From the UHGV virus genome UHGV-0090146: 13,371 nucleotides of DNA; one strand, given 5' to 3'. The position numbers were made by a program, and so were the translations under genes. Source of the stretch: a virus. How positions within the stretch are numbered: the stretch's first letter is position 1; each line of letters starts with the position of its first letter. The notes beneath the pieces were generated by a model. The model was given only the letters and a program-made list of their open reading frames with translations, did not search any database and was not told the origin of the DNA. This document shows positions 1 through 13,371 of the stretch, one piece after another.

Positions 1-1
1 C

Positions 2-2308
2 TTGCGCGATGGCGATGTAGTTAATGTTTATTGCCAGCCGTCCGGCGCAATCGGCGACCTTATCGGCGCAATACTAAAGCCAGTAACGAAGATTTTCTCT
101 TTTCTTACACCGAAAGTATCCACGCCAAAAACAGATACCAGTTCAAAAACATCACCTAACACCAGCCTGAAGTCACAGACAAACATTGCGCGAAATGGCG
201 AGGCGCGACCTGATAACTTCGGACAGATTCGCGCGTTTCCTGATTTGCTTCAGGAATCATTGTTTGAATACATCAACAATATTAAATATGTCACCGAGTT
301 CATGAACTTTGGACTAGGAAAATATGATGTTTCCTCTGTGCGCTACTCGGAATCCAATCTTGGTTCACTGGCTGGTGCGAGTTACACCATTTATCAGCCT
401 GGAGAAGTTATTCCGGTTGTTCTTGAGCCTTACGCATTTGATGATGTGGATGGGCAGGAGCTTTATGGGCCGAACGACACAAACTCTGTTGTAATTGAGT
501 CAGCGACAACAACATCAGTTACCAGCACTGATTTTGCTGGTGGACAAATAGCTGTAAAAATACCAAAAAATTCCGCTTTCGATTACTTTGTTGATCTGGT
601 TATGCCTCATGATGTGGTTTTTAAACTAAACATCACTTACGCGCTTGGAGGTGGCGCGTCGGTCACTGAAAACGTCACCTTATCAGGTAGTCTTGTGTCA
701 GCATCAGAAACAGATGATGGAAATATTCCACCTGTTGATTACTGGTACACATTTATAATTAATAACATCAACTACTCAGGTGCACCGATATCATCTCTGA
801 ATGGCGTAACCATCAATAACACTTACTTCAACCTTACCGATAACCAACCTCTTGTTTCAGGTCCGTATTTCTCACCAATAGAAGGAGATCAGCTGTGGTT
901 CCACTTTGTTGCTCAATTTGGTGAAGATCAGGGTGCTATTGTCAAGGCTGAGTGGTGGGCGGTGGATGATGATAACGTGCAGATTGCAGGCTCATACCAA
1001 TCAACCACATATACCTTTGTGGCTGGCGGGGCGGATACCTACTATTACACAAGGAAAAAAACTCCATCATATGGGAATGCCAGATACGCTGTTCAGTTTA
1101 CAAGGACTAACAACAGCACACAGCAATCGATCATTCAGCTTGATGAAGTCCATTCAATCGTCACCCGTAACAATGTTTCGTATCCAGATGACACGGTAGT
1201 TAAAGTCATTGTCCGCGCCACCGAGAACGCCACAGGCAGCCGTGACAGGAAATACAATGCATTAATCACGCGTCACACGATAGGATATGACCGTGATGCT
1301 GGCACTGTGCGATATACGCTTGCGCCTTCACGCAGTTTTGCTGATGCCGTGCTCCATAACTGGCTTATTACCGCTGGCAATCCAGAAAACACGATCGACA
1401 TCGTGAGGTTATATGAAATTGCCGACAGCCTGCCTGATGAGCGTCTTGGTTATTTCGATTACACGTTTGACGATGAGGATAAGAGCATAGGCGAGCGTTT
1501 GCAGACCATCTGCGATGCGGCTCGTGTCACTGCGTTTTGGGATGATGGCGTGATGAGCTTCTCCCGTGATGAAAAGCGAGAATATCCGGCAACTGTATTC
1601 AACACCAGAAATACGCAGAGCGACGGTTACAAGCTAAGTTATGATATCAGCCTTCCCGGAACTTATGATGGCGTTAACGTCGAATATCGCGACCCAACAA
1701 CGAATAAGCAGGCCAACGTTTACTATCGAATTACCGATGGTGGCATTGTCGAAGGAGAGCCGACTAAAGCGAAGAAATTCGATATGCTTTATGTTCGCAA
1801 TCGCTATCAGGCTGTTGATCGTGCAATCCTTGAGTGTCGTCGCCTGATTTATTCACGCCGCAGCATGGAAATTAAAGCACTGGCAGACGGAGAATGGGTT
1901 AACGTTGGCGACATGATTCAGGTTGTCGACATATATGATGATGTGCAGCAGACTGGCGTTATTGAAGAGCACAATGGTAACGTATTCACGACAAGCGAAC
2001 AGCTAAGCGCTGATGATAATCTTTATGTTGTGATTACCAGTTCAGACGGCAGCGTGTCAGACAGATTGCCAGCAACAGTAACCGGATTACATACATTCAC
2101 CTGCAACCTGCCTTCTGATTTTCAGCTAAACATATGGGATGGAACTAATGTTCAAAGTGAATCCCGTTACGTGATGAGCACAGAGAAAGAACTTGACACT
2201 ACTTTGTGGGTTGTCAGCCAGAAGAATCCTGGTAGTGACGGAACGACAACACTGACGATGAGTGAATACAGCGACGACATGTACGAATATGCCATCCCGT
2301 CATCGTGA
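2..2308 (+). CDS. Tail tip / host-specificity protein, lambda gpJ-like (5'-truncated, C-terminal 768 aa in window)
   Basis: ORF is open from the window edge, so the N-terminus lies upstream. Blocks such as [53 protein letters not shown] and [16 protein letters not shown] resemble the central part of lambda J as recalled from memory. Stop TGA at 2306-2308, followed by AAGGAG and the tailspike start. Confidence 0.7.
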
Positions 2309-2347
2309 TACAATATACATCAAATTCACAAAGGAGCATTTATTATA

Positions 2348-4261
2348 ATGGCTACCACACCAACCAATAAACCAATTCCGTCAGAAGACCCTCGTGACCT
2401 GAAATTTAATGCCGGAAAGATTGACGAGGTAGTGACATCTGACGCGCATTACTACACCGACCGCTTCGGTGTGCGCCGCTGGACAATTGCTGGATTTCAG
2501 CACACCGCAGAAGAAGCAATCAGTAACTATGGATACATTACGATGGACAGCTTCGAAGATGGTGCGACACTGACGCTACCTAATCAGGTTTTGCGTTATG
2601 AGGCAACTGGAGAATATTACCGTTGGGATGGTGAGTTTCCTAAAACCGTTTCTGTAGGTTCTACCCCTGAAACTGCTGGCGGTATTGGGATTGGCGCGTG
2701 GGTTAGTGTTGGCGATGCGTCATTGAGGCATGAACTTGAAATCACAAGCGCTATTCCTTTTGTAAGGCCAGAAAATTTCGGTGGTGTAGGTGATGGAGTG
2801 ACGGATGATACAAATGCAATAAAAGCTGTTATAGCAACTGGGAAACCAATTTCTTTAGTAGGTAAAAAGTGGCTAATAACATCTACCATAGAATTTCCTG
2901 ATGGATATGCTGTTGATGCAAGGTCGTCAGAAATAGTTGCGGACACAGGCTCTGCACCTATCTTCCTTTTTAAGGGTAATAATCTTGGTATGCATTTCAC
3001 AGGCTCATTAGTGAGAGGGACTGCTGGTGCATTCATGAAGTTGGAAGGCCAGACAGATGCGCCTACAGCAAGCAATCAATATGCTAAATTATTAAAACTT
3101 AGTGGTGTCCATATCTCCTCGGCAACTATAGATGCCGCTCTTATTTTCGATAAGGCAGTACGAATAATATTCATTGATAGTTGTGTGTTCTTTTGCAGAA
3201 ACGGAATAATTAGCAATGGTAAGTCTGTAGAGATTACCATTCAAAAATCAGTTATATACGGTGCCACGAGTGATACTGATACTTCTGGTATAAAAATAAC
3301 AAGTTCAGGTGGTGCAAGCAAGTACAGTGAGGGGTGGCATATTTCAGACTGCACAATAGATAATTTCGAAAATACAATTGATCTATCCGATATATTTGTA
3401 TTCACCTTAAATGGTGGCTACACGGCATGTAATTCTAATACCGGATATGCTATTACCGTGCGCGGACCGACTACAACAACTCACTGTCGAGATCTTTATT
3501 TTAACGGCATGTTTGGCGGTAAAATTCGCTTCCTTGACCAAACTGCTGGTCCTGTAACTATGCATGCCAGGATAACAGGAGAACTCCTGTTCACTAAGGC
3601 AGGAACGTGTCTTGCTATTGGGGCAAACATGGCGGCAATTGATATCAGCAACTTAAAGATTGTATCTGCAACGCCTGGTAACACTGCCATCTCTGTAGCG
3701 AACGGGAGTGCCAATATTAATATCCGTGGGATTAGTACAGATGCAACTCTTGGGGCAGGGATTATATTTAATGGGGAGTCAGGCAGTAACTGCTCGATTT
3801 CTGATTTTTCATATTCTGGTTCTGGAGAGGCTTTATCACTTGCTAGGCCAGTTAAGCTTTCCAACGTTCCTACAGTTGGTAGCGAAACTTTGAATTGGTC
3901 AATAAAGTACGATTATGTATCTGCATCAAAAGATGTTGCAGTTGGGTCTTACATAAATCAACTGCAAATGACTATTGCAAGATATAGCAAGATTAAGATT
4001 AATATTAACCTCGCATATTCAGGTGGGGCAGCAAGCAATTCTCAAGTTATTGGAATAACAGTCCCTACTGGGGTGGTTCTGCCAAATGGTACGAACTCGA
4101 TGCAGTTCACATTACCAGCAACTGCTGGAACATTAACTATGAGCATTGATGCAACAACAACGCTAGACTTCAAGAATCTGTCATTCAGCATCGATAACAG
4201 AGCTGGTAACCAACTGCGTATTTTGGCCGGCTCTCACTTGTCTGTATCTTTAGATAATTAA
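2348..4261 (+). CDS. Tailspike / tail fiber with pectate-lyase-like right-handed beta-helix (probable polysaccharide depolymerase, receptor-binding protein)
   Basis: 637-aa ORF with AAGGAG at 2331-2336 upstream of ATG 2348. Motif FGGVGDGVTDDTNAIKAVIATG is typical of the Pectate_lyase_3 / beta-helix N-cap (established family signature). The first ~130 aa form a separate N-terminal domain. A terminator follows. Confidence 0.85.
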   Translation: MATTPTNKPIPSEDPRDLKFNAGKIDEVVTSDAHYYTDRFGVRRWTIAGFQHTAEEAISNYGYITMDSFEDGATLTLPNQVLRYEATGEYYRWDGEFPKTVSVGSTPETAGGIGIGAWVSVGDASLRHELEITSAIPFVRPENFGGVGDGVTDDTNAIKAVIATGKPISLVGKKWLITSTIEFPDGYAVDARSSEIVADTGSAPIFLFKGNNLGMHFTGSLVRGTAGAFMKLEGQTDAPTASNQYAKLLKLSGVHISSATIDAALIFDKAVRIIFIDSCVFFCRNGIISNGKSVEITIQKSVIYGATSDTDTSGIKITSSGGASKYSEGWHISDCTIDNFENTIDLSDIFVFTLNGGYTACNSNTGYAITVRGPTTTTHCRDLYFNGMFGGKIRFLDQTAGPVTMHARITGELLFTKAGTCLAIGANMAAIDISNLKIVSATPGNTAISVANGSANINIRGISTDATLGAGIIFNGESGSNCSISDFSYSGSGEALSLARPVKLSNVPTVGSETLNWSIKYDYVSASKDVAVGSYINQLQMTIARYSKIKININLAYSGGAASNSQVIGITVPTGVVLPNGTNSMQFTLPATAGTLTMSIDATTTLDFKNLSFSIDNRAGNQLRILAGSHLSVSLDN

Positions 4262-4270
4262 CTATCAACT

Positions 4271-4298
4271 AAAACCCCGCTTCGGCGGGGTTTTTTTT
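4271..4298. terminator. Bidirectional rho-independent terminator between convergent tailspike and ssb
   Basis: Hairpin CCCCGC-TTCG-GCGGGG (4275-4290) preceded by AAAA and followed by TTTTTTTT, so it can terminate on either strand. Confidence 0.8.
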
Positions 4299-4302
4299 AT
4301 CA

Positions 4303-4803
4303 TCAGAATGGAATGTCGTCATCGAAGTCCATCGGAGGCTCATTTCCTCCTTGTGGGCTTTGTTGTTTTGGTTGCTGCTGTTGCGGTGTTCCCCATCCTC
4401 CTTGAGGTTGCTGTCCTGATTGCTTGCGTGATTGTTGCTGACCAGAATCATCGCGCTTGCCGCCAAGCATCTGCATGACGCCACCCATCTGTGGAATGAC
4501 AATCTCAGTGGTATATCGGTCTACGCCGTTGCTGTCAGTCCATTTGCGAGTGCGAAGCTGACCTTCGATATAAACCTGCGAGCTTTTGTGAAGGTATTCT
4601 CCTGCAACTTCCGCAAGTTTCCCGAAAATGACTACGCGATGCCACTCTGTCTGTTCTTTCTTTTCTCCTGTCTGCTTGTCTTTCCACTGCTCAGATGTTG
4701 CAACGGAAAGATTGGCAATAGCAGAGCCAGATGCAGAATATTTAACTTCCGGATCGTTACCGAGAGTGCCGACAATAATTACTTTATTTACGCCGCGTGC
4801 CAT
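4303..4803 (-). CDS. ssb: Single-stranded DNA-binding protein
   Basis: 166 aa, near-collinear with E. coli SSB: [49 protein letters not shown], a Gly/Gln/Pro-rich linker and the acidic C-terminal tip [20 protein letters not shown] 9 nt upstream. Confidence 0.95.
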
Positions 4804-4806
4804 TTA

Positions 4807-5847
4807 TTAAAATCCTTCAATTGGAGTTGGTTTATGTTCGATTTTCGCTTCTTCCTGCGGTTCTGGCTGCTGTGGTTGCGGTTTAGCCAGTTTGGCAGGG
4901 TTGAAATTATCCTGCGGAGTTATTACCACAGGAGATAATTGCTCATCATTGATGAAAGACTCAATGCGATCGTATTCTGCAGCAGAAGCAGCCAGAGAAG
5001 GCCAGATTGCGCGAATCTTATCTTTCAGGTTATCAGGTATTGATTTTGCTTCTTCCTTCAAGCCTTCCATGCCTTTTGCGGCGGAAAGCTGAAGTCGTGA
5101 GCGCCATGACTCAAATTCTTCGTCAACTTTAACGCCAGAGTCCACCCATTTGATGAGTCCGCGACCGTGAGCCTCTCCAATATACCCATGACGAACGCTT
5201 TCACGACCAGATTCAAAGAAGATTGGGCGTAGCTCTTCTGGTAATTTGGTAAACTCCTGAATTTTGCCCCCATCGTGCATCATCATGCTCACGGTCATTT
5301 CGAACATGAAGTCTTTCTCGCACACTGGCTGCAACCCCAGCGATACAGGCTCCTTCGGATTTGCGAAGTCAGTTTTCTGGCGAGCACGAAGACATACGAT
5401 GATATGCATATTGCTTTGCAGCATAGCATTCATGAACTTCTTGTGTTCAGCTTTGGCACGCTTCCAGTCAGCCATTTTTTTTCCGTTAAGCAGAGGCTTT
5501 TCAGCAATCTCAGTGCAACTTCCTTCTCCTTCCCATTCGTGCGAGCCAGAATCAATAACAAGGACCTTAACGCCAGCAGCCTGAAACTCTTCAATGGCCT
5601 GACGGTAGCGAGCCGGGCTGAATGGAGCATACATATCAGCGTGCAGGAATTTACCATCAAGGATGTTTGAATACAGACGACCGCGACCGTTTTCAGTATC
5701 AAGGAATCCGATTTCTTCTGGTGAGTCAACCATCCCGCGAGCCAGCTTAAGTGCGCTATATGTTTTTCCGCTACCAGACTGACCGGAAATACCGATGACC
5801 ACGCGAGAACCTGAACGCTCTGCTGGTTTAATATTGAGAATACCCAT
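4807..5847 (-). CDS. RecA-fold / AAA_24 (Sak4-like) ATPase, probable recombination mediator
   Basis: Walker A GISGQSGSGKT near the N-terminus and Walker-B-like KVLVIDSGS. Pro/Gln-rich C-terminal tail. ORF extends to 5856 (GTG), but ATG at 5847 has the best spacing to a GAGGTG RBS. Stop lies 3 nt before the ssb start. Confidence 0.6.
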   Translation of the reverse strand: MGILNIKPAERSGSRVVIGISGQSGSGKTYSALKLARGMVDSPEEIGFLDTENGRGRLYSNILDGKFLHADMYAPFSPARYRQAIEEFQAAGVKVLVIDSGSHEWEGEGSCTEIAEKPLLNGKKMADWKRAKAEHKKFMNAMLQSNMHIIVCLRARQKTDFANPKEPVSLGLQPVCEKDFMFEMTVSMMMHDGGKIQEFTKLPEELRPIFFESGRESVRHGYIGEAHGRGLIKWVDSGVKVDEEFESWRSRLQLSAAKGMEGLKEEAKSIPDNLKDKIRAIWPSLAASAAEYDRIESFINDEQLSPVVITPQDNFNPAKLAKPQPQQPEPQEEAKIEHKPTPIEGF

Positions 5848-5864
5848 TTGCATCACCTCACTAA

Positions 5865-6821
5865 TTATAAATTAAATTGCTTCTTGAACCATTCAGGCGT
5901 TTCCATTTCGATGACAGGATTACCCATTGAATAACCCGGCCACGAATTAGCTTTTTTGCACGCCTTGTAAATTTCCATTGCACCATTCAACTGAATGCGA
6001 CCGATTCGTAATTGCTCTTCAGTCAAACGAATCAAAGCAGGAATGAACGGCGCTTTCTTTTCCTGCACGAGAAGATTCACAGAGCGTGGAGCGTGGCCGT
6101 ATGCCGCAACAAACATATCGTGTTGCATAGCCATTTTCATAAAGTAGCCAAGTCGCGCAGCATGACGGAAAAACTCATCAGGCTTTGCGCTAACTGCCGT
6201 TTTGTAGTCAATGATGTCACCACCTTTTGTCAGGCAGTCAAAACGAACCTTTGCCTTTTCTCCGTAAAGCTCACCGAGGATTGACACTTCAGCGTAAGCT
6301 CCGGCAAGAAGACTGCTGTAATAGCTGTTTGCGTGGATTACAGCGCGCATTTGCTGAATAGCGTCGTAGTCACCACCTTCGAGCATTTTCTTTCCTGCCG
6401 CAGCTTTTTCAGCTTCTTCACGGATGACATCGTAAATCTTCACTGGTTCGCCAGTTGCACGAATGATTTTGACCACCTCAGTTTTAGACTTCCCTGAGAG
6501 TCCTTTGATGCCTCGTTCTTTCGCCCATGAATTCATATCAGCAGTAGTTACCAGTACCGTGGGTTTTCCATCTTTGTCTTTTGGAAAATCATCTACAACT
6601 GGCATACGAGCATATTCAGCATCGAAACGTTCAGGTTCAAGCAGAGCTGTATGGCTTCCTGTGCCGAAAATTAGGGCTTTTGACTGCTCATCTTCTTCGT
6701 CTTTGTAGCGCCAAGCTGCGGGACATCTGTCATAAATGTTCCACAGGCCAGAACCATTAATATGCTCGGTGTCGGCGTGGTATTGCTCATTGGTTAATTC
6801 ATTATTGAAATAGACTTTCAT
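5865..6821 (-). CDS. PD-(D/E)xK family nuclease (RecE/Cas4-like exonuclease candidate)
   Basis: ORF to 6833 (GTG); ATG at 6821 is preceded by GAGG at 6-nt spacing. Contains RFD...GDIIDYKT, consistent with a D...(D/E)xK nuclease core. Lies between the ATPase and VRR-NUC genes. Confidence 0.55.
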   Translation of the reverse strand: MKVYFNNELTNEQYHADTEHINGSGLWNIYDRCPAAWRYKDEEDEQSKALIFGTGSHTALLEPERFDAEYARMPVVDDFPKDKDGKPTVLVTTADMNSWAKERGIKGLSGKSKTEVVKIIRATGEPVKIYDVIREEAEKAAAGKKMLEGGDYDAIQQMRAVIHANSYYSSLLAGAYAEVSILGELYGEKAKVRFDCLTKGGDIIDYKTAVSAKPDEFFRHAARLGYFMKMAMQHDMFVAAYGHAPRSVNLLVQEKKAPFIPALIRLTEEQLRIGRIQLNGAMEIYKACKKANSWPGYSMGNPVIEMETPEWFKKQFNL

Positions 6822-6858
6822 TGTTAACCTCACTCATCATCACGTAAATGAATCTACA

Positions 6859-7284
6859 TCAATCCACATCAAAAGGCAAGCCAAAATAGAAAAGCGTGGC
6901 TTTTTTTAGTTCATCAAGTCCGTAAGCGATGGCGGCATAATGACCAAGCCTGCACATCTCAGTTAACACGGACGATTGCTCCTTGCTCACCCTGCTTTTG
7001 CTTTTGTCACGTCGCTTTGACTCAATCATCCCGCAACTGTGCTTCACTCCCGGCGTCATTATCACATTGTCGCCTATTCCAGTCTTAACACCCATCTTCT
7101 GGCGCTTCAGCACAAACTGCACCCTGCTTGATGTACCAGTTTCGTTTGGCACATGAAACCACAGAACATCAGGGAAGCGATGTTGCATCCATGTACCGTA
7201 ACCCATCTGGTCAGTCTCTTCTTTCGGACACTCCCCACGATAACCGCTATCAAACACCCATATACCACTGTCAAGCTGCTTCAC
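6859..7284 (-). CDS. VRR-NUC domain nuclease
   Basis: 141 aa with WFHVPNETG ... GIGDNVIM ... MIESK, matching the VRR-NUC / PD-(D/E)xK pattern. GTG start preceded by AGGAG with 6-nt spacer. Overlaps the helicase 3' end by 14 nt. Confidence 0.65.
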   Translation of the reverse strand: MKQLDSGIWVFDSGYRGECPKEETDQMGYGTWMQHRFPDVLWFHVPNETGTSSRVQFVLKRQKMGVKTGIGDNVIMTPGVKHSCGMIESKRRDKSKSRVSKEQSSVLTEMCRLGHYAAIAYGLDELKKATLFYFGLPFDVD

Positions 7285-9196
7285 TTTGTTCTCCTGTGAA
7301 ATCTTTTCTGTGGATTATATCTCGACCTTTATCATTAATACGATGCGTGATGCGTTTTGGCGCTTTAATCAACCCTGCATACATCATGAACTGTTTGGCG
7401 TTCTGGCATTTCAGGATTTTCCCAGCTATTGATTTATCATCAAGGTGAGGAAAGACCGCCTTTGCCTTGAACATGTTTTTCATGTGAGTTGCGCCGCCAT
7501 AAGGGTAGAAAACTTCATTAGCCCAGCCTTCTTTGCCATCACAACGGTTAATCCAGTAGCGATATAAAATTCCCTCTCCGTCCTTCGTCAACTGGACTTT
7601 GAAGTCCATAACATCAGCCCATTCGTTGTCGGTATACGCGCGTTCATTCAGTGCCGCATTCGGGTCGCGCAAAACATGATCGCAATGTCGACAATAACGC
7701 GCCGTTGGGTCGTTTTTAGTGCCGCAACCATCATCAAAAATGCGTATTCCGTGCTTATCGAAGCCGCAACGAATGTAACTGAAAAACTCCTCGCAACGAC
7801 CATCTGGCGATAGTGGGTCTTTTCCTATGCAGCGGCGCGCATATGGGCTGTTCATTGTTCCACATGTGTGACACGGAACTTGTTCGCCACTGCGTTTTGA
7901 ACGTTGTGCTTCGGCTTCTTCAAGAATTGGGTCTTCATATAGCTGACCAAGCTCAAACATCGTTCCTGAGAAATCAAGAACCAGATGGTCTTCTTTATGA
8001 TACCCGGCATCAATTTGTTCTTTCTTCAGCAGGCGCATTCCGCGGCCAAGCAACTGAACAAGAAGGGTGAGTGACATTATTTTTCGTAATATGCAGCTCG
8101 TATCCCATAACGGTATATTTACGCCAGTTGTAAGTGCGGCTATCTGGAATGTGAATTTTTTGCGCCCGGTGTATGCATCTTTTAGAGCCTTCCTTCTGGC
8201 TTTTGACCCCATATCTTCTGTAACTATTGAATAACTCCCTTCTGGTAGGTATTTTGCCGCCTCCTGACAATGTTTTTTACCAGCACATGTAATCAGTACG
8301 CCGTTTCTGTTTTTAGTCAACTCCATAACCTTGAGCATGATTTTCTGCGTCAACGTACCTTGCTCAAGAATTTCTTTTTGCATCTGCTTGAGCTGCTCGG
8401 AGGTAAAGTCCTGAGTGCCATCAACATCTGAACCATGAAAATCTGAAAGGTCATAATGCAGACTATCAACATCATGAAGACCAAAAATTGTTGGCACAAG
8501 AAAACCGTTTTCAACCATGTATTTGGTGTCTATGTTGATAATCTCCTTCTTCCAGAAAGCGCCTTTTATTGATGTAGTTCCGCGAAACGGTGAGCCTGTA
8601 TAACCTATTATTCTCAACTCATGGCCGTGCTTATCTTTGCACCTTTTCATTAGCTCATTAATTATCACTGCATACTGCGTATCACCATTATTAACAACAT
8701 CAATGTCATTAACCATATGATTTTCATCGATAAGCAGGAATCTTGGGCAAAAGTCAGAGAGCGCACCTTTTGCAATAACATTCCCTGACTCATCCTTTTT
8801 ATCAAACAAAGCATTTATAACAGTACCCTCAGAACCACAGATTATTGGATAAGTAGAACTTTTCCTACCCAACGAAGCACTGAATAGCGAGTTTCTAACA
8901 CCAAGTGACCATAGCTCTTCCGCATCTTGCTCCACTATTTCGCCCTGTCTTGATAAAATCATCCCTGAATAGCCCATTTCCTGAAAACGTTTTGCTATCA
9001 TGGCAATCATCAGGGACTTTCCACTACCGACACTTGCTGTTACATAGCTTGGTCCAACATAATGTCGTATCACATCACCTGTTAACTTATATATCAACCA
9101 CTGATATGGTCTTGGCTCGATATCACCAGTATCCAAGCAAGATTTCAGCAAGTTAATGTCAATCTCTGAAATCATTTTGTCTATTTTATGCGTCAT
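7271..9196 (-). CDS. SF2 (DEAD/DExH-box) DNA helicase with Cys-rich C-terminal zinc-ribbon region
   Basis: 641 aa with Walker A TASVGSGKS, DExH-like LLIDENH and an arginine-finger-like LLGRGMR. Cys cluster CHTCG...RRC...GRC...RCG...DDGCG...YCRHCDH follows. ATG at 9194-9196. Confidence 0.85.
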   Translation of the reverse strand: MTHKIDKMISEIDINLLKSCLDTGDIEPRPYQWLIYKLTGDVIRHYVGPSYVTASVGSGKSLMIAMIAKRFQEMGYSGMILSRQGEIVEQDAEELWSLGVRNSLFSASLGRKSSTYPIICGSEGTVINALFDKKDESGNVIAKGALSDFCPRFLLIDENHMVNDIDVVNNGDTQYAVIINELMKRCKDKHGHELRIIGYTGSPFRGTTSIKGAFWKKEIINIDTKYMVENGFLVPTIFGLHDVDSLHYDLSDFHGSDVDGTQDFTSEQLKQMQKEILEQGTLTQKIMLKVMELTKNRNGVLITCAGKKHCQEAAKYLPEGSYSIVTEDMGSKARRKALKDAYTGRKKFTFQIAALTTGVNIPLWDTSCILRKIMSLTLLVQLLGRGMRLLKKEQIDAGYHKEDHLVLDFSGTMFELGQLYEDPILEEAEAQRSKRSGEQVPCHTCGTMNSPYARRCIGKDPLSPDGRCEEFFSYIRCGFDKHGIRIFDDGCGTKNDPTARYCRHCDHVLRDPNAALNERAYTDNEWADVMDFKVQLTKDGEGILYRYWINRCDGKEGWANEVFYPYGGATHMKNMFKAKAVFPHLDDKSIAGKILKCQNAKQFMMYAGLIKAPKRITHRINDKGRDIIHRKDFTGEQSEAA

Positions 9197-9271
9197 AGCA
9201 ACTAACCTTTGTTGATGTTTCTACGTCAGTTAGCTTATACTCAATCTACACCAACAATCAAGGGTCAATTT
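9197..9271. promoter_or_regulatory. Divergent intergenic control region between helicase (-) and primase (+)
   Basis: 75-bp gap between divergent starts. Plus strand has TTGATG (9212-9217), 18-nt spacer, TATACT (9236-9241). A weaker candidate exists on the minus strand. Confidence 0.3.
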
Positions 9272-10225
9272 ATGAGATACGACTGGAAGGACATTGAACC
9301 AAAAATGCTCGGAAATTGGCAAGCTGCCATCATGTCTATCGTCAATGTGGATAGCAGAGTTTTCAATGGCAAGCACCAGCCATGCCCGTCATGCCTTGGC
9401 AAAGACAGGTATCGTTTTGATGATAACTTCGAAACAAAAGGCGATGGCGGAGCAATCTGCAACCAGTGTGGTTCCGGAAGCGGAATGAACTGGCTGATGA
9501 GACTATCCGGAATGAGCTTTCCTGAAGCACTGGAGGCGCTGGGAGGATTCCTGAACATGCACCCTCGCGAAAAGCTGGAGGCAATCAGGAAGGAACTACC
9601 GAAGATAAATCACAACGATGACTTCATCACCGAGCAGGAAGTCGCCGCGATCATGGCTAAAACGACTTGTGTCGCGATGAGTGAGTGGACGCTGATAAAT
9701 GGTATTGGTTGCGACATTAACGTCGTCAGAGGTAAATCCAGAGAGCTTATTGCGGTTGAGATGATGCGCTCTGACACAATGAAGCCATGCAACGTGGCAT
9801 TCATTGGCATGGGTGGTGATTCATTCAAAACTTTTTTCCGCGCAGGATACAACAAGTACTCAGCCATCAACGGTAAACTCACGCGCGGCGCGATAAGCCC
9901 AATCGGAGAAGATAACGGAAAGTTCATTTACCTGGTATCTGATTATGCAGATGCGTGGAAATGCCATTACTTCACTGGTGCGCATGTCTGGTGCTGCTGG
10001 TCGCCGGAAAACATGTGGGAAGTGGTGCGCTCTGTTAGCGATGAGGTGAAAGCGAGGTTGCGCTGCATAGTTAATTATAAATTCGACGAGCTGTGCGCCG
10101 CAGAGAATGCAGGCCTTCCGGTGATGCTTCCTGATGATGCTGACACTATCAGGATGGCAAAGAGAATCATGAGAAAGATTTATGACGCTGGCGAGTTGAT
10201 AGAAAAAATGTCAGTCAGCAGATAA
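9272..10225 (+). CDS. DNA primase (N-terminal zinc-ribbon; Toprim-like core inferred)
   Basis: Zinc-binding signature CPSCLGKDRYRFDD...GGAICNQCGSGSGMNWL, typical of phage/plasmid primase N-termini. AAGGG RBS 7 nt before ATG 9272. The track ORF begins at 9209 but would overlap the helicase start and candidate promoter. Confidence 0.65.
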   Translation: MRYDWKDIEPKMLGNWQAAIMSIVNVDSRVFNGKHQPCPSCLGKDRYRFDDNFETKGDGGAICNQCGSGSGMNWLMRLSGMSFPEALEALGGFLNMHPREKLEAIRKELPKINHNDDFITEQEVAAIMAKTTCVAMSEWTLINGIGCDINVVRGKSRELIAVEMMRSDTMKPCNVAFIGMGGDSFKTFFRAGYNKYSAINGKLTRGAISPIGEDNGKFIYLVSDYADAWKCHYFTGAHVWCCWSPENMWEVVRSVSDEVKARLRCIVNYKFDELCAAENAGLPVMLPDDADTIRMAKRIMRKIYDAGELIEKMSVSR

Positions 10226-10228
10226 AGG

Positions 10229-10253
10229 AAACCCTCCGATTGGAGGGTTTTTG
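10229..10253. terminator. Bidirectional rho-independent terminator between convergent primase and minus-strand operon
   Basis: Hairpin CCCTCC-GATT-GGAGGG (10232-10247) flanked by AAA on one side and TTTTT on the other. Confidence 0.75.
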
Positions 10254-10670
10254 TTATTCATTGAACTCTGGCGCTTGAGTCCAGAAGGCTACATTTCGCA
10301 GCGACTTACCCGTGTGATTGCACCAGTATATTCCTGAGTCATCATACTTGGCAGTAACCTTGACTCGATCAGCATCAATAATAACAACCTCCTGCCCATC
10401 ATTAGGGTCGAAAAGACGCGCATCTTTCCAGTTAGCAATCTCATTAAGGGAAAGAAGCACATAACCGGGAAGATAAGCTTCGACATCAGCGATGTGAACT
10501 ATTGTTCGCTCCGCTCTCTCTCCTGTGTAGTCTCCATTCCACTCATAAAGAATAATCGTGTCTCCAACCTTAAAATCACGATCGTTCTTTCTTAGCTCCG
10601 CCTTCTTGTGTCCGGTAACTACAGGCCAGAAGTGTTCAGGTAAGATTTTTAGTTCGTGTTTTTTGCTCAT
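10254..10670 (-). CDS. ASCH / DUF3850-like (PUA-fold) domain protein with C-terminal extension
   Basis: N-terminal MSKKHELKILPEHFWPVVTGHKKAELRKNDRDFKVGDTIILYEW fits the DUF3850/ASCH pattern as recalled. ATG at 10668-10670 has GAGGA 8 nt upstream and lies 1 nt from the stop of the upstream 65-aa gene. The in-frame extension to 10700 is less likely. Confidence 0.6.
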   Translation of the reverse strand: MSKKHELKILPEHFWPVVTGHKKAELRKNDRDFKVGDTIILYEWNGDYTGERAERTIVHIADVEAYLPGYVLLSLNEIANWKDARLFDPNDGQEVVIIDADRVKVTAKYDDSGIYWCNHTGKSLRNVAFWTQAPEFNE

Positions 10671-10671
10671 T

Positions 10672-10869
10672 TCAAACATCCTCATAACACCAATATGCAA
10701 CGCAAATTATTTCAACCAAATCATTTGATGATAAAAATTTATTACCATCATAAATTGCGTGAATTCTTTCACCATCAACAGTTAATGCCATAACATTTCT
10801 TCCTATCTGCGGACGCCAGAGATAGCAATCAAACCATTCAACATCATACCAATCATCTTCTGGACTCAT
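10672..10869 (-). CDS. Hypothetical protein (65 aa), translationally coupled
   Basis: ATG overlaps the stop of the 491-aa gene (ATGA) and is preceded by GAGGT. Its stop lies 1 nt before the ASCH gene start. No recognisable motif. Confidence 0.55.
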   Translation of the reverse strand: MSPEDDWYDVEWFDCYLWRPQIGRNVMALTVDGERIHAIYDGNKFLSSNDLVEIICVAYWCYEDV

Positions 10870-12341
10870 TTCAACCTCGGATTTATGTGCACAGTGTTTC
10901 CGATAAATACGCAGTAACCATCCTCTTCAAGTGATGGCAATACACTTGACCTGAGGCGGTCGTAAATTTTAGGTATTCCTTTGAATGGCCTAACATTTTT
11001 AAGTGAATCATAAAGCCACTTTACCGTTACGTTTGTTTTTCCTTTCTGAGCGGCAGAGCGTAGCTTTTCGGCAACAACATCAAATTCAGAACGCTCGCCA
11101 GCATATCCATTTGATTCCACGGCGTCGGTGAATGTTTTTGTCAGTGCGTCATAAACGCTGATAGCGCGACTAATTTCATTTTCACAGATAATTTTTGACC
11201 TCTTTCCTCCATCACACCAGTTTTCAGCAGCGTGAAATATTGCTGCCAGGCGGATTATTTGCTTATCAGCTTTACCCATTGCACCACGAAGAAGAACATG
11301 GTCCCACTTACCGCCTGGAAGGAAGTTTTTCTCCCACTGGTTTCGCAACATGCCGATCATTCTTGCTGAATCATTGTGAAGAGTCAGTCTTGTTTTTTCT
11401 GCTGACACAACATTATGTATAAATCTTGCATATTCCGACCTCAAGCTGTCTGGCATTGGCTTGCTTACAGGGCAGTCATTAACCATGTCCCAGTGTTCGC
11501 GATAGCCAAGCATTGATTGCTCGCGCAACATCAGGAAACGTTCAGAAAGACCGTTCCCCCTGTCGCCAGCGGCAAGAATGGCATCAATACTTTCATCCTG
11601 CGCAATCACACTTATGTTTCCAAGCACGTAACCAGATGAAACGCCACGACCAACACGAGCAGAGCCAATGAATCCTCCATCCCAGCCCTTCAGGATGACT
11701 TCGGCGTTTGCCTTTCCACCTTCTTTTCCGTAAGAGAGGCCAAGGCATGTGTTAAGGACGCTTGCCTCGTCACTTATCAGGTTAAAAAACCCACCTTCAT
11801 GGATGGCCTGATGCTGAACAGCCTCCGGCGTTGCGTCCGTCAGTGGATATGTAATCGTATAAAGCTCTTCCAGCTTCTCCTTTTCCCGAGCAATATCATC
11901 GCCGATTAGTGCCTTTGCATTCTGATTACTGGCCTCTTTATATGCCTTCATCAACTCTTCAATGCGAAGATTTATTTTTATGATCTGCTTTTCCATCTTT
12001 TTGGAAAGATTGTCATATTCAATCTTCACCGGATTCATGTGCATTGAGTTGATGGCGGTTTTCCCTGCTGATGGAGGCTGAGAAGTAACCACGTAAAGAG
12101 AAACTGGAAGTTCTGAATGGTAATACTCAACGCTAAAGTTTCTCGTCATTGCGCTGGCAACGCACCCAAGCAAATGCATGAACGATGTATTTATTGGGAA
12201 CTGAACGGCACGAGCTGCAGCGATTGCATAACGAGACAGCAAATCAGTCCGGTGCTCACTGGTAAGTTCTGTTTCTGAGTACGTTACATCACGCTCCTTA
12301 CCTTCCTTGATGTCAAGCCACATATTTGAGCTTGGTGTCAT
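10866..12341 (-). CDS. Hypothetical protein (491 aa) with degenerate P-loop NTPase-like motifs; possible DUF3987-like replication-associated protein
   Basis: Long ORF with SQPPSAGKTA (GKT, P-loop-like) and, about 90 aa later, FNLISDEAS (hydrophobic stretch plus DE, Walker-B-like). No canonical SD before ATG 12341 and an alternative Met at 12323, so the start is uncertain. Family assignment is from memory only. Confidence 0.8.
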   Translation of the reverse strand: MTPSSNMWLDIKEGKERDVTYSETELTSEHRTDLLSRYAIAAARAVQFPINTSFMHLLGCVASAMTRNFSVEYYHSELPVSLYVVTSQPPSAGKTAINSMHMNPVKIEYDNLSKKMEKQIIKINLRIEELMKAYKEASNQNAKALIGDDIAREKEKLEELYTITYPLTDATPEAVQHQAIHEGGFFNLISDEASVLNTCLGLSYGKEGGKANAEVILKGWDGGFIGSARVGRGVSSGYVLGNISVIAQDESIDAILAAGDRGNGLSERFLMLREQSMLGYREHWDMVNDCPVSKPMPDSLRSEYARFIHNVVSAEKTRLTLHNDSARMIGMLRNQWEKNFLPGGKWDHVLLRGAMGKADKQIIRLAAIFHAAENWCDGGKRSKIICENEISRAISVYDALTKTFTDAVESNGYAGERSEFDVVAEKLRSAAQKGKTNVTVKWLYDSLKNVRPFKGIPKIYDRLRSSVLPSLEEDGYCVFIGNTVHINPRLK

Positions 12342-12414
12342 GATGGAAGGCGACGCGAGCAGGAGATACTTTTAATTCCCTTGCTTCGTTGAAGATGTCT
12401 TGAGCTGTAATCAT
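12313..12414 (-). CDS. Possible small ORF (33 aa, MITAQDIFNEARELKVSPARVAFHHDTKLKYVA)
   Basis: ATG at 12412-12414 preceded by AAGGG with 7-nt spacer. It overlaps the stop of the upstream small ORF (TGATG) and the 5' end of the 491-aa gene. Too short to validate by sequence alone. Confidence 0.25.
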   Translation of the reverse strand: MITAQDIFNEARELKVSPARVAFHHDTKLKYVA

Positions 12415-12614
12415 CACTGAACCCTTAAAATTGTTAATTCGCATGTGTCCCTGTTGTATTTTGTCCAGTACACAAAGTCGCTTTTCTTCGAAATTTTGGA
12501 CAGGCACATCCTGAAAATAAGCACCTCAACACCTATCGCCTTAAGATTTATAATCTTTTTCTCGTCAACCCTCATTCTTGAGACTATATCGCGAACTCGT
12601 TTCATGTTTGACAT
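12414..12614 (-). CDS. Possible small ORF (66 aa from MSNMKRVRDIV...)
   Basis: Sits directly downstream of a strong minus-strand promoter candidate. Weak RBS. Basic protein with no recognisable domain. Confidence 0.3.
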   Translation of the reverse strand: MSNMKRVRDIVSRMRVDEKKIINLKAIGVEVLIFRMCLSKISKKSDFVYWTKYNRDTCELTILRVQ

Positions 12615-12650
12615 TTTTACCGCCAACCGTGGTTAATCATGGTGTGAAAG

Positions 12651-12679
12651 ATTATATAAAGATATAAACGAAATGGCAA
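12651..12679 (-). promoter_or_regulatory. Sigma70-like promoter for the minus-strand operon
   Basis: On the minus strand: TTGCCA (plus 12674-12679), exact 17-nt spacer, perfect TATAAT (plus 12651-12656). About 30-40 nt upstream of the first minus-strand ORF. Confidence 0.55.
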
Positions 12680-12740
12680 CCATATCATTCTTGGCGTGGT
12701 TTAAGCGACTAAATGGTTATCTGTGGGTAACGTGGGTAAG

Positions 12741-12767
12741 GCGTGGGGCAACCAACCTTCCCCACGA
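12741..12767. repeat. 27-bp repeat copy 1 (GCGTGGGGCAACCAACCTTCCCCACGA), internally palindromic
   Basis: Identical to the copy at 12929-12955. Contains inverted arms CGTGGGG / CCCCACG separated by 11 nt. Confidence 0.85.
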
Positions 12768-12928
12768 AGTTTTCCTATAAGTATATGTAATATAATAAAA
12801 TTATTATTATTTGGGTTAATGGGTACAAATGGATTATTTGAATATATTTATAAGGGGATGGGTATGAAATCTTCCCCTTTTTACCCACGAAAAATAAAAA
12901 CATTCAAATCAATTATTTACGATGAAAA

Positions 12929-12955
12929 GCGTGGGGCAACCAACCTTCCCCACGA
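12929..12955. repeat. 27-bp repeat copy 2 (identical to 12741-12767)
   Basis: Exact 27/27 match to copy 1, 188 bp away, in the same orientation. Confidence 0.85.
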
Positions 12956-13008
12956 CCTGCCCCACGGGCAAAAATTTACCCCACGAGCACGTTTTTAACG
13001 CATTCCTG

Positions 13009-13037
13009 TTGACGTGGAATCATAGCTGATGTAGATT
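13009..13037 (+). promoter_or_regulatory. Sigma70-like promoter for the rightward small-gene operon
   Basis: TTGACG (13009-13014), 17-nt spacer, TAGATT (13032-13037). GAGGGTGAAGAG RBS and ATG at 13068 lie about 30 nt downstream. Confidence 0.5.
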
Positions 13038-13067
13038 GAACTCATCGAAACAAACGAGGGTGAAGAG

Positions 13068-13214
13068 ATGAAAATCAAAGACCGTGAAGAATTTGAAGAT
13101 GCACAGGCTATGGCTCGCATTGCAGTTGAACGCACAAACAACAGCATTCCAGCAGATGCATTCTGGAACGCTGCAATGCAGGCATTAATCTCAGCGTATG
13201 GGTTAAGCAAATGA
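13068..13214 (+). CDS. Hypothetical small protein (48 aa, MKIKDREEFEDAQAMARIAVERTNN...)
   Basis: Not in the ORF track because it is short. RBS GAGGGTG upstream. Its stop overlaps the next ATG (ATGA). Confidence 0.45.
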   Translation: MKIKDREEFEDAQAMARIAVERTNNSIPADAFWNAAMQALISAYGLSK

Positions 13215-13306
13215 CAGGCGCATCATTTGAACTTATCGCCAGTCTGGTTATCGTGGCATTCATCATTATCGCAGTGGCAGTTTCTAAATCAGGATATAAG
13301 GAGTAA
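13211..13306 (+). CDS. Hypothetical small membrane peptide (31 aa, single predicted TM helix)
   Basis: MTGASFELIASLVIVAFIIIAVAVSKSGYKE has a hydrophobic core flanked by charged residues. ATGA overlap with the upstream gene. The downstream AAGGAG serves the next gene. Confidence 0.35.
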   Translation: MTGASFELIASLVIVAFIIIAVAVSKSGYKE

Positions 13307-13309
13307 TAA

Positions 13310-13371
13310 ATGGCAAAGACTATCTATCGTCGCGAAAAACTGGAACAAGAACTCGGTCACGTTGGCGCGCA
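13310..13371 (+). CDS. Hypothetical protein, 5' end only (MAKTIYRREKLEQELGHVGA...)
   Basis: ATG at 13310 preceded by AAGGAG at optimal spacing. ORF runs off the window end. Confidence 0.5.
   Translation, partial: MAKTIYRREKLEQELGHVGA

What the first reader, a model, noticed from the sequence alone, without database searches (positions are those of the whole stretch)
2348..4261. Tailspike appears mosaic: AT-rich beta-helix module joined to a more GC-rich N-terminal anchor
By eye, roughly 2348-2750 (N-terminal anchor domain) has a composition like the upstream J gene. From about 2800 to the stop the sequence is visibly AT-richer and uses ATA and AGA/AGG codons repeatedly. The junction coincides with the start of the pectate-lyase-like beta-helix (FGGVGDGVTDDTNAI). 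This is the signature of horizontal swapping of a receptor-binding/depolymerase module, so this gene is the likely host-range determinant.
Basis: partly seen in the sequence, partly recalled or inferred. Interest (0 to 1): 0.5.

Follow-up and report, generated by a model that had tools for sequence, protein, structure and literature searches.

The report
Mosaic phage tailspike, swapped receptor-binding module
The tailspike gene of this Kagunavirus-like phage joins the tail-attachment end typical of its own phage group to a sugar-degrading, host-recognising module that also occurs in unrelated phages and prophages; this is a real but well-known kind of module swapping.

Summary
ORF 2348-4261 (637 aa) has an anchor (aa 1-130) with GC 49% and GC3 0.42. 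The rest has GC 41% and GC3 0.32, the lowest in the window (p=1e-7 against the other genes). All 19 ATA codons lie after aa 158.

The interpretation also holds, mainly because the two parts have different relatives. The anchor matches about 60 Kagunavirus/Jersey-like siphophages (77-88% nt), and that similarity stops at 2725-2727. From 2761 to 4248 the gene is 90% nt identical to the tailspike of an epsilon15-like (Uetakevirus) prophage of E. marmotae, E. fergusonii and E. coli. It is 71% aa identical to the tailspike of podophage PAS61, whose host is E. coli O146.

New details:
- There is a second breakpoint near 3824.
- The left crossover falls in a DNA stretch conserved across phage genera.
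- The module is AT-rich in every background, so AT-richness is a family trait and not proof of recent arrival.

Exchange of this module subtype was already published (Pas et al. 2023, 2024). This is a new member of a known kind. It is probably an O-antigen depolymerase, perhaps O146-specific.

The parts
2331..2336 (+). Shine-Dalgarno AAGGAG, 11 nt before the ATG at 2348
   Evidence: read directly from the sequence
2348..2716 (+). N-terminal anchor, aa 1-123. It consists of a Kagunavirus-specific first ~55 aa plus a Tail_spike_N domain (PF18668, aa 57-123). It attaches the spike to the siphophage tail tip.
   Evidence: Pfam E=2e-18. 85-86% aa identity to HC6 and Bas81 tailspikes, stopping at aa 130-134. 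PDB sequence hits cover only this part.
2608..2735 (+). [quoted passage not shown] It is the likely homologous-recombination crossover zone.
   Evidence: 71-81% nt identity in tailspike genes of Kayfunavirus/T7-like, Kuttervirus (Det7), rV5-like and Gamaleyavirus phages, always ending at about 2716-2736. The window/L004 crossover lies between 2636 and 2748. It probably corresponds to motif one/two of Pas et al. 2023 (PMC10408124); I could not compare the sequences, because the motifs are published only as sequence logos in a figure.
2717..2752 (+). Interdomain linker, aa 124-135 (SLRHELEITSAI). It is about 15 aa shorter than in most homologues, which carry a KPTGASYIGIPxGG segment here.
   Evidence: AlphaFold pLDDT below 50 for aa 124-135; alignment A1
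2728..2760 (+). Left junction interval of the exchanged cassette
   Evidence: blastn: Bas81 and HC6 homology ends at 2725-2727; prophage L005/L006 homology starts at 2761
2761..3823 (+). Right-handed parallel beta-helix body, aa ~139-492. It is the presumed polysaccharide-binding and cleaving part, with conserved acidic residues E295, E328, D338, D382, E412, D432 and D465.
3824..4258 (+). C-terminal beta-sandwich domain, aa 493-637, with an evolutionary history separate from the beta-helix
   Evidence: Against PAS61, synonymous-codon identity jumps from 0.37 to 0.76 at aa 493 (LLR 26.6) and aa identity from 62% to 92%. In the model the boundary falls near the end of the beta-helix.
4249..4271 (+). 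Right junction interval of the cassette (last codons, stop codon 4259-4261 and a short spacer)
   Evidence: prophage homology ends at 4248; HC6 backbone homology resumes at 4272
4271..4294 (.). GC-rich hairpin with A- and T-runs on either side. It is a likely bidirectional terminator between the convergent tailspike and SSB genes and belongs to the Kagunavirus backbone.
   Evidence: terminator scan; sequence; HC6 homology from 4272

Best explanation
ORF 2348-4261 encodes the tailspike of a Kagunavirus-like siphophage. It was assembled by recombination from separately circulating modules.

The parts:
- aa 1-~130 are the lineage-specific anchor, which plugs the spike into this phage's tail tip.
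- A short flexible linker follows.
- aa ~139-492 form a right-handed beta-helix that probably binds and cleaves a surface polysaccharide in an acidic groove.
- aa 493-637 form a C-terminal beta-sandwich.

The beta-helix plus C-domain cassette (about 2730/2760 to about 4250/4270) belongs to the receptor-binding-domain subtype of E. coli O146 phage PAS61 and of Uetakevirus prophages of Escherichia. It was exchanged horizontally.

The left crossover lies in a stretch of anchor-end DNA that is conserved across many phage genera. This points to homologous recombination during co-infection or with a resident prophage. The right end lies just before the backbone's terminator.

The cassette sets host range. 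The most likely target is an O-antigen, and O146 or a close relative is the best guess.

What is shown: the mosaic structure, the breakpoints, the fold and the composition. What is inferred: enzymatic activity, the substrate, the recombination mechanism and the direction of transfer.
For: Discordant relatives.

The same module occurs on at least four kinds of anchor, plus one further N-terminal arrangement:
- Kagunavirus/PF18668: window, P0001, P0002, P0004, P0008.
- Uetakevirus type: P0003, P0006 (the PAS61 cluster), P0123. The loci carry an O-antigen acetylase next to the spike.
- P22 Head_binding PF09008: P0018, in a P22-like immI/gtrA context.
- T7 tail-fibre N-terminus PF03906: P0122, P0025, P0007.
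- P0009 has an unassigned N-terminus before a PF18668 domain.

Recent spread is visible between two Kagunavirus backbones. Window and L004 are 85-90% identical in J, anchor and SSB, but 98.9% identical over 2738-3820. There are 49 mismatches in 2392-2635 and then 1 in 2636-2900.

The crossover DNA is conserved across genera, as reported by Pas et al. 2023.

Function of the homologue:
- PAS61 infects only the O146 strain of a 16-strain panel and makes haloed plaques.
- The E. fergusonii strain carrying the 90%-identical prophage spike is predicted to be O146 (PMC11522302).
- The PAS61 RBD grafted on an R2 tailocin gave weak activity on the O146 strain (PMC11762384).
Against: - No activity or host data exist for this phage. 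The window comes from an unnamed metagenome contig.
- The beta-helix is only 62% identical to that of PAS61, so specificity could differ. The O146 call for the prophage host is an in-silico serotype taken from a paper.
- Pas et al. 2023 note that one RBD subtype can occur in strains of several serogroups, so a capsule or other shared glycan cannot be excluded.
- The module DNA found no match in 5,426 complete E. coli genomes.
- The direction of transfer is unknown.
- The structure model is a monomer; the trimer was not modelled.
Confidence: 0.88

Rival explanations
1. The compositional step reflects only the amino-acid make-up and codon habits of beta-helix domains. The gene evolved vertically with a fast-diverging C-terminus, and no horizontal exchange took place.
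For: About half of the GC drop is at codon position 1, that is, amino-acid content. The module is AT-rich in all backgrounds, so AT-richness is not a marker of recent arrival. The within-gene GC3 change-point is only borderline.
Against: The C-terminal parts of backbone relatives (HC6, Bas81) show no detectable similarity at all. A Uetakevirus prophage that shares nothing else with the window is 90% nt identical over 2761-4248. The module is 99% identical between two backbones that differ by 10-15%.
Confidence: 0.03
2. The module is a capsule (K-antigen) or other exopolysaccharide depolymerase or lyase rather than an O-antigen-specific enzyme. Alternatively, it is a non-catalytic binding spike.
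Against: The homologues sit in Uetakevirus and P22-like temperate phages, next to O-antigen-modifying genes (acetylase, gtrA). That is the classic arrangement of O-antigen-specific phages. PAS61 is restricted to the O146 strain and its RBD retargets a tailocin to it. A second host is predicted to be O146.
Confidence: 0.2
3. The module was ancestral in Kagunavirus or T7-like lytic phages and moved from them into the temperate Uetakevirus and P22-like phages. On this view the window is the donor lineage, not the recipient.
For: The closest relatives of the module, sharing even the unusual short linker and the anchor end, are lytic-type phages: P0001 (Kagunavirus) and P0122 (T7-type), both within one 90% cluster.
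Against: The module's GC3 (0.32) departs from the Kagunavirus backbone (0.44) just as it does from the Uetakevirus backbone. The family is most abundant in Escherichia and Citrobacter prophages; the PAS61 cluster alone was seen on 421 contigs. Nothing here polarises the event.
Confidence: 0.3

Closest known systems
Tailspike of Escherichia phage vB_EcoP_PAS61 (Uetakevirus; WMX19002.1), the O146 RBD subtype of Pas et al. 2024
   Same: aa 132-637 align with PAS61 aa 241-745 at 71% identity with a single 1-aa gap. The seven proposed acidic residues are conserved, one as E to D. The predicted beta-helix plus C-domain architecture is the same, and the module is AT-rich in both.
   Different: The anchor is entirely different (epsilon15-type, 240 aa, against Kagunavirus-type, 130 aa). 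The beta-helix is only 62% identical, with saturated synonymous sites, while the C-domain is 92% identical. PAS61 is a temperate podophage; the window is a siphophage of the lytic type.
Uetakevirus-type prophage tailspike of E. fergusonii RHB38-C01, E. marmotae and E. coli (WP_249418615.1 / MED9192466.1; P0124 / P0003)
   Same: 90% aa and 90% nt identity over the whole module. This is the closest named relative of the module.
   Different: The anchor is of the epsilon15 type. The first ~45 aa of the module (window aa 132-176) are much more diverged (nt identity 56-80% over 2738-2937). It has the longer KPTGASYIGIPQGG linker that the window lacks.
Tailspike of Escherichia phage 26 (Kagunavirus; UAW06957.1, MZ832314)
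   Same: Same genus-level backbone type and the same RBD subtype. It was already cited as evidence of Uetakevirus-Kagunavirus RBD exchange (PMC11522302).
   Different: Only 52.5% identical over the module. The window's module is far closer to the prophage and PAS61 versions, so it represents a separate acquisition or variant.
Modular tailspikes with a Tail_spike_N (PF18668) domain, e.g. CBA120 TSP1/TSP3, Det7 and K1F-type spikes
   Same: A shared Tail_spike_N domain followed by a beta-helix. DNA at the end of that domain is conserved and is where similarity stops.

Membership tests
Phage tailspike with Tail_spike_N anchor (PF18668) | Match to PF18668 above the gathering score, in the N-terminal part | tested here: met
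   66.5 bits against a cutoff of 25, aa 57-123
Pectin-lyase-fold (right-handed parallel beta-helix) tailspike / depolymerase | Right-handed parallel beta-helix fold of the central domain | tested here: met
Pectin-lyase-fold (right-handed parallel beta-helix) tailspike / depolymerase | Homotrimer with inter- or intrasubunit catalytic acid pair; polysaccharide-cleaving activity | not testable with these tools
   Only a monomer was modelled. Acidic residues are conserved, but activity needs biochemistry.
PAS61-type (O146) RBD subtype, as defined by Pas et al. (>=30% aa identity over the RBD) | >=30% aa identity over the receptor-binding domain to a member of the subtype | tested here: met
   71% to PAS61, 90% to the RHB38-C01 prophage protein, 52.5% to phage 26. 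The subtype criterion is quoted in PMC10408124.
PAS61-type (O146) RBD subtype, as defined by Pas et al. (>=30% aa identity over the RBD) | Conservation of the proposed acidic pocket residues (PAS61 E404, E437, D447, E491, E521, D541, D573) | tested here: met
   Window E295, E328, D338, D382 (E to D), E412, D432, D465
PAS61-type (O146) RBD subtype, as defined by Pas et al. (>=30% aa identity over the RBD) | Specificity for the E. coli O146 antigen | not testable with these tools
   The host of the window phage is unknown. This is inferred only from homologues.
Kagunavirus-like (Guernseyvirinae) siphophage backbone | Collinear nucleotide similarity to members of the genus across the genome | tested here: inconclusive
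   88-90% identity over 73-80% of the 13.4-kb window to HC6, 6947, ST1UNAM, Bas79 and IME207. The gene order J, tailspike, SSB, recombinase, exonuclease, helicase, primase is shared. The whole-genome criterion cannot be applied to a 13-kb window.
Endosialidase-type spikes with a self-cleaving C-terminal chaperone (Peptidase_S74, PF13884) | A C-terminal PF13884 domain | tested here: not met
   No PF13884 hit in the window protein, although several relatives with other modules have one. The End_N_terminal hit is sub-threshold (16.4 bits against 26.3).

The most novel reading that the evidence does not exclude
The cassette may not be one unit but two independently exchangeable sub-modules: the beta-helix and the C-terminal beta-sandwich, with a breakpoint near 3824. 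The family may also actively maintain an AT-rich, ATA-rich composition in every phage background, through some selective or mutational regime specific to receptor-binding modules. Candidate causes are expression timing, avoidance of host nucleases, or residence in a common AT-rich gene pool. If so, low GC3 could serve as a general, alignment-free marker of circulating RBD cassettes.
Probability: 0.15. Interest if true: 0.4.

Novelty: new member of a known kind. Interest (0 to 1): 0.25.

Why it matters
The cassette is the most likely host-range determinant of this phage. It also links an uncultured Kagunavirus-like phage to a serogroup of Shiga-toxin-producing E. coli (O146). A strictly lytic-type backbone carrying this module could be of practical use for typing, biocontrol or tailocin and phage engineering.

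The precisely mapped breakpoints give concrete splice points for engineering chimeric spikes:
- the left crossover in the conserved anchor-end DNA;
- the second breakpoint at the boundary between the beta-helix and the C-domain;
- the right end before the terminator.

Conceptually it adds one more well-resolved example to an established picture and does not change it.

Tried and rejected
1. Site-specific rare-codon pausing. I tested whether ATA codons occupy the same Ile positions in diverged homologues. They do not (Fisher p 0.29-0.96 for PAS61, L007, L010 and L011). Co-occurrence is seen only with the 88%-identical L005, as expected from shared ancestry. Rejected: the bias is compositional, not positional.

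2. Sequence-level identification of the catalytic module. Pfam, PHROGs and the PDB profile search hit only the first ~170-190 aa. The fold had to come from structure prediction.

3. Module DNA in complete E. coli genomes: no match. Species-representative genomes gave only a 31%-identical Roseateles locus. Neither helped to infer the host.

The IMG/VR scan gave only ~40-kb contigs, which I did not annotate.

5. A self-cleaving C-terminal chaperone was considered for the conserved C-domain and rejected: there is no PF13884 hit.

6. A GC3-only change-point inside the gene is only borderline (p=0.05) and peaks upstream of the homology junction, at 2576. That position is nearer the window/L004 crossover (2636-2748) than the 2727 boundary.

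Full report
**What the window is.** The 13.4-kb window is 88-90% identical over 73-80% of its length to Kagunavirus-like siphophages: Escherichia phages HC6, 6947 and Bas79, and Salmonella phages ST1UNAM and IME207. The gene order is a J-like tail protein (2-2308, phrog_469), the ORF in question (2348-4261), and then, on the minus strand, SSB, an AAA_24 recombinase-type protein, a PDDEXK exonuclease and a helicase; a primase (plus strand) and a DUF3987 protein (minus strand) follow. The ORF has a good ribosome-binding site (AAGGAG, 2331-2336) and encodes 637 aa. Its exact protein sequence exists only in unnamed ENA metagenome contigs.

**Checking the observation.** The compositional step is real.
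- The anchor part (2348-2737) has 49.0% GC and the remainder has 41.0% (Fisher p=0.005).
- The difference lies at codon positions 1 (0.56 vs 0.44) and 3 (0.42 vs 0.32), not at position 2.
- Module GC3 (0.318) is far below the pooled GC3 of the nine other genes (0.443, p=1e-7).
- No 300-codon stretch of any other gene is as low as the highest stretch of the module.
- The lowest-GC 1.5-kb window of the entire sequence starts at 2752. An unconstrained scan for the best AT-rich segment in 1-7000 returns 2806-4275, matched by 1 of 100 block shuffles.

All 19 ATA codons lie after aa 158, and AGA/AGG make 7 of 13 Arg codons there. Against the rest of the window these enrichments are only borderline (p about 0.05-0.06), and the helicase gene is just as ATA-rich. 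The shift is also uneven, with 3451-3900 back at 45% GC. A GC3-only change-point test inside the gene is marginal (p=0.05).

**The decisive test: different relatives for the two parts.**
- A blastn search of the gene finds about 60 Kagunavirus/Jersey-like phages at 77-88% for gene nt 1-380 only. For nt 520-1901 it finds a single record, the Uetakevirus podophage PAS61.
- At protein level, aa 1-130/134 are 85-86% identical to the HC6 and Bas81 spikes and nothing beyond that aligns.
- aa 132-637 are 71% identical to PAS61 aa 241-745.
- A tblastn search of the module against 50,697 phage records finds only PAS61, phage 26 (52.5%) and a partial Aeromonas hit.
- In the large protein collection the closest full-length relatives are P0001 (96%, a 46.8-kb Kagunavirus-like contig) and P0002. 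The closest module on another anchor is P0003/P0124, a 746-aa prophage protein of E. marmotae, E. fergusonii and E. coli, 90% identical over the module.
- Its DNA (L005/L006) matches window 2761-4248 at 90.1%. Backbone relatives match up to 2725-2727 and resume at 4272-4303.

The cassette boundaries are therefore 2728-2760 on the left and 4249-4271 on the right. The right boundary sits just before a strong hairpin terminator (4271-4294) that belongs to the backbone.

**One module, many anchors.** Alignment A1 and Pfam scans show the same module fused to several N-termini:
- the Kagunavirus anchor;
- the epsilon15/Uetakevirus anchor, in loci with an O-antigen acetylase next door;
- the P22 head-binding domain, in a P22-like Arc/Mnt/Ant...gtrA context;
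- T7 tail-fibre N-termini, with or without a Tail_spike_N domain (P0122, P0025, P0007);
- in P0009, a further unassigned N-terminus ahead of a Tail_spike_N domain.

**Recent movement and the crossover site.** The window and the collinear Kagunavirus contig L004 differ by 10-15% in J, the anchor and SSB, but are 98.9% identical over 2738-3820. There are 49 mismatches in 2392-2635 and then a single one up to 2900. The left crossover for that pair therefore lies between 2636 and 2748.

This stretch (about 2608-2735, the end of the Tail_spike_N domain) is conserved at 71-81% nt in spike genes of T7-like podophages, Kuttervirus, rV5-like myophages and Gamaleyavirus. Similarity always stops at about 2716-2736. 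It probably corresponds to the 'motif one/two' that Pas et al. 2023 proposed as a recombination hotspot. I could not compare it with their motifs directly, because they are published only as sequence logos. Homologous recombination in this shared DNA is thus the most likely mechanism. That is an inference.

**More than two parts.** Against PAS61, codon identity at identical amino acids is 0.37 (saturated) for aa 132-490 and jumps to 0.76 from aa 493 (LLR 26.6). Amino-acid identity goes from 62% to 92%. The C-terminal 145 aa therefore share a much more recent ancestor than the beta-helix, which means a second breakpoint near nt 3824.

Finer patches also exist. The first ~45 aa of the module diverge from the prophage version. 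The last ~220 nt diverge 7-12% from both L004 and L005.

**Structure and function.** The AlphaFold2 model has mean pLDDT 87.8. It gives an anchor, a low-confidence linker at aa 124-135 (exactly at the junction), a long beta-helix and a C-terminal beta-sandwich.

The seven acidic residues that Pas et al. 2024 proposed for PAS61 map to E295, E328, D338, D382, E412, D432 and D465. E295 and D338 are invariant across the 27 module-bearing rows of A2 checked, and E328 and D465 in 26 of them; only the most distant row departs at E328.

Published data on the homologue:
- PAS61 lyses only the O146:H21 strain of a 16-strain panel and makes halos.
- The E. fergusonii lysogen carrying the 90%-identical spike is predicted to be O146.
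- The PAS61 RBD on an R2 tailocin gave weak activity on the O146 strain.

An O-antigen depolymerase, possibly specific for O146, is therefore the best-supported function. I put this at about 0.5-0.6 for O146 itself. A capsule target is not excluded.

**What the AT-richness means.** The module is AT-richer than its anchor in all five backgrounds examined: GC3 0.26-0.33 against 0.36-0.45 in the window, L004, PAS61, L005 and the P22-like L007. This includes homologues so diverged that synonymous sites are saturated. ATA makes up 36-48% of Ile codons in all of them, but at non-conserved positions. The composition is thus a persistent trait of this module family. It is not a fading footprint of a recent donor, and it is not a set of programmed rare-codon sites. 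Why the family stays AT-rich is unexplained.

**Novelty.** Tailspike modularity with horizontal RBD exchange is textbook material and has been catalogued for E. coli phages (Pas et al. 2023). Exchange of this very RBD subtype between a Uetakevirus (PAS61), a prophage and a Kagunavirus (phage 26) was reported in 2024. The window adds a new Kagunavirus-borne variant that is much closer to the prophage version, and it yields finely mapped breakpoints. It is a new member of a known kind, of modest interest.

Noticed in passing
window 4807-5856 (-): The AAA_24-type recombinase gene is shared with HC6 and Bas81. In the otherwise collinear Kagunavirus contig L004 it is replaced by an ERF-family (PF04404) gene at L004 12451-13113. 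Window/L004 homology breaks at 4905 and resumes at 5845. This is a second functional-module swap in the same window.
   Followed up: partly
window 6822-6854 and 4762-4775, against L003 8767-9436 and 6148-6741: HC6 carries an HNH endonuclease gene and an extra hypothetical ORF at two sites where the window has only 33 and 14 nt. These look like presence/absence of a homing-endonuclease-type insertion.
   Followed up: no
window ~2608-2735: About 130 nt at the end of the Tail_spike_N coding region are conserved at 71-81% nt in spike genes of T7-like, Kuttervirus, rV5-like and Gamaleyavirus phages. Similarity always ends at ~2716-2736. This is a cross-genus recombination linker.
   Followed up: yes
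window 2-2308 (+): The J-like tail gene is itself patchy against L004: 99% identity at 1001-1200 but 85-88% at 1401-2200. It is only ~82% identical to HC6 and Bas81, whereas the replication genes are 90-94% identical.
   Followed up: no
window 10676-10865 and 12422-12722: These stretches have no blastn match in the closest relatives (HC6, L004). They hold small ORFs and low-GC DNA (36-37% GC at 10501-10950 and 35-37% at 12601-13050).
   Followed up: no
window 4040-4261: The last ~220 nt of the tailspike gene diverge 7-12% from both L004 and the prophage L005, while the preceding 200 nt are 98-99% identical to L005. This is a further small mosaic patch at the 3' end.
   Followed up: partly
L012 (Roseateles terrae NZ_JACHXO010000002.1) 3001-4959: This was the only hit among species-representative bacterial genomes. 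It is a 31%-identical, full-length relative of the spike in a betaproteobacterium.
   Followed up: no

What the first reader, a model, noticed from the sequence alone, without database searches (positions are those of the whole stretch)
4271..4298. Module boundaries marked by bidirectional terminators at both convergent junctions
Symmetric hairpins flanked by A-runs and T-runs sit at 4271-4298 (tailspike against ssb) and 10229-10253 (primase against the ASCH operon). They overlap or abut stop codons, indicating tight insulation of convergent transcription units.
Basis: seen in the sequence. Interest (0 to 1): 0.2.

Follow-up and report, generated by a model that had tools for sequence, protein, structure and literature searches.

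The report
Two-way transcription terminators between converging phage genes
Two short GC-rich hairpins with A-runs on one side and T-runs on the other fill the gaps where phage genes converge; they are ordinary two-way transcription stop signals, already annotated as such in a related phage genome.

Summary
AAAACCCCGC-TTCG-GCGGGGTTTTTTTT lies at 4271-4298, between the tailspike and ssb. (GG)AAACCCTCC-GATT-GGAGGGTTTTTG lies at 10227-10253, between the primase and a DUF3850/ASCH gene. They fill convergent gaps of 41 and 28 nt and lie 1-9 nt from the four stop codons.

A d'Aubenton-Carafa-type score is positive at only four strand-sites in the 13.4-kb window: these two hairpins on both strands. 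None of 200 shuffles gave a two-way site.

The signals are asymmetric. The + strand is strong (54 and 30). The - strand is weaker (15.5) or marginal (4.4, tail UUUCCUUUAU).

The window belongs to a Jersey-like (Guernseyvirinae-type) siphophage with no annotated RNA polymerase. Both hairpins are conserved in relatives: 49 of 52 and 22 of 29 loci score on both strands. Loops vary, and a few relatives have unrelated stems at the same positions. In phage IME207, seven of eight convergent junctions carry such a hairpin. Homology with relatives breaks exactly at the hairpin edges.

GenBank MZ726796.1 already annotates the first site as rho-independent terminators on both strands, and the second on the + strand only. 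No transcript 3'-end mapping for this phage group was found. Verdict: real, interpretation supported, ordinary.

The parts
4271..4298 (.). Terminator T1. A4 (4271-4274), stem CCCCGC (4275-4280), loop TTCG (4281-4284; a C(UUCG)G tetraloop on the + strand RNA), stem GCGGGG (4285-4290), T8 (4291-4298). It reads as a terminator on both strands.
   Evidence: fold, z -5.9 and -4.8. (score +54.2 and -15.5... i.e. 54.2 on the + strand, 15.5 on the - strand). (shuffles). (conservation; 4 stem types at this position in relatives). (homologous site annotated as two rho-independent terminators in MZ726796.1).
10227..10253 (.). Terminator T2. GGAAA (10227-10231), stem CCCTCC (10232-10237), loop GATT (10238-10241), stem GGAGGG (10242-10247), T5 plus G (10248-10253). 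Strong on the + strand, marginal on the - strand (tail UUUCCUUUAU).
   Evidence: (score 30.1 on +, 4.4 on -). (stem identical in 50 of 52 relatives, down to 57% primase identity; 9 loop variants). (annotated as a + strand terminator in MZ726796.1). (annotated as repeat_region in Vi II-E1).
2348..4261 (+). Tailspike gene, the last gene of the + strand tail operon. Its transcript would end at T1.
   Evidence: Tail_spike_N, 2.2e-18. (aa 132-637 are 71% identical to a podophage tailspike; only about the first 139 aa match the family).
4303..4803 (-). ssb, the last gene of the - strand operon helicase / recombinase / exonuclease / ssb (9196 down to 4303). Its transcript would end at T1 on the - strand. 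It ends in three in-frame stops, TGA TGA TAA.
   Evidence: SSB, 2.4e-37..
9272..10225 (+). Primase gene, a lone + strand gene among - strand replication genes. Its transcript would end at T2. The start at 9272 is inferred from the 954-nt homologues.
   Evidence: Zn_Ribbon_Prim, 7.7e-12. (homologue lengths)..
10254..10700 (-). DUF3850/ASCH gene (true start probably downstream of the first TTG). It is the last gene of the - strand operon that begins with the DUF3987 protein (12341 down to 10254). Its transcript would end at T2 on the - strand.
   Evidence: DUF3850 8.1e-20, ASCH 6.2e-05.

Best explanation
Both elements are canonical Rho-independent (intrinsic) terminators read by the host RNA polymerase. 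No RNA polymerase is annotated in the complete relative IME207.

Proposed mechanism: on either strand the nascent RNA forms a 6-bp GC-rich stem with a 4-nt loop just before a U-rich tract. The hairpin and the weak rU:dA hybrid then release the transcript. The stem is a palindrome, and the A-run on one side is the U-run for the opposite strand. One 25-28 nt element can therefore stop both converging transcription units within a few bases of the opposing stop codon. That prevents antisense read-through into the neighbouring module.

T1 ends the tail/tailspike operon strongly (UUCG tetraloop, U8). It ends the helicase-to-ssb operon moderately (UUUUAGUU).

T2 ends the single-gene primase transcript strongly (U5GUU). 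It ends the DUF3987-to-ASCH operon only weakly in this window (UUUCCUUU), so some - strand read-through, antisense to the primase, is plausible.

Shown here: sequence, fold, statistical excess, conservation, position, and coincidence with mosaic breakpoints. Inferred: that termination actually occurs, and how efficient it is on each strand.
For: 1. Structure and score. Stable hairpins on both strands, kept in 140-nt transcript contexts. They are the only four positive terminator scores in the window: 54.2, 30.1, 15.5 and 4.4. In 200 shuffles the mean was about 0.1 positive sites, with 0 two-way sites.

2. Position. They fill the only two convergent gaps (41 and 28 nt) and lie 1-9 nt from all four stop codons.

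3. Conservation pattern typical of a structure.
- T2: stem identical in 50 of 52 relatives, with 9 different loops. One relative (L103) has an unrelated GC hairpin with A and T flanks.
- T1: 22 of 29 relatives have the same stem, and 5 have unrelated stems (GGGCC/GGCCC, GCTCC/GGGGC) at the same place.
- Both strands score above 0 in 49 of 52 and 22 of 29 loci.

4. A general rule in the family. In complete genome IME207, 7 of 8 convergent junctions carry one such hairpin, and 6 are positive on both strands. Thirteen of the 19 positive strand-sites lie in those 7 gaps, which total 184 nt of 47.6 kb.

5. Independent annotation. MZ726796.1 marks the homologue of T1 as rho-independent terminators on both strands and the homologue of T2 on the + strand, using TransTermHP and WebGeSTer.

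6. Precedent. A phage hairpin between convergent genes, flanked by A- and U-tracts, terminated 97-99% in the antisense orientation in reporter assays (LUZ7 T50, PMC10204088).

7. No RNA polymerase gene is annotated in IME207, so host-type terminators are the relevant signal.
Against: - No transcript 3'-end data for this phage or its relatives were found. The one Guernseyvirinae RNA-seq paper found (PMC12645636) does not mention terminators.
- The - strand U-tracts are interrupted. T2 on the - strand scores only 4.4 and was not called by the ASO78B annotators. The generic scan did not list T1 on the - strand, because it counted the A-U pairs as stem.
- The scoring formula was recalled from memory and used modern energy parameters, so the absolute threshold is approximate.
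- The T2 stem shows no compensatory changes. Its conservation alone cannot distinguish selection on structure from selection on sequence.
Confidence: 0.82

Rival explanations
1. The elements are effectively one-way terminators, for the + strand only. The upstream A-runs merely extend the stem or reflect AT-rich gene ends. The - strand operons would end by read-through decay, Rho, or collision.
For: The - strand scores are much lower: 15.5 and 4.4, against 54.2 and 30.1. The T2 - strand tail is UUUCCUUUAU. ASO78B annotators called only the + strand at T2. Most natural terminators tested in PMC10204088 were weak in the antisense orientation.
Against: The A-rich flank next to the T2 stem is kept in all 51 relatives that carry this hairpin, even where it is coding sequence (K-N-K-P-S-stop). 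In relatives the - strand tail is usually better (UUUCUUUUAU or UUUAUUUUUU, scores 17-33), and 49 of 52 are positive on both strands. At T1 the ssb-direction T-run persists although the tailspike modules beyond it are unrelated. The T1 homologue is annotated on both strands.
Confidence: 0.15
2. The hairpins act mainly as pause sites that position head-on collisions between converging RNA polymerases. Under this model the collision, not intrinsic termination, releases the transcripts. This is the collision-driven bidirectional termination described for E. coli convergent gene pairs.
For: They lie between convergent genes and encode a hairpin in the overlap region, as in that model (10.1101/2022.10.23.513370). 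PMC10204088 suggests the same may apply to phage convergent pairs. It could compensate for the weak - strand tails.
Against: That class was described as not resembling intrinsic terminators and as terminating poorly when transcribed from one side only. Here the + strand signals are textbook intrinsic terminators (U8 and U5). The tail and replication operons that meet at T1 may be expressed at different times, which would limit collisions; this is an inference and was not tested.
Confidence: 0.08
3. The palindromes are selected mainly at the DNA level. They could be short conserved linker sequences at which modules recombine, or binding sites for a phage protein. Termination would then be secondary.
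For: Homology with relatives starts at 4267-4273 (24 HSPs) and ends at 10257-10264 (18 HSPs), which are the hairpin edges. At least six different genes follow T2 in relatives. Fourteen of 20 combinations of loop variant and downstream gene type occur. The T2 stem is invariant down to 57% primase identity, while T1 and other junctions tolerate different stems. The phage encodes its own recombinase and exonuclease.
Against: Gene ends are expected mosaic breakpoints whatever the mechanism, because only those recombinants are viable. 15 bp of identity is short for homologous exchange. The loop and downstream-type combinations can also arise from repeated loop mutation or inversion. The A and T flanks and the GC stem are exactly what termination requires. 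Seven different hairpin sequences serve the seven convergent junctions of IME207, so no common DNA motif exists.
Confidence: 0.06
4. The hairpins are chance palindromes or dispersed repeat elements (REP- or MITE-like) with no role in transcription.
For: One record (Vi II-E1) labels the T2 homologue only as repeat_region.
Against: Each hairpin is single-copy in the window. None of 200 shuffles gives a comparable site. Position and sequence are conserved in dozens of relatives. There is no Rfam match.
Confidence: 0.01

Closest known systems
Canonical bidirectional intrinsic terminators between convergent genes (for example phage LUZ7 T50, PMC10204088; from memory, the classical E. coli tonB-P14 terminator of Postle and Good 1985)
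   Same: A single GC-rich hairpin with an A-tract on one side and a U-tract on the other. It sits in a short gap between convergent genes and reads as a terminator on both strands.
   Different: Not tested experimentally here. The two directions are unequal, and T2 on the - strand has an interrupted U-tract.
Predicted terminators annotated in the related phage vB_EcoS_ASO78B (GenBank MZ726796.1)
   Same: Homologous positions (tail fibre/ssb and primase/ASCH-like gene) and near-identical hairpin sequence. The T1 homologue is annotated on both strands.
   Different: The window has an uninterrupted T8 at T1, where IMG/VR relatives have TTAGTTTT or TTATTTTT. It has GG in the T2 A-flank, which weakens the - strand tail. 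In ASO78B, T2 is annotated on the + strand only.
Collision-driven overlapping bidirectional terminators of E. coli (Ju et al. 2019, cited; Wang et al., 10.1101/2022.10.23.513370)
   Same: Located between convergent gene pairs. The hairpin is encoded in a region that both transcripts would cover.
   Different: Those elements were described as unlike intrinsic terminators and as weak when transcribed from one side. These are textbook intrinsic terminators, at least on the + strand.
Boundary or linker sequences at mosaic junctions of phage genomes (from memory: modular theory of Susskind and Botstein 1978; lambdoid boundary sequences of Clark et al. 2001)
   Same: A short conserved sequence sits exactly where homologous and non-homologous modules meet.
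   Different: No evidence here that recombination uses the hairpin sequence. The coincidence may only reflect which recombinants are viable.

Membership tests
Intrinsic (Rho-independent) terminator | GC-rich stem of about 5-14 bp with a 3-8 nt loop, stable as RNA | tested here: met
   A 6-bp stem (6 or 5 G-C pairs) with a 4-nt loop, extendable by A-U pairs. Energy -14.5 to -17.1 kcal/mol, z -4.1 to -5.9 on all four strand-sites.
Intrinsic (Rho-independent) terminator | U-rich tract of about 7-9 nt directly after the stem | tested here: met
   On the + strand: T1 UUUUUUUU, T2 UUUUUGUU. On the - strand only partly: T1 UUUUAGUU, T2 UUUCCUUU.
Intrinsic (Rho-independent) terminator | Located just downstream of the last stop codon of a transcription unit | tested here: met
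   1-9 nt from the stops of the tailspike, ssb, primase and DUF3850/ASCH genes. Each is the last gene of a same-strand gene run.
Intrinsic (Rho-independent) terminator | Transcript 3' ends and RNA polymerase release at the U-tract | not testable with these tools
   Needs Term-seq, a reporter assay or in vitro transcription. No such data for this phage group were found.
Bidirectional intrinsic terminator | The same hairpin scores as a terminator on both strands (an A-tract mirrors the U-tract) | tested here: met
   The score is above 0 on both strands at both sites, though T2 on the - strand is marginal (4.4). In relatives 49 of 52 and 22 of 29 loci are positive on both strands.
Bidirectional intrinsic terminator | Lies between a convergent gene pair | tested here: met
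   The same holds at 7 of 8 convergent junctions of IME207.
Collision-driven bidirectional terminator (Ju 2019 / Wang 2023) | Does not resemble an intrinsic terminator and terminates poorly when transcribed from one side only | tested here: not met
   The + strand signals are canonical. Dependence on convergent transcription cannot be tested here.
Dispersed palindromic repeat (REP/BIME- or MITE-like) | Multiple copies of the same palindrome across the genome | tested here: not met
   Each hairpin is single-copy in the window. The seven junction hairpins of IME207 all differ in sequence.
Curated RNA family (Rfam 15) | Match at the gathering score | tested here: not met
   No match anywhere in the window.

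The most novel reading that the evidence does not exclude
The terminator palindromes may have a second role as the short shared sequences at which this phage family exchanges modules, perhaps through its own recombinase and exonuclease. That would explain three observations. First, homology breakpoints fall on the hairpin edges. Second, the gene slot after T2 is hypervariable. Third, the T2 stem CCCTCC/GGAGGG with its TTTTTGTTA tail stays identical across primases only 57% identical, even when the stop codon has moved into the loop. The reverse-complement loop pairs (CGAA/TTCG, GATT/AATC, TGAT/ATCA) show that these palindromes are also active sites of DNA-level rearrangement, probably template switching.
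Probability: 0.12. Interest if true: 0.4.

Novelty: already known. Interest (0 to 1): 0.12.

Why it matters
The practical value is small. The hairpins define the 3' ends of four transcription units in this phage. They explain how a lone + strand primase gene can sit inside - strand replication operons without antisense interference. They also show a tidy family-wide rule: one two-way hairpin per convergent junction. Such compact elements (25-28 nt) could serve as parts for synthetic biology, where bidirectional terminators are in short supply (PMC10204088). None of this changes current understanding of termination or of phage genome organisation.

Tried and rejected
- A formal covariation test at T1 was dropped. 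MAFFT misaligned the relatives that carry unrelated stems. Whole-stem replacement is reported from anchored extraction instead.
- I compared a tree of the last 600 nt of the primase with loop variants and downstream gene types, to localise recombination to the hairpin. The result was reticulate everywhere, so it is inconclusive for the hairpin itself.
- The Rfam scan of the window found nothing.
- Ju et al. 2019 (PMC6814526) is not held in the library. Its content is cited only through papers that describe it.
- The one Guernseyvirinae transcriptome paper (PMC12645636) does not mention terminators and gives no 3'-end data.
- The searches for 'Jerseyvirinae' plus 'terminators' returned only genome announcements and one comparative analysis of Acinetobacter phages.
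- Dispersed-repeat and chance explanations were rejected.
- The terminator score formula (d = 96.59 x (-dG/length) + 18.16 x nT - 116.87) is recalled from d'Aubenton Carafa et al. 1990 and was applied with ViennaRNA energies. It is used for ranking and shuffle comparison, not as a calibrated threshold.

Full report
**What is in the sequence**

At 4271-4298 the + strand reads AAAA-CCCCGC-TTCG-GCGGGG-TTTTTTTT. At 10227-10253 it reads GGAAA-CCCTCC-GATT-GGAGGG-TTTTTG.

- tailspike, 2348-4261, + strand (Tail_spike_N)
- ssb, 4303-4803, - strand (SSB)
- primase, about 9272-10225, + strand (Zn_Ribbon_Prim)
- a DUF3850/ASCH gene, from 10254, - strand

These are the only two places in the window where + and - strand genes converge. 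The gaps are 41 and 28 nt. The hairpins with their flanks lie 9, 4, 3 and 1 nt from the four stop codons. The claim that they 'abut stop codons' is therefore right.

**Is it more than chance?**

As RNA, all four strand-sites fold into the expected hairpin at -14.5 to -17.1 kcal/mol, with z-scores of -4.1 to -5.9. None of 200 shuffles folds as well. The hairpin is still the 3'-terminal structure in the minimum-energy and centroid folds of 140-nt transcript ends.

In the generic terminator scan they are the top three entries. That scan misses T1 on the - strand only because it counts the A-U pairs as stem, which leaves too few T in the tail.

I scored every perfect hairpin in the window on both strands. 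The score is of the d'Aubenton-Carafa type; the formula is recalled from memory and uses ViennaRNA energies. Only four strand-sites are positive, and they are these two hairpins on both strands:

| Site | + strand | - strand |
|---|---|---|
| T1 | 54.2 | 15.5 |
| T2 | 30.1 | 4.4 |

The next best candidate scores -15. In 200 dinucleotide-preserving shuffles the mean number of positive sites was 0.07 and 0.045 per strand, and no shuffle had a two-way site.

Each hairpin is single-copy in the window. Nothing in the window matches an Rfam family.

**Asymmetry**

The flanks are not symmetric. T1 has A4 against T8, and T2 has A3 against T5. As a result the + strand signals are textbook: a UUCG tetraloop with U8, and U5GUU. 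The - strand tails are interrupted: UUUUAGUU at T1 and UUUCCUUU at T2. T2 on the - strand is the weakest and is marginal.

**What the window is**

The window is about 90% identical over 73-80% of its length to E. coli, Salmonella and Klebsiella siphophages such as HC6 and IME207. Other relatives include Akira, KFS-SE2 and DS8. Calling this group Jersey-like or Guernseyvirinae-type is my own reading of those hits; the record taxonomy only gives Caudoviricetes or the genus Shuimuvirus.

The annotation of the complete IME207 genome lists no RNA polymerase. Host-type intrinsic terminators are therefore the relevant stop signal.

**Evidence from relatives**

I fetched 80 loci around ssb homologues and 56 around primase homologues. 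I then extracted the sequence after each stop codon.

Junction 2:
- All 52 usable loci have a hairpin directly after the primase.
- 50 have exactly the stem CCCTCC/GGAGGG. One (L099) has lost a base from the 5' arm, and one (L103) has an unrelated GC hairpin with A and T flanks.
- Nine loop variants occur.
- 49 of 52 score positive on both strands.
- The stem and the TTTTTGTTA tail stay identical down to 57% primase identity. In that distant group the primase stop codon TGA is the hairpin loop, and the A-rich flank is coding sequence.
- In most relatives the - strand tail is better than in the window (UUUCUUUUAU or UUUAUUUUUU, scores 17-33).

Junction 1:
- Of 29 loci with at least 69% ssb identity, 22 have the stem CCCCGC/GCGGGG, with loops CGAA, TTCG, AGAA or CAAA.
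- Five have unrelated GC stems at the same place (GGGCC/GGCCC, GCTCC/GGGGC).
- 22 of 29 score positive on both strands.

Free loops, occasional whole-stem replacement and retained A and T flanks are what a structural transcription signal should show.

**A family-wide rule**

In IME207, seven of the eight convergent junctions have gaps of 13-36 nt, each filled by one GC hairpin. The eighth is an HNH endonuclease gene that overlaps its neighbour. All seven hairpins differ in sequence. Six score positive on both strands.

Thirteen of the 19 positive strand-sites in the genome lie in those seven gaps, which total 184 nt of 47.6 kb.

**Module boundaries**

BLAST of the window against all fetched loci shows 24 alignments starting at 4267-4273 and none crossing 4150-4400. 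Eighteen alignments end at 10257-10264.

The tailspike matches the family only over about its first 139 residues. Residues 132-637 are 71% identical to the tailspike of a podophage, vB_EcoP_PAS61.

The gene after T2 differs among relatives. It can be DUF3850/ASCH, an ASCH-annotated protein, either of two unknown proteins, DUF551, or the DUF3987 protein directly.

The hairpins therefore do mark mosaic boundaries. T1 travels with the ssb block and T2 with the primase block. Whether recombination uses the hairpin sequence is not shown; gene ends are expected breakpoints in any case.

**Prior knowledge**

GenBank MZ726796.1 (phage vB_EcoS_ASO78B) annotates the homologue of T1 as two rho-independent terminators, one per strand. 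It annotates the homologue of T2 as a + strand terminator. Both calls used TransTermHP and WebGeSTer. Vi II-E1 marks the T2 homologue as a repeat_region.

[quoted passage not shown] One from phage LUZ7 was validated in reporter assays (PMC10204088). A collision-assisted variant is described for E. coli (10.1101/2022.10.23.513370).

No 3'-end mapping for this phage group was found.

**Mechanism and verdict**

The most likely reading (confidence about 0.8) is two canonical intrinsic terminators for host RNA polymerase, each serving both converging units.
- T1 stops the tail operon strongly and the helicase-to-ssb operon moderately.
- T2 stops the primase transcript strongly.
- T2 stops the DUF3987-to-ASCH operon weakly in this window, so some - strand read-through antisense to the primase is plausible.

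The main rival is that the - strand function is negligible, especially at T2. Collision-assisted termination may contribute. A DNA-level role as a recombination linker is not excluded but is unsupported beyond coincidence of position.

The thing itself is ordinary and already annotated in a relative.

Noticed in passing
window 4281-4284 and 10238-10241; loci L007, L084, L085, L091, L106, L116: The 4-nt loops occur among relatives as reverse-complement pairs while the stems are unchanged. T1 has CGAA in 19 loci and TTCG in L007. T2 has GATT against AATC, and TGAT in 21 loci against ATCA in L116. Two of the three pairs differ at all four positions. Minute loop inversions, probably by template switching at a perfect palindrome (cf. 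PMC8794818), are far more likely than point mutations.
   Followed up: partly
L088, L091, L101 (junction 2); L108-L132: In three relatives the T2 palindrome is a perfect 15-bp inverted repeat that includes both stop codons: TAACAAAAACCCTCC-N4-GGAGGGTTTTTGTTA. In the group with about 60% primase identity, the primase stop TGA is the hairpin loop and the 5' arm encodes the last residues (K-P-S).
   Followed up: partly
window 4297-4305, - strand: ssb ends in three consecutive in-frame stop codons, TGA TGA TAA. The last one begins the A-run of the terminator. The arrangement is conserved in most relatives.
   Followed up: no
window 2740-4261: Tailspike residues 132-637 are 71% identical to the tailspike of a podophage, vB_EcoP_PAS61 (39 kb). 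Only about the first 139 residues match the siphophage family. This is a receptor-binding module swapped across families, and it suggests an E. coli host.
   Followed up: partly
window 10254-10869 and the homologous slot in L083-L137: The gene slot immediately after T2 on the - strand is hypervariable. It holds DUF3850/ASCH, an ASCH-annotated protein, two unknown ORFs (150 and 136 aa), DUF551, or no insert so that the DUF3987 protein follows directly.
   Followed up: partly
window 9197-9271: The window lacks the 264-nt ORF that lies upstream of the helicase in HC6 (HC6_0070) and IME207 (gp79). The 75-nt divergent gap has a promoter-like site for the primase, TTGATG-18-TATACT, at 9212-9241. By eye there is also an overlapping - strand TTGATT-16-TATAAG whose -10 element shares bases with the + strand -10.
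   Followed up: no
window 12651-12679, - strand: The best sigma-70-like site in the window is TTGCCA-17-TATAAT (11 of 12 matches). It lies upstream of the - strand DUF3987-to-ASCH operon and is the likely start of the transcript that T2 would end on the - strand.
   Followed up: no
GenBank OR544125.1 (hits H6, H27): A record named 'Acinetobacter phage vB_AbaM_AB4P2' is about 90% identical to this E. coli/Salmonella siphophage group over 76% of the window. That is an unexpected host and morphotype label.
   Followed up: no
L139 (IME207) 17368-17382: The highest-scoring terminator-like hairpin in IME207 is GGGGGCGAAGCCCCC (score 43 on the - strand, 10.5 on the + strand). It lies between two co-directional + strand structural genes rather than at a convergent junction. 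Its stronger orientation opposes the flanking genes.
   Followed up: no

Follow-up and report, generated by a model that had tools for sequence, protein, structure and literature searches.

A five-gene operon with a probable role in recombination and repair in a Skatevirus-type phage

Gene layout and phage context

The DNA analyzed here is a stretch of 13,371 nucleotides from virus genome UHGV-0090146 (the window). It carries an operon of five translationally packed minus-strand genes, which encode a RadD-like helicase, a VRR-NUC nuclease, a RecE-type exonuclease, a RecA-fold AAA_24 ATPase, and an SSB. The initial annotation described the last four as a compact recombination module. On rereading of the minus strand, these genes were recovered exactly as given (4303 to 4803, 4807 to 5847, 5865 to 6821, and 6859 to 7284), with spacers of 3 nt (4804 to 4806), 17 nt (5848 to 5864), and 37 nt (6822 to 6858) and with 14 nt (7271 to 7284) shared between the start of the VRR-NUC gene and the helicase gene (9196 to 7271). 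What needed revision was the extent of the unit, which takes in the helicase gene as well.

A program-made list of open reading frames sets two of the starts a few codons farther upstream (GTG 5856 for the ATPase and GTG 6833 for the exonuclease). We favor the starts of the initial annotation, based on ribosome-binding sites and homologue alignments. With these starts, the ATPase gene runs from ATG 5847 to a stop at 4807, has GAGG 8 nt upstream, and belongs with homologues that all begin M-[GSA]-I-L; the exonuclease gene runs from ATG 6821 to a stop at 5865, with GAGG 6 nt upstream. The VRR-NUC gene opens with GTG 7284, has AGGAG 6 nt upstream, and ends at 6859 (its homologues are 141 aa long and begin MKQL), and the SSB gene extends from ATG 4803 to a stop at 4303. 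The four genes are real rather than chance open reading frames, because each has strong homologues and because the DNA stretch is 88 to 91.5% identical to more than 30 sequenced phages.

Immediately past the SSB stop codon lies a GC-rich hairpin (4271 to 4294; aaaaaaaaccccgccgaagcggggtttt) that has a 10-bp stem with 6 GC pairs, an A-run on one side, and a T-run on the other. The T-run is on the plus strand; on the minus strand, the stem is followed by just four T's. The element is likely a bidirectional intrinsic terminator, which would end the recombination operon, read leftward, as well as the tailspike gene, read rightward. No promoter for the operon was identified in the sequence, and the scan of window proteins revealed no RecBCD inhibitor of the Gam or Abc2 type. 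According to profile searches, the neighbors of the operon are a primase (9272 to 10225) and a DUF3987 putative helicase.

The source is a Skatevirus-type lytic siphophage of Salmonella or E. coli, and a recombination/repair operon of this kind is ordinary for such a phage. The window is approximately 91% identical to Salmonella virus VSt472, in which these genes already carry piecemeal annotations. The literature that mentions Skatevirus yielded no biochemical or genetic data on the proteins of this phage group. HNH homing endonucleases are known to land in this module in relatives.

The predicted proteins and their closest known systems

The first gene of the operon (7271 to 9196, minus strand) encodes a RadD-like SF2 helicase/ATPase of 641 aa with zinc ribbons. 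It matches NCBIfam RadD model NF053632 full length at 6.3e-53, and we regard it as a homologue of RadD rather than an orthologue because its score of 179.9 bits lies under the equivalog cutoff of 720. Pfam matches comprise Helicase_C, ResIII, and zinc ribbons at residues 442 to 457 and 491 to 509. The one match in the PDB is E. coli RadD (YejH; 6jde, 9e-32), to which the protein aligns by BLASTP over 516 columns at 27% identity (E = 7e-45). This alignment is nearly full length and includes the Cys-rich zinc-ribbon region, whereas the C-terminal ~125 residues are left unaligned. RadD has three arginines in its SSB-Ct pocket (PMC10238739); in the same single pairwise alignment at 27% identity, R21 and R145 are kept (as R44 and as the R of ELRIIG), whereas R49 aligns with Gln (Q72, with K69 and R70 near). 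In E. coli, RadD speeds up strand exchange by RecA and binds to the C terminus of SSB (PMC8887467, PMC10238739), and it acts only together with RecA (PMC8887467). The presumed partner of the window helicase is instead the phage Sak4-like ATPase.

The second gene (6859 to 7284, minus strand) encodes a 141-aa protein that we assign as a divergent standalone VRR-NUC nuclease and putative resolvase of Holliday junctions or branched DNA. The check proposed with the initial annotation, comparison of the single sequence with Pfam VRR_NUC (PF08774), failed, as the protein stays below threshold (12.6 bits, E = 0.14; cutoff, 23.8). The VRR-NUC call itself was confirmed by a family profile searched against the PDB, by the predicted fold, and by transitive homology. 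The profile, which finds 1,739 relatives, matched a single PDB sequence, psNUC (4qbl; E = 1.3e-4). The AF2 model (pLDDT 85.6) has 4qbl chains as its six best Foldseek matches (E = 5e-6; TM 0.66/0.76), followed by FAN1 (4rea) and 4qbn/4qbo. In a set of 65 sequences, made up of the window protein plus a sample of 64 relatives, 39 passed VRR_NUC at an E value of ≤0.01, the best at 2e-12. Conserved residues of the protein are E22, H44, N47, E48, D72, E88, K90, and Q103; over 65 sequences, down to 23% identity, no change is seen at E22, D72, K90, or Q103, and conservation is at least 90% at E48 and E88. The family has the catalytic E...(P)D...E-x-K plus the following Gln.

The closest characterized relatives of this nuclease, psNUC, stNUC, and saNUC, are standalone, dimeric Holliday-junction resolvases that cleave four-way junctions symmetrically, with psNUC the best behaved (PMC4103454). 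The psNUC chain has 145 aa and the same fold, and its GVKTGIGD...IESKR aligns with GVKAGYPD...IEIKK of the window protein (PD...ExK), as does the next Gln. Identity is only about 20%, however, and the window protein belongs to a divergent subfamily that lies under the Pfam threshold and is filed in PHROGs as phrog_824, function unknown.

The third gene (5865 to 6821, minus strand) encodes a RecE-type exonuclease of 318 aa that corresponds to the nuclease domain only of exonuclease VIII. Its initial assignment as a PD-(D/E)xK exonuclease is well founded in matches to Pfam DUF3799 (PDDEXK-like; 88.5 bits; cutoff, 26) and to phrog_412, "exonuclease VIII" (6.4e-94), and in aligned RecE catalytic residues. 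It also matches positions 612 to 875 of the NCBIfam exoVIII model (1.9e-10) and E. coli RecE by BLASTP (2e-5). Residues H57, E178, D195, D205, and K207 align with RecE H652, E729, D748, D759, and K761 and form a putative active site; we take H652, D748, D759, and K761, all of which are kept, to be the active site in the RecE structure. Across 35 phage homologues, conservation reaches at least 95% for H57, E178, D195, and K207, and D205 is Asp in 31. Hallmarks of the RecE nuclease are a processive 5'-3' exonuclease activity on dsDNA and a toroidal oligomer.

The ATPase encoded by the fourth gene (4807 to 5847, minus strand; 346 aa) is a putative recombinase or annealase of the AAA_24/Sak4-like class. 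Residues 1 to ~220 constitute a RecA-like core with Walker A GQSGSGKT (22 to 29), LDTEN (49 to 53), and Walker B VLVIDS (95 to 100). Residues G25, G27, K28, T29, D50, E52, D99, and S100 are invariant among homologues, and E52, the equivalent of RecA E96, aligns with the Glu of RecA FIDAEH. The protein matches AAA_24 at 46.8 bits (cutoff, 27; HK620 Sak4 scores 30.0), phrog_1366 (listed as unknown function) at 2e-83, and phrog_124, "Sak4-like," at 5e-8 (1.9e-5 for HK620 Sak4). In the PDB, the top 37 Foldseek matches of its AF2 model (pLDDT 82.6) all come from RecA, RAD51, or complexes of Rad51 paralogs (E = 1e-7 to 4e-5), with whole-chain TM-scores to RecA/Rad51 of just 0.35 to 0.40, and matches in BFVD include phage proteins named "AAA domain," "AAA-ATPase," and "RecA-like recombinase." A sequence match to RecA at 3.7e-11 is inflated by concatenated RecA chains and amounts to 6.6 bits per domain, and hhalign aligns Walker A alone with HK620 Sak4 (probability, 10%). 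The RecA fold is shared by other ATPases as well (helicases, loaders, and KaiC-like proteins), and membership of AAA_24 is broad.

The Sak4-like designation stands as class membership, given the AAA_24 match, the RecA/Rad51-type fold, and generic Sak4 profiles that the protein matches better than HK620 Sak4 does; it does not stand in the sense of a core-only Sak4. That identity was rejected, as the protein is longer than the <290-aa filter by which Sak4 was defined (PMC2896510, Lopes et al. 2010) and continues beyond the core into a helical C-terminal domain (residues 225 to 300), confidently modelled by AF2, and a tail. No similarity was detected between this helical domain and the C-terminal domain of RecA, the N-terminal domain of Rad51, DnaB, or any Pfam or PDB entry. 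The tail (residues 303 to 346) is disordered and acidic; it contains an FNPA motif and closes with IEGF, where some relatives have ...DDDPF(A/AT). One unusual point of the locus is this build of the ATPase, with a helical domain past the core and a tail whose acidic-x-Phe tip is SSB-like.

The last gene (4303 to 4803, minus strand) encodes a bacterial-type SSB of 166 aa, with an OB domain, a Gln/Pro/Gly-rich linker, and the canonical C-terminal tip, DFDDDIPF, which is identical to the E. coli SSB-Ct given in PMC10238739. In bacterial SSBs, a disordered linker and an acidic tip of this kind serve to recruit partner proteins. The original SSB call was correct, since the protein passes the thresholds of PF00436 (E = 2.4e-37, 127.6 bits; cutoff, 26) and TIGR00621 (183.5 bits; cutoff, 53.95). 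It also matches phrog_44 (5.6e-58) and, over its full length, E. coli SSB (1eqq; 2.4e-64).

The nearest system for the ATPase is HK620 Sak4, beside which Sak4 of PA73 and phi31 are listed. Core-only RecA annealases of this class are marked by ATP-dependent binding of ssDNA and by annealing of single strands under stimulation by SSB. HK620 Sak4 is an annealase that is stimulated by SSB in dependence on the SSB C-terminal tip and has no strand-exchange activity (PMC5928155). In both HK620 and the window, a RecA-fold AAA_24 ATPase gene lies directly upstream of the SSB gene (here across the 3-nt spacer, an adjacency kept in relatives), and the SSB tip is of the acidic (D/N)xxPF type. The HK620 protein has 226 aa, however, and lacks the extra helical domain and Phe-ending tail. 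The window SSB is close to the host SSB, whereas the HK620 SSB has no Pfam match. The partner of the window ATPase is an exonuclease of the RecE type; HK620 has the RecBCD modifier Abc2 instead. Phage genomes in which a Sak4 gene occurs together with a gene for a RecE-like exonuclease are on record (PMC2896510).

The initial annotation also spoke of a Red/RecET-like system, which holds as a functional analogy and not as family membership. As in RecET of the Rac prophage and lambda Red, the gene for a PD-(D/E)xK exonuclease (of predicted 5'-3' activity in the window) adjoins that for the annealase. The exonuclease, a homologue of the RecE nuclease domain, lacks the ~600-residue N-terminal part of RecE, however, and its partner has a RecA fold rather than the Rad52-like fold of RecT/Redβ. 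Unlike RecET and lambda Red, the operon includes SSB, helicase, and resolvase genes, and no Gam-like gene was identified.

Conservation, proposed pathway, and alternative readings

The order helicase, VRR-NUC, exonuclease, ATPase, SSB is kept in all complete Skatevirus-like loci and also in eight loci in which the ATPase is just 50 to 57% identical (L029, L031, L033 to L035, L042, L061, and L080). The SSB that lies beside or near the ATPase in L031, L033, and L035 is divergent and has a tip of the DIPF or TPF type. In four more distant loci examined, the ATPase gene is directly followed by one for an exonuclease from a different family (phrog_4763/149 or phrog_5715), with one MazG-like gene between them in L053. 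Two of the four (L041 and L065) have a RuvC-like resolvase, phrog_1770, within ~3 kb, and in L076 a PDDEXK_1-FtsK/HerA fusion follows. DnaC-like loaders and an HTH/Phg_2220_C protein are also found near the ATPase in distant loci.

We consider it likely that this is an early-gene operon for recombination and repair, which supplies an exonuclease, an annealase, an SSB, a junction nuclease, and a RadD-like ATPase whose joint pathway can be drawn from homology. In the pathway that we envisage, the RecE-type exonuclease would resect 5' strands at the ends of the phage genome or at breaks in it, and the exposed 3' single strand would be coated by the phage SSB. The coated DNA would recruit the RecA-fold ATPase, as HK620 Sak4 is recruited via the SSB C-terminal tip, and the ATPase would anneal or pair the single strand with its complement at a replication fork or in another copy of the genome. 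The joint might then be remodelled or extended by the RadD-like ATPase, and four-way or branched junctions would be cut by the presumably dimeric VRR-NUC nuclease. On balance, the pathway would yield concatemers, support recombination-dependent replication, and debranch the DNA ahead of packaging. This reading of exonuclease, annealase, SSB, and resolvase fits published work on Sak4 and SSB (PMC5928155, PMC2896510) and on VRR-NUC proteins (PMC4103454), as well as the conserved synteny.

The same genes could instead belong to a true RecA-type strand-exchange pathway, in which the helical domain of the ATPase provides the secondary DNA binding that is missing in core-only Sak4, the RadD-like protein accelerates exchange, and the VRR-NUC nuclease resolves Holliday junctions. 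The confident modelling of that domain beyond the RecA core, the co-transcription and co-conservation of a RadD homologue with the ATPase, the dependence of E. coli RadD on RecA (PMC8887467), and a nuclease of the Holliday-junction-resolvase type in the operon all point this way. [quoted passage not shown] A related and equally doubtful proposal is that the ATPase represents a distinct, extended Sak4-like branch whose C-terminal domain and SSB-like tail dock into an SSB-Ct-type pocket, most likely on the RadD-like helicase and otherwise on the RecE-type exonuclease. The five proteins would then form a self-contained machine for resection, pairing, branch migration, and resolution that carries out strand exchange and not just annealing.

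A general block for DNA metabolism, in place of a dedicated recombination system, seems quite improbable. The ATPase and SSB would in that case be replisome parts (an NTP-binding helicase loader or fork-restart factor and a replicative SSB), and the nucleases would serve other ends, such as counterdefense or the degradation of host DNA to supply nucleotides. The adjoining primase and DUF3987 genes, the loaders and HTH protein in distant loci, and the breadth of AAA_24 are compatible with such a block, as is the occurrence of VRR-Nuc domains as DNA-breaking toxins in T6SS effectors (PMC9635880). However, the structural neighbors of the ATPase are recombinases and not loaders, an exonuclease partners it in every locus checked even where the family has switched, two of the four loci without VRR-NUC have a junction resolvase of another family, and the nearest solved relative of the VRR-NUC protein is a junction-specific resolvase (PMC4103454). 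The identity of that protein could itself be questioned, given its subthreshold Pfam score, the missing function for phrog_824, and the HNH homing endonucleases of related modules, and it might be a generic PD-(D/E)xK nuclease (e.g., homing or restriction-like). This we regard as very improbable: the family profile matches psNUC alone in the PDB, the best folds are psNUC chains and then FAN1 and the other two VRR-NUC structures, VRR_NUC is matched within the family, and the gene, unlike mobile endonuclease genes, keeps one and the same position and is coupled in translation to the helicase gene.

Meaning for the phage group

Most GenBank records of this phage group label the genes "hypothetical protein," and names can now be assigned. 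In particular, phrog_1366 would become a Sak4-like RecA-fold recombinase and phrog_824 a VRR-NUC junction nuclease, both as predictions from sequence and fold. The SSB-like tail of the ATPase offers a small, cheaply testable hypothesis on the way in which recombinases of phages connect with partner proteins, and the ATPase and SSB (with or without the exonuclease) are a candidate enterobacterial recombineering tool. The compact, conserved five-gene recombination set occurs in lytic siphophages that are under development for biocontrol of Salmonella and E. coli. Homologous recombination of this kind drives mosaicism, and it bears on the ease with which these phages may be engineered.

Organization of the module and its genomic setting

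The module is encoded on the minus strand by genes for an SSB (4303-4803), an ATPase (4807-5847), an exonuclease (5865-6821), and, from a GTG start, a candidate VRR-NUC nuclease (6859-7284). Reading of the minus strand reproduced the spacers of 3, 17, and 37 nt given in the initial annotation, along with the 14-nt overlap of the VRR-NUC gene with a RadD-like helicase gene (7271-9196, minus strand). Every start is preceded, 6 to 9 nt upstream, by a ribosome-binding site (GAGG, AGGAG, or GAAGGA), and the chosen starts are consistent with the N termini of homologues. A GC-rich hairpin flanked by A- and T-runs (4271-4294) lies downstream of the SSB gene and also closes the convergent tailspike gene. 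The four genes originally grouped as one unit all stand, but the size of the unit does not: given the helicase overlap and the hairpin after the SSB gene, the transcription unit comprises five genes, from helicase to SSB. Plus-strand antisense ORFs within 4303-7284 (e.g., 4432-4938 and 5275-5670) were taken as shadows of the minus-strand genes.

A consensus scan for the operon promoter gave fewer sites than expected by chance, none of them convincing upstream of the helicase gene. About 75 nt (9197-9271), with no convincing leftward promoter, separate this gene from that of a divergently transcribed zinc-ribbon primase (9272-10225, plus strand; PF08273, phrog_510), which probably starts at ATG 9272 and not at TTG 9209. 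Further along this replication-side flank are genes for a DUF3850/ASCH protein (10254-10700, minus strand) and a DUF3987 protein (10866-12341, minus strand; phrog_2373, "DNA helicase"), the latter a probable replicative helicase. The window lacks a DNA polymerase gene. Minus-strand ORFs of 64 to 71 aa (10672-10869, 12313-12507, and 12995-13210) are without a PHROG match, and the last kilobase (12342-13371) is without an assigned gene. On the opposite flank, an ORF for a central tail protein (2-2308, plus strand; phrog_469, 5e-226), truncated at the window edge, precedes the gene for a tailspike or tail fibre (2348-4261, plus strand), whose product matches tail PHROGs only in its N-terminal ~170 residues. 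At the DNA level, relatives match only from about base 4267 onward, just past this gene, which suggests that the receptor-binding gene has been swapped.

Bases 4200-7400 share 88 to 91.5% DNA identity, over 97 to 98% of their length, with more than 30 sequenced Salmonella and E. coli siphophages (a single record carries an Acinetobacter phage label), the best match, at 91.5%, being Salmonella virus VSt472 (genus Skatevirus). The matched genes bear names as varied as "hypothetical protein," "exonuclease VIII," "recombinase," "AAA domain protein," "VRR-NUC domain," "single-stranded DNA-binding protein," and "DNA helicase / RadD," so the region has already been repeatedly sequenced and partly annotated. 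No experimental study of it was found among papers mentioning Skatevirus, and the main text of a study of gene essentiality in Skatevirus seszw (PMC9825161) names none of the module genes.

Relatives carry additional genes in and around the module. Upstream of the helicase gene there is an HNH endonuclease gene in VSt472 and a 264-nt ORF in ST1UNAM and ZCEC08 (compare L002:11093-11740; L numbers denote fetched viral loci encoding ATPase relatives). An ORF of phrog_7393 (58 aa) or phrog_1273 (91 aa), neither with an assigned function, occurs between the exonuclease and VRR-NUC genes of relatives, and in phage ZCEC08 an HNH endonuclease is inserted between ATPase and SSB; extra ORFs inside relatives' modules lie at L002:8538-8714, L001:8529-8804, and L086:3026-3526. 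At these insertion slots the window has only its 37-nt (6822-6858) and 3-nt (4804-4806) spacers, making its module the most compact version seen.

Nucleases, SSB, and helicase

Searched against the PDB as single sequences, the ATPase, the exonuclease, and the VRR-NUC candidate returned nothing useful, and family profiles were therefore needed. The PD-(D/E)xK exonuclease call was confirmed by DUF3799 (88.5 bits against a cut-off of 26) and by PHROG 412, "exonuclease VIII" (6e-94). The NCBIfam exonuclease VIII model is matched solely in its C-terminal nuclease domain (positions 612-875, 1.9e-10), and BLASTP against E. coli RecE gives 2e-5. When 35 phage homologues from the fetched loci were aligned with RecE residues 606-866, H57/E178/D195/D205/K207 fell opposite RecE H652/E729/D748/D759/K761; H57, E178, D195, and K207 are at least 95% conserved, and D205 is Asp in 31 of the 35 phage sequences. 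Judged from its sequence, the 318-aa protein is a nuclease-domain-only enzyme of the RecE type.

The 141-aa VRR-NUC candidate falls short of the Pfam VRR_NUC cut-off (12.6 bits, E = 0.14, against 23.8), and its PHROG, 824, is labelled "unknown function." A profile of 23 close homologues matches exactly one PDB sequence, the VRR-NUC nuclease psNUC (4QBL; 1.3e-4), with the GxxD and ExK blocks aligned. In a fold search with the predicted structure (pLDDT 85.6), six 4QBL chains rank at the top (E = 5e-6, TM 0.66/0.76), followed by FAN1 and then by the other two VRR-NUC structures. An exhaustive profile search recovered 1739 relatives; in a sample of 65 sequences (the window protein and 64 relatives), 39 match Pfam VRR_NUC at E <= 0.01, the best at 2e-12. 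E22, H44, D72, K90, and Q103 are invariant in this sample, and N47, E48, and E88 are conserved in at least 90%. The psNUC match, the fold, and the relatives that do score with VRR_NUC support the original assignment by way of a divergent subfamily, together with the resolvase role suggested for it; among VRR-NUC proteins, psNUC is the one that conforms to the canonical, dimeric type of Holliday-junction resolvase (PMC4103454), and the phage protein may act likewise.

The SSB call holds under both PF00436 (2.4e-37) and TIGR00621, each over its cut-off. The protein can be aligned end to end with E. coli SSB (2.4e-64) and ends in the canonical partner-recruiting tip DFDDDIPF, the same sequence that is quoted for E. 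coli SSB (PMC10238739). The 641-aa helicase matches the NCBIfam RadD model over its full length at 6e-53, far under equivalog level; its sole PDB match is E. coli RadD (9e-32), to which it is 27% identical by BLASTP, the Cys-rich zinc-ribbon region included. In E. coli, RadD speeds up strand exchange by RecA, and its pocket for the SSB C terminus is bordered by R21, R49, and R145 (PMC8887467, PMC10238739). Of these arginines, R21 and R145 have counterparts in the phage helicase by pairwise alignment (R44 and the Arg of ELRIIG), and R49 lies opposite Gln72, with K69 and R70 nearby; this conservation of pocket arginines is suggestive only.

An extended Sak4-like ATPase

The initial annotation described the ATPase as Sak4-like, and its family placement stands. 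The protein scores 46.8 bits with AAA_24 (cut-off 27) and, besides its own PHROG (1366, 2e-83, labelled "unknown function"), matches phrog_124, "Sak4-like ssDNA annealing protein," at 5e-8. HK620 Sak4 (hkaL), the experimentally characterized core-only RecA-fold annealase that serves as our yardstick, scores lower than the window ATPase on both counts (30 bits and 1.9e-5); hhalign of the ATPase profile with HK620 Sak4 aligned Walker A alone. Homologues of the ATPase number 2329 in all. Across an alignment of 31 of them, down to 51% identity, the Walker A residues G25/G27/K28/T29, D50/E52/N53 of the LD-T-EN block, and the Walker B residues D99/S100 are invariant, and alignment of the LD-T-EN block with RecA FIDAEH makes E52 the counterpart of the catalytic Glu. 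In the AlphaFold model (pLDDT 82.6), a RecA-like core ends near residue 220, and a helical domain (225-300) and a disordered tail (303-346) come after it. Rad51 paralog complexes, RAD51, and RecA account for all of the best 37 Foldseek matches in the PDB (E = 1e-7 to 4e-5), with TM-scores of just 0.35 to 0.40 over the whole chain, and among the fold matches in BFVD are phage proteins that bear the names "AAA domain," "AAA-ATPase," and "RecA-like (DNA) recombinase." A sequence match of the ATPase profile to RecA (3.7e-11) proved to be an artefact of PDB chains with concatenated RecA repeats; each repeat contributes 6.6 bits, and the match was left out of the sequence evidence. A reading as a replicative helicase or loader was considered and rejected as the main one.

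What did not carry over from the Sak4 label is the architecture. Lopes et al. restrict Sak4 to proteins under 290 aa (PMC2896510), a limit that this protein of 346 aa, with its extra C-terminal part, exceeds. Profile and predicted fold indicate that the ATPase is related to, and probably works like, Sak4-type RecA-fold recombinases, as an extended variant. A profile search with residues 212-346 found no significant relative in the PDB or Pfam.

The tail (residues 303-346; window 4807-4944), with its counterparts in loci L029-L035, L061, and L080, is poorly conserved save for an FNPA motif and the extreme tip. Among 116 full-length homologues, FNPA is present in 83 and a terminal Phe in 90, and 111 have an acidic residue in the four positions preceding the last; the usual endings are IENF, IEGF (the window protein), IEEF, IEDF, and NEDF, and two loci (L061 and L080) have DDDPFA or DDDPFAT. 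This tip resembles the one at the SSB C terminus and also the Phe-terminated acidic tails of T7 gp2.5 and gp4. In 83 loci, uncorrected for shared ancestry, Phe endings or near-terminal motifs of the DDPF/DDF/DDCF type are almost confined to those with the RecE-type exonuclease, which usually hold the RadD-like helicase and VRR-NUC as well; the one exception is a Phe-ending ATPase (L032) with no detected neighbour. Where the neighbours are others, the ATPases terminate in ...LP, ...LKGL, and the like. Together, the likeness of the tips and this correlation, taken without phylogenetic correction, suggest docking of the tail onto another protein of the module. One separate ATPase clade ends in ...(I/V/L)(E/N/D)LP (L037, L043, L045-L047, L049, L074, L076, and L083) and another in ...SYLKGL or ...SYLKSL (L066, L069-L073, and L077). 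These endings suggest clade-specific C-terminal docking motifs in the family.

Conserved neighbours and a proposed pathway

We searched the ORFs of 80 viral contigs encoding ATPase relatives with the window proteins and the VRR-NUC profile. The order helicase, VRR-NUC, exonuclease, ATPase, SSB is kept in every complete Skatevirus-like locus, and the first four genes keep it where the ATPase is only 50 to 57% identical (L029, L031, L033-35, L042, L061, and L080). A divergent SSB (phrog_44, 2e-10 to 8e-7) adjoins or is near the ATPase in L031, L033, and L035, ending in ...STPF, ...KDIPF, or ...DFDDDIPF. Four more distant loci (L041, L053, L065, and L078) have an exonuclease from another family (phrog_4763/149 or phrog_5715) right after the ATPase or, in L053, after one intervening MazG-like gene; L041 and L065 encode a RuvC-like Holliday-junction resolvase (phrog_1770) within ~3 kb, and in L076 a PDDEXK_1-FtsK/HerA fusion lies downstream of the ATPase. 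A constant ATPase with replaced exonuclease and resolvase is the pattern expected of a recombinase-centred functional unit.

The system is of a known type, with parts from known families and near-identical phages in GenBank, and a modest extra interest lies in the extended Sak4-like architecture of the ATPase. The earlier description of the module as Red/RecET-like remains fair as a functional analogy, but the RecA fold of the annealase keeps the module from belonging to those families. Directly supported are the structure of the genes, their family and fold assignments, the conservation of catalytic residues, and the retention or replacement of neighbours; from these we infer the following pathway. 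The exonuclease would resect 5' strands, and SSB would coat the exposed 3' strand. The ATPase would be recruited via the SSB tip, for which HK620 Sak4 provides a precedent (PMC5928155), and would then anneal or pair the strand. The joint would be remodelled by the RadD-like ATPase and the junctions resolved by the VRR-NUC protein, and the outcome for the phage would be concatemers and recombination-dependent replication.

What the first reader, a model, noticed from the sequence alone, without database searches (positions are those of the whole stretch)
7680..7880. SF2 helicase carries a dense Cys/His cluster (probable tandem zinc ribbons) followed by an extra C-terminal domain
After the helicase motifs comes CHTCG-x13-C-x11-C-x8-C-x13-CG-x10-CRHCDH, then about 140 aa with no motif I recognise. 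Such insertions in replicative helicases often mediate primase or DNA-structure recognition. The primase is divergently encoded next door, which suggests a split primase-helicase system.
Basis: seen in the sequence. Interest (0 to 1): 0.4.

Follow-up and report, generated by a model that had tools for sequence, protein, structure and literature searches.

The report
Phage RadD-type helicase, double zinc ribbon
The cysteine cluster is real and is the already-described pair of zinc ribbons of the RadD DNA-repair helicase family, followed by the RadD C-terminal domain, in a phage copy that sits in a recombination gene block rather than acting as the primase's replicative helicase.

Summary
The 641-aa minus-strand ORF 7271..9196 carries eight Cys at aa 442-505 (window 7682..7873), followed by a 134-aa tail.

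It is not a new insertion. In a family alignment the eight Cys match one-to-one the eight zinc ligands seen in E. coli RadD crystals (ZF1 C384/387/411/425; ZF2 C434/437/448/451). They are kept in 114-117 of 120 divergent homologs. The His residues are not conserved.

The tail is the RadD C-terminal domain:
- the NCBIfam RadD model aligns to profile position 565/573;
- hhalign gives probability 93.7%;

The protein scores 180 bits against a 720-bit equivalog cutoff, so it is a distant phage member of the family, not an ortholog. The one local peculiarity is an 11-residue expansion of the first ZF2 knuckle (C477-x13-C491), shared with T1-like relatives.

The "split primase-helicase" reading is not supported. 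In distant relatives the primase is operonic with, or fused to, a DUF3987 helicase, and the window has one at 10866..12341. The RadD-like gene instead travels with VRR-NUC, RecE-like/YqaJ exonucleases and a Sak4-like ATPase.

Most likely it is a branched-DNA motor of the phage recombination module. This is ordinary and largely already annotated.

The parts
7271..9196 (-). RadD-family SF2 ATPase/helicase gene (641 aa including M1; some relatives are annotated from the internal Met8)
   Evidence: phmmer to E. coli RadD 6jde E=9.2e-32; NCBIfam heli_RadD_YejH E=6.3e-53; Foldseek 7r7j E=3.7e-36
8477..9130 (-). RecA-like domain 1 (about aa 23-240): Q32, Walker A K60, motif II D157-E158-N-H160
   Evidence: ResIII match at aa 26-165. 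Q32, K60, D157, E158 and H160 are conserved in 92-100 of 104 homologs and align to RadD Q9, K37, D117, E118 and H120
7937..8401 (-). RecA-like domain 2 (about aa 266-420), with motif VI QLLGRGMR (R388 = RadD R343)
   Evidence: Helicase_C at aa 290-388, E=2.4e-7; R388 invariant in 104/104
7793..7873 (-). Zinc ribbon 1 (ZF1): C442, C445, C456, C468 = RadD C384, C387, C411, C425
   Evidence: family MSA with E. coli RadD; conservation 114-117/120; RadD ligands from PMC9049331; model pLDDT 86-96
7682..7768 (-). Zinc ribbon 2 (ZF2): C477, C491, C502, C505 = RadD C434, C437, C448, C451
7727..7765 (-). Clade-specific expansion of the first ZF2 knuckle (aa 478-490, GFDKHGIRIFDDG), making C-x13-C where most of the family has C-x2-C
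   Evidence: Spacing is x12-15 in 78 of 82 related phage loci. Among 50%-identity representatives it is x2 in 77 and x13-16 in 12. Model pLDDT about 84-92
7274..7669 (-). RadD-type C-terminal domain (aa 510-641): three long beta strands plus three helices, OB-fold-like
6859..7284 (-). VRR-NUC-type nuclease gene immediately downstream; its listed GTG start overlaps the helicase end by 14 nt
   Evidence: phrog_824. The homologous CDS is annotated 'VRR-NUC domain' in PP213477. Helicase/VRR_NUC adjacency recurs in L006, L007 and L091 and in most of 78 viral loci
5865..6833 (-). RecE-like PDDEXK exonuclease (DUF3799)
   Evidence: PF12684 E=7.8e-25; phrog_412 'exonuclease VIII'
4807..5856 (-). AAA_24 / Sak4-like RecA-fold ATPase (annotated 'recombinase' in relatives)
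   Evidence: PF13479 E=4e-12; phrog_124 'Sak4-like' E=2.4e-9
4303..4803 (-). Phage SSB ending in MDFDDDIPF, the same nine residues as the E. coli SSB C-terminal tail
   Evidence: PF00436 E=2.4e-37; translation; E. coli SSB-Ct sequence quoted in PMC10238739
9272..10225 (+). DNA primase, divergent from the helicase (the mechanical ORF starts at TTG 9209; the ATG at 9272 matches the 954-nt CDS of relatives)
   Evidence: Zn_Ribbon_Prim E=7.7e-12; phrog_510 E=3.7e-80
10866..12341 (-). DUF3987 helicase, the more likely helicase partner of the primase
   Evidence: PF13148 E=5.4e-35; phrog_2373 'DNA helicase' E=6.7e-186; primase-DUF3987 operon in L087 and Prim-Pol/PriCT_2/DUF3987 fusion in L092

Best explanation
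The gene encodes a phage member of the RadD (YejH) family of SF2 ATPases. Its layout is two RecA-like motor domains, then two consecutive four-cysteine zinc ribbons, then the RadD-type OB-like C-terminal domain.

By homology, each group of four Cys binds one structural Zn. Together with the CTD, the two ribbons form the surface that grips branched or forked DNA, while the motor domains hydrolyse ATP to move or remodel the branch.

The gene sits in a co-oriented block: SSB, Sak4-like RecA-fold ATPase, RecE-like exonuclease, VRR-NUC nuclease, RadD-like motor. I infer that the protein acts on recombination or replication-restart intermediates of the phage genome. The proposed sequence is resection by the exonuclease, annealing or strand invasion by the Sak4-like protein with SSB, branch migration by the RadD-like motor, and resolution by VRR-NUC. 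It would not be the replicative fork helicase.

Shown here: family membership, domain architecture, ligand conservation and gene linkage. Inferred: zinc binding in this protein, branched-DNA binding, the branch-migration role and the partnership with the Sak4-like protein and SSB.
For: Sequence homology: phmmer to E. coli RadD 6jde/7r7j gives E=9.2e-32. The NCBIfam RadD model gives E=6.3e-53, aligned over aa 29-627 against profile positions 4-565 of 573.

Structure: the AF2 model has pLDDT 91.9. Its Foldseek top hits are all eight RadD chains at E about 1e-32 to 1e-36; the next family, HsdR, is at 1e-13.

Zinc ligands: the eight Cys align one-to-one with RadD's eight crystallographic Zn ligands (PMC9049331). 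They are kept in 114-117 of 120 representatives of 28-49% identity.

Catalytic residues: K60, D157/E158 and R388 are conserved.

What is known of E. coli RadD: the ZFD and CTD bind branched DNA (PMC9821108), and RadD accelerates RecA strand exchange (PMC8887467 abstract).

Gene linkage: VRR-NUC lies immediately downstream in most of 78 viral loci. In distant homologs (26-43% identity) the neighbours are DUF3799, AAA_24, VRR_NUC, YqaJ or PDDEXK_1.

SSB: the phage SSB carries the exact E. coli SSB-Ct tail, which stimulates RadD ATPase (PMC10238739). Two of the three SSB-pocket arginines are kept (R44, R195).
Against: The protein scores 180 bits against a curated RadD equivalog cutoff of 720. Overall identity to E. 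coli RadD is about 27%, and 18% in the CTD. Function therefore need not be the same.

The RadD residues shown to matter for branched-DNA binding (R428, K488) are F471 and D539 here, and the SSB-pocket residue R49 is Q72.

The two published studies disagree on where SSB binds RadD: RD1 pocket in PMC10238739, CTD in PMC9821108.

The divergent primase/helicase pair is conserved in the window's clade and in T1-like phages. The T1/TLS literature assumes these two proteins initiate replication (PMC11447400).

No biochemical data exist for any phage member; a search for 'RadD-like' with 'bacteriophage' found nothing.

Zn coordination geometry could not be measured because model coordinates are not exposed by the tools.
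Confidence: 0.75

Rival explanations
1. The first reader's view, also the conventional T1/TLS annotation. The SF2 helicase is the phage's replication helicase and works with the divergently encoded primase as a split primase-helicase. The zinc cluster and CTD would mediate primase or origin/DNA-structure recognition.
For: The primase lies about 75 bp upstream on the opposite strand. The divergent primase/helicase arrangement is conserved in essentially all of 78 related viral loci, including T1-like contigs at 43-46% identity. The phage encodes no DNA polymerase in this window. The TLS paper proposes that primase and helicase initiate replication (PMC11447400).
Against: The fold and family are RadD, a two-RecA-domain SF2 enzyme, not an SF3/SF4 ring helicase. 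No unwinding has been detected for E. coli RadD (PMC10238739, PMC9821108). A separate DUF3987 helicase is present at 10866..12341. In L087 the primase overlaps DUF3987 by 4 nt in one operon, and in L092 Prim-Pol, PriCT_2 and DUF3987 are a single protein, while the RadD-like gene in those loci sits next to DUF3799 or YqaJ/AAA_24. Of the eight informative distant contexts, a primase is seen within the stretch only in those two.
Confidence: 0.15
2. The protein is a RecQ-like or RecG/UvsW-like bona fide helicase. It would unwind or regress forks on its own, independently of any recombinase, with the ZF1 beta-hairpin acting as a strand-separation pin.
For: [quoted passage not shown] The phage protein keeps all ATPase motifs. 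From general knowledge, phages encode SF2 branch-migration helicases such as T4 UvsW.
Against: No RQC, HRDC or winged-helix match appears in Pfam. No RecQ chain is among the top 50 Foldseek hits. Unwinding has never been seen for RadD itself (PMC9821108).
Confidence: 0.1

Closest known systems
E. coli RadD (YejH), PDB 6JDE / 7R7J / 8H5Y / 8H5Z
   Different: Identity is about 27%, and the score of 180 bits is far below the 720-bit equivalog cutoff. There is a 13-residue deletion between the first ZF1 knuckle and its third Cys (x10 versus x23). There is an 11-residue insertion inside the first ZF2 knuckle (C-x13-C versus C-x2-C). The DNA-binding residues R428 and K488, and the SSB-pocket residue R49, are not conserved. 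The gene is phage-borne and embedded in a recombination module rather than standing alone on the chromosome.
Helicases of T1-like phages (Drexlerviridae, e.g. TLS Gp58) and of Caminolopintovirus/Roufvirus-type siphophages
   Same: These are the same gene in the same position: divergent from the primase and followed by VRR-NUC. They are 43-98% identical and share the expanded ZF2 knuckle (x12-15). Some GenBank records already call it 'putative DNA repair helicase RadD'. (PMC12845203)
   Different: Nothing essential differs. The window's copy is 99% identical to a database cluster (P0001). The flanking recombinase type varies between clades (Sak4-like here; no AAA_24 homolog detected in the T1-like loci).
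RecQ-family helicases
   Same: Both are SF2 cores followed by a Cys4 zinc-binding element and a C-terminal nucleic-acid-binding domain. RadD is assigned to the RecQ-like subgroup (PMC9049331).
   Different: RecQ has one Zn site, not two, followed by winged-helix (RQC) and HRDC domains. None of these is detected here, and no RecQ chain is among the 50 best Foldseek matches.
Primase-helicases (T7 gp4 type; Prim-Pol/PriCT_2/DUF3987 fusions)
   Same: A zinc-ribbon primase is encoded next to a helicase gene.
   Different: In those systems the helicase is a single-RecA/P-loop ring enzyme fused or operonic with the primase. Here that role fits the DUF3987 protein (10866..12341), not the RadD-like SF2 enzyme.

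Membership tests
RadD (YejH) family of SF2 ATPases | SF2 core with Q-motif, Walker A, DExH and motif VI | tested here: met
   Q32, K60, D157-E158-N-H160 and R388 align to RadD Q9, K37, D117-E118-C-H120 and R343, and are conserved in 92-104 of 104 homologs. Helicase_C and ResIII hits.
RadD (YejH) family of SF2 ATPases | Two consecutive Cys4 zinc ribbons after RecA-like domain 2 (ZF1 C384/387/411/425; ZF2 C434/437/448/451 in E. coli) | tested here: met
   One-to-one alignment of C442/445/456/468 and C477/491/502/505. Each Cys is kept in 114-117 of 120 representatives. ZF2's first knuckle is expanded to x13. Actual zinc binding was not measured.
RadD (YejH) family of SF2 ATPases | RadD-specific C-terminal domain | tested here: met
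RadD (YejH) family of SF2 ATPases | Score above the curated NCBIfam equivalog cutoff (orthology with bacterial RadD) | tested here: not met
   179.9 bits versus a cutoff of 720. The protein is a distant family member, not an equivalog.
RadD (YejH) family of SF2 ATPases | SSB-Ct binding pocket framed by R21, R49 and R145, with SSB-stimulated ATPase | tested here: inconclusive
   R21 maps to R44 and R145 to R195, both kept; R49 maps to Q72. The phage SSB has the MDFDDDIPF tail. Binding cannot be tested here, and the published binding sites conflict.
RadD (YejH) family of SF2 ATPases | Accelerates recombinase-mediated strand exchange, with no autonomous unwinding | not testable with these tools
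   Biochemical property (PMC8887467, PMC9821108).
Replicative primase-associated helicase (split or fused primase-helicase) | Ring-forming single-RecA/P-loop helicase domain (SF3/SF4 type) | tested here: not met
   Two RecA-like domains of SF2 type; the best structural matches are RadD, HsdR, Dicer/RIG-I-like and Snf2 motors.
Replicative primase-associated helicase (split or fused primase-helicase) | Fusion or operonic coupling with the primase across relatives | tested here: inconclusive
   The divergent adjacency is conserved in the window's clade and in T1-like loci. In distant relatives, however, the primase is coupled or fused to DUF3987 instead, and six other contexts show no primase nearby.
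RecQ family | Single Zn-binding subdomain followed by RQC winged helix (and often HRDC) | tested here: not met
   No RQC or HRDC Pfam hit; two Zn ribbons instead of one; no RecQ chain among the 50 best Foldseek hits.

The most novel reading that the evidence does not exclude
The phage carries a self-contained analogue of the bacterial RecA-RadD-SSB axis. In it, the RadD-like motor speeds branch migration for the Sak4-like RecA-fold protein rather than for RecA, is recruited through the host-mimicking SSB tail, and hands junctions to the adjacent VRR-NUC nuclease. This would drive recombination-dependent replication in a phage that has no polymerase of its own. The 11-13-residue hairpin inserted into the first ZF2 knuckle, specific to this clade and T1-like phages, would be an added junction- or partner-contacting element.
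Probability: 0.3. Interest if true: 0.45.

Novelty: new member of a known kind. Interest (0 to 1): 0.2.

Why it matters
The finding corrects a common annotation habit. In T1-like and related siphophages the 'DNA helicase' next to the primase is a RadD-family recombination/repair motor. The likely primase partner is the separate DUF3987 helicase.

RadD's mechanism in bacteria is still unclear. A compact phage version, sitting in a defined module with an exonuclease, an annealase, SSB and a junction nuclease, could be a convenient system for working out what RadD-type motors do.

Beyond that, the zinc cluster and C-terminal domain are known features of a structurally characterised family.

Tried and rejected
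1. The pairwise phmmer alignment to RadD suggested that the counterpart of RadD C434 was missing and that H482 replaced C425. This would have meant an unusual Cys3/His site. The 106-sequence family alignment and the family-wide spacing pattern show that this was a mis-registration: all eight Cys correspond, and the His residues are not conserved.

2. PDB sequence searches with the DUF3987 protein, the primase and the VRR-NUC protein gave nothing usable.

3. The search for related loci with the 105-sequence alignment failed for lack of a conserved stretch. It worked with a 23-sequence alignment.

5. Literature searches for a studied phage RadD-like protein found only annotation-level mentions. 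The Avs paper mentioning helicases concerns RecA-type primase-helicases, not this protein.

6. The promoter scan of 6700..10400 found no more sites than shuffles do (6 versus 7.0 +/- 2.4), so it supports no claim about divergent promoters.

7. RecQ membership was considered and rejected.

Full report
**What is there.** The window is a piece of a ~47-kb siphophage genome of the Caminolopintovirus/Roufvirus-like group that infects Salmonella and Escherichia. It is about 90% identical in nucleotides over 70-80% of its length to phages HC6, ST1UNAM, IME207 and STGO-35-1.

The finding lies in the minus-strand ORF 7271..9196, which encodes 641 aa. Translation gives Cys at 442, 445, 456, 468, 477, 491, 502 and 505, with codons at 7682..7873. 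The spacing is C-x2-C-x10-C-x11-C-x8-C-x13-C-x10-C-x2-C, and 134 residues follow H507.

Eight of 17 Cys within 64 residues is reached by only 474 of 100,000 shuffles of the protein.

**What it is.** A sequence search of the PDB gives one real hit, E. coli RadD (6JDE/7R7J/8H5Y/8H5Z), at E=9.2e-32. The NCBIfam RadD model matches at E=6.3e-53 over aa 29-627 against profile positions 4-565 of 573, that is, the whole length including the tail. The score is only 180 bits against a curated cutoff of 720.

An exhaustive HMMER search of 1.84 billion cluster representatives found 2,716 relatives, 101 of them at E<=1e-30. In 120 near-full-length representatives that are 28-49% identical to the query, each of the eight Cys is kept in 114-117 sequences. 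H443, H482, H504 and H507 are not conserved.

The family-wide pattern is CxxC-x10-C-x(8-35)-C-x8-CxxC-x10-CxxC.

I fetched E. coli radD and added it to a 106-sequence alignment. The eight Cys then fall exactly on RadD C384, C387, C411, C425 and C434, C437, C448, C451. The 2022 crystal structure shows these to be the ligands of two zinc ions, a variant ribbon ZF1 and a classical ribbon ZF2 (PMC9049331).

The earlier pairwise alignment had mis-registered the middle Cys and briefly suggested a Cys3His site. The family alignment removes that idea.

**The C-terminal ~134 aa.** This region is not an unknown domain.
- Profile-sequence comparison of the phage-family C-terminal alignment with E. coli RadD residues 455-586 gives 93.7% probability, E=1.9e-7, over 122 columns.
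- The full-length model (pLDDT 91.9) hits all RadD chains at E about 1e-32 to 1e-36, while the next family (HsdR) is at 1e-13. The TM-score of about 0.5 with 14 A rmsd indicates the same domains in a different relative orientation.

**Differences from E. coli RadD.**
- Overall identity is about 27%, and 18% in the CTD.
- ZF1 lacks 13 residues between its first knuckle and its third Cys.
- The first knuckle of ZF2 is expanded from CxxC to C477-x13-C491.
- That expansion (x12-15) is present in 78 of 82 related phage loci, including T1-like contigs. Among the 50%-identity representatives it is present in only 12, against 77 with the canonical x2. It is a clade feature, modelled with pLDDT about 84-92.
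- The catalytic residues are conserved (K60, D157/E158, R388).
- Of the three arginines that frame RadD's SSB-Ct pocket, two are kept (R44, R195) and one is not (Q72).
- The residues shown to matter for branched-DNA binding in E. coli RadD (R428, K488) are F471 and D539 here.

**Context.** Downstream on the same strand lie four genes:
- a VRR-NUC nuclease (6859..7284);
- a RecE-like PDDEXK exonuclease (5865..6833);
- an AAA_24/Sak4-like ATPase (4807..5856);
- an SSB (4303..4803).

The SSB ends in MDFDDDIPF, the same nine residues as the E. coli SSB tail that binds and stimulates RadD (PMC10238739).

Upstream and divergent is the primase (9272..10225). It is followed by a bidirectional terminator, an ASCH gene and a DUF3987 helicase (10866..12341).

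In 78 viral loci with a 43-98% identical helicase, the arrangement primase (divergent), helicase, VRR-NUC is nearly universal.

In more distant relatives (26-43% identity) the conserved neighbours are recombination proteins:
- L004: DUF3799;
- L005: DUF3799 and AAA_24;
- L006: AAA_24 and VRR_NUC;
- L007 and L091: VRR_NUC;
- L089: PDDEXK_1 and PIF1;
- L087: DUF3799;
- L092: YqaJ and AAA_24.

A primase is present in only two of these. In L087 it overlaps a DUF3987 gene by 4 nt in one operon. In L092 Prim-Pol, PriCT_2 and DUF3987 are fused in a single 733-aa protein. This gene-fusion evidence points to DUF3987, not the RadD-like enzyme, as the primase's helicase.

**How it most likely works.** Shown: family, architecture, ligand conservation and linkage.

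Inferred: each Cys quartet holds a structural zinc. The ribbons plus the OB-like CTD bind branched DNA, as shown for the E. coli ZFD and CTD by truncation and EMSA (PMC9821108). The motor uses ATP to move branches.

E. coli RadD shows no autonomous unwinding but accelerates RecA strand exchange (PMC8887467). By analogy, the phage enzyme probably accelerates branch migration of intermediates made by the Sak4-like RecA-fold protein with SSB. Sak4 is a RecA remote homolog stimulated by its cognate SSB (PMC5928155). The adjacent VRR-NUC would then resolve the junctions.

The rival reading is that this is the replication helicase working with the primase, as assumed for TLS (PMC11447400). It is kept alive by the conserved divergent pairing. 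It is disfavoured by the fold, by the presence of DUF3987 and by the fusion evidence.

**Novelty.** The double zinc ribbon and the CTD are published features of RadD. Several GenBank records and one typing paper already label the phage gene 'putative DNA repair helicase RadD' (PMC12845203). No experimental work on a phage member was found.

The finding is therefore a new, distant, phage-borne member of a known kind with a small clade-specific knuckle insertion. I score interest at 0.2.

Noticed in passing
window 4303..4803 (-): The phage SSB ends in MDFDDDIPF, identical to the last nine residues of E. coli SSB. This tail is the docking peptide for host SSB-interacting proteins, so the phage SSB could recruit host factors as well as the phage RadD-like protein.
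   Followed up: partly
window 10866..12341 (-); L087 2970..5404; L092 11626..13827: DUF3987 helicase. In a distant phage it overlaps a Zn_ribbon_DnaG primase gene by 4 nt, and in another it is fused with Prim-Pol and PriCT_2. This suggests that the window's real split primase-helicase pair is the primase (9272..10225) plus DUF3987, although here the two are convergent and separated by an ASCH gene.
   Followed up: partly
window 10227..10252: An 11-bp-stem GC-rich hairpin with T-runs on both strands lies exactly between the convergent primase and ASCH genes. It looks like a bidirectional intrinsic terminator.
   Followed up: no
window 7271..7284: The listed GTG start of the VRR-NUC ORF overlaps the end of the helicase ORF by 14 nt. 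In relatives the two genes abut within 1-10 nt. This is consistent with translational coupling.
   Followed up: no
window 4803..4807, 6833..6859 and 9196..9272, compared with L001 (PP213477): Mosaic differences from close relatives. ZCEC08 has an HNH endonuclease between the SSB and recombinase genes, a 91-aa gene between the exonuclease and VRR-NUC genes, and an 87-aa gene between the helicase and primase genes. All three are absent from the window.
   Followed up: no
window 4807..5856 (-): The AAA_24 protein is 349 aa, and Pfam covers only aa 19-168. Lopes et al. (PMC2896510) accepted only proteins shorter than 290 aa as Sak4. This protein therefore has an uncharacterised C-terminal extension of about 150 aa, and the 'Sak4-like' label is tentative.
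   Followed up: no
window 2348..4261 (+): The tailspike has a conserved Tail_spike_N head-binding domain, but its receptor-binding part is only weakly pectate-lyase-like. The relative ZCEC08 carries an endo-N-acetylneuraminidase at the same position, which is a typical host-range cassette swap.
   Followed up: no

Follow-up and report, generated by a model that had tools for sequence, protein, structure and literature searches.

Gene content and organization

The window analyzed here, a 13,371-nucleotide stretch of the virus genome UHGV-0090146, contains five consecutive minus-strand ORFs of 66 aa (12614..12414), 33 aa (12414..12313), 491 aa (12341..10866), 65 aa (10869..10672) and 138 aa (10670..10254). 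Major features of the region are summarized in Table 1. The gene for the 66-aa protein (gp66) has an ATG at 12614, the mechanical ORF call having placed the start at a TTG at 12626. A sequence-only reading of the same DNA had described up to five genes in a chain. All five ORFs are present, but the second of them is made of the beginning of the helicase gene read into a wrong frame. The junctions are as described: the TGA stop codon of gp66 (12416-12414) has its A in common with the ATG at 12414-12412 (TGATG), the helicase and gp65 genes overlap by ATGA at 10869-10866, and a 1-nt gap at 10671 separates gp65 from the last gene, which encodes an ASCH-domain protein. The gp65 and ASCH genes are preceded by Shine-Dalgarno sequences (GAGG at 5 nt and GAGGA at 8 nt, respectively).

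Table 1. Features of the helicase operon and its borders
Feature	Position	Strand	Remarks
Sigma-70-type promoter, TTGCCA-17-TATAAT	12651..12679	-	11/12 consensus; candidate operon driver
gp66, 66-aa basic protein (pI 10.0)	12414..12614	-	Slot directly 5' of helicase; winged-helix-like AF2 model
DUF3987 (SF6/AAA+) replicative helicase gene	10866..12414	-	517 aa with 5 nt restored; 491-aa ORF 12341..10866 as written
33-aa ORF, not a gene	12313..12414	-	Helicase codons 1-25 (MITAQDIFNEARELKVSPARVAFHH) plus 8 out-of-frame codons
Putative assembly junction	12341..12343	-	TCA in window, TCATGGCA in relatives; 5-nt shortfall, frameshift
Helicase Walker A	12057-12080	-	QPPSAGKT, aa 88-95
Helicase Walker B	11760-11780	-	LISDEAS, aa 188-194
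Helicase SERF motif	11526-11549	-	SER conserved among homologs
gp65, 65-aa all-beta protein	10672..10869	-	Very acidic: pI 4.05, net charge -9
ASCH/DUF3850 domain, aa 1-78 of 138-aa protein	10437..10670	-	PF12961, ASCH and 3IUW matches
GxKxxExR motif of ASCH protein	10590-10613	-	G20-H-K22-K-A-E25-L-R27
ASCH C-terminal extension, aa 79-138, gp65-like beta domain	10257..10436	-	hhalign to gp65
Bidirectional intrinsic terminator	10227..10252	both	Common to operon and convergent primase gene
DnaG-type primase, Zn ribbon	9272..10225	+	PF08273, 7.7e-12; phrog_510 'DNA primase', 3.7e-80

The near-consensus promoter is the top-scoring site within positions 9900-13371 and lies about 35 nt 5' of the gp66 ATG, in keeping with the early-promoter setting proposed for the chain. 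At the other end, a GC-rich hairpin (11 bp on the plus and 9 bp on the minus strand, with folding energies of -16.5 and -14.5 kcal/mol) is followed by T tracts on both strands. Together, the predicted promoter and terminator delimit a single transcription unit, whose tightly packed genes are probably translationally coupled. Beyond the terminator lies the convergent primase gene, annotated as DNA primase in Salmonella phage Akira; its ATG at 9272 fits the 317 aa of the Akira protein. Scans against Rfam and for tRNA genes gave no matches. The dN/dS ratios of the small ORFs, mostly 0.15-0.56, and the AF2 confidence of their products (pLDDT 95 and 85) indicate that they are real genes.

The coupling had been taken to imply synthesis at fixed stoichiometry. 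The remaining same-strand junctions of the window measure 3, 8, 25 and -14 nt; since tight spacing is usual across the window, it provides no special evidence for a stoichiometric complex. Nor do the members co-occur among related phages.

A replicative helicase of the DUF3987 family

The large member of the operon matches PF13148 (DUF3987) over residues 51-402 with 121.7 bits (cut-off 27; E 5.4e-35) and phrog_2373, 'DNA helicase', over profile positions 35-513 of 515 (6.7e-186); residues 409-490 match a further family, phrog_7327 (8.5e-12). Its NTPase motifs, which the sequence-only reading took to be degenerate, are not: in six homologs of 26-40% identity the Lys of Walker A (SAGKT), the Glu of Walker B (SDEA) and the SER motif are invariant, and variation is seen at the Walker A first Gly and the Walker B Asp. 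Homologs are present in 1163 phage records, T1-like phages among them.

DUF3987 proteins have been classed as SF6 replicative helicases linked to DnaG or AEP primases (PMC4889955), and ATP-dependent 5'->3' helicase activity has been demonstrated for one of them, AgaPH (PMC11724360). In the window, too, a DnaG-type primase gene adjoins, with only accessory genes and the terminator in between. The protein thus resembles AgaPH, the mycobacteriophage Corndog helicase and N4 dns in its Pfam membership, its Walker A and B motifs and its primase association; a C-terminal winged helix, as reported for the family, may be a further likeness. It differs in having neither a PriCT nor an AEP fusion, the primase being encoded separately and convergently. 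On these sequence comparisons the large member is identified as an MCM-like AAA+ replicative helicase, an assignment of function that draws on one characterized member and on comparative genomics. As in the rest of its family, it would form a hexamer that unwinds phage DNA with ATP, and would cooperate with the DnaG-type primase, its expected partner, as well as with the SNF2-like helicase, exonuclease, annealing protein and SSB.

A frameshift near the start of the helicase gene

Alignment with the proteins of Akira, Bas79 and Vi II-E1 identifies the 33-aa ORF as the N-terminus of the helicase. At the frameshift site the window reads CCATCATGAC, where all relatives read CCATCATGGCATGAC. Our comparison covers 26 distinct relatives (29 IMG/VR loci and 3 fetched records, with overlaps), every one of which encodes an intact helicase of 517-518 aa starting at the ATG equivalent to 12414. 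The nearest match among 50,697 phage genomes is about 90% identical to the window overall. An ENA scaffold (L039), which over 6.1 kb shows no other difference from the window, carries GCCTTCCA-N16-TGACACC at the site, and two 2.8-kb contigs (L040 and L041), each 100% identical to the window, begin there with GACACC and TGACACC.

Most likely, the split of the gene into a 33-aa and a 491-aa ORF goes back to a base-level error made where the assembly was joined. The natural form would then be a single 517-aa ORF starting at ATG 12414, which has a good Shine-Dalgarno sequence (AAGGG, 7 nt). Should the frameshift be genuine, a 5-nt deletion by slippage would have left either a 491-aa helicase translated by re-initiation or a defective variant within the population. 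The deletion does have a direct CATG repeat on either side, as is typical of slippage, an in-frame ATG is available for restart, and the two 2.8-kb contigs ending at the site suggest strain heterogeneity in the sample. On the other hand, the change is seen in none of the 26 relatives, the exact 491-aa product is absent from all records searched, and the restart ATG, which straddles the junction at 12341-12343, is not preceded by a Shine-Dalgarno sequence; the upstream frame runs on for 29 nt beyond it before stopping. The N-terminal segment that would be lost (SPxRV) is conserved across the family, including T1-like homologs, and the sole public scaffold of the same sequence carries its Ns exactly at this site. 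None of the relatives compared shares the change, and its position is that of the N16 gap and the contig ends; on these grounds we regard a programmed frameshift or a real truncation as unlikely. The assembly error remains our preferred explanation, and the main value of the analysis is corrective: it draws attention to a base-level fault in the assembly at 12341-12343, and a frameshifted helicase with its spurious 33-aa ORF should not be read as a five-gene module.

gp66, a predicted winged-helix-like protein

Two members of the chain had been described as lacking recognizable domains, and indeed neither gp66 nor gp65 matches any Pfam, PHROG or NCBIfam family. The profile and structure searches suggested as a check identify the helicase and the ASCH protein, leaving gp66 and gp65 with no family and no significant PDB match. 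The folds of both are taken from AF2 models built on shallow alignments.

The gp66 model (pLDDT 95.2) has the topology H-b-H-H-b-b, with helices at residues 3-11, 24-27 and 31-45 and strands at 19-23, 49-54 and 59-64, an arrangement that follows the winged-helix order H1-b1-H2-H3-b2-wing-b3. A Foldseek search of the PDB found nothing significant (best E 0.14), and the winged-helix domains of Stn1, UFL1, SSV1 F-112 and SlyA appear solely among these non-significant matches. In BFVD, the model resembles uncharacterized phage proteins of 69-93 aa (TM 0.81-0.91, E down to 2e-6). Sequence relatives are few, comprising only 6 homologous clusters and one phage record, that of Klebsiella phage MK54. 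The model suggests that gp66 is probably winged-helix-like and binds nucleic acid; it may serve as a regulator or as an origin- or helicase-associated factor.

The ASCH protein and gp65

The last protein of the operon is, as the sequence-only reading had it, a PUA-fold protein of the ASCH/DUF3850 kind. It matches PF12961 (DUF3850) at 6.8e-20 (71.5 bits, cut-off 22.9), PF04266 (ASCH) at 5.6e-5 (24.2 bits, cut-off 21.2) and, over aa 5-75, the solved DUF3850 structure 3IUW at 3e-10, a match that assigns it a predicted PUA-like beta-barrel fold. It shares its domain of about 75 aa and the GxKxxExR motif with the other members of the ASCH superfamily, such as 3IUW of E. faecalis, E. coli YqfB, ZmASCH and the ASCH domain of human TRIP4. 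The motif was reportedly defined by Iyer et al. 2006, and its residues K22, E25 and R27 are invariant among 14 homologs of the present protein; YqfB has a Thr at the Glu position. Unlike other ASCH/DUF3850 proteins, most of which are 77-93 aa long when they belong to DUF3850, it has an additional 60-aa C-terminal beta domain, common to just three more protein clusters (P0014-P0016).

This extension aligns with gp65 by hhalign over 51 columns with a probability of 93% (E 2.7e-7). By this profile comparison gp65 is a free-standing homologue of the C-terminal domain of its neighbor, a small new observation. The gp65 model (pLDDT 84.6) consists of four beta strands, and its only PDB matches, to Tudor, Hfq and SH3-like folds, are non-significant. 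The family is narrow: a deep profile search added only four small relatives, the WD40 and InlB B-repeat matches in the same search being spurious hits to repeat proteins. Our best guess is that the acidic beta domain would act as a protein-interaction module. The last protein would accordingly combine this module with an ASCH domain as candidate nucleic-acid-binding part, the most plausible ligands being RNA, ssDNA or a modified nucleoside.

The Akira orthologue of gp65 has been labelled DUF551 by RefSeq annotators. Like DUF551 proteins (PF04448; YfdS of E. coli CPS-53 and Ea22 variant 2 of Stx phage), gp65 is about 65 aa long and a portable domain of the early regions of enterobacterial phages, and pieces of motif can be aligned (P..G..V...DGE and N[VI]..W...P). 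However, the Pfam DUF551 model matches none of the 16 gp65-family members, gp65 and 15 relatives, nor the ASCH C-terminal segment, at E<=10; this model is weak, as even YfdS barely passes its cut-off of 22 with 22.2 bits. A profile comparison between the gp65 family and YfdS, of which only copies of 97-100% identity could be retrieved, was not significant (hhalign probability about 1%), the aligned fragments being the expected motifs.

Mosaicism around the helicase gene

The closest relatives are Akira (NC_054647; gp01-gp05), DS8, Escherichia phage EcoIv28_Lewi and Vi II-E1, with 94-95% nucleotide identity over positions 10200-12414 of the window. The Akira group has the same arrangement of a DUF3987 'DNA helicase', a 65-aa protein ('DUF551' in RefSeq), a DUF3850 'RNA-binding protein', a terminator and a convergent primase gene, the wider gene order being SSB, annealing protein, exonuclease, SNF2-like helicase, primase, DUF3850, the protein with the DUF551 note and DNA helicase. 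The phages differ in detail. Salmonella phage Akira has an AP2-domain protein in place of gp66 and an intact 517-aa helicase, Shigella phage DS8 has no 65-aa gene, and the DUF3850 gene of Salmonella phage Vi II-E1 is reduced to a 51-aa remnant. DS8 and Vi II-E1 are viable isolates, the one lacking the 65-aa gene and the other an intact ASCH gene.

The same pattern extends to all 26 relatives: the helicase is present throughout, and the genes upstream and downstream of it assort independently. An AP2 gene occupies the upstream slot in 15 genomes and gp66 in 2; the other 9 have a gene for a 72-77 aa protein there. gp66 itself is paired with three different sets of downstream genes, and the genes on that side come from at least six families, in ten combinations. 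DUF3850 is intact in 9 of the 26 and a remnant of 28-51 aa in 4, phrog_625 is present in 6 and 7 have neither; gp65 is present in only five. The phrog_625 proteins have no Pfam, NCBIfam or PDB-profile match, and their likeness to ASCH, a motif-level alignment with an hhalign probability of 8%, is not established. The presence or absence of ASCH genes among close relatives has also been reported for Jerseyvirus (PMC11803447). Since many close relatives lack the ASCH gene or have it only in decayed form, it is evidently dispensable, and on this comparative evidence gp65 and the ASCH protein are both classed as dispensable early accessory factors.

In every relative the helicase stop codon overlaps the next start codon. 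Recombination appears to exchange the accessory cassettes with borders exactly at the two ends of the helicase reading frame, and the overlaps would tie the translation of whatever gene is inserted to that of the helicase. The comparison documents how sharply, in phages of the Akira/Jersey type, small early genes are swapped around a core replication gene, right at its start and stop codons. The block resembles the nin region of lambdoid phages, where variable, small, tightly packed and often overlapping genes, DUF3850 genes among them, likewise come right after the replicative helicase gene. It differs in holding only 0-3 genes and ending at a terminator that faces the primase gene; moreover, the Akira/Jersey-like phages are virulent and the block has no antitermination context.

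Taken together, the region is with a probability of about 0.8 the leftward operon of early replication genes in a virulent enterobacterial siphophage of the Akira/Jersey type, and an ordinary one. The uncharacterized functional module proposed from the sequence is not borne out, because the large member is a helicase of a known type, the small genes at its flanks are swappable and one ORF is the by-product of a junction.

Possible roles of the accessory genes

The two downstream accessory genes may have a counter-defense or host-interaction role. Under this reading, gp65 and the ASCH protein alone would be anti-defense or host-modulating factors whose action does not depend on the helicase. 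They might, for instance, bind or hydrolyze a modified nucleoside or an immune signal made from nucleic acid, or the acidic beta domain might inhibit a host protein; we regard this reading as unlikely. PUA-like and ASCH folds recognize modified bases or, like YqfB, act on N4-acylcytosines, which suits such a role. So do the acidic charge, the portable DUF551-type domains in λ/Stx Ea22 variants and YfdS, and the polymorphic presence and decay of these genes among near-identical phages (see also PMC11803447). Against it, no homology to any characterized anti-defense protein was found, and position alone is weak evidence since the same slot also holds unrelated small genes.

Intact ASCH-type genes directly follow a replication protein gene in several unrelated elements, which could mean a functional link and not mere accessory status. 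DUF3850 genes of other mobile elements lie in early replication or nin-like regions. It is rather doubtful that the replisome includes the ASCH protein, possibly together with gp65, as an accessory factor functionally tied to the helicase; in that case its ligand at the fork might be ssDNA, an RNA primer or an RNA-DNA hybrid. The ASCH domain of human ASC-1/TRIP4, which partners with the ASCC3 helicase, speaks for such a role. DUF3850 genes come directly after a replicative helicase, helicase loader or Rep gene in the present phage group, lambdoid prophages, a Clostridium prophage and a Bacillus ICE, and the constant overlap of helicase stop and following start agrees with such a tie. However, 7 of the 26 relatives lack an ASCH-like gene and 4 have mere remnants, and in T1-like phages the helicase of this family has other neighbors. 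There is likewise only a slim chance that the helicase-coupled slot is selected for an ASCH-type protein (DUF3850, possibly alternating with a GxKxxExR-bearing phrog_625) and that, with capture of the neighboring gp65 domain by the ASCH domain, these form a hitherto unrecognized helicase-linked system; if true, this would protect replicating phage DNA or RNA primers or neutralize nucleic-acid-based host defense.

Variable early-gene slots are typical homes of anti-defense genes. That the whole chain is one co-translated, fixed-stoichiometry module for counter-defense or host takeover is nevertheless very improbable. In its favor, the stop/start junctions are tight, the chain adjoins an early promoter region, two members are database orphans and gp65 is strongly acidic, as are many inhibitor or mimic proteins; the authors of a survey of ParB-CTPases also speculate that ParB-DUF3850 fusions act in anti-defense. 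Against it, only the helicase, a core replication protein and the largest of the set, is kept in all 26 relatives, each of the others being exchanged, missing or decayed on its own; one supposed member is most likely an artefact, and comparable spacing prevails throughout the window. PADLOC found no match for the four proteins at E<=0.01, which is weak evidence as its library models bacterial defense systems and not anti-defense genes.

Two leads emerge from the ordinary operon, namely the homology between gp65 and the C-terminal domain of the ASCH protein and the recurrence of ASCH-type genes in the slot after the helicase. As DUF3850 has no known function, our literature search having found no member with demonstrated activity, both could guide tests of DUF3850 proteins.

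Gene chain and phage group

Comparison with related sequences showed the chain of five minus-strand ORFs to be organised around a conserved, predicted AAA+/SF6 helicase gene. Cassettes are exchanged at both the start codon and the stop codon of this gene, and a frameshift falls on an assembly junction. The five ORFs and their three junctions are present as the sequence-only reading described them (see the table of features). The first gene likely starts at ATG 12614 and not at TTG 12626, because its homologues start MSNMK. A promoter and a terminator flank the two ends, so the chain forms one transcription unit. Other gene spacings in the window are 3, 8, 25 and -14 nt; since tight spacing is usual throughout, the ORF overlaps are unexceptional.

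Features of the ORF chain and its surroundings
Feature	Position	Strand	Details
Iteron-like cluster	12723-12987	both	CGTGGG[GT] sites
Palindrome, 27 bp, copy 1	12741-12767		CGTGGGGCAACCAACCTTCCCCACG
Palindrome, 27 bp, copy 2	12929-12955		same sequence
Sigma-70 promoter	12679-12651	-	TTGCCA-17-TATAAT; near-consensus sequence match
gp66 (66 aa)	12414-12614	-
Junction 1	12416-12412	-	stop TGA 12416-12414 overlapping ATG 12414-12412
33-aa ORF	from 12414	-	Shine-Dalgarno AAGGG
491-aa ORF	from 12341	-	no Shine-Dalgarno before ATG
Junction 2	10869-10866	-	ATGA
gp65 (65 aa)	10672-10869	-	Shine-Dalgarno GAGG
Junction 3	10671	-	single-nt gap
ASCH138 (138 aa)	10254-10670	-	Shine-Dalgarno GAGGA
C-terminal extension of ASCH138 (60 aa)	10257-10436	-	gp65-like
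Hairpin terminator	10227-10252	both	bidirectional

Over the 2.5 kb around the chain, the window shares 94-95% identity with Escherichia phage EcoIv28_Lewi, Salmonella phages Akira and Vi II-E1 and Shigella phage DS8; at full length its identity to K1-type and Jersey-like siphophages is about 90%. The homologous stretch of Akira is annotated, in order, with SSB, an annealing protein, exonuclease VIII and a SNF2-like helicase, then, encoded on the other strand, a DNA primase and, beyond it, an 'RNA-binding protein (DUF3850)', a 'hypothetical protein (DUF551)', a 'DNA helicase' and an AP2-domain protein. The window's own ORFs receive matching assignments in PHROG and Pfam scans, and together with the Akira annotation these place the chain within a module for replication and recombination in a phage group that is already known. 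Its components are known families, or orphan families already present in annotated RefSeq phages, and their arrangement is already annotated in Akira.

A probable replicative helicase

The large protein belongs to DUF3987 (PF13148, 5.4e-35), a family that Kazlauskas et al. classified as phage replicative helicases of a divergent SF6 (MCM-like) type; its members typically go with a DnaG or AEP primase and carry a C-terminal wHTH (PMC4889955). For one PriCT-DUF3987 protein, which is oligomeric and depends on ATP/dATP, 5'->3' helicase activity has been shown, and mutation of Walker A or Walker B abolishes it (PMC11724360). Walker A reads QPPSAGKT and Walker B LISDEAS in the window's protein, and the Lys of the former, the Glu of the latter and an SER motif further along do not vary among the homologs compared, the most distant of which has 26% identity. 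In all, 1163 phage records contain a homolog, T1-like Drexlerviridae and Webervirus among them. The family match, the conserved motifs and this wide occurrence indicate a core replication enzyme, and to call it a degenerate NTPase, as had been done from the sequence alone, was unfair. The gene for a Zn-ribbon primase lies directly beyond the terminator in convergent orientation. Judged by its family, the protein is probably the replicative helicase, partnered with this primase (probability about 0.8).

The helicase gene is split at an assembly junction

A single intact helicase of 517-518 aa, starting M(M)ITAQ[DE]IF at the ATG equivalent to 12414, is encoded in all 26 distinct relatives (29 IMG/VR loci and 3 fetched records, with overlaps among them). 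Akira, Bas79 and Vi II-E1, when aligned to the window, have CCATCATGGCATGAC against its CCATCATGAC. From the alignment and the intact proteins, the 33-aa ORF comprises helicase residues 1-25 followed by eight out-of-frame codons; the first residue of the 491-aa ORF is helicase Met27. The 33-aa ORF, initially counted as a gene of its own, is thus a by-product of a split helicase gene that is unsplit in 26/26 relatives. The PHROG profile match to the 491-aa protein starts at position 35 of 515, which fits a lost N-terminus, and the segment missing from it (SPxRV) is kept even in T1-like homologs of 36-40% identity.

An exact-sequence look-up placed the ASCH protein in three public contigs, all assembled from human-gut metagenomes; judging by the contig names, the read sets behind them may be identical or related. 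The source sample is ENA SAMEA3360668 (run ERR866572), in which scaffold_362 and k127_29251 originate. One of them (L039) starts at the window's last base and equals the window over 6.1 kb except at the frameshift junction, where it has GCCTTCCA-N16-TGACACC. The other two (L040 and L041) match the window at 100% identity, the former starting GACACC and the latter TGACACC. The N16 and these two contig starts place the window's TCA at 12343-12341, where the relatives have TCATGGCA, exactly on an unresolved assembly junction, which the apparent start codon of the 491-aa ORF spans. The exact 491-aa product was found in no record by exact look-up. We consider an error of assembly or gap closure the probable cause of the frameshift; a real slippage deletion at this site seems unlikely. 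The correction of the split helicase, together with the leads from side observations, is the most useful output of this analysis.

L040 and L041, which are separate assemblies, each match the window exactly from 12340 down to about 9540 and end at both sides. This 2.8 kb holds the helicase body, gp65, ASCH and part of the primase. The pattern points to strains that occur together in the sample, have the segment in common and differ on both sides, so it may be a recombination unit. The window's final base, 13371, coincides with the end of L039, a 19.2-kb scaffold; the right edge is therefore a contig end and no biological boundary.

Exchange of the flanking genes

The overlapping ORFs had been taken to imply products made at fixed stoichiometry. 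A census of the 26 distinct relatives revealed the opposite of what such a complex predicts: upstream and downstream cassettes are independent. The slot just before the helicase is occupied by an AP2-domain protein (15), a 72-77 aa protein (9) or a gp66 homologue (2), with stops that overlap or abut the helicase ATG (TGATG, or TAAATG/TAGATG). The gene content of the downstream slot varies (see the table of downstream sets), and throughout the census the first gene nearly always starts in an ATGA overlapping the helicase stop. DUF3850 is intact in 9/26 relatives and a remnant in 4/26; phrog_625 is present in 6/26, and 7/26 have neither. gp66 itself occurs with three different downstream sets. 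T1-like phages with the same helicase family have different neighbours again, and a published Jerseyvirus comparison reports an ASCH gene in one phage that is missing in its closest relatives (PMC11803447). Judged by gene content, the census shows gp65 and ASCH to be dispensable for growth of isolated phages.

Gene sets in the slot downstream of the helicase
Downstream set	Occurrence
gp65 + ASCH138	Akira, L006 (a relative locus), window
gp65 + 28-aa ASCH remnant	three loci
ASCH138 only	DS8
63-aa protein + 83-aa protein + 51-aa DUF3850 remnant	Vi II-E1
77-aa DUF3850 only	five loci
63-aa protein, by itself or followed by 87-aa DUF3850
63-aa protein + phrog_625 protein, in some cases separated by an 85-87 aa protein
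phrog_625 only
99-aa phrog_839 protein

The upstream alternatives (a 66-aa winged-helix-like protein, an 82-90 aa AP2-domain protein and the 72-77 aa protein) are mutually unrelated. DUF3850 remnants of 28-51 aa lie at the relative loci L003/L013 (Vi II-E1), L004, L010 and L012, in place of the window's complete 138-aa gene; truncation of the ASCH gene has thus occurred repeatedly in phages that are otherwise intact.

The small proteins

gp66 has a pI of 10.0, and its AF2 model (pLDDT 95) has an H-b-H-H-b-b winged-helix topology. The model resembles uncharacterised phage proteins of 69-93 aa in BFVD (TM 0.8-0.9), with no significant match among solved structures. The family is rare: 6 protein clusters belong to it, and Klebsiella phage MK54 is its one phage record. 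gp65 is acidic (pI 4.05, net charge -9), and its model, a beta domain of four strands (pLDDT 85), drew only Tudor, Hfq and SH3-like matches in a fold search, all non-significant. It is homologous to the C-terminal extension of ASCH138 (hhalign profile-profile: 93% probability, E 2.7e-7, 51 columns), which implies a local duplication or fusion event. Most DUF3850 proteins, at 77-93 aa, are missing this extension, and only three other protein clusters have the fused form. The ASCH domain carries the GxKxxExR signature at G20..R27 and matches PDB 3IUW. From fold and charge, gp66 may tentatively be regarded as a nucleic-acid binder, the gp65-type domain could possibly serve protein contacts, and the ASCH domain might bind RNA, ssDNA or a modified nucleoside, all with low confidence. 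dN/dS between window and relatives is mostly 0.15-0.56 for the small-protein genes.

The RefSeq label of the Akira gp65 orthologue, DUF551, was reproduced neither with the Pfam model nor by comparison with YfdS; the DUF551 model barely detects YfdS itself.

A role in counter-defence, proposed earlier for the chain, would concern only the two downstream genes, gp65 and ASCH138, and is improbable even there; PADLOC gave zero matches for the chain proteins, with a library of defence-system and not anti-defence models.

DUF3850 in other genomes

DUF3850 genes lie in the nin region of lambdoid prophages, after O and DnaB; immediately after a replisome organiser and a G39P-type loader in a Clostridium prophage; after FtsK and Rep_trans in a Bacillus ICE; and, in another phage, among a block of small genes close to SSB and a methylase. 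These contexts fit either an early-replication accessory gene or a loose functional tie to replication, without discriminating, and the literature found establishes no function for DUF3850.

At six loci (L002, L005, L009, L011, L016 and L025) a phrog_625 protein of 93-101 aa replaces DUF3850 after the helicase. These proteins start M-A-x-LQLAVKGEYFDAMxRGxKxEEYR, which is also compatible with the ASCH motif GxKxxExR, and may be a second ASCH-like family at the same position; sequence-profile tests gave nothing significant.

Iteron-like cluster and other differences in the module

Upstream of the chain, 8 of the window's 11 CGTGGG[GT] sites fall within 255 bp (1.4 are expected in the whole window). 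Two copies of a palindrome within this cluster flank an AT-rich stretch that lies between divergent promoters. The cluster is kept in the clade with ~99%-identical helicase regardless of the upstream cassette, is mostly missing in the 87%-identity clade, and is annotated as repeats in the Vi II-E1 record. This makes it a candidate for a replication origin or an operator, to which the C-terminal domain of the helicase may bind.

The recombination gene at 4807-5856 (-) encodes a 349-aa phrog_1366 / Sak4-like protein, whereas Akira has an Erf-like annealing protein and a 97-aa ORF at this position, a further cassette swap in the module. Vi II-E1 (L003, 1924-2928) and DS8 (L008) have an inserted HNH endonuclease gene (~335-358 aa) that separates the SNF2-like helicase from the primase; it is missing in the window, where 9196 and 9209 nearly adjoin. 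The mechanically called primase ORF (+) starts at TTG 9209 (338 aa); ATG 9272, which gives the 317 aa annotated in Akira, is the more likely start.

What the first reader, a model, noticed from the sequence alone, without database searches (positions are those of the whole stretch)
10866..12341. 491-aa protein with degenerate P-loop and Walker-B-like motifs; start site ambiguous
SAGKT sits in a non-canonical P-loop context (QPPSAGKT lacks the first Gly of GxxxxGKT), with a hydrophobic-DE element about 90 aa downstream. That is consistent with a divergent NTPase or helicase-like fold. Its position beside the primase/helicase block and the repeat region makes it a candidate initiator or helicase-loader-type protein. 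The annotated ATG has no SD and overlaps an upstream small ORF, so translation may depend on coupling.
Basis: partly seen in the sequence, partly recalled or inferred. Interest (0 to 1): 0.6.

Follow-up and report, generated by a model that had tools for sequence, protein, structure and literature searches.

The report
Frameshifted phage MCM-like (DUF3987) helicase gene
The 491-aa ORF is an ordinary, already-described phage replicative helicase of the DUF3987 (MCM-like AAA+) family, and its odd start exists because this genome alone lacks 5 bases that put the gene's real first 25 codons out of frame.

Summary

The 'degenerate' P-loop QPPxxGK[ST] is the family signature. Gln is at position 1 in 241 of 258 homologues that carry a GK[ST].

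DUF3987 was predicted to be a phage replicative helicase in 2016. One member was shown to be a Walker A/B-dependent 5'-3' helicase in 2025.

The start-site oddity has a concrete cause. All 10 relatives examined carry a 517-codon gene. Its ATG (window 12414) has a Shine-Dalgarno sequence and a TGATG overlap with the upstream gene. The window alone lacks 5 nt (CATCATGGCATGA to CATCATGA, about 12339-12343). That leaves a 33-codon remnant ORF and the 491-codon remainder, which has no SD.

I cannot tell whether the deletion is a real mutation or an assembly error. The finding is ordinary and already known.

The parts
10866..12341 (-). 491-codon ORF plus stop. It corresponds to residues 27-517 of the ancestral 517-aa DUF3987 helicase.
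   Evidence: It is 99% identical to P0001 (517 aa) over its full length.
12313..12414 (-). 33-codon remnant ORF MITAQDIFNEARELKVSPARVAFHH-DTKLKYVA*. It holds the ancestral start, 25 native helicase codons, 8 out-of-frame codons and a TGA stop.
   Evidence: Re-inserting CATGG restores a 517-aa reading frame that matches P0001.
12339..12343 (.). Site of the 5-nt deletion. Relatives read CCAT-CATGG-CATGAC and the window reads CCAT-CATGAC. The junction is ambiguous within the repeated CATG.
   Evidence: The 5 nt are present in 10 of 10 relatives. This is the only indel in 3.16 kb against L002.
12412..12414 (-). Conserved (ancestral) ATG of the helicase gene. It overlaps the TGA of the upstream gene by 1 nt (TGATG).
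   Evidence: Relatives annotate their 1554-nt CDS from this ATG.
12422..12426 (-). Shine-Dalgarno AAGGG, 7 nt upstream of the ancestral ATG.
   Evidence: Duplex energy is -5.0 kcal/mol, against +1.2 for ATG 12341 and +0.1 for ATG 12323.
11136..12191 (-). Pfam DUF3987 (PF13148) match, residues 51-402.
   Evidence: 121.7 bits against a cut-off of 27.
12057..12080 (-). Walker A variant QPPSAGKT, residues 88-95.
   Evidence: The family signature is QP[PSA]xxGK[ST].
11865..12062 (-). Long predicted helical hairpin (residues 94-136 and 140-159) between the P-loop and the Walker B strand. It explains the 97-residue spacing between the motifs.
   Evidence: secondary structure of the model, pLDDT 89-97 in this stretch.
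11766..11789 (-). Walker B strand FFNLISDE, residues 185-192.
   Evidence: S190 and E192 are invariant.
11622..11675 (-). Predicted beta-hairpin (residues 223-240) just before the sensor-1 strand, with invariant R229. It is a candidate pre-sensor-1 hairpin for contacting DNA.
11592..11609 (-). VIAQDE, residues 245-250. This is the end of the core strand and the candidate sensor-1 position. A247 and Q248 are invariant.
   Evidence: The role is inferred.
11535..11546 (-). SERF, residues 266-269. E267 and R268 are invariant. It is a candidate arginine finger and resembles the MCM 'SRF' motif.
   Evidence: The equivalence to MCM was not shown by any alignment here.
10869..11096 (-). C-terminal winged-helix domain, residues about 416-491.
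12414..12626 (-). Upstream gene of the leftward operon, about 66-70 aa with an uncertain start. Its stop overlaps the ancestral helicase ATG.
   Evidence: Among the relatives compared it resembles only Klebsiella phage MK54 gp51.
12651..12679 (-). Promoter-like site TTGCCA-17-TATAAT (11 of 12), candidate leftward promoter of the operon.
   Evidence: This is a consensus match only.
10672..10869 (-). Downstream 65-aa ORF. Its ATG overlaps the helicase stop (ATGA) and it has a good SD.
   Evidence: -6.6 kcal/mol.
9209..10225 (+). DnaG-type primase gene (Zn_Ribbon_Prim; PHROG 510), the helicase's likely partner.

Best explanation
The ORF encodes the phage's replicative DNA helicase, a member of the DUF3987 family.

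Shown here: family membership, an MCM-like AAA+ fold, invariant ATP-site residues, a C-terminal winged helix, and a neighbouring DnaG-type primase gene.

Inferred from the family and from AAA+ helicases in general: the protein forms a ring, probably a hexamer, and binds ATP at subunit interfaces. It would use K94/T95 (Walker A), E192 (Walker B) and R268 from the neighbouring subunit. It would pull single-stranded DNA through the ring, with the hairpin at residues 223-240, to unwind the fork. It would work with the adjacent primase, and with a DNA polymerase encoded elsewhere, since the window encodes none.

The 491-aa length is not the natural gene. The conserved gene has 517 codons and starts at ATG 12414, which has an SD and a TGATG overlap with the upstream gene. 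In this window a 5-nt deletion at about 12339-12343 shifts the frame after codon 25.

I lean, at about 55:45, to the deletion being a real slippage event between the CATG repeats rather than an assembly error. If it is real, ribosomes coupled from the upstream gene would translate the 33-codon remnant and stop at TGA 12315-12313. The helicase body could then be made only by SD-independent re-initiation. The candidate starts are ATG 12341 (29 nt of overlap with the remnant ORF) and ATG 12323 (11 nt of overlap). The product would lack a conserved N-terminal two-helix element.
For: Family membership:
- Pfam DUF3987, 121.7 bits against a cut-off of 27.
- PHROG 2373 'DNA helicase', E 7e-186.
- RefSeq relatives are annotated 'DNA helicase'.
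- 1915 clusters (50% identity) match at E<=1e-3.

Fold:
- AF2 model with pLDDT 89.7 and pTM 0.88.
- The Foldseek PDB top hits are MCM2-7 subunits, probability 1.0.

Motifs: Q88-P-P-x-x-G93-K94, S190, E192, Q248, E267 and R268 are invariant.

Context: primase, SSB, a Sak4-like ATPase, an exonuclease and an SF2 helicase lie in the same module. Homologues are fused to a DnaG zinc ribbon, the DnaB N-terminal domain or a BT4734-type AEP domain.

Literature:
- DUF3987 was predicted to be an SF6, MCM-related phage replicative helicase with a C-terminal wHTH, associated with primases (PMC4889955).
- The PriCT-DUF3987 protein AgaPH is an oligomeric 5'-3' helicase that uses ATP or dATP. Walker A and Walker B mutations abolish its activity (PMC11724360).

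Frameshift:
- The 5 nt are absent only from the window, in 10 of 10 comparisons. It is the only indel in 3.16 kb.
- The relatives' CDS is 1554 nt, and the listed homologues are mostly 508-531 aa.
- The N-terminal segment is alignable in about 49 of the 54 homologues in the alignment.
- In the full-length model of the 99%-identical P0001 that segment folds as two helices with pLDDT 88-91. The first 20 residues of the truncated model drop to about 63.
- SD energies are -5.0 for ATG 12414, +1.2 for ATG 12341 and +0.1 for ATG 12323.
Against: - No activity was measured for this protein or for any close relative.
- No sequence-level link to MCM could be reproduced here. hhalign against a small MCM profile aligned only the P-loop (probability 0.3%). 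Pfam scans of 55 members gave no MCM hit. PDB sequence searches were empty. The MCM relationship therefore rests on the predicted structure and on published HHsearch results.
- The window also encodes an SF2 RadD-like helicase (7271..9196). Which helicase drives the fork has not been proved.
- Whether the deletion is real or an error cannot be decided from one sequence.
- A few homologues (P0019, P0027, P0038, P0088; 489-493 aa) naturally lack the N-terminal element. Its loss may therefore be harmless.
Confidence: 0.85

Rival explanations
1. The 5-nt gap is a sequencing or assembly artefact. The phage carries the normal 517-codon gene starting at 12414, and there is no start-site puzzle. This rival concerns only the gene's start; the helicase assignment does not change.
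For: - No other sequence shows the deletion. Ten of 10 relatives carry the 5 nt. The members listed from the 367-member 90%-identity cluster are 517-527 aa. The exact 491-aa product is absent from a collection of 15 billion proteins.
- The gene is otherwise intact and 99% identical to P0001.
- A second unique deletion of 43 nt lies only about 480 nt away. That could point to a locally poor assembly.
- Fragmented versions of this gene occur in other phage records.
Against: - A 5-nt loss between CATG direct repeats is typical of replication slippage. It is not typical of homopolymer-type read errors.
- It is the only indel in 3.16 kb of 93.5%-identical alignment, so the sequence is not generally indel-prone.
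- The 43-nt deletion also has short direct repeats (TAA) at its ends.
Confidence: 0.4
2. One reading: the protein is mainly a replication initiator or a helicase loader. It would bind the nearby repeats and load another helicase, rather than being the fork helicase itself.
For: - It has a C-terminal winged helix.
- Conserved CGTGGGG-N11-CCCCACG palindromes and extra CCCCACG copies lie 330-570 nt upstream of the gene. The heptamer occurs 7 times against 0.61 expected.
- They flank a very conserved AT-rich core.
- A second helicase (SF2) is encoded nearby.
Against: - The only characterised family member is a true helicase.
- Homologues are fused to primase domains and to the DnaB N-terminal domain.
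- SF2 helicases are not typical replicative fork helicases; that is background knowledge.
- No binding to the repeats has been tested.
Confidence: 0.1
3. The deletion is real and inactivating. In this genome the gene is a pseudogene, for example in a defective or non-propagating variant captured by sequencing.
For: - The natural start, its SD and its coupling are disconnected from the body of the gene.
- No SD precedes either internal ATG.
- The lost N-terminal element is conserved and is confidently folded in the full-length model.
- A second unique lesion of 43 nt sits in the conserved AT-rich intergenic core.
Against: - The remaining 491 codons carry no further stop or indel and are 99% identical to intact relatives. 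Any inactivation would therefore be very recent.
- Natural homologues without the N-terminal element exist.
- An ATG lies 8 nt upstream of the remnant ORF's stop (ATGTGGCTTGA), which is a workable geometry for re-initiation. That last point is inference.
Confidence: 0.1

Closest known systems
DUF3987 family (Pfam PF13148), including AgaPH, the PriCT-DUF3987 helicase of a Seonamhaeicola mobile element (PMC11724360), and the phage DUF3987 'SF6' helicases of Kazlauskas et al. 2016 (PMC4889955)
   Same: It gives a full-length Pfam match. [quoted passage not shown] Close relatives in RefSeq are already named 'DNA helicase'.
   Different: It has no PriCT domain. Instead it has a short N-terminal two-helix element, which is out of frame in this window. 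The primase partner is DnaG-type, not AEP. Activity and polarity are untested for this clade.
MCM helicases (archaeal MCM, eukaryotic MCM2-7, MCM8/9)
   Different: HMMER and hhalign detected no sequence similarity here. The MCM N-terminal OB-fold and zinc domain are absent. A roughly 65-residue helical hairpin is inserted after the P-loop helix. The characterised DUF3987 member moves 5'-3', whereas MCM moves 3'-5'.
Initiator-helicases of mobile elements: SaPI Rep / SaPI5 primase-helicase and SCCmec Cch (DUF927), and P4 alpha
   Same: These are AAA+ or P-loop ring helicases of phage-like elements, often next to or fused with a primase, with a C-terminal DNA-binding domain. Repeats lie near the gene.

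Membership tests
DUF3987 (PF13148) helicase family | Match to the Pfam model above the gathering score over most of the model | tested here: met
   121.7 bits against 27, model positions 5-356 of 364. All 55 aligned homologues also match.
DUF3987 (PF13148) helicase family | [quoted passage not shown] | tested here: met
   QPPSAGKT and LISDE. Q88, P89, P90, G93, K94, S190 and E192 are invariant in 55 sequences.
DUF3987 (PF13148) helicase family | [quoted passage not shown] | tested here: met
DUF3987 (PF13148) helicase family | Fusion to, or neighbourhood with, an AEP or DnaG primase | tested here: met
   The DnaG-type primase gene is at 9209..10225. Homologues are fused to a DnaG zinc ribbon, the DnaB N-terminal domain or a BT4734 AEP domain.
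DUF3987 (PF13148) helicase family | ATP-dependent DNA unwinding by an oligomer | not testable with these tools
   Shown only for AgaPH (PMC11724360).
MCM family (PF00493) | Sequence match to the MCM AAA+ model | tested here: not met
   No MCM hit in Pfam scans at E<=5 for 55 members. hhalign against a profile of three MCM sequences gave probability 0.3%. PDB sequence searches were empty. The literature reports 98% HHsearch probability for another DUF3987 member.
MCM family (PF00493) | MCM-type AAA+ core fold | tested here: met
MCM family (PF00493) | N-terminal OB-fold / zinc-binding DNA-binding domain | tested here: not met
   Only about 65 residues (about 90 in the full-length form), mostly helical, precede the first strands of the AAA+ domain. 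No such Pfam domain is found.
AAA+ initiators and loaders (ORC/Cdc6, DnaA, DnaC) | Best structural and sequence similarity to the initiator clade | tested here: not met
Initiator-helicase (P4 alpha / SaPI Rep type) | Sequence-specific binding of the helicase to iterons at the origin | not testable with these tools
   Candidate sites exist at 12742-12766, 12930-12954, 12960 and 12979. No binding data exist.

The most novel reading that the evidence does not exclude
The DUF3987 helicase is a self-loading initiator-helicase. Its C-terminal winged helix would recognise the conserved CGTGGGG-N11-CCCCACG palindromes and the direct CCCCACG copies. These flank an almost invariant AT-rich core 330-570 nt upstream, which would be the phage origin.

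On this reading the window's two unique deletions are real and are tolerated together. One removes 5 nt and with it the helicase's N-terminal element. The other removes 43 nt from the AT-rich core. That would make this genome a natural double mutant of the initiator and its origin.
Probability: 0.15. Interest if true: 0.5.

Novelty: already known. Interest (0 to 1): 0.15.

Why it matters
The main value is for annotation. The gene should be labelled a DUF3987-family (MCM-like) replicative helicase. It should be flagged as frameshifted near its 5' end, and not described as a 491-aa protein with an unusual start.

If the deletion is real, it is a small natural experiment. It would show that the conserved N-terminal two-helix element and the SD-coupled start are dispensable for phage growth.

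The family is of some general interest as a bacterial-virus relative of MCM. That was already published in 2016, with biochemistry in 2025.

Tried and rejected
- PDB sequence searches with the protein and with a 55-sequence profile found nothing meaningful.
- NCBIfam gave no hit for this protein.
- I tried to reproduce the MCM link at sequence level. Real MCM AAA+ sequences were recovered from PDB alignments, aligned and compared with the family profile by hhalign. Only 13 P-loop columns aligned, at probability 0.3%. The MCM relationship therefore rests on structure prediction and on the literature.
- Permissive Pfam scans of all 55 members gave no MCM, Mg-chelatase or AAA hits.
- Programmed +1 frameshifting at the remnant ORF's stop (GCT TGA C) was considered and rejected. 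There is no slippery codon and no upstream SD-like stimulator. The product would also lose the invariant Trp (W8 of the 491-aa numbering), which all 55 homologues keep.
- Other in-frame starts upstream of 12341 were checked. There is no ATG, GTG or TTG between the in-frame TAA and 12341.
- An Rfam scan of 12300-13371 found nothing credible.
- Paper searches on Vi II-E1 and its repeat found nothing useful. The Vi II-E1 genome paper, tried by a PubMed id recalled from memory, is not held.
- The exact 491-aa protein is not in the large protein and contig collections, so no independent copy of the deletion could be found.

Full report
**1. What is at the coordinates**

The ORF 10866..12341 lies on the minus strand, begins with ATG and encodes 491 aa.
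- QPPSAGKT is residues 88-95 (window 12057-12080).
- FFNLISDE is residues 185-192 (window 11766-11789), 97 residues after the P-loop lysine.
- The ATG at 12341 has no Shine-Dalgarno. The best anti-SD duplex is +1.2 kcal/mol, against a background mean of -2.2.
- The ORF overlaps ORF 12313..12507 by 29 nt.

**2. Genomic setting**

The window is the tail-fibre and replication region of an enterobacterial siphophage. Its closest relatives are Escherichia phages HC6 and Bas79, Salmonella phage Vi II-E1 (Macdonaldcampvirus) and Shigella phage DS8. Identity is 88-90% over the window and about 95-96% over this gene.

Reading leftward on the minus strand, the operon contains:
- a promoter-like site at 12679-12651;
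- a small gene at 12414..12626;
- the gene in question;
- a 65-aa ORF coupled to it by ATGA;
- an ASCH/DUF3850 protein.

A DnaG-type primase gene (9209..10225) converges on that operon. Beyond it lie an SF2 RadD-like helicase, a PDDEXK exonuclease, a Sak4-like ATPase and an SSB. No DNA polymerase gene is present in the window.

**3. Identity of the protein**

- It matches Pfam DUF3987 at 121.7 bits, against a cut-off of 27, over residues 51-402.
- It matches PHROG 2373 'DNA helicase' at E 7e-186.
- RefSeq relatives are already named 'DNA helicase'.
- The family is large. An exhaustive search found 1915 representatives (50%-identity clusters) at E<=1e-3.
- Longer homologues fuse the domain to a DnaG CHC2 zinc ribbon, to the DnaB N-terminal domain or to a BT4734-type AEP primase domain.

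**4. The motifs are conserved, not degenerate**

In 55 aligned homologues with 34-99% identity, these residues are invariant: Q88, P89, P90, G93, K94, S190, E192, Q248, E267, R268 and R281. Of 258 homologues with a GK[ST], 241 have Gln where the canonical Walker A has its first Gly. QP[PSA]xxGK[ST] is therefore the family's own Walker A. The long spacing between Walker A and Walker B comes from a predicted helical hairpin at residues 94-159.

**5. Fold**

An AlphaFold2 model built on the 55-sequence alignment is confident, with pLDDT 89.7 and pTM 0.88.
- Next come RavA (11.3), BchI (10.4), ComM (9.6), SCCmec Cch (9.3) and the SaPI5 primase-helicase (8.6).
- ORC/Cdc6 reach only 7.5-8.7. No DnaA or DnaC chain is in the top 60.
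- Foldseek agrees, with MCM2-7 subunits at probability 1.0.
- In the viral structure library the matches are DUF3987 proteins, helicases and primase-helicase fusions.
- Residues 416-491 form a winged helix.

I could not reproduce an MCM link at sequence level.

**6. Literature**

Kazlauskas et al. 2016 (PMC4889955) assigned phage DUF3987 proteins to superfamily 6, distantly related to MCM, with 98% HHsearch probability for one member. They noted the C-terminal wHTH and the association with AEP or DnaG primases, and proposed that these proteins are replicative helicases.

A 2018 study also predicted helicase function from domain substitution (PMC5862659).

In 2025 the PriCT-DUF3987 protein AgaPH was purified (PMC11724360). 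It is oligomeric and binds its PrimPol partner. It unwinds 5'-tailed and forked DNA using ATP or dATP. Walker A or Walker B mutation abolishes this activity.

The function proposed here is therefore already established for the family.

**7. The start-site puzzle**

Most of the 120 listed homologues are 508-531 aa, including P0001, which is 99% identical and 517 aa. I aligned the 5' region with six phage genomes and four metagenomic contigs. All ten read CCAT-CATGG-CATGAC where the window reads CCAT-CATGAC. This 5-nt gap is the only indel in 3.16 kb of alignment to L002 at 93.5% identity.

In the relatives the gene starts at the ATG equivalent to window 12414-12412. In the window that ATG has an AAGGG Shine-Dalgarno (-5.0 kcal/mol) and overlaps the stop of the upstream gene as TGATG. 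From that ATG the window encodes MITAQDIFNEARELKVSPARVAFHH, then shifts frame and stops after eight more codons at 12313. Re-inserting CATGG restores a 517-aa product.

The lost 26 residues are alignable in about 49 of the 54 homologues in the alignment. In the full-length model they form two helices with pLDDT 88-91. In the truncated model the new N-terminus is poorly ordered, with pLDDT about 63. A few homologues of 489-493 aa lack the element naturally.

**8. Is the deletion real or an error?**

For a real deletion:
- The loss lies between CATG direct repeats, as in slippage.
- The sequence is otherwise free of indels.
- A second unique deletion nearby is also flanked by a short repeat.

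For an artefact:
- The deletion was seen in no other sequence.
- The exact 491-aa product is absent from a collection of 15 billion proteins.
- The rest of the gene is pristine.

I put it at roughly 55:45 in favour of a real deletion. If real, expression of the helicase body needs SD-independent re-initiation. The candidate starts are ATG 12341 and ATG 12323; the second lies 8 nt upstream of the remnant's TGA. This is inference. A programmed +1 frameshift was considered and rejected, because it would remove the invariant Trp.

**9. Initiator or loader?**

The structural ranking, the family biochemistry and the primase and DnaB-N fusions all favour a fork helicase. A dual role in origin recognition is not excluded.

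The divergent intergenic region 12690-13040 holds two CGTGGGG-N11-CCCCACG palindromes (12742-12766 and 12930-12954) and further CCCCACG copies. The heptamer occurs 7 times in the window against 0.61 expected. The arms are conserved and the spacers vary among relatives. The Vi II-E1 record already annotates this repeat. Between the palindromes lies an almost invariant AT-rich core, from which the window uniquely lacks 43 nt.

This could be an origin or a pair of regulated divergent promoters. Nothing here tests whether the helicase binds it.

**10. Verdict**

This is an ordinary, already-described gene: a DUF3987 / MCM-like replicative helicase. The useful correction is that its apparent start is the product of a 5-nt frameshifting deletion unique to this sequence. 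Interest is low.

Noticed in passing
window 12690-13040: The divergent intergenic region holds two CGTGGGG-N11-CCCCACG palindromes (12742-12766, 12930-12954) and extra CCCCACG copies at 12960 and 12979. They flank an AT-rich core that is almost invariant among relatives and more conserved than the neighbouring coding DNA. The arms are conserved and the spacers vary. The Vi II-E1 record annotates this repeat. It could be an origin or an operator region.
   Followed up: partly
window ~12824-12826: The window uniquely lacks a 43-nt AT-rich segment (AATATTATTATTCATATTATAGATAGTAATTAACATAATATTA) that every relative compared here carries, apart from the more divergent MK54. The palindrome spacing is therefore 188 nt instead of 231-243. 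The deletion is flanked by a TAA direct repeat. It is the second lesion unique to this sequence within about 500 nt of the helicase frameshift.
   Followed up: partly
window 12414-12626 (- strand): The gene upstream of the helicase has a homologue only in Klebsiella phage MK54 (gp51). HC6/Bas79 and DS8/Vi II-E1 carry unrelated genes at this position. The mosaic junction falls at, or within a few bases of, the helicase start codon.
   Followed up: partly
window 12852-12882: A hairpin, AAGGGGA-N14-TCCCCTT followed by TTT, sits inside the conserved intergenic core and is conserved in relatives. It could be a terminator or a small-RNA end. There is no Rfam match.
   Followed up: no
window 10227-10252: A terminator-like hairpin that reads on both strands (GGAAACCCTCC...GGAGGGTTTTT) lies between the convergent primase gene and the ASCH/DUF3850 gene.
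   Followed up: no
window 9209-9272: The mechanical primase ORF starts at a TTG only 12 nt from the start of the divergent SF2 helicase gene. The real start may be the ATG about 63 nt further in (MRYDWKDIE...).
   Followed up: no
homologues P0164, P0182, P0234: The DUF3987 domain occurs fused to a DnaG CHC2 zinc ribbon, to the DnaB N-terminal domain and to a BT4734-type AEP primase domain. The DnaB-N fusion is a striking swap of the helicase motor behind a primase-binding domain.
   Followed up: partly
BFVD matches: Several phage records hold only fragments of this gene as separate proteins of 166-345 aa: Salmonella phage 36, Shigella phage ISF001, Escherichia phage Jk06 and Vibrio phage Vc1. 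Split or frameshifted annotations of DUF3987 helicases therefore seem common.
   Followed up: no

What the first reader, a model, noticed from the sequence alone, without database searches (positions are those of the whole stretch)
12651..13037. Divergent near-consensus promoters bracketing the repeat region
The minus strand carries TTGCCA-N17-TATAAT (plus coordinates 12651-12679). The plus strand carries TTGACG-N17-TAGATT (13009-13037). They fire outward into the unknown-function operon and the small-gene operon, with the repeat cluster in between. This suggests a regulatory hub where one bound factor could control both operons, or where transcription activates an origin.
Basis: seen in the sequence. 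Interest (0 to 1): 0.5.

Follow-up and report, generated by a model that had tools for sequence, protein, structure and literature searches.

The report
Phage replication origin between divergent promoters
The two promoters are real-looking and sit on either side of what is most likely the phage's replication origin: short repeats and an easily melted AT-rich stretch that always match the helicase gene next door. This is a familiar kind of element, not yet described for this phage group.

Summary
Motif statistics alone are weak, but comparison with relatives supports both promoters.

- **Rightward promoter:** TTGACG-17-TAGATT is kept, with invariant spacing, in almost every relative.
- **Leftward promoter:** it differs in sequence between relatives, but a sigma-70-like site always lies 16-36 nt upstream of the first leftward gene.

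The repeats between the promoters are 12 half-sites (TGGGGnA / TnCCCCA) in three clusters. They flank the least stable DNA of the window and a single IHF consensus site.

Across relatives, the same rightward promoter adjoins at least six unrelated repeat families. For the five families whose neighbour could be read, each has a different replication protein beside it. The swapped cassette is window 10319-13002 and ends at the upstream edge of the rightward -35.

Here the neighbouring protein is a DUF3987, MCM-like helicase with a C-terminal winged helix.

Best reading (confidence 0.68): an iteron-type origin read by this initiator-helicase, as in SaPI Rep/ori, with divergent transcription plausibly helping melting. 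The idea that one factor controls both operons is not supported by the geometry. This is a new member of a known kind, of moderate interest.

The parts
12651..12679 (-). Leftward promoter of the replication operon: -35 TTGCCA (12679-12674), 17-nt spacer, -10 TATAAT (12656-12651); predicted start near 12644.
   Evidence: 11/12, best in window. Same or near-same site in L004 and L023. Non-homologous left flanks carry their own site at the same position: TTGATG-17-TATGAT, TTGTGA-17-TATGAT, TTTACG-17-TATCAT. Other cassette types have TTGACA-17-TAAGAT, TTGACT-17-TATTCT and TTGACG-17-TATATT, 16-36 nt before the first gene.
13009..13037 (+). Rightward early promoter: -35 TTGACG, 17-nt spacer, -10 TAGATT; predicted start near 13044. 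It drives the small-gene operon that begins at 13068.
   Evidence: 23 of 24 complete related loci, spacing invariant. (identical promoter beside six different repeat families). (four-copy promoter family in the Bas79 genome). (TTGACT-17-TAGATT in Pectobacterium phage Ymer).
12722..12766 (.). Left iteron cluster of four half-sites: TGTGGGTAA (12722), CGTGGGTAA (12731) and CGTGGGGCA (12742) pointing right, TTCCCCACG (12758) pointing left. The last two form the 26-nt palindrome annotated as a repeat in phage E1.
   Evidence: The arms are conserved and the spacers vary in all relatives. The mosaic boundary with the left flank is at about 12722.
12768..12853 (.). AT-rich tract, the candidate DNA-unwinding element. 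Positions 12770-12819 are the least stable 50 bp of the whole window. A 43-nt segment present in all relatives is missing at 12824/12825.
   Evidence: z = 4.3. (the equivalent 100 bp is the least stable of the 46.9-kb Bas79 genome, z = 5.7). (conserved block CTAAGTATATGTAATATAAT; deletion).
12854..12889 (.). Central iteron cluster: GGGGA (12854) and TGGGTA (12859) pointing right, TTCCCC (12872) and TTACCCACG (12881) pointing left.
12907..12919 (+). IHF consensus site AATCAATTATTTA (pattern WATCAANNNNTTR).
   Evidence: the only match in the 13.4-kb window. One of two matches in the Bas79 genome lies in the equivalent place. Found in 15 of 17 promoter-anchored loci and in all six iteron types.
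12930..12985 (.). Right iteron cluster: CGTGGGGCA (12930) pointing right; TTCCCCACG (12946), TGCCCCACG (12958) and TACCCCACG (12977) pointing left.
   Evidence: 6 of the window's 8 CCCCAC copies lie in 12743-12984. (all 7 CCCCACG copies of the Bas79 genome lie in the equivalent 466 bp).
12414..12614 (-). First gene of the leftward operon: a 66-aa winged-helix protein. It is a candidate accessory DNA binder or autoregulator.
12313..12414 (-). Orphan reading frame (MITAQDIFNEARELKVSPARVAFHH...). In every relative this is the in-frame N-terminus of the helicase. Here a 5-nt deletion puts it out of frame.
10866..12341 (-). DUF3987 (SF6, MCM-like AAA+) helicase with a C-terminal winged helix (residues about 416-486). 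Proposed iteron reader and self-loading initiator-helicase.
10319..13002 (.). Extent of the exchangeable replication cassette: ASCH gene, 65-aa gene, helicase, small gene, leftward promoter, iterons, AT-rich tract and IHF site.
   Evidence: homology to phages with other iteron types stops at 10195-10318 on the left and resumes at 13003-13009 on the right.
9209..10225 (+). DnaG/P4-alpha-type primase with a zinc ribbon. It is conserved outside the cassette and is the likely partner of the helicase.
13068..13214 (+). First small early gene (48 aa) downstream of the rightward promoter.
   Evidence: Annotated as a hypothetical protein in relatives.

Best explanation
The 440-bp intergenic region is the phage's origin of replication, framed by two host sigma-70 promoters that fire outward.

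**Proposed mechanism**
1. Twelve short half-sites (TGGGGnA / TnCCCCA) lie in three clusters: mostly rightward on the left, mixed in the centre, and mostly leftward on the right.
2. These half-sites are read by the phage's own MCM-like DUF3987 helicase, encoded immediately to the left.
3. Helicase assemblies on the clusters, helped by an IHF-induced bend at 12907-12919, open the AT-rich tract at 12770-12853 and load themselves. The separate primase and the host polymerase then take over.
4. The leftward promoter makes the replication proteins. The rightward promoter makes the small early proteins.
5. Their divergent transcription should underwind the DNA between them and so favour melting.

**What is shown:** the motifs, their conservation, the co-variation of repeats with the neighbouring replication protein, the duplex instability, the IHF site, and the fold of the helicase.

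**What is inferred:** that the helicase is the binder, that it self-loads, that melting occurs at the AT-rich tract, and that transcription contributes.
For: **1. Clustering.** Six of the window's 8 CCCCAC copies lie in 12743-12984. In the complete Bas79 genome all 7 CCCCACG copies lie in the equivalent 466 bp.

**2. Conserved architecture.** The half-site arms are conserved and the spacers vary in 29 related loci. Both flanks of that core are mosaic.

**3. Co-variation with the neighbouring protein.** The identical rightward promoter adjoins six different repeat families. In the five families where the neighbour could be read, it is a different replication protein:
- TGGGGCA with the DUF3987 helicase of 491/518 aa;
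- GGATAA with an unrelated 495-aa protein;
- CGGGAAGC with a 777-aa PrimPol-PriCT2-DUF3987 fusion;
- AGTTACCGG with an unrelated 542-aa protein;
- GTGCCCA with a DUF3987 helicase only 34% identical.

**4. The CCCC core follows the helicase lineage.** It is kept with helicases 87%, 63% and 50% identical. The 50% case is Pectobacterium phage Ymer, which has a different gene order.

**5. Linkage across a variable segment.** The helicase gene and the iterons stay matched although the small gene and promoter between them exist in three unrelated versions.

**6. Cassette boundaries.** They fall at 10318 and 13003.

**7. Physical properties.**
- The AT-rich tract is the least stable duplex of the window (z = 4.3) and of the Bas79 genome (z = 5.7).
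- The cumulative GC-skew minimum of Bas79 lies inside the region.

**8. IHF site.** There is a single consensus match in the window, and it recurs in all six cassette types.

**9. The helicase.**
- It has an MCM-like AAA+ core and a C-terminal winged helix.
- The winged helix is 20% identical to that of a helicase with different iterons, against 40% for the AAA core. It is 46-89% identical among helicases that keep the CCCC core.

**10. Known precedent.** The layout matches the experimentally characterised SaPI Rep/ori system: 6-12 iterons on both sides of an AT-rich centre in opposite orientation, read by the winged helix of a self-loading helicase (PMC9371898).
Against: - No binding, melting, replication or transcript-mapping data exist for this phage group. 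I found no paper linking DUF3987 to iterons, and the phage E1 genome paper was not readable.
- The co-variation rests on a modest number of lineages that are not independent.
- The neighbouring protein for iteron type 3 was not recovered.
- A second DNA-binding candidate, the 66-aa winged-helix protein, sits between the helicase and the iterons and resembles the winged-helix domains of iteron-plasmid Rep proteins.
- The window's own helicase lacks the conserved N-terminal 27 residues because of a 5-nt deletion. The window also lacks 43 nt of the AT-rich centre. This particular copy may therefore be impaired or mis-assembled.
- GC skew in phages largely follows transcription direction, so the skew minimum is weak evidence.
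- T1-like phages with 35-40% identical helicases have no comparable intergenic region next to the gene.
Confidence: 0.68

Rival explanations
1. Same origin, different reader. The small winged-helix protein encoded first in the leftward operon (or its AP2-like substitute in E1 and IME207) binds the half-sites and recruits the helicase, like an ORC or Rep protein. The helicase itself would not read the DNA.
For: - The 66-aa protein folds with high confidence as a winged helix.
- A small protein with a weakly shared sequence pattern precedes the large replication protein in every cassette type examined.
Against: - The same CCCC-core half-sites occur with three unrelated small proteins: the window type, a 79-aa type and an AP2-like 90-aa type. 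They change only when the helicase changes.
- The left-flank sequence up to 12721 co-varies with the small gene, which suggests its target, if any, is near the leftward promoter.
Confidence: 0.15
2. The repeats are operators for one transcription factor that co-ordinately controls both divergent promoters, for example an early-to-middle switch, with no role in replication.
For: - Inverted half-sites are typical of dimeric regulators.
- The repeats lie between two promoters.
- Rep proteins of iteron plasmids are known to autoregulate (general knowledge).
- A winged-helix protein is encoded next door.
Against: - No half-site overlaps a -35, a -10 or a predicted start site.
- The distance from the repeats to the conserved plus promoter varies from about 6 nt to over 200 nt between cassette types.
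- The cassette boundary sits at the upstream edge of the plus -35, so repeats and plus promoter are inherited separately.
- Twelve sites spread over 265 bp around the least stable DNA, plus an IHF site, fit an origin better than an operator.
- The repeats co-vary with a helicase, not with the early genes.
Confidence: 0.1
3. The repeats are a DNA-packaging recognition site (pac or cos) bound by the small terminase subunit. The record of phage Akira is opened inside this region because a physical genome end lies there.
For: - The Akira GenBank record begins and ends inside the AT-rich centre, exactly at the edge of the 43-nt segment the window lacks.
- Two IMG/VR contigs also start near there.
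- IHF sites occur in lambda cos (general knowledge).
Against: - The region lies more than 2 kb and about ten genes upstream of the terminase genes.
- Repeat type does not follow the terminase region. Bas79 shares terminase-region DNA with swi2 and 64795_sal3, which have different repeats. It does not share it with Akira, which has the same repeats.
- Most records and contigs open elsewhere.
- The 43-nt segment has inverted-repeat ends, which can by themselves cause deletions and assembly breaks.
Confidence: 0.04
4. A host DnaA-dependent origin, or chance promoter-like matches in AT-rich non-coding DNA with no special function.
For: - TTACCCACG loosely resembles the DnaA box TTATCCACA.
- The number of weak promoter matches in the window is at chance level.
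- An 11/12 match arises in 24% of shuffled windows.
Against: - No TTWTNCACA box is present in the window or in any of 17 related loci.
- The invariant core of the repeats is CCCCA, not CCACA.
- The promoters are conserved or re-created at fixed positions across many relatives, and the plus promoter has paralogues elsewhere in the genome.
Confidence: 0.03

Closest known systems
SaPI (Staphylococcus aureus pathogenicity island) ori with the Rep initiator-helicase (PMC9371898)
   Same: - Six to twelve short iterons lie on both sides of an AT-rich centre, with opposite orientation on the two sides.
- They are read by a winged helix at the C-terminus of an AAA+ hexameric helicase that also acts as initiator and loads itself.
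- A primase is encoded nearby.
- There are several specificity groups of matched Rep and ori.
   Different: - The origin lies upstream of the helicase operon, between divergent promoters, not immediately downstream of rep.
- There are three clusters rather than two, plus an IHF consensus site.
- The host is a virulent enterobacterial siphophage, not a Gram-positive island.
- An extra small winged-helix gene is present.
Lambdoid phage O protein with ori-lambda, including transcriptional activation from pR (general knowledge)
   Same: - Iterons with internal dyad symmetry lie next to an AT-rich region.
- Matched initiator/iteron specificities are exchanged as modules between related phages.
- Nearby transcription promotes origin firing.
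   Different: - Ori-lambda lies inside the O gene, and O is not a helicase. It recruits host DnaB through the P protein.
- Here the origin is intergenic and the putative reader is itself the helicase.
Satellite phage P4 alpha protein with ori and crr (general knowledge; the Pfam PF08273 description cites P4 alpha)
   Same: - A phage-encoded primase and helicase are combined with origin recognition of short repeated sites in direct and inverted orientation.
- The same zinc-ribbon primase family is present.
   Different: - P4 alpha is a single polypeptide with a different helicase class, and its two site clusters lie 4.5 kb apart.
- Here the primase and helicase are separate genes and the clusters lie within 265 bp.
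Iteron plasmids (F RepE, R6K pi, pSC101/pPS10 RepA) with IHF-assisted origins (PMC4980987; general knowledge)
   Same: - Iterons, an AT-rich unwinding element and an IHF site occur together.
- Winged-helix recognition is used. The small 66-aa protein resembles one Rep winged-helix domain.
- The initiator promoter lies beside the origin.
   Different: - Plasmid Reps are two-domain, non-helicase initiators that depend on DnaA and DnaB-DnaC.
- No DnaA box is present here, and the phage brings its own helicase.
Archaeal and eukaryotic MCM helicases
   Same: The closest solved folds for the AAA+ core. A C-terminal winged helix is present.
   Different: - Identity is only about 10-13%, and the MCM N-terminal OB/zinc domain is absent.
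- MCM is loaded by ORC/Cdc6 and does not itself read origin sequence.

Membership tests
Sigma-70 (housekeeping) promoter | -35 and -10 hexamers close to TTGACA and TATAAT, separated by 16-18 nt | tested here: met
   Minus strand 11/12 and plus strand 9/12, both with 17-nt spacers.
Sigma-70 (housekeeping) promoter | Placed upstream of a gene at a workable distance, and maintained in relatives | tested here: met
   About 30-nt and 24-nt leaders. The plus promoter is in 23 of 24 complete loci and beside six cassette types. The minus promoter is re-created in each flank version.
Sigma-70 (housekeeping) promoter | A transcription start mapped about 7 nt downstream of the -10 | not testable with these tools
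   No transcript data are available.
Iteron-type replication origin | A cluster of short repeated protein-binding sites, largely confined to one locus of the genome | tested here: met
   Twelve half-sites in 265 bp. All 7 genome copies of CCCCACG lie in the locus in Bas79.
Iteron-type replication origin | An adjacent AT-rich, easily melted element | tested here: met
   It is the least stable duplex of the window (z = 4.3) and of a complete relative genome (z = 5.7).
Iteron-type replication origin | Repeat sequence co-varies with a linked initiator gene | tested here: met
   Six repeat families were found; five have identified neighbours, all different. The CCCC core is kept down to 50% helicase identity.
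Iteron-type replication origin | The initiator binds the repeats, and the fragment supports replication | not testable with these tools
   Needs gel-shift, footprinting and plasmid or marker-frequency assays.
DUF3987 / SF6 MCM-like helicases | Match to Pfam PF13148 above its threshold, and an MCM-like AAA+ fold with a C-terminal winged helix | tested here: met
   [not shown]
SaPI Rep-type self-loading initiator-helicases | Sequence homology to SaPI Rep | tested here: not met
   [not shown]
SaPI Rep-type self-loading initiator-helicases | The origin lies immediately downstream of the rep gene | tested here: not met
   Here the repeats lie upstream of the operon, beyond a small gene and a promoter.
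DnaA-dependent origin | DnaA boxes TTWTNCACA | tested here: not met
   None in the window region or in 17 related loci.
Packaging site (pac/cos) | Lies next to the terminase genes and co-varies with them | tested here: not met
   It is more than 2 kb from the terminase genes. Repeat type and terminase region assort independently.
Known RNA families | Match to an Rfam covariance model | tested here: not met
   Only two chance-level hits, E = 0.39 and 0.97.

The most novel reading that the evidence does not exclude
These phages may use a two-part, ORC/MCM-like initiation system. In this reading the small winged-helix protein encoded first in the leftward operon marks or remodels the origin, and also autoregulates its promoter. 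The MCM-like DUF3987 helicase then reads the half-sites and loads as opposed rings around the AT-rich centre. The whole unit would form a hot-swappable specificity cassette, with at least six specificities circulating among Skatevirus-like phages of E. coli, Salmonella and Klebsiella. That would be a bacterial-virus counterpart of archaeal and eukaryotic origin licensing, in a tractable E. coli system.
Probability: 0.2. Interest if true: 0.65.

Novelty: new member of a known kind. Interest (0 to 1): 0.4.

Why it matters
DUF3987 helicases are widespread in phages and mobile elements, yet I found no paper in the held library linking them to iterons.

This locus gives a concrete, testable origin with defined half-sites, a melting region and an IHF site. 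It also offers natural controls: at least six matched origin/initiator cassettes sit beside one conserved promoter. Some of these phages are already in culture collections (BASEL Bas78 and Bas79).

It could serve as a simple bacterial model for how MCM-like helicases recognise and open origins. It would also allow origins to be annotated in roughly 200 related Salmonella, E. coli and Klebsiella phage genomes, where the region is currently marked only as 'repeat' or left blank.

For the narrower first-stage finding, the two promoters are ordinary host-type early promoters.

Tried and rejected
- **Rfam scan of 12400-13371:** only chance-level hits.
- **DnaA boxes and GATC clustering:** none conserved.
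- **Hairpin reading of the repeats:**
  - The 26-nt palindrome folds at -7.5 kcal/mol (z = -3.2). However, its arms are simply two copies of the half-site, with variable spacers and no compensatory changes.
  - The other two candidate hairpins are no better than shuffles.
- **PDB sequence searches with the helicase and with its profile:** nothing.
- **PHROGs on the small proteins:** families of unknown function only.
- **Phage E1 genome paper (Pickard 2008):** not held in the library. The Skate, IME207 and BASEL papers say nothing about this region.
- **Neighbour of iteron type 3:** my first query used the wrong end of locus L038 and hit the portal gene. The corrected query found no GenBank phage, so this neighbour remains unknown.
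- **T1-like and Webervirus homologues (35-40% identity):** the helicase sits inside a co-directional operon with no large intergenic region. They neither help nor contradict.
- **N-terminal peptide versus iteron flank (CG or AA):** no clean correlation.
- **Internal promoter-like sites in the AT-rich tract:** examples are TTAACC-16-TATTAT on the minus strand and TTGTCA-16-TATAAT in some relatives. These are expected by composition, are not consistently conserved in the -35, and are left open.

Full report
**What the window is**

The window comes from a small virulent siphophage of the cluster around Salmonella phages Vi II-E1, IME207, Akira and Skate and Escherichia phages C1, swi2 and Bas78/79. 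This cluster is called 'Skatevirus and relatives' in PMC11990801.
- Megablast finds 157-198 related phage records, but none covers 80% of the window.
- The genes to the left of the finding, on the minus strand, are a replication module, not an 'unknown-function operon'. They are:
  - a 66-aa protein (12414-12614);
  - a DUF3987 helicase (10866-12341);
  - a 65-aa protein and an ASCH protein.
- Further left lie a zinc-ribbon primase on the plus strand (9209-10225), an SNF2-type helicase, a PD-(D/E)XK exonuclease, an AAA_24 protein and SSB.
- To the right are small early genes starting at 13068.

**The observation**

Both motifs are exactly as described.
- **Minus strand:** TTGCCA-17-TATAAT, 12679 to 12651, 11/12, the best match in the window.
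- **Plus strand:** TTGACG-17-TAGATT, 13009-13037, 9/12.

Statistics within the sequence are weak.
- The count of matches at 9/12 or better is at chance level: 21 against 24.8 expected.
- An 11/12 match turns up in 24% of dinucleotide shuffles of the window and in 2.5% of shuffles of the intergenic region.

The support comes from comparison with relatives.
- **Conservation.** In 29 loci fetched through the helicase, every complete locus but one has the plus promoter at the same place, with -35 TTGACG, a 17-nt spacer and -10 TAGATT or TATAGT. Phage E1 has TAGTTT.
- **Paralogues.** In the complete genome of Bas79 the same design occurs four times, each in front of a gene block. One copy also shares the downstream TGATGTAGATT.AA.TCATCGAAAC.
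- **Leftward promoter.** It is not homologous across relatives, because the left flank exists in several unrelated versions. Each version has its own sigma-70-like site 16-36 nt upstream of the first gene:
  - TTGCTA-17-TATAAT, TTGATG-17-TATGAT, TTGTGA-17-TATGAT and TTTACG-17-TATCAT;
  - by eye, TTGCAA-17-TAGTAT in E1 and IME207 (sequence);
  - TTGACA-17-TAAGAT, TTGACT-17-TATTCT and TTGACG-17-TATATT in other cassette types.

**Anatomy of the region between the promoters**

The repeats are twelve half-sites with core TGGGGnA / TnCCCCA.
- **Left cluster (12722-12766):** three pointing right, one pointing left.
- **Central cluster (12854-12889):** two pointing right, two pointing left.
- **Right cluster (12930-12985):** one pointing right, three pointing left.

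The 26-nt palindrome that E1's annotators marked as a repeat is one right-left pair of half-sites. Across relatives the arms are conserved and the spacers vary, which fits protein sites rather than a hairpin.

Other features of the region:
- **AT-rich tract.** The tract between the left and central clusters holds the least stable 50 bp and 100 bp of the window (z = 4.3). The equivalent 100 bp is the least stable of the whole 46.9-kb Bas79 genome (z = 5.7).
- **IHF site.** The only IHF consensus match of the window (WATCAANNNNTTR, 12907-12919) lies between the central and right clusters.
- **Genome-wide confinement.** In Bas79 all seven CCCCACG copies lie in this 466-bp region, and the cumulative GC-skew minimum falls inside it.

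**The key comparative result**

Scanning IMG/VR for the core of the plus promoter returned 16 loci. The same promoter, nearly base for base, adjoins at least six unrelated repeat families. De novo k-mer counts confirm the families.

| Repeat family | Neighbouring replication protein |
|---|---|
| TGGGGCA / CCCCACG | DUF3987 helicase, 491/518 aa (window type) |
| GGATAA | 495-aa protein, no similarity to the window helicase |
| GGGCGAA plus GTGGGCAA | not recovered |
| CGGGAAGC | 777-aa PrimPol-PriCT2-DUF3987 fusion |
| AGTTACCGG | 542-aa protein, no similarity |
| GTGCCCA / GGGCAT | DUF3987 helicase, 34% identical |

All six types keep the overall design: repeats in both orientations, a very AT-rich stretch, usually an IHF consensus site (15 of 17 loci) and a leftward promoter.

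Further points from the comparison:
- **Cassette boundaries.** Blastn places the exchanged cassette at window 10319-13002. Its right edge is at 13003-13009, the upstream edge of the plus -35. The leftward promoter, repeats, AT tract and IHF site therefore travel with the helicase. The rightward promoter travels with the early genes.
- **The core follows the helicase.** The CCCC core persists with helicases 87%, 63% and 50% identical. The last is Pectobacterium phage Ymer, where the helicase lies in the rightward operon.
- **Linkage across a variable segment.** Helicase and repeats remain matched although the small gene and promoter between them come in three unrelated versions: a winged-helix 66-aa protein, a 79-aa protein and an AP2-like 90-aa protein.

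**The candidate reader**

- Against the helicase that accompanies GTGCCCA repeats, the winged helix is the most diverged segment: 20% identity against 40% in the AAA core. Among helicases that keep the CCCC core it stays 46-89% identical.

**How it most likely works**

The layout matches the experimentally studied SaPI origin. There, 6-12 short iterons flank an AT-rich centre in opposite orientation and are read by the winged helix of a helicase that is also the initiator and loads itself without ATP (PMC9371898).

I therefore read this region as an origin of that type.
1. Helicase assemblies form on the clusters.
2. IHF bends the DNA.
3. The AT tract melts.
4. Rings load.
5. The separate primase and the host polymerase follow.

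Divergent transcription from the two promoters should underwind the intervening DNA (the twin-domain model, general knowledge).

**Rivals**

- **A purely transcriptional hub.** The repeats do not overlap the core promoters. Their distance to the conserved plus promoter varies greatly between cassettes, and they are inherited separately from that promoter.
- **A packaging site.**
  - For: the Akira record opens inside the AT tract.
  - Against: the region is over 2 kb from the terminase genes, and repeat type assorts independently of the terminase region.
- **A DnaA-dependent origin.** This is excluded at the level of consensus boxes.

**Novelty and caveats**

- I found no paper linking DUF3987 with iterons. 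Papers on these phages do not discuss the region.
- The kind of element is well known from lambda, P4, SaPIs and iteron plasmids, so this is a new member of a known kind.
- All functional steps are inferred from sequence and comparison.
- The window's own copy carries two oddities: a 5-nt deletion that detaches the helicase N-terminus and a 43-nt deletion in the AT tract.

Noticed in passing
window 12313-12414 and 12341-12345 (minus strand): A 5-nt deletion (CATGG) is absent from all 13 relatives compared. It puts the conserved 27-aa, helix-turn-helix-like N-terminus of the helicase (MITAQDIFNEARELKVSPARVAFHH) out of frame, leaving a 33-aa orphan reading frame and a 491-aa helicase body. The nearest database homologues are 517-518 aa. 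It could be a real split gene, a pseudogene or an assembly error.
   Followed up: partly
window 12824/12825: A 43-nt AT-rich segment (AATATTATTATTCATATTATAGATAGTAATTAACATAATATTA) is present in every relative but missing here. Its ends form an 8-nt inverted repeat. The GenBank record of phage Akira is opened exactly at the right edge of this segment. This may be deletion and assembly breakage at a quasi-palindrome, or a hint of a physical DNA end or nick.
   Followed up: partly
[not shown]
   Followed up: partly
window 12907-12919: This is the single IHF consensus match in the whole window. The extended form AAAATCAAT...TTAC recurs in origin cassettes whose iterons are otherwise unrelated.
   Followed up: yes
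window 10227-10252: A bidirectional terminator-like hairpin (AAACCCTCC-GATT-GGAGGGTTT) lies between the primase and the ASCH gene. It coincides with the left edge of the exchangeable cassette and with a repeat_region annotated in phage E1.
   Followed up: no
L050 (Bas79) 498-611: A 114-bp non-coding block is 87-95% identical in phages that differ in origin cassette and in terminase region. It contains TTGGCA-18-TACAAT, then about 55 nt, then a GC-rich hairpin with a T-run. This looks like a small transcription unit or leader just upstream of the terminase genes.
   Followed up: no
L050 (Bas79) 44681 (+), 24570 (-), 22780 (-), 19615 (-): A four-member promoter family TTGAC[AG]-17-TAGATT/TATAGT heads separate gene blocks. 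Two members also share the sequence just downstream of the -10.
   Followed up: partly
L003 (IME207) 3121-3393 and the equivalent gene in E1: In the E1/IME207 subgroup the small gene upstream of the helicase is replaced by a 90-aa protein with a sub-threshold AP2-domain match (E = 7e-4, 20.3 bits against a cut-off of 33.3). In E1 this gene is annotated as a pseudogene.
   Followed up: no
window 12625-12645: An imperfect palindrome CCGTGGTTAATCATGG (12 of 16 positions self-complementary, judged by eye) lies between the predicted leftward start site and the start codon. It could be an operator for the small winged-helix protein.
   Followed up: no

What the first reader, a model, noticed from the sequence alone, without database searches (positions are those of the whole stretch)
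12690..12990. Iteron-like motif cluster around an AT-rich core next to the replication genes: candidate origin or operator array
At least eight copies of a CGTGGG(G/T) / CCCCACG(A/G) motif occur in both orientations within about 270 bp, flanking a roughly 100-bp strongly AT-rich segment. No convincing CDS covers the segment. The layout of repeated protein-binding sites plus an unwinding-prone core is the classic architecture of phage and plasmid origins. It could alternatively be a multi-operator site for a regulator controlling the two divergent operons.
Basis: partly seen in the sequence, partly recalled or inferred. Interest (0 to 1): 0.75.

Follow-up and report, generated by a model that had tools for sequence, protein, structure and literature searches.

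The report
Probable phage replication origin with iterons
A 330-bp gene-free stretch between two outward-facing early promoters of a virulent Salmonella/E. coli phage carries about 14 copies of a short G-run motif in mirror-image arrays around the most AT-rich DNA of the genome, and is most likely the phage's still-unmapped replication origin, next to its MCM-like helicase gene.

Summary
Eight exact CCCACG/CGTGGG hexamers lie in 12731-12985, against at most 3 per 300 bp in 1000 shuffles. In complete relatives, 7 of 8 and 5 of 6 CCCCACG heptamers sit in this one intergenic region. The true unit is broader, TGGG(G)NA(A/G). About 14 sites form three dyads (12742-12766, 12852-12889, 12930-12954) plus phased half-sites, G-rich on the top strand to the left and C-rich to the right. 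They flank a core of 17% GC; the same core in relatives is the genome-wide GC minimum (14-15%). The element sits between divergent sigma-70 promoters and is not coding.

Site order and spacing are conserved in 22 relatives. The same layout recurs in phages whose DUF3987 helicase is only 63%, 50% and 40% identical. Some of these use different iteron sequences. It always lies upstream of the helicase operon.

The element does not follow the terminase. Phage Akira has an unrelated TerS/TerL but a 96%-identical element. That argues against a TerS-recognised pac site, although PhageTerm-defined ends in the Ymer genus fall at the core's edge.

Best reading: a bidirectional iteron origin (about 0.55). 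Rivals: an early-promoter regulatory array and a pac site. No binding or replication was tested.

The parts
10866..12341 (-). DUF3987 (SF6, MCM-like) helicase gene, 491 aa here. All relatives encode 517 aa. A 5-bp deletion at 12341/12342 puts the conserved 26-aa N-terminus (MITAQDIFNEARELKVSPARVAFHHG) out of frame.
   Evidence: PF13148, E=5e-35; phrog_2373; frame comparison. AF2 model pLDDT 89.6 with a C-terminal winged helix. Foldseek top hits are all MCM.
12414..12626 (-). First small ORF of the leftward operon (70 aa, no family hit). This slot is mosaic among relatives: at least 4 unrelated versions, AP2-like in the Akira type.
12651..12679 (-). Leftward sigma-70 promoter candidate P_L: TTGCCA, 17 nt, TATAAT (11 of 12 matches).
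12722..12739 (+). Two direct half-sites, TGTGGGTAA and CGTGGGTAA, 9 bp apart and phased with dyad A.
   Evidence: G-run columns invariant in 23 sequences
12742..12766 (.). Dyad A: CGTGGGGCAA-N5-CTTCCCCACG. The same 25-mer is annotated as a repeat, without function, in the phage Vi II-E1 GenBank record.
   Evidence: weak hairpin, -7.5 kcal/mol
12768..12851 (.). AT-rich core (17% GC) with internal GGGT(T/A)A sites at 12810-12825. The window lacks 43 bp between 12825 and 12826 that all 22 relatives have. The homologous core is the genome-wide GC minimum in relatives.
12852..12889 (.). Module B: AAGGGGA and TGGGTAT (top strand), then TTCCCCTT and TTACCCACG (inverted). A degenerate third dyad.
12890..12929 (.). 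Second AT-rich spacer (19.5% GC). It holds the only IHF-consensus match of the window (12907-12919, AATCAATTATTTA).
12930..12954 (.). Dyad C: an exact second copy of the dyad A 25-mer.
12957..12985 (-). Two further inverted half-sites, CTGCCCCACG (12957-12966) and TTACCCCACG (12976-12985).
13009..13037 (+). Rightward sigma-70 promoter candidate P_R: TTGACG, 17 nt, TAGATT. The -35 hexamer is invariant in 23 relatives. It is followed by small early genes from 13068.

Best explanation
This is the phage's origin of bidirectional DNA replication.

About 14 short sites, TGGG(G)NA(A/G), are arranged as three dyads plus helically phased half-sites. They point inward from both sides, G-rich on the top strand to the left and G-rich on the bottom strand to the right. 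They would nucleate a phage initiator complex on either side of a very AT-rich, easily melted core.

The most likely initiator is the adjacent DUF3987 protein. It is an MCM-related (SF6) ring helicase with a C-terminal winged-helix domain. It would assemble in opposite orientations on the two arrays, melt the core, and recruit the phage Zn-ribbon primase and the host polymerase. Transcription from the two flanking outward early promoters may help opening.

What is shown:
- the anatomy of the element;
- its uniqueness in the genome;
- conservation of site order and spacing;
- co-occurrence with the helicase module;
- independence from the terminase.

What is inferred:
- that the sites are bound at all;
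- that the helicase is the binder;
- that replication starts here.
For: 1. The cluster is non-random and specific to this locus.

2. The 23-sequence alignment shows invariant G-runs with variable flanks. Site spacings of 9, 11, 18, 50, 8, about 76, 6, 17, 9, 47, 18, 12 and 16 bp are conserved.

3. The core is the lowest-GC 100-bp window of whole relatives. It is 15% in HC6 and 14% in IME207, and the next lowest windows are 28-30%.

4. The same layout lies upstream of the DUF3987 helicase operon in relatives with 63% (L038, L039), 50% (Ymer) and 40% helicase identity (79-kb Vibrio phage D71). The layout is phased direct sites, a dyad, an extreme AT core, inverted sites, then a promoter.

5. Two further loci at 40% identity have the same layout with different iterons. 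L052 uses ACGGGTA. L053 uses (A/G)GGAT, with a core of 12% GC. The architecture is kept while the sequence turns over.

6. The element does not travel with the terminase. Akira's TerS/TerL (Terminase_6) have no similarity in HC6 or IME207 (Terminase_3 plus HNH). Its portal and coat proteins are 97-98% identical, and its element is 95.8% identical to that of IME207.

7. The helicase model has an MCM-like fold and a C-terminal winged helix. This agrees with PMC4889955 and PMC11724360.

8. The cumulative GC skew minimum of HC6 falls inside the element.
Against: - No experiment bears on replication or binding.
- The skew minimum coincides with the switch in gene orientation, so it is not independent evidence.
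- Iteron type changing with helicase divergence is also what simple co-descent predicts.
- Flank bases of the sites, such as the CG prefix, do not track the two helicase subtypes (L024, L029).
- In T1-like phages with a homologous helicase, the equivalent untranslated region is where pac has been mapped (PMC7718038, PMC11447400).
- PhageTerm-derived record starts of the Ymer-genus phages Amona and Pappous fall at the right edge of the AT core.
- DnaA boxes are not enriched.
- In this window the helicase N-terminus is frameshifted and 43 bp of the core are missing.
Confidence: 0.55

Rival explanations
1. Regulatory array for the two divergent early operons. A phage (or host) DNA-binding protein occupies the roughly 14 sites, wraps or loops the AT-rich DNA, and activates or shuts off P_L and P_R together. 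This would resemble the multi-site operator/IHF region between the divergent early promoters of phage Mu (Mu comparison from my own knowledge).
For: The element lies exactly between two good outward sigma-70 promoters. The last right-hand sites centre about -60 to -110 from the P_R start. In some relatives CCCCA motifs fall inside the P_L spacer (read). The only IHF consensus of the window is inside the element. Uniqueness in the genome fits an operator as well as an origin.
Against: No site overlaps the -35 or -10 of P_R in any lineage. P_L and the adjacent first gene are mosaic while the sites stay the same, so there is no conserved neighbouring regulator. About 130 bp of 12-15% GC, kept as the genome minimum across lineages whose core sequences are not alignable, is more than a promoter UP element or a bend needs.
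Confidence: 0.18
2. Packaging initiation (pac) site. The small terminase subunit binds the two repeat arrays, bends the AT-rich DNA and directs the first headful cut inside the core. This would resemble SPP1 pacL/pacC/pacR or the P1 pac hexamer arrays (comparison from my own knowledge).
For: - The family packages by headful (PMC8954984).
- Record starts of Amona and Pappous were set by PhageTerm (PMC11445585). They lie 11-14 bp left of the right-hand CCCCAC sites, and terS lies 240 bp downstream.
- In T1-like phages pac maps to the equivalent untranslated region (PMC7718038).
- Several records and contigs end inside the core: Akira, KpV2811, ZCKP8, ZCKp20p, ZC2 and L028.
Against: - Akira has unrelated TerS/TerL but a 95.8%-identical element. 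A TerS recognition site should be replaced together with terS.
- The Ymer TerS is a third type.
- In this lineage terS lies about 2.7 kb away, outside the window.
- Junctions of the records that end in the core lack 2-34 bp. That points to assembly breaks in 14%-GC low-complexity DNA, not to precise ends.
- KlebP_265 carries the element, yet PhageTerm found no termini (PMC11769527).
- PhageTerm called ends in only 2 of 7 Ymer-genus phages.
- phiKp_14 has a Ymer-like TerS but another helicase family, and it lacks the full element.
Confidence: 0.12
3. Structural hairpins. The dyads would act as inward-facing transcription terminators or insulators, or as cruciforms, with the extra sites being incidental.
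For: Each outer dyad is followed on its inner side by a short T-run (read). The arms keep complementarity through changes on both sides in some relatives, for example GGGGCA/TGCCCC against GGGGAAG/CTTCCCC.
Against: The terminator scan finds none. The stems are 7 bp with 11-nt loops, only -7.5 kcal/mol, and module B is not better than shuffles. No promoter points inward. Most sites are single half-sites. There is no Rfam match.
Confidence: 0.03

Closest known systems
SaPI (Staphylococcus aureus pathogenicity island) replication origins
   Same: Two sets of short iterons flank an AT-rich region, next to the gene of an initiator that is itself a helicase. Iteron sequence is lineage-specific. (From my own knowledge of the SaPI literature; not tested here.)
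   Different: The SaPI Rep belongs to a different helicase family and its ori lies 3' of rep. Here the array lies 5' of the helicase operon, between divergent promoters, and binding is untested.
SV40/polyomavirus and papillomavirus core origins (large T antigen, E1)
   Same: Short G-rich sites in inverted orientation flank or abut an AT tract. The initiator is the replicative ring helicase, which loads head-to-head. (Own knowledge.) The helicase here is AAA+ and MCM-like with a winged helix.
   Different: Those are SF3 helicases with a dedicated origin-binding domain, and their origins are far more compact (about 64 bp). Here there are about 14 sites over 260-310 bp and a 5'-3' SF6-type family (PMC11724360).
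Phage lambda ori (O-protein iterons plus AT-rich region)
   Same: Dyad-symmetric iterons lie next to an AT-rich unwinding region, and initiation is activated by nearby transcription. (Own knowledge; lambda iterons are discussed in PMC7466680 and PMC11447400.)
   Different: Lambda ori lies inside the O gene, has 4 tandem iterons on one side only, and needs a separate initiator (O) and helicase loader (P). No O/P homologues were found here.
SPP1 pac / P1 pac packaging sites
   Same: Two arrays of short repeats flank a central region where the cut is made. The length is about 160-270 bp. They lie upstream of the late/packaging genes. (Own knowledge.)
   Different: Those sites are bound by, and inherited with, their own small terminase. 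This element is unchanged across a terminase swap.
Divergent untranslated region of coliphage T1 and other Drexlerviridae
   Same: The genome layout is the same: a DUF3987 helicase operon to the left, about 700 bp non-coding, then an early operon to the right. It contains the genome-wide GC minimum (14%) and several short repeat families.
   Different: The T1 repeats are unrelated in sequence (GATGTGATTGTTGC, AAATTACGCC, CGATTAACA). The region is known in the literature for pac, not ori. The TLS and SU57 papers report that no origin was found (PMC11447400, PMC7718038).

Membership tests
Iteron-type replication origin (phage/plasmid/satellite) | Cluster of repeated short sites, statistically enriched and confined to one locus of the replicon | tested here: met
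   8 CCCACG in 255 bp against at most 3 per 300 bp in 1000 shuffles. 7 of 8 and 5 of 6 genome-wide heptamers lie in the homologous locus of HC6 and IME207.
Iteron-type replication origin (phage/plasmid/satellite) | Adjacent AT-rich DNA-unwinding element | tested here: met
   17% GC over 12770-12851. It is the genome-wide minimum (14-15%) in relatives. The cores are 12% GC in D71 and L053. Actual unwinding was not tested.
Iteron-type replication origin (phage/plasmid/satellite) | Linked to the gene of the initiator or replication module, and co-inherited with it | tested here: met
   It always lies upstream of the DUF3987 helicase operon, from 99% down to 40% helicase identity.
Iteron-type replication origin (phage/plasmid/satellite) | Specific binding of the initiator to the iterons | not testable with these tools
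   The only evidence is a predicted winged helix and N-terminal two-helix motif in the helicase.
Iteron-type replication origin (phage/plasmid/satellite) | Supports initiation of replication (autonomous replication, bubble arcs, marker-frequency peak) | not testable with these tools
   No experimental data were found in the literature searches.
Iteron-type replication origin (phage/plasmid/satellite) | Host DnaA boxes (present in many but not all such origins) | tested here: not met
   TTATNCACA with up to 1 mismatch: 11 in the window against 15.4 expected. Only one falls in the element, and it overlaps an iteron.
pac site of a headful-packaging phage | Co-inherited with, and specific to, the small terminase subunit | tested here: not met
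   Akira's TerS/TerL are unrelated to those of HC6 and IME207, while its element is 95.8% identical to that of IME207.
pac site of a headful-packaging phage | Physical DNA ends of the first headful map to the site | tested here: inconclusive
   PhageTerm starts of Amona and Pappous lie at the core edge. KlebP_265 shows no termini. Other record ends in the core look like assembly gaps.
pac site of a headful-packaging phage | Located in or just upstream of terS | tested here: inconclusive
   It lies 240 bp upstream of terS in Ymer, about 2.7 kb upstream in Akira-type genomes, and 8.4 kb upstream in T1.
Operator array of a transcriptional regulator | Sites overlap or abut the core promoter elements they control | tested here: not met
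   In this window the nearest site ends 23 bp upstream of the P_R -35 hexamer (12985 against 13009). Relatives show a similar gap. Some P_L variants do contain CCCCA motifs.
Operator array of a transcriptional regulator | Cognate regulator gene conserved with the sites | tested here: inconclusive
   The adjacent first gene is mosaic and only sometimes AP2-like. A regulator encoded elsewhere cannot be excluded.
Intrinsic terminator / structured RNA | Stable GC-rich hairpin followed directly by a U-tract, or a match to a curated RNA family | tested here: not met
   0 terminator-like sites. Stems fold at -7.5 kcal/mol with 11-nt loops. No Rfam match.
Protein-coding gene | Open reading frame conserved in relatives | tested here: not met
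   The 91-aa ORF is unique to this window and is created by the 43-bp deletion. Relatives have stops and no annotated CDS.

The most novel reading that the evidence does not exclude
The element is the founding example of a conserved origin type for phage replication modules built on the MCM-related DUF3987 (SF6) helicase. These modules occur in Skatevirus-like phages, the Ymer genus, large Vibrio phages and probably T1-like phages. In this reading the helicase recognises mirror-image iteron arrays itself, through its winged helix or N-terminal helices. It loads head-to-head around the AT core without a separate initiator or loader. That would be a bacterial-virus counterpart of SV40 T-antigen/E1 or MCM double-hexamer loading. 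The same region might also supply the DNA end from which headful packaging starts, whatever the terminase type.
Probability: 0.2. Interest if true: 0.75.

Novelty: new member of a known kind. Interest (0 to 1): 0.55.

Why it matters
No replication origin has been mapped for this widespread group of virulent enterobacterial siphophages (Skatevirus, Macdonaldcampvirus, Akiravirus and relatives). Many of them are being developed for biocontrol and therapy. The same is true of their T1-like cousins, where recent genome papers state explicitly that no origin was found.

A concrete, bounded candidate with defined sites makes the question directly testable by marker-frequency sequencing, footprinting and plasmid assays. 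It also offers an entry point to how an MCM-like bacterial-virus helicase is targeted to DNA.

There is a practical point as well. The 14%-GC core is a recurrent assembly break point, and it appears to have caused gaps or false genome ends in several deposited genomes.

Tried and rejected
- Literature searches for the repeat sequence, for Vi II-E1, for the Skatevirus-group genera and for DUF3987 with iterons found no description of the element. The Vi II-E1 and Akira papers are not held.
- The CiPGr genome-reduction paper on Skatevirus seszw gives no information on this intergenic region, and no supplements are held.
- I first treated contig and record ends inside the AT core as evidence for a physical terminus. 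I rejected this after seeing that the junctions lack 2-34 bp.
- I considered the adjacent small ORF as the site-binding protein, because the Akira type is AP2-like. I rejected it as the conserved binder, because the slot is mosaic.
- I tested whether the site flanks (CG prefix) track the two helicase subtypes. They do not.
- DnaA-box, sigma-54 and sigma-32 look-alikes were examined by eye or by scan and dropped.
- Terminator, hairpin and Rfam readings found nothing convincing.
- GC skew was computed but is confounded by gene orientation.
- The sequence search of the helicase against PDB chains found nothing. Only the fold search was informative.

Full report
**What the window is.** The window comes from a virulent siphophage of about 45-48 kb. 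It belongs to the Skatevirus / Macdonaldcampvirus / Akiravirus / Shuimuvirus cluster, which includes Salmonella phages Vi II-E1, IME207 and Akira and E. coli phages HC6 and C1. Identity is about 88-90% over most of the window. These phages encode no DNA polymerase. They carry a primase and two helicases, and they package by headful (PMC11769527, PMC8954984).

The gene layout is as follows:
- tail genes on the plus strand (2-4261);
- a mostly minus-strand replication and recombination block: SSB, a Sak4-like ATPase, an exonuclease VIII-like protein, an SF2 helicase, a plus-strand Zn-ribbon primase, an ASCH protein, and a DUF3987 'helicase' at 10866-12341;
- one small minus-strand ORF, up to 12626;
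- a 441-bp non-coding gap (12627-13067);
- small plus-strand early genes, from 13068.

CCCACG/CGTGGG occurs 12 times in the window, and 8 of these lie in 12731-12985. The expectation for the whole window is 3.06. In 1000 dinucleotide-preserving shuffles no 300-bp window held more than 3. A 30-nt unit occurs twice (12738-12767 and 12926-12955), with a degenerate third copy at 12852-12881. Positions 12770-12851 are 17% GC, against 44% overall. The motif is not scattered across the genome: in HC6, 7 of 8 CCCCACG heptamers are in the homologous 290 bp, and in IME207, 5 of 6 are.

**Anatomy.** Reading G-runs on both strands gives about 14-15 sites of the form nTGGG(G)NA(A/G). They fall into three modules:
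- Module A: two direct sites (12722-12739), then dyad A (12742-12766).
- Module B: two internal GGGT(T/A)A sites (12810-12825), then AAGGGGA/TGGGTAT facing TTCCCCTT/TTACCCACG (12852-12889).
- Module C: dyad C (12930-12954), then two more inverted sites (12957-12985).

Left of the centre the G-runs are on the top strand. Right of it they are on the bottom strand. Direct neighbours are 9-11 bp apart, and the dyad half-sites are 17-18 bp apart.

The element is bracketed by two outward-facing sigma-70-like promoters. P_L is on the minus strand (TTGCCA-17-TATAAT, 12679-12651). P_R is on the plus strand (TTGACG-17-TAGATT, 13009-13037). No terminator-like site and no Rfam family was found. The dyads fold only weakly as hairpins (-7.5 kcal/mol).

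**Conservation.** I aligned 23 distinct versions of the region, taken from relatives fetched through the helicase and from annotated genomes. The G-run cores, the order and spacing of the sites, much of the AT core sequence, and the P_R -35 hexamer are invariant or nearly so. The bases flanking the G-runs vary: the prefix can be CG, TT, AT or CT, and the tail GCA, GAAG or GTAA. The spacer between modules B and C, and everything to the left including P_L and the first gene, are mosaic.

The 91-aa ORF 12723-12998 is peculiar to this window. No relative keeps an ORF across the element.

**Deeper relatives.** The same architecture is found where the helicase is only 63% identical (metagenomic contigs L038 and L039, motif TGGGGTG). 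It is found at 50% identity in Pectobacterium phage Ymer, which has GTGGGGAAC three times at 10-bp spacing plus a dyad. It is found at 40% identity in the 79-kb Vibrio phage D71, with TGGGGGTAA sites, a 12%-GC core, and even the same TTTTTACCCACG.

Two further loci at 40% identity (L052 and L053) keep the layout: direct sites, a dyad, an extreme AT core, inverted sites, then a promoter. It lies upstream of [small ORF, DUF3987 helicase, primase, SF2 helicase]. They use other iterons, ACGGGTA in L052 and (A/G)GGAT in L053.

In coliphage T1 the homologous helicase operon diverges from the early operon across an untranslated region of about 700 bp. That region contains the genome's GC minimum (14%) and three unrelated short repeat families.

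**Origin-like properties.** In whole genomes of relatives the core is by far the lowest-GC 100-bp window: 14-15%, with the next lowest at 28-30%. The cumulative GC skew minimum of HC6 falls inside the element. However, this coincides with the switch of gene orientation, so I give it little weight. DnaA boxes are not enriched. The only IHF-consensus match of the window lies in the element, at 12907-12919.

**The candidate initiator.** The DUF3987 protein is 517 aa in all relatives. Its AlphaFold model (pLDDT 89.6) has two short N-terminal helices, an AAA+ core and a C-terminal winged helix. All top Foldseek hits in the PDB are archaeal MCM or eukaryotic Mcm2-7.

This matches published work. Profile analysis classified DUF3987 proteins as SF6 helicases distantly related to MCM, with a C-terminal wHTH, and proposed them as phage replicative helicases (PMC4889955). 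Biochemistry showed that a PriCT-DUF3987 protein is an oligomeric 5'-3' helicase (PMC11724360).

The small gene between the element and the helicase is mosaic. It is AP2-like only in the Akira type, so it cannot be the conserved binder. That the helicase itself binds the sites is an inference. The site flanks do not track the two helicase subtypes.

**The pac rival.** This deserved serious attention, for four reasons:
- The Ymer-genus paper states that genome starts were set by PhageTerm for Amona and Pappous, which were called as headful pac (PMC11445585).
- Those starts lie at the right edge of the AT core, 11-14 bp before the right-hand CCCCAC sites. terS lies 240 bp downstream.
- In T1-like phages pac is placed in the equivalent untranslated region (PMC7718038 and PMC11447400).
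- Several deposited records and contigs end inside the core.

Against this:
- Those junctions lack 2-34 bp, as expected from assembly breaks in 14%-GC low-complexity DNA.
- KlebP_265 carries the element, yet PhageTerm found no termini.
- Most tellingly, Akira has a small and large terminase (phrog_309; Terminase_6N/6C) with no detectable similarity to anything in HC6 or IME207, which have an HNH protein plus a Terminase_3 TerL. Its portal and coat proteins are 97-98% identical, and its element is 95.8% identical over 480 bp to that of IME207. A TerS recognition site should have been exchanged together with terS.
- Klebsiella phage phiKp_14 has a Ymer-like TerS but an AAA_25 helicase, and it lacks the full element.

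**The regulatory rival.** An activator or repressor array for the two early promoters cannot be excluded. Position between the promoters and uniqueness in the genome fit it equally well. Two things argue that something more than promoter control is being selected. No site overlaps the P_R core promoter in any lineage. And an extreme-AT core of about 130 bp persists as the genome minimum across lineages whose core sequences are not alignable.

**Verdict.** The most likely reading is a bidirectional iteron-type origin serving the DUF3987 (MCM-like) helicase replication module (about 0.55). The alternatives are a regulatory array (about 0.18), a pac site (about 0.12) and structural hairpins (about 0.03); the remainder covers mixed or unknown functions. 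The kind of element is known. This instance, and its apparent conservation across DUF3987-helicase phages, is not described in the literature I could search. The two 25-nt repeats are annotated in the Vi II-E1 GenBank record without any function.

Noticed in passing
window 12825/12826: The window lacks exactly 43 bp of the AT-rich core (AATATTATTATTCATATTATAGATAGTAATTAACATAATATTA) that all 22 aligned relatives have. The right edge of the gap coincides with the point where the Akira GenBank record is linearised. This may be a real deletion, or an assembly gap in 14%-GC DNA.
   Followed up: partly
window 12341/12342: There is a 5-bp deletion relative to every relative (CATCATGGCATGACACC becomes CATCATGACACC). 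It frameshifts the conserved 26-aa N-terminus of the DUF3987 helicase, giving 517 aa elsewhere and 491 aa here. It is either a sequencing error or a truncated helicase.
   Followed up: partly
Akira MK599416 (L055) 40898-42641, compared with HC6 (L003) 24-1953: Akira carries a TerS/TerL pair of a different family (Terminase_6) from its close relatives (HNH plus Terminase_3), while its portal and coat proteins are 97-98% identical. This is a clean terminase-module swap onto the same portal.
   Followed up: partly
records MZ440881 (ZCKP8), OP373729 (ZCKp20p), OP481875 (ZC2), MT682064 (KpV2811), MK599416 (Akira); IMG/VR contigs L015, L028: Many deposited 'complete' genomes are linearised inside this AT core. 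At least two of them lack 2-34 bp at the junction. The core is a recurrent assembly break point and may produce false termini.
   Followed up: partly
T1 NC_005833 (L051) 48700-48836 and 1-460: The divergent untranslated region of T1 holds the genome's GC minimum (14% at 199-300) and three repeat families: GATGTGATTGTTGC twice around record position 1, AAATTACGCC twice, and CGATTAACA three times. It is a candidate for adjacent pac and ori elements.
   Followed up: no
Serratia phage Susuwatari ON287371 (L049) 1860-2130: Downstream of an AAA_25 primase/helicase gene lies a long G/C-run palindrome (CCCTCTCCCCCCCC...GGGAGGGGGGAGAGGG), followed by GTCAGGGATG three times. It looks like a different candidate origin.
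   Followed up: no
Akira L055 223-495 and homologous slot in IME207, Vi II-E1, L021, L026: In several relatives the first gene next to the element is a small AP2-domain-like protein (E=6e-4, below the Pfam cut-off). From memory, bacterial AP2 domains have been reported to bind poly(dG)/poly(dC). The slot is mosaic, and in this window it holds no AP2-like protein.
   Followed up: partly
window 12907-12919: The only match to the IHF consensus WATCAANNNNTTR in the 13.4-kb window lies inside the element, between modules B and C. It is conserved in the window-type subgroup only.
   Followed up: partly
window 12526-12554 (+): A strong promoter-like site (TCAACA-17-TATAAT, 10 of 12 matches) lies on the plus strand inside the minus-strand small ORF and points toward the element. 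It could give an antisense or inward transcript.
   Followed up: no
window 12628-12636 and 12695-12704: Two degenerate copies of the site, with GG instead of GGG (CGTGGTTAA and CGTGGTTTAA), bracket the P_L promoter.
   Followed up: no

What the first reader, a model, noticed from the sequence alone, without database searches (positions are those of the whole stretch)
12741..12955. Two perfect 27-bp direct repeats, each an internal palindrome
GCGTGGGGCAACCAACCTTCCCCACGA occurs identically at 12741-12767 and 12929-12955. Each copy carries inverted 7-bp arms (CGTGGGG / CCCCACG) separated by 11 nt. That is a typical dimeric DNA-binding-protein site, or a stem-loop if transcribed. Exact 27-bp identity 188 bp apart in an otherwise AT-rich non-coding stretch is unlikely to be chance.
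Basis: seen in the sequence. Interest (0 to 1): 0.65.

Follow-up and report, generated by a model that had tools for sequence, protein, structure and literature searches.

The report
Likely phage replication origin repeats
The two identical 27-bp palindromes are real and belong to a conserved array of short TGGGG/CCCCA sites flanking a very AT-rich stretch, most likely the phage's replication origin, read by its own MCM-like helicase; this is a familiar kind of origin, not yet described for this phage group.

Summary
Observation confirmed: GCGTGGGGCAACCAACCTTCCCCACGA occurs exactly at 12741-12767 and 12929-12955 (7-bp arms, 11-nt spacer; 0/200 shuffles). The window is a Skatevirus-like siphovirus (relatives Vi II-E1, Akira, IME207). 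The Vi II-E1 and Akira GenBank records already mark these repeats, without a function.

The palindromes are not isolated. They belong to two inverted arrays of half-sites (consensus T-N-CCCCA-C-G) that flank the most AT-rich DNA of the genome, between divergent sigma70-like promoters.

The TGGGG/CCCCA cores are invariant in all 38 palindromes of 19 distinct relatives. Unpaired half-sites are conserved too. The spacer sequence inside the palindromes varies.

The arrays follow the DUF3987 (MCM-like, C-terminal winged-helix) helicase down to 50% identity and across a gene-order change. Phages with the same right-hand operon but another helicase or primase-polymerase carry other repeat families in the same slot.

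The cluster is unique in a 45-kb relative genome and sits at the GC-skew minimum.

Best reading (about 0.6): an iteron-type replication origin served by a self-loading helicase, working like SaPI Rep/ori. No binding or origin activity has been shown.

The RNA hairpin, DnaA-box, cos and global-operator readings are weak.

The window also carries a 43-bp spacer deletion and a 5-bp frameshift in the helicase gene.

The parts
12651..12679 (-). Leftward sigma70-like promoter (TTGCCA-17-TATAAT) for the small gene and helicase operon
   Evidence: 11 of 12 match. Relatives with other left-hand genes have an equivalent leftward promoter beside the left array (read from the sequences).
12723..12739 (-). 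Two unpaired half-sites of the left array (GTGGGTAA at 12723-12730, CGTGGGTAA at 12731-12739; TTACCCAC on the minus strand), 9-11 bp apart and in the same orientation as the left arm of copy 1
   Evidence: Conserved GGG/TGGG islands in the 18-sequence alignment. Two or three such direct sites occur in every relative.
12741..12767 (.). Copy 1 of the 27-bp repeat: inverted half-sites CGTGGGGCA / TTCCCCACG (TGGGG-N11-CCCCA)
   Evidence: Always 34 nt before TAAGTATATG in all relatives. Core invariant.
12768..12928 (.). AT-rich spacer and putative DNA-unwinding region. It includes the nearly invariant core TAAGTATATGTAATATAATAAAATTATTATTATTTGGGTTAATGGGT (12778-12824), and the junction of the window-specific 43-bp deletion lies after 12824
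   Evidence: GC 18-30%. Near-invariant columns. In Vi II-E1 this is the lowest-GC 200 bp of the 45-kb genome, 22.5% against 46%. Deletion shown.
12852..12889 (.). Inner degenerate sites: AAGGGGA-N13-TTCCCCTT (12852-12879) and the unpaired half-site TTACCCACG (12881-12889)
   Evidence: conserved. In the Klebsiella clade this position carries two clean CCCCA sites.
12929..12955 (.). Copy 2 of the 27-bp repeat (TGGGG-N11-CCCCA)
12956..12985 (+). Two unpaired half-sites of the right array: CCTGCCCCACGG (12956-12967) and TTTACCCCACG (12975-12985), in the same orientation as the right arm of copy 2
   Evidence: Invariant CCCCA islands. Present in all relatives, including Ymer at 10-bp spacing.
13009..13037 (+). 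Rightward sigma70-like promoter (TTGACG-17-TAGATT) of the small-gene operon that leads to the terminase genes. Homology with phages that carry other repeat families begins just upstream, at about 12993
   Evidence: The -35 element is invariant. Matches of more than 100 Salmonella phages start at query position 594-610.
10866..12414 (-). DUF3987 / SF6 MCM-like replicative helicase with a C-terminal winged helix, the candidate reader of the sites. In this window a 5-bp deletion between 12343 and 12342 shifts the frame, so the 491-aa ORF restarts at 12341
   Evidence: Pfam and PHROG matches. Frameshift. AlphaFold2 model with pLDDT 91 and H-S-H-H-S-S order at residues 442-512. Foldseek top hits are MCM subunits. 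Literature: PMC4889955, PMC11724360.
12414..12614 (-). Small variable gene (66 codons) between the helicase and the left promoter; not the site reader
   Evidence: At least 5 unrelated families occupy this slot in phages with the same sites, and one of them also occurs with a different repeat family.

Best explanation
The two 27-bp palindromes are the innermost, paired members of two oppositely oriented arrays of a short recognition site (T-N-CCCCA-C-G; TGGGG on the other strand). These arrays bracket the most AT-rich, easily melted DNA of the genome. Together they form the phage's origin of replication.

Proposed mechanism (inferred, not shown): the phage's own MCM-like DUF3987 helicase recognises the sites on duplex DNA through its C-terminal winged-helix domain. 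One oligomer assembles on each array in opposite orientation. The AT-rich core between them melts and the helicases load themselves. The neighbouring DnaG-type primase then primes bidirectional synthesis. Transcription from the flanking divergent promoters may help opening.

Shown here: the site arrays, their conservation, their uniqueness in the genome, the AT-rich core, their co-inheritance with this helicase type, and the predicted fold of the helicase. Inferred: who binds, melting, loading and origin activity.
For: (1) Architecture. The left array is TGGG(G) x3 then CCCCA, and the right array is TGGGG then CCCCA x3, so they are mirror images. They flank 160-200 bp of 18-30% GC.

(2) Conservation. 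TGGGG and CCCCA are invariant in 38 of 38 palindromes of 19 distinct relatives. The spacer length is fixed at 11 (10 in some right copies) while its sequence varies. Unpaired half-sites are conserved islands. Across 146 sites, T at position -2 occurs in 91%, although it was not part of the search pattern.

(3) Double dissociation. The arrays persist with the DUF3987 helicase at 87%, 63% and 50% protein identity and in three gene contexts. Phages that share the same right-hand promoter and operon but carry a different helicase (LPSTLL, 64795_sal3; BLASTP E = 1.9) or a primase-polymerase (Sf11) have GGATAAA-type or CGGGAAGC-type repeats in the same slot.

(4) The small gene next to the array swaps among at least 5 families without any change of site.

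(5) Genome-wide, Vi II-E1 has only these two palindromes, and 6 of 14 CCCCAC fall in one 400-bp window. The spacer is the lowest-GC 200 bp of the genome, and the cumulative GC-skew minimum (42187) lies beside copy 2.

(6) The helicase model has pLDDT 91, an MCM-like fold and a C-terminal winged-helix topology. DUF3987 proteins have been described as SF6 replicative helicases with a C-terminal wHTH (PMC4889955), and one is a proven helicase (PMC11724360). The C-terminal 80 aa are about 93% identical between clades, matching the invariant core of the sites.

(7) A worked precedent exists: the SaPI Rep winged helix reads penta- or hexanucleotide iterons that lie half on each side of an AT-rich centre in opposite directions (PMC9371898).
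Against: No experiment shows binding, melting or origin activity for any member of this phage group, and I found no paper on it.

The GC-skew minimum coincides with the switch of transcription direction, which alone can produce it.

Winged-helix domains of MCM proteins are often protein-interaction modules rather than sequence readers.

The association between helicase type and repeat family rests on three module types, so linkage to another unseen factor is possible.

T1-like phages with 35-40% identical DUF3987 helicases show no CCCCA array within 3.5 kb.

The arrays also lie 55-110 bp upstream of two promoters, a position compatible with transcription control.

The window's own helicase is frameshifted and its spacer is shortened, so this particular copy may be defective or mis-assembled.
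Confidence: 0.6

Rival explanations
1. The sites are operators or activator sites for a transcription factor (phage- or host-encoded, possibly the helicase itself acting as an autoregulator) that controls the two divergent early promoters. The palindromes are its high-affinity dimer sites.
For: The arrays sit between two good sigma70-like promoters, about 55-110 bp upstream of each. The sites are palindromic and conserved. Origins and regulatory regions often overlap, so this could hold in addition to the origin role.
Against: The sites co-vary with neither promoter. The rightward promoter is identical in phages that carry quite different repeats, and the leftward promoter and first gene change while the sites stay. 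No site overlaps a -35 or -10 element. The cluster is unique in a 45-kb genome, so this is not a regulon. No conserved small DNA-binding gene travels with the sites.
Confidence: 0.2
2. The palindromes act as nucleic-acid hairpins. They could be RNA stem-loops (terminator, insulator or processing signal) or single-stranded DNA hairpins or cruciforms used for priming or nicking.
For: The 7-bp G+C-rich stem is predicted on both strands (RNA -12.2/-12.3 kcal/mol; DNA -7.5, z = -2.2). In relatives with the CCTG variant the stem reaches 10 pairs and is followed by T5 on the minus strand of copy 2. Pair positions 10/20 and 4/26 show double changes (CG/AU/UA; GC/UA/CG), and 91.6% of cells are paired against about 48% when slid.
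Against: The same half-site is conserved where it has no partner. The loop is 11 nt and the z-scores for RNA are only -1.2 to -1.7. No terminator is called in the window. The copies lie upstream of both promoters. 5-7 of 25 versions break the pairs outside the invariant core. There is no Rfam family match. Symmetry is equally expected for a two-fold protein site.
Confidence: 0.08
3. The region is the packaging recognition site or physical genome end (pac or cos), with the repeats as terminase-binding sites.
For: Linear GenBank records of Akira, KpV2811 and Ymer are opened inside or at the edge of the AT-rich spacer. Akira is opened almost exactly midway between the two copies. The window's 43-bp deletion ends at that same point. 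The small terminase gene lies about 2.7 kb downstream in the same operon.
Against: PhageTerm analyses of relatives report headful packaging with permuted, terminally redundant genomes and no fixed end (STGO-35-1, PMC8954984; KlebP_265, PMC11769527). The record ends differ from phage to phage and fit low-coverage assembly breaks in 20% GC DNA. The repeats follow the helicase type, not the terminase or right operon.
Confidence: 0.05
4. The half-sites are host DnaA boxes, so this would be a DnaA-dependent origin or a DnaA titration site.
For: One site (12722-12730, TTACCCACA) is one mismatch from TTATNCACA. The LPSTLL-type repeats (TGGATAA/TTATCC) also resemble part of a DnaA box.
Against: Of 146 sites, 145 are 3-5 mismatches from the DnaA box. 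Boxes with at most 1 mismatch are not enriched in the window (11 against 15.4 expected). The invariant CCCCA does not coincide with the box's conserved CACA, and positions +5 and +6 vary between clades.
Confidence: 0.04

Closest known systems
SaPI (Staphylococcus aureus pathogenicity island) ori with its Rep self-loading helicase
   Same: Short penta- or hexanucleotide iterons, about half on each side of a central AT-rich region, with sites on the two sides pointing in opposite directions. The initiator is itself the replicative helicase and carries a C-terminal winged helix. The origin is encoded next to the helicase gene (PMC9371898).
   Different: The helicase here is DUF3987, SF6 and MCM-like. 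Foldseek hits to SaPI5 PriRep are weak (E = 0.36-0.42). The arrays lie upstream of the gene in a divergent promoter region rather than immediately downstream of rep. The innermost sites form TGGGG-N11-CCCCA palindromes. The element is in a virulent siphovirus of Enterobacteria, not a satellite. Binding is unproven.
Bacteriophage lambda ori (O-protein iterons plus AT-rich tract)
   Same: Each iteron is an imperfect inverted repeat of about 19 bp bound by an initiator dimer, and an adjacent AT-rich tract is unwound (PMC7466680).
   Different: Lambda has four tandem iterons on one side of the AT tract, located inside the O gene. Its initiator is not a helicase and recruits host DnaB through P. 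No O or P homologue was seen among the neighbours tested here.
Satellite phage P4 ori/crr with alpha primase-helicase (from my own knowledge, not checked here)
   Same: An initiator-helicase with a C-terminal winged-helix origin-binding domain reads short octamer repeats that occur in both orientations.
   Different: P4 uses two separated cis regions (ori and crr), and its SF3-type helicase is fused to a primase. Here there is a single locus and a separate DnaG-type primase.
Polyomavirus and papillomavirus core origins (SV40 large T antigen, E1; from my own knowledge)
   Same: Pentanucleotide sites (GAGGC) are arranged as inverted pairs in a 27-bp palindrome next to an AT tract. The initiator-helicase assembles as two oppositely oriented hexamers.
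   Different: These are eukaryotic viruses with SF3 helicases and a compact 64-bp core. Here the arrays are about 190-230 bp apart.
Archaeal oriC (ORB elements flanking a DUE, with Orc1/Cdc6 loading MCM; from my own knowledge)
   Same: Inverted recognition boxes containing G-runs bracket an AT-rich unwinding element, and the helicase loaded is an MCM.
   Different: There a separate initiator (Orc1/Cdc6) reads the boxes. No such gene is seen here, so the MCM-like helicase would have to load itself.
GenBank repeat_region features of Salmonella phage Vi II-E1 (AM491472) and Akira (MK599416)
   Same: They mark the same element: 'repeat of sequence GTGGGGCAACCAACCTGCCCCACGA' x2, and the arm repeats annotated in Akira.
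   Different: These are descriptive annotations only. No function, no half-site arrays and no link to the helicase are recorded there.

Membership tests
Iteron-type origin served by a self-loading initiator-helicase (SaPI Rep/ori type) | Six to twelve short (5-6 nt core) repeats | tested here: met
   8-9 TGGG(G)/CCCCA sites within 12723-12985. 7-11 sites in relatives.
Iteron-type origin served by a self-loading initiator-helicase (SaPI Rep/ori type) | A central AT-rich region with repeats on both sides, and at least two on each side pointing in opposite directions | tested here: met
   Left array T,T,T,C and right array T,C,C,C around 18-30% GC DNA. The spacer is the lowest-GC stretch of the Vi II-E1 genome.
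Iteron-type origin served by a self-loading initiator-helicase (SaPI Rep/ori type) | Origin immediately downstream of the rep gene | tested here: not met
   The arrays lie upstream of the helicase operon, separated from it by a small gene and a promoter. In Ymer they are 1.7 kb upstream.
Iteron-type origin served by a self-loading initiator-helicase (SaPI Rep/ori type) | Helicase with a C-terminal winged-helix domain | tested here: met
   AlphaFold2 model with pLDDT 91 and H-S-H-H-S-S order at residues 442-512. Literature statement for DUF3987 proteins (PMC4889955). This is a predicted fold only.
Iteron-type origin served by a self-loading initiator-helicase (SaPI Rep/ori type) | Helicase homologous to SaPI Rep | tested here: not met
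   Foldseek top hits are MCM2-7 and archaeal MCM (probability about 1). SaPI5 PriRep scores only E = 0.36-0.42, probability 0.21-0.35. PDB sequence search found nothing.
Iteron-type origin served by a self-loading initiator-helicase (SaPI Rep/ori type) | Specific binding of the helicase to the repeats, melting of the AT region, and origin activity in vivo | not testable with these tools
   Only indirect evidence: the repeat family changes with the helicase type.
Lambda-type ori | Iterons inside the initiator (O) gene, with an O/P-type initiator and loader | tested here: not met
   The arrays are intergenic. The ORF over them (12858-12998) is not conserved. The neighbours are a DUF3987 helicase, a DnaG-type primase and an SNF2 helicase.
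Rho-independent terminator | G+C-rich stem, short loop, then a U-run | tested here: not met
   No terminator is called in 12200-13371. The loop is 11 nt, and copy 2 on the minus strand is followed by CTTTTC. The relatives' CCTG variant gives a borderline call on the minus strand of copy 2 only.
Known structured RNA (Rfam 15) | Match to a covariance model | tested here: not met
   No match at E <= 1 in 12550-13150.
DnaA-box cluster | Several 9-mers fitting TTATNCACA | tested here: not met
   One site within 1 mismatch and no enrichment. 145 of 146 family sites have 3-5 mismatches.
cos / pac site | Physical genome ends or the packaging series start at the site | tested here: inconclusive
   Several records are opened here, but published PhageTerm results for relatives indicate headful, permuted genomes. 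No reads were available to test this directly.

The most novel reading that the evidence does not exclude
The DUF3987 MCM-like helicase of these phages is a self-loading initiator. Its winged helix reads TGGGG pentanucleotides, and the two mirror-image arrays position two helicase rings in opposite orientation around the AT-rich core. That would be a bacterial-virus counterpart of MCM double-hexamer loading that needs no ORC/Cdc6-type loader. The same genomic slot would then be a plug-in socket where different initiator and iteron pairs (DUF3987/CCCCA, D5-like helicase/GGATAAA, primase-polymerase/GGGAAGC) are exchanged as units around a shared unwinding core (CTAAGTATATGTA...).
Probability: 0.35. 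Interest if true: 0.65.

Novelty: new member of a known kind. Interest (0 to 1): 0.45.

Why it matters
No replication origin has been defined for this large and widely isolated group of Salmonella, E. coli, Klebsiella and Pectobacterium siphoviruses, which are often proposed for biocontrol and typing. Nor is it known how phage MCM-like DUF3987 helicases find and load onto DNA.

This region gives a precise and cheap hypothesis to test: a 9-bp half-site, two arrays, and one candidate domain. It also offers a natural set of swapped initiator and repeat modules for specificity experiments.

There are practical consequences too. The region explains why assemblies break here and why annotation pipelines call spurious ORFs over it. 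It would also be the piece to carry in phage-based vectors, or to avoid in engineered deletions.

Tried and rejected
- **Coding reading.** ORF 12723-12998, and its ATG version 12858-12998, has no Pfam or PHROG hit. It is interrupted by stops in Vi II-E1 and pYD38-A, so I rejected it.
- **Known RNA family.** Rfam search found none.
- **Terminator.** None is called in the window.
- **DnaA boxes.** Rejected.
- **cos site.** The coincidence of Akira's record end, the window's 43-bp deletion junction and other record ends looked promising. However, PhageTerm reports for relatives say headful and permuted, and the ends differ among records.
- **Small adjacent gene as binder** (AP2-domain protein in Akira, the 66-codon gene here). 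At least 5 unrelated families occupy this slot with the same sites, and one family occurs with two different repeat types. Rejected.
- **Covariation between half-site flank variants (CCCCACG against CCCCAA/G) and the helicase C-terminus.** The domain is about 93% conserved between clades and too uniform to be informative.
- **PDB sequence search with the helicase.** Nothing found.
- **T1-like phages with 35-40% identical helicases.** No CCCCA array within 3.5 kb, only other repeats, so the design could not be generalised that far.
- **Pickard et al. 2008** (the Vi II-E1 genome paper, which may comment on the repeat) could not be retrieved.
- **Exact-sequence look-up of the window's 491-aa product.** Not on record.

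Full report
**1. The observation**

The sequence GCGTGGGGCAACCAACCTTCCCCACGA is present at 12741-12767 and again at 12929-12955 (family D4). Each copy has arms CGTGGGG and CCCCACG around an 11-nt spacer. A 25-mer search allowing three mismatches finds only these two places, and none appear in 200 shuffles.

It is incomplete, however. The hexamer CCCACG occurs 12 times in the window against 3.06 expected, and eight of these lie between 12731 and 12985. So the palindromes are embedded in a cluster of the same short site.

**2. Where the window comes from, and prior annotation**

The region matches a group of about 45-48 kb siphoviruses of Salmonella, E. coli, Shigella and Klebsiella: Vi II-E1, Akira, IME207, C1, HC6 and Bas78/79. 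The BASEL paper treats these as Skatevirus and relatives (PMC11990801).

The GenBank record of Vi II-E1 already carries two repeat_region features, 'repeat of sequence GTGGGGCAACCAACCTGCCCCACGA'. Akira's record marks the arms. Neither gives a function. I found no paper that discusses the region, and the 2008 Vi II-E1 paper was not retrievable.

**3. Anatomy**

To the left lies a leftward operon. It has a strong sigma70-like promoter (TTGCCA-17-TATAAT, 12679 to 12651), a 66-codon gene, and a DUF3987 helicase. A DnaG-type primase and an SNF2-type helicase lie further on. To the right, a rightward promoter (TTGACG-17-TAGATT, 13009-13037) drives small genes that lead to the terminase genes in relatives.

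Between the promoters the order of elements is:
- two unpaired half-sites GTGGGTAA and CGTGGGTAA (12723-12739)
- copy 1
- the AT-rich spacer
- an inner degenerate pair AAGGGGA...TTCCCCTT and the unpaired site TTACCCACG (12852-12889)
- copy 2
- CCTGCCCCACGG (12956-12967)
- TTTACCCCACG (12975-12985)

Written as orientations, the left array is T,T,T,C and the right array is T,C,C,C. They are mirror images.

**4. Comparative evidence**

I collected the region from GenBank relatives and from IMG/VR contigs, giving 19 distinct versions.

- All versions share the same layout.
- TGGGG and CCCCA are invariant in all 38 palindromes. The spacer is 11 nt (10 in the right copy of the Klebsiella clade), but its sequence varies.
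- The left palindrome always starts 34 nt before TAAGTATATG.
- In an 18-sequence alignment the unpaired half-sites stand out as conserved islands. The first ~47 bp of the spacer, TAAGTATATGTAATATAAT...TTAATGGGT, are nearly invariant.
- Over 146 CCCCA sites from these regions, T occurs two bases upstream in 91%, C follows in 56% and then G in 55%. This gives the half-site T-N-CCCCA-C-G.
- The two copies are identical to each other in some genomes (this window, Lewi, IME207, L035, L040) and differ in the spacer in others. The exact 27-bp identity is therefore lineage-specific homogenisation on top of a conserved core.

**5. Hairpin or protein site?**

As RNA the element folds into a 7-bp stem with an 11-nt loop (-12.2 and -12.3 kcal/mol; z = -1.7 and -1.2). 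As DNA it gives -7.5 kcal/mol (z = -2.2 and -1.7).

On 25 distinct versions, five pairs never vary. Position 11/19 is A-T in 23. Positions 10/20 and 4/26 show double changes, but also 5-7 unpaired cases, and position 3/27 has 7 unpaired cases.

Symmetry of this kind is expected for a two-fold protein site as much as for a stem. Several facts argue against a hairpin as the primary function:
- the same half-site is conserved where it has no partner
- both copies lie upstream of the promoters
- there is no Rfam match
- no terminator is called in the window

A borderline terminator-like call appears only on the minus strand of copy 2, in relatives with the CCTG variant.

**6. Who goes with the sites: a natural experiment**

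More than 100 Salmonella phages match the window only from about 12993 rightwards, that is, from the rightward promoter on. I read three of them.

| Phage | Replication protein in the slot | Repeat family in the intergenic space |
|---|---|---|
| LPSTLL, 64795_sal3 | 495-aa helicase (phrog_33132, no Pfam match, BLASTP E = 1.9 against the DUF3987 helicase) | TGGATAA / GGATAAAAG-type repeats around an AT-rich core that still contains CTAAGTATATGTAT |
| Sf11 | 777-aa primase-polymerase | at least seven CGGGAAGC / GCTTCCCG repeats |

LPSTLL and 64795_sal3 keep the same gene order as the window.

Conversely, the CCCCA arrays persist wherever the DUF3987 helicase is present:
- in the Klebsiella, Vibrio and Aeromonas clade, at 87% protein identity
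- in a metagenomic contig with a 63% identical helicase
- in Pectobacterium phage Ymer, at 50% identity. There the helicase lies inside the rightward operon 1.7 kb away and the left neighbour is the terminase module, yet both arrays and the AT-rich centre are present.

The small gene next to the left array belongs to at least five unrelated families in phages with identical sites. One of those families occurs with both CCCCA and GGATAAA arrays. The sites therefore follow the helicase type. They do not follow either promoter, the adjacent small gene or the right-hand operon.

**7. The helicase**

An 88-sequence alignment gave an AlphaFold2 model with mean pLDDT 91.1 and pTM 0.87. Its last 75 residues have the helix-strand-helix-helix-strand-strand order of a winged helix. 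Foldseek against the PDB returns MCM2-7 and archaeal MCM subunits as the top hits, with probabilities near 1.

This agrees with Kazlauskas et al. [quoted passage not shown] It also agrees with the biochemical demonstration of helicase activity for a PriCT-DUF3987 protein (PMC11724360). The C-terminal 80 residues are about 93% identical between clades, in line with the invariant core of the sites.

**8. Genome-wide context**

In the complete 45,051-bp Vi II-E1 genome:
- there are only two TGGGG-N9-13-CCCCA palindromes, and 6 of 14 CCCCAC fall in one 400-bp window
- the 200 bp between the copies are the lowest-GC stretch of the genome, 22.5% against 46%
- the cumulative GC-skew minimum lies at 42187, beside copy 2

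The skew argument is weakened because transcription also diverges at this point.

**9. Interpretation**

The best-supported reading is a replication origin of the iteron-plus-unwinding-element kind, read by the phage's own helicase.

The closest worked example is the SaPI origin. There the winged helix of the Rep helicase recognises penta- or hexanucleotide iterons placed half on each side of an AT-rich centre and pointing in opposite directions, and Rep loads itself (PMC9371898). Lambda's iterons, each a 19-bp imperfect inverted repeat bound by an O dimer, are a second parallel (PMC7466680).

The element works like these systems but is not a member of either family. The helicase is MCM-like rather than Rep-like, the arrays lie upstream in a divergent promoter region, and there is no O or P homologue among the neighbours tested. 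I put this reading at about 0.6, because binding, melting and origin firing are all inferred.

The main rival, at about 0.2, is a local transcription-control array for the two promoters. That role could also coexist with origin function. The hairpin, packaging-site and DnaA-box readings are each below 0.1, for the reasons given above.

**10. Peculiarities of this window**

Compared with every relative, including three independent assemblies that encode a 99% identical helicase, the window has two deletions:
- It lacks 43 bp of the AT-rich spacer after 12824, so the copies are 188 bp apart instead of 231.
- It lacks 5 bp in the helicase gene between 12343 and 12342. This shifts the frame, so the '491-aa protein' is a 517-aa protein that restarts at Met26.

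The spacer deletion ends exactly where Akira's linear record was opened. Whether these are assembly errors or a real variant cannot be decided without the reads.

**11. Verdict**

The feature is real, strongly conserved and functional-looking. It has already been noticed as a repeat in database records, but no function was assigned. It is most likely the replication origin of this phage group, a new member of a known kind of origin. Its added interest is that the presumed initiator is an MCM-like helicase whose loading mechanism in phages is unknown.

Noticed in passing
window 12339-12414 (minus strand): The DUF3987 helicase gene has a 5-bp deletion between 12343 and 12342 relative to all relatives. 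The true start is ATG 12414, the frame breaks after codon 24, and the 491-aa ORF restarts at Met26 (12341). This is either a sequencing or assembly error, or a real N-terminally truncated helicase.
   Followed up: partly
window 12824/12825: A 43-bp deletion of AT-rich spacer (AATATTATTATTCATATTATAGATAGTAATTAACATAATATTA) that is present in every relative. The deleted piece holds the best promoter-like site of the spacer in relatives (TTAATA-17-TATAAT on the minus strand in Lewi). The junction coincides with the end of Akira's linear GenBank record.
   Followed up: partly
window 12778-12824; L044 2697-2730; L045 2699-2735: The motif CTAAGTATATGTA(A/T)T, just inside the left array, is shared with LPSTLL and 64795_sal3, which have a different helicase and different repeats. 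It is therefore an initiator-independent element (a host-factor site, a promoter, or the melting start).
   Followed up: no
L002 1; L010 1; L005 3521; L011 692; L049 1; L056 1: The linear GenBank records of Akira, KpV2811 and Ymer are all opened inside or at the edge of this AT-rich spacer, although relatives are reported as headful-packaged and permuted. These are probably low-coverage assembly breaks. KpV2811 appears to lack about 35-40 bp at the join.
   Followed up: partly
window 12858-12998; L009 3694-3852; L004 3612-3791; L056 1-153: Annotation pipelines call small CDSs across the site arrays in several relatives. The equivalent window ORF is not conserved (early stops in Vi II-E1 and pYD38-A), so these calls are likely spurious.
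   Followed up: yes
window 12414-12614 (minus strand) and equivalents in L003, L004, L005, L006, L009, L048, L049: The small gene just upstream of the helicase is a replacement hot spot with at least five unrelated families, including an AP2-domain protein. Many of them end in a hydrophobic strand followed by R-(V/I)-x, which hints at a common small fold.
   Followed up: partly
L044 2640-2690 and 2836-2936; L046 190-440: Two other repeat families occupy the same genomic slot in phages with other replication proteins: TGGATAA/GGATAAAAG (resembling half of a DnaA box) with a D5-like helicase, and CGGGAAGC/GCTTCCCG with a primase-polymerase.
   Followed up: partly
L050 100-260: T1-like Klebsiella phage RCIP0001, whose DUF3987 helicase is 40% identical, has six direct (G)CAATCA repeats upstream of the operon that holds the helicase, and no CCCCA array.
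   Followed up: no
window 12852-12889: A third, degenerate palindrome AAGGGGA-N13-TTCCCCTT is followed by a T-run and an unpaired TTACCCACG site inside the spacer. It is conserved across the Salmonella/E. coli clade, and Lewi gives a terminator-like call there.
   Followed up: no

Follow-up and report, generated by a model that had tools for sequence, protein, structure and literature searches.

Small overlapping genes, including one for a predicted membrane peptide, in a variable accessory region of Salmonella and Escherichia siphophages

INTRODUCTION

Are the very small open reading frames at the end of a phage DNA sequence genuine genes that are expressed together, and if so, what might their products do for the phage? 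The sequence in question, referred to here as the window, is the whole analysed stretch of 13 371 nucleotides from UHGV virus genome UHGV-0090146. An earlier note, prepared from the letters of the sequence, described its last part as a candidate promoter followed by a rightward operon of tightly coupled small genes, and proposed that their products could be host-takeover or anti-defence factors. It is well established that small early proteins of phages can be host inhibitors or counter-defence factors, and the locus offers a compact example that varies in nature, in phages amenable to cultivation and engineering (the BASEL isolates Bas78 and Bas79, and Akira). Here we assess by comparison with related phages whether the genes and their arrangement are real, and weigh the explanations for their function.

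MATERIALS AND METHODS

For the comparative set, 46 related loci were fetched via ORF1, and ORF1, ORF2 and ORF3 were taken from each. The window's clade (clade A) is represented by 34 loci and the Jersey-like clade (clade B) by 15, giving n = 49 for the promoter comparison. Values of dN/dS are pairwise Nei-Gojobori estimates on distinct sequences from about 30 related phages, with the other two forward frames used as the out-of-frame comparison. The distribution of ORF2 was searched with a degenerate DNA pattern; tblastn of ORF2 against the phage collection returned no matches despite the presence of the gene, most likely due to low-complexity masking of the hydrophobic query. In using the gene set of Silas et al. 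(bioRxiv 10.1101/2023.04.06.535777), we checked the match between UDP and orf numbers on ocr, arn, ral and ardA.

RESULTS

Source phage and genomic neighbourhood

About 200 phage records match the window, which is 88–90% identical over most of its length to siphophages of E. coli and Salmonella, including HC6, 6947, ST1UNAM, Bas78, Bas79, IME207, Vi II-E1 and Akira. The taxonomy on file for these close relatives is Macdonaldcampvirus and Akiravirus, with Skatevirus for Bas78. Judged by this similarity, the source of the window is a Macdonaldcampvirus/Akiravirus/Skatevirus-type siphophage of Salmonella or E. coli. Plus-strand tail genes are followed in the window by a minus-strand block for replication and recombination that contains helicases, an exonuclease VIII-like gene, a Sak4-like annealing protein and a DUF3987 helicase. 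Beyond the latter lies a gap of 560–730 bp with no family-matching gene, and then the plus-strand operon begins. In Akira, about a dozen small same-strand genes extend from the operon to the small terminase subunit. CCCCACG repeats, which co-vary with the neighbouring DUF3987 helicase, form a significant cluster about 25 nt upstream of the operon start. We found no terminator-like site in positions 12300–13371, no known RNA family in an Rfam scan of the whole window, and no lysis gene adjoining the operon within the window. The features discussed below are as follows:

10866–12341, minus strand: DUF3987 helicase gene
13009–13037, plus strand: predicted sigma-70-type promoter, with −35 hexamer TTGACG (13009–13014), a 17-nt spacer and −10 hexamer TAGATT (13032–13037)
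13038–13067, plus strand: 5′ leader of 30 nt, with a Shine-Dalgarno sequence GAGGG (13056–13060) placed 7–8 nt before the ORF1 ATG
13068–13214, plus strand: ORF1, 48 aa, phrog_2180
13211–13214, plus strand: ATGA start/stop overlap of ORF1 and ORF2, a translational coupling junction as read from the sequence
13211–13306, plus strand: ORF2, 31 aa, phrog_35977
13298–13303, plus strand: Shine-Dalgarno sequence AAGGAG within ORF2 codons K30–E31, 6 nt before the ATG at 13310
13310–13371, plus strand: ORF3, truncated after 20 codons by the end of the window; the complete DUF7540 protein (phrog_16924) has 60 aa

Coding capacity of the small reading frames

The conservation and dN/dS check that the earlier note had put forward for the small frames gave the same answer for all three. 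In-frame dN/dS in the window's clade is 0.15 for ORF1 (1.2 and 1.4 out of frame), 0.22 for ORF2 (1.0 and 2.0) and 0.20 for ORF3 (1.3 and 1.9), and ORF1 reaches 0.07 in the Jersey-like clade. Substitutions concentrate at third positions, with 16/15/34 variable columns at codon positions 1/2/3 in ORF1, 16/9/22 in ORF2 and 34/35/55 in ORF3, while the other two forward frames contain stops in 11–30 distinct sequences. When only codons 2–25 of ORF2 are considered, away from the Shine-Dalgarno sequence in its last codons, dN/dS is also 0.22, and the replacements are mostly hydrophobic for hydrophobic (I/V, L/M, A/S/T). We estimate that about one quarter of random 31-codon frames stay open, so that the open frame of ORF2 alone is not beyond chance and its support comes from the comparison with relatives. 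Two minus-strand frames across the same DNA (12995–13210 and 13108–13266) were set aside, as the distribution of substitutions over codon positions agrees with the plus-strand frame. The frame-specific dN/dS, the third-position variation and the preserved ATGA junction together indicate that all three frames are protein-coding and under purifying selection.

The junctions between the genes are conserved as well. The 4-nt ATGA overlap is kept in the clade A loci examined, even in L048, in which ORF2 has another gene, of 64 aa, in front of it. The AAGGAG sequence at the end of ORF2 (AAGGGG in a few loci) is kept whichever gene follows, be it ORF3, an Stp-like gene or a 52-aa gene; in the window, 3 nt separate the ORF2 stop codon from the ORF3 ATG. 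The chaining of the genes by an ATGA overlap and an AAGGAG ribosome binding site, as the earlier note had read it, is thus found at 13211–13214 and 13298–13303, and its broader picture of small, closely coupled genes downstream of a promoter is backed by both the dN/dS values and the promoter conservation described below. That the genes and their operon architecture are real we regard as practically certain.

Promoter and leader

In a consensus scan, the two promoter hexamers match the sigma-70 consensus at 9 of 12 positions. The −35 hexamer TTGACG never varies in clade A (34 of 34 loci), and the −10 hexamer TAGATT is present in 31 of the 34, with TAGTTT in one phage and TATATT in another, while mid-spacer positions vary freely. 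The distance from promoter end to ORF1 ATG is fixed at 30 nt throughout the clade, except in three loci where an extra gene has been inserted before ORF1 and the promoter ends 185–260 nt upstream. Jersey-like phages carry TTGACT-17-TATATT at the equivalent site in 15 of 15 loci, so a promoter of the same layout is found at 49 of 49 loci in the two clades, and it is kept even beside unrelated immediately upstream DNA. The leader block ACGAGGGTGAAGAGATG is conserved throughout clade A. These comparisons give good support to a functional promoter that would be read by the host polymerase; early timing and the transcription start site are inferred. A literature search on early-gene transcription in Jerseyvirus and Macdonaldcampvirus yielded nothing usable, and the only Guernseyvirinae time-course found (Kagunavirus K1B4) annotates just 57 genes, among which the small ORFs could not be mapped.

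ORF1, a predicted helical hairpin of a widespread family

ORF1 matches phrog_2180 (E = 2.4e-23, residues 1–47 on profile positions 6–52 of 56), and no Pfam or NCBIfam family matches it. Its AlphaFold2 model consists of two helices, residues 6–24 and 29–43, with a mean pLDDT of 75, which suggests a soluble two-helix hairpin. With a pI of 5.1, seven acidic and six basic residues and a net charge of about −1.5, the protein is helical as first proposed but only mildly acidic. A Foldseek search of the model against the PDB gave nothing significant (best E = 3.4), an expected outcome for a two-helix hairpin. The exact ORF1 sequence is deposited as WVQ01356.1 from phage vB_Eco_ZCEC08. When the ORF1 profile was searched against 1.84 billion representative proteins, 43 matches were obtained, about 30 of them stand-alone proteins of 40–85 aa with the motif F.DAQ.MA..A...W.AAM.ALK.AY. 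In addition, a divergent member of the family finds matches in 598 phage records, mostly from Salmonella and Escherichia phages and including Jerseyvirus, Kagunavirus, Macdonaldcampvirus-like phages and others. In phages with these divergent relatives, the gene again sits in runs of short genes that overlap; what follows ORF1 in Jersey-like phages differs, one example being a gene for a DUF2737 protein.

ORF2, a predicted single-pass membrane peptide

The 31-aa product of ORF2 has a GRAVY of +1.37 and an uncharged stretch of 18 residues (L8–S25). Its best 19-residue window, FELIASLVIVAFIIIAVAV, averages 2.9 on the Kyte-Doolittle hydropathy scale, and the unweighted Hessa sum is −2.0 kcal/mol. 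Neither an amphipathic nor a charged face is present on the helix, and the tail, SKSGYKE, bears lysines. At no more than 50 aa and with one uncharged stretch able to span the bilayer, the sequence has the attributes of a small single-pass inner-membrane protein, in line with the single transmembrane (TM) segment that the earlier note had assigned to it; membrane insertion and topology are predictions. ORF2 aligns with phrog_35977 over 31 of 31 positions (E = 3.9e-23). It is labelled ‘membrane protein’ in Akira, and one UniRef cluster is named "Membrane protein". The exact sequence occurs on six assembled contigs, and near-identical variants have been deposited as "hypothetical protein". We found ORF2 only in the window's clade of 44–49-kb phages. 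Other assignments were rejected: a match to photosystem II Ycf12 (NCBIfam) scores 16.9 bits against a cut-off of 34 and is driven by hydrophobic composition, a lipoprotein would need the cysteine of a lipobox and ORF2 has no cysteine, and cleavage of a signal peptide after AVA would leave only 8 residues.

ORF3 and a variable cassette between ORF1 and ORF3

The N-terminus of ORF3 encoded in the window, MAKTIYRREKLEQELGHVGA, is identical to that of full-length relatives, for one of which PF24386 (DUF7540) scores 111.3 bits (cut-off 27) and phrog_16924 has an E-value of 2.5e-40. ORF3 is intact in 31 of 31 distinct sequences. The interval from ORF1 to ORF3 shows six gene-content patterns among the 34 loci of clade A:

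ORF2 followed by a 26–27-aa gene: 21 of 34 loci
ORF2 alone: 6 of 34 loci, the window included
ORF2 followed by a 52-aa acidic gene: 3 of 34 loci
An extra 64-aa gene before ORF2: 2 of 34 loci
Other combinations: 2 of 34 loci

Some loci also have additional genes upstream of ORF1. The locus is a cassette region of variable content, as is characteristic of a phage accessory region.

The 26–27-aa gene, MSNWHNEHIMQWYRRRIKAIINSYEV, encodes a T4 Stp homologue (PF08133, 35.1 bits, cut-off 25; phrog_6763, E = 2.5e-13), a peptide of about 26 aa that has the N-terminal core MSN[FW]HNEH[VI]MQ[FW]YR and agrees with T4 Stp at 12 of 19 residues. Over all patterns, the Stp homologue is present in 25 of 34 loci and the 52-aa acidic gene in five. 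Stp is described in the literature as a peptide of T4 whose block on EcoPrrI restriction sets PrrC free. A genuine factor connected with restriction is therefore frequently part of the operon, but it is missing from the copy in the window, where no ORF matches PF08133.

Several relatives carry natural knockouts of the small genes. ORF2 is interrupted by stops at codon 7 in L010 (TAA) and L021 (TAG) and at codon 27 in Vi II-E1, and in ST1UNAM a frameshift joins the N-terminus of ORF2 to Stp, which amounts to four independent disruptions among 29 distinct sequences. ORF1 has premature stops in L020 and L031 (STGO-35-1). These nonsense and frameshift alleles indicate that both ORF1 and ORF2 are dispensable.

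Prior annotation and a published screen

The genes are already known, being catalogued as hypothetical or membrane proteins and grouped in families, none of which carries an assigned function in PHROG or Pfam. The earlier remark that two of the genes fall below typical ORF-calling thresholds holds for older annotations such as the Vi II-E1 record, which annotates none of the three, but not for Akira and Bas79, which annotate all of them, or for the PHROGs, which include them. Silas et al. screened 200 phage accessory genes (bioRxiv 10.1101/2023.04.06.535777). Their set includes, from MK759854.1, the ORF3 homologue QCQ57318.1 (orf79, UDP0079) and the product of the gene after ORF3, QCQ57319.1 (orf29, UDP0029); neither orf79 nor orf29 is among the genes listed with phenotypes, and ORF1 and ORF2 are absent from the 200-gene set.

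DISCUSSION

A proposed role in host manipulation or counter-defence

The end of the window is best read as the start, three cistrons long, of a polycistronic operon in which a virulent siphophage carries small accessory genes, with host manipulation or counter-defence as the most likely role, a reading in which we place moderate confidence. Host RNA polymerase with sigma-70 would transcribe the operon as soon as the DNA enters the cell. Ribosomes that finish ORF1 would reinitiate on ORF2 via the ATGA junction, which would tie the amounts of the two products to each other, and would then load on AAGGAG for the next gene. The ORF1 hairpin, too small for an enzyme, would most likely act by binding another protein. 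ORF2 would insert as one helix in the inner membrane, its SKSGYKE tail probably remaining in the cytoplasm. By analogy with YohP, a 27-aa peptide that is inserted post-translationally via SRP and SecYEG or YidC (PMC7549839), insertion would probably be post-translational and use the SRP/YidC/SecYEG route. The most likely partner of ORF2 would be a host membrane protein, by analogy with Gp11 of PhiNM1, an early small membrane protein that binds MurG and DivIC (PMC11237401). The module as a whole would be accessory and conditionally dispensable.

Our grounds for proposing host manipulation or counter-defence are the accessory, conditionally dispensable character of the genes and the T4 Stp homologue that occupies this cassette slot in most relatives. 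As the window itself has no Stp gene, the counter-defence part of this reading rests on the association with a neighbouring gene in relatives. The host-takeover or anti-defence role suggested at the outset is a plausible proposal for ORF1–ORF3: the variable cassette, the Stp homologue in 25 of 34 loci and the choice of the ORF3 homologue and the gene after it by Silas et al. speak for it, while the missing Stp gene in the window and the absence of orf79 from the reported phenotypes do not.

Alternative explanations

The products could instead serve the phage's own programme, with ORF1 acting at the adjacent repeats and divergent promoter to regulate or assist transcription or replication, and ORF2 tethering a phage complex to the membrane. 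The breadth of the ORF1 family (598 phage records from several genera for its divergent member) is more in keeping with a conserved phage function than with rapid turnover of an accessory gene, the dN/dS of ORF1 is very low (0.07–0.15), and the CCCCACG repeats that co-vary with the DUF3987 helicase lie only about 25 nt from the operon. Yet the premature stops in two relatives (L020 and STGO-35-1) show that ORF1 is not essential, ORF1 does not co-vary with the type of upstream repeat, the same ORF1 and promoter being found beside unrelated cassettes, and a 48-aa two-helix hairpin offers no recognisable DNA-binding fold. We consider this explanation unlikely.

To a similar, low degree we would credit a membrane-active ORF2 that depolarises or permeabilises the inner membrane in the manner of type I toxins or YohP, or that mediates superinfection exclusion, rather than inhibiting one host protein. 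In size, single helix and short charged tail, ORF2 resembles small membrane-active peptides, and a preprint reports that YohP depolarises the membrane (bioRxiv 10.1101/2025.05.06.652344). If the peptide is costly, one would expect recurrent ORF2 knockouts such as those seen here. Against such an activity, ORF2 has no tie to lysis genes or to an antisense regulator, and its helix, as noted above, lacks an amphipathic or charged face.

A more specific variant of host manipulation, and a rather doubtful one, would make ORF2 a new membrane-embedded phage effector in the cassette of the Stp-like peptide, one that inhibits, or is sensed by, an inner-membrane component of the host linked to defence or restriction. 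Mutants of T4 in stp escape PrrC. If ORF2 were sensed by the host, the nonsense and frameshift alleles of the relatives, two of which are different stops at codon 7, would be escape mutations.

It is very improbable that ORF2 is a coupling device only, a functionless peptide translated so that ribosomes coming from ORF1 reach the cistron after it. The gene does overlap the ORF1 stop, its last codons form the next Shine-Dalgarno sequence, and it has been disrupted four times independently among 29 distinct sequences. The conservation of its amino-acid sequence contradicts a pure-spacer role, as dN/dS is 0.22 also in codons 2–25 and hydrophobicity is preserved by the replacements. Finally, although about a quarter of random 31-codon frames would be open and minus-strand frames across the same DNA are also fairly open, chance open frames within a conserved untranslated region can hardly explain frame-specific substitutions that fall mostly on third positions, a dN/dS of at least 1 with stops in the other forward frames, and conserved start contexts.

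Significance and comparison with known systems

The practical value of the locus lies in a short list of candidates, namely the ORF1 family with its approximately 600 phage records and ORF2, a predicted membrane peptide for which knockouts occur in nature; an Stp homologue, here outside the T4 group, is also present in most relatives. As an early accessory operon the feature is of an ordinary kind that has been catalogued before, not a new kind of system, and since its genes have been annotated and grouped in families, it adds nothing new as a sequence feature.

Among known small membrane proteins, ORF2 is comparable to YohP (27 aa), YkgR (33 aa) and PhiNM1 Gp11, all of which are shorter than 50 aa and consist essentially of one transmembrane helix; the resemblance is one of size and architecture, as no sequence similarity to any of them was found. 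T4 Stp, the 26-aa activator of the PrrC anticodon nuclease, is likewise a very small early phage peptide, and its homologue sits directly after ORF2 in 25 of the 34 relatives, but ORF2 is hydrophobic and unrelated to it in sequence, and the window lacks the Stp gene. The arrangement of variable small genes between conserved flanks, sometimes beside a known counter-defence gene, is similar to that of the accessory regions studied by Silas et al. The closest counterparts are the loci of Akira (QBZ71489.1, 48 aa, and QBZ71488.1, ‘membrane protein’, 31 aa), Bas79 (Bas79_0083 to Bas79_0085) and vB_Eco_ZCEC08 (WVQ01356.1), from which the window shows no substantial difference. In contrast to many relatives, the window has no additional Stp-like or 52-aa gene between ORF2 and ORF3; with Akira, Bas79 and vB_Eco_ZCEC08 it shares the same genes in the same order, the ATGA overlap and the promoter, at 88–95% DNA identity over the region.

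Repeats, promoter and promoter-like site upstream of the small-gene operon

The DNA upstream of the rightward promoter, which precedes the operon of ORF1, ORF2 (the membrane peptide) and ORF3 (the DUF7540 protein), is rich in CCCCACG/CGTGGGG heptamers. The window holds seven copies against a chance expectation of 0.61 for its entire length, and six of the seven are clustered at 12720-12991, where heptamer copies flank an AT-rich core. The final copy and the promoter's -35 hexamer are 24 nt apart, and the repeat is already annotated in the record of phage Vi II-E1. The cluster includes two palindromes of identical sequence and two direct copies:

12742-12766, first palindrome, 25 nt, CGTGGGGCAACCAACCTTCCCCACG
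12930-12954, second palindrome, 25 nt, CGTGGGGCAACCAACCTTCCCCACG
12960 and 12979, direct copies of the heptamer

Among the related loci whose sequence extends upstream of the promoter, only those in which identity of the neighbouring 491-aa DUF3987 helicase reaches 98% or more have the cluster; where that identity drops to 33-35%, or no helicase is present, heptamer copies are lacking and different repeats take their place. From this co-occurrence, the repeat cluster and the helicase look like an origin/initiator or operator/regulator cassette that is swapped as one unit.

Two features were located on the opposite side of the repeats:

12651-12679, minus strand, promoter-like site TTGCCA-17-TATAAT, 11 of 12 consensus matches
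12313-12626, minus strand, two overlapping ORFs of 64 and 70 aa

The near-consensus promoter-like site is oriented leftward with the helicase operon ahead of it, and together with the rightward promoter it brackets the repeat-rich, AT-rich DNA, framing a candidate divergent control region. The stretch containing the two ORFs may be a decayed gene, since neither ORF has a family match in PHROG or Pfam and a pseudogene is annotated in the matching interval of Vi II-E1, which separates the helicase gene from the repeat region.

Conservation and disruption of the small genes

Genes of the ORF1 family are also found in other genera:

L072 1201-1350, Kagunavirus vB_EcoS-22664BS2
L069 389-535, locus of another genus

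Both are part of similar small-gene strings joined by 1-4-nt overlaps, preceded by a lysin gene in the Kagunavirus and with a DUF2737 gene one gene beyond the ORF1 homologue in L069. No membrane peptide follows the ORF1 homologue in either locus.

Natural knockouts occur in both ORF2 and ORF1. In ORF2, codon 7 is a stop in L010 (TAA) and a different one in L021 (TAG), Vi II-E1 (L001/L030) has a stop at codon 27, and ST1UNAM (L002) carries a frameshift. ORF1 is interrupted by stop codons in L020 and in STGO-35-1 (L031), the latter with two, and no disruption of ORF3 was found across the related loci compared.

The ST1UNAM gene (59 aa; L002 2887-3066, OQ469755.1 44407-44586) labelled 'anticodon nuclease activator family protein' is the ORF2 N-terminus (MTGATLELIASLV...) joined by the frameshift to a peptide resembling Stp, the T4 activator of the PrrC anticodon nuclease, rather than an extended form of Stp.

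A homologue of T4 Stp, 26-27 aa in length, lies between ORF2 and ORF3 in 25 of the 34 related loci, for example:

L005 3243-3327, Stp homologue

The window lacks it: there ORF2 ends at 13306 and ORF3 starts at 13310. The homologue matches PF08133 at 35.1 bits and agrees with T4 Stp at 12 of 19 residues. Stp homologues occur in these siphophages, that is, outside the T4 group.
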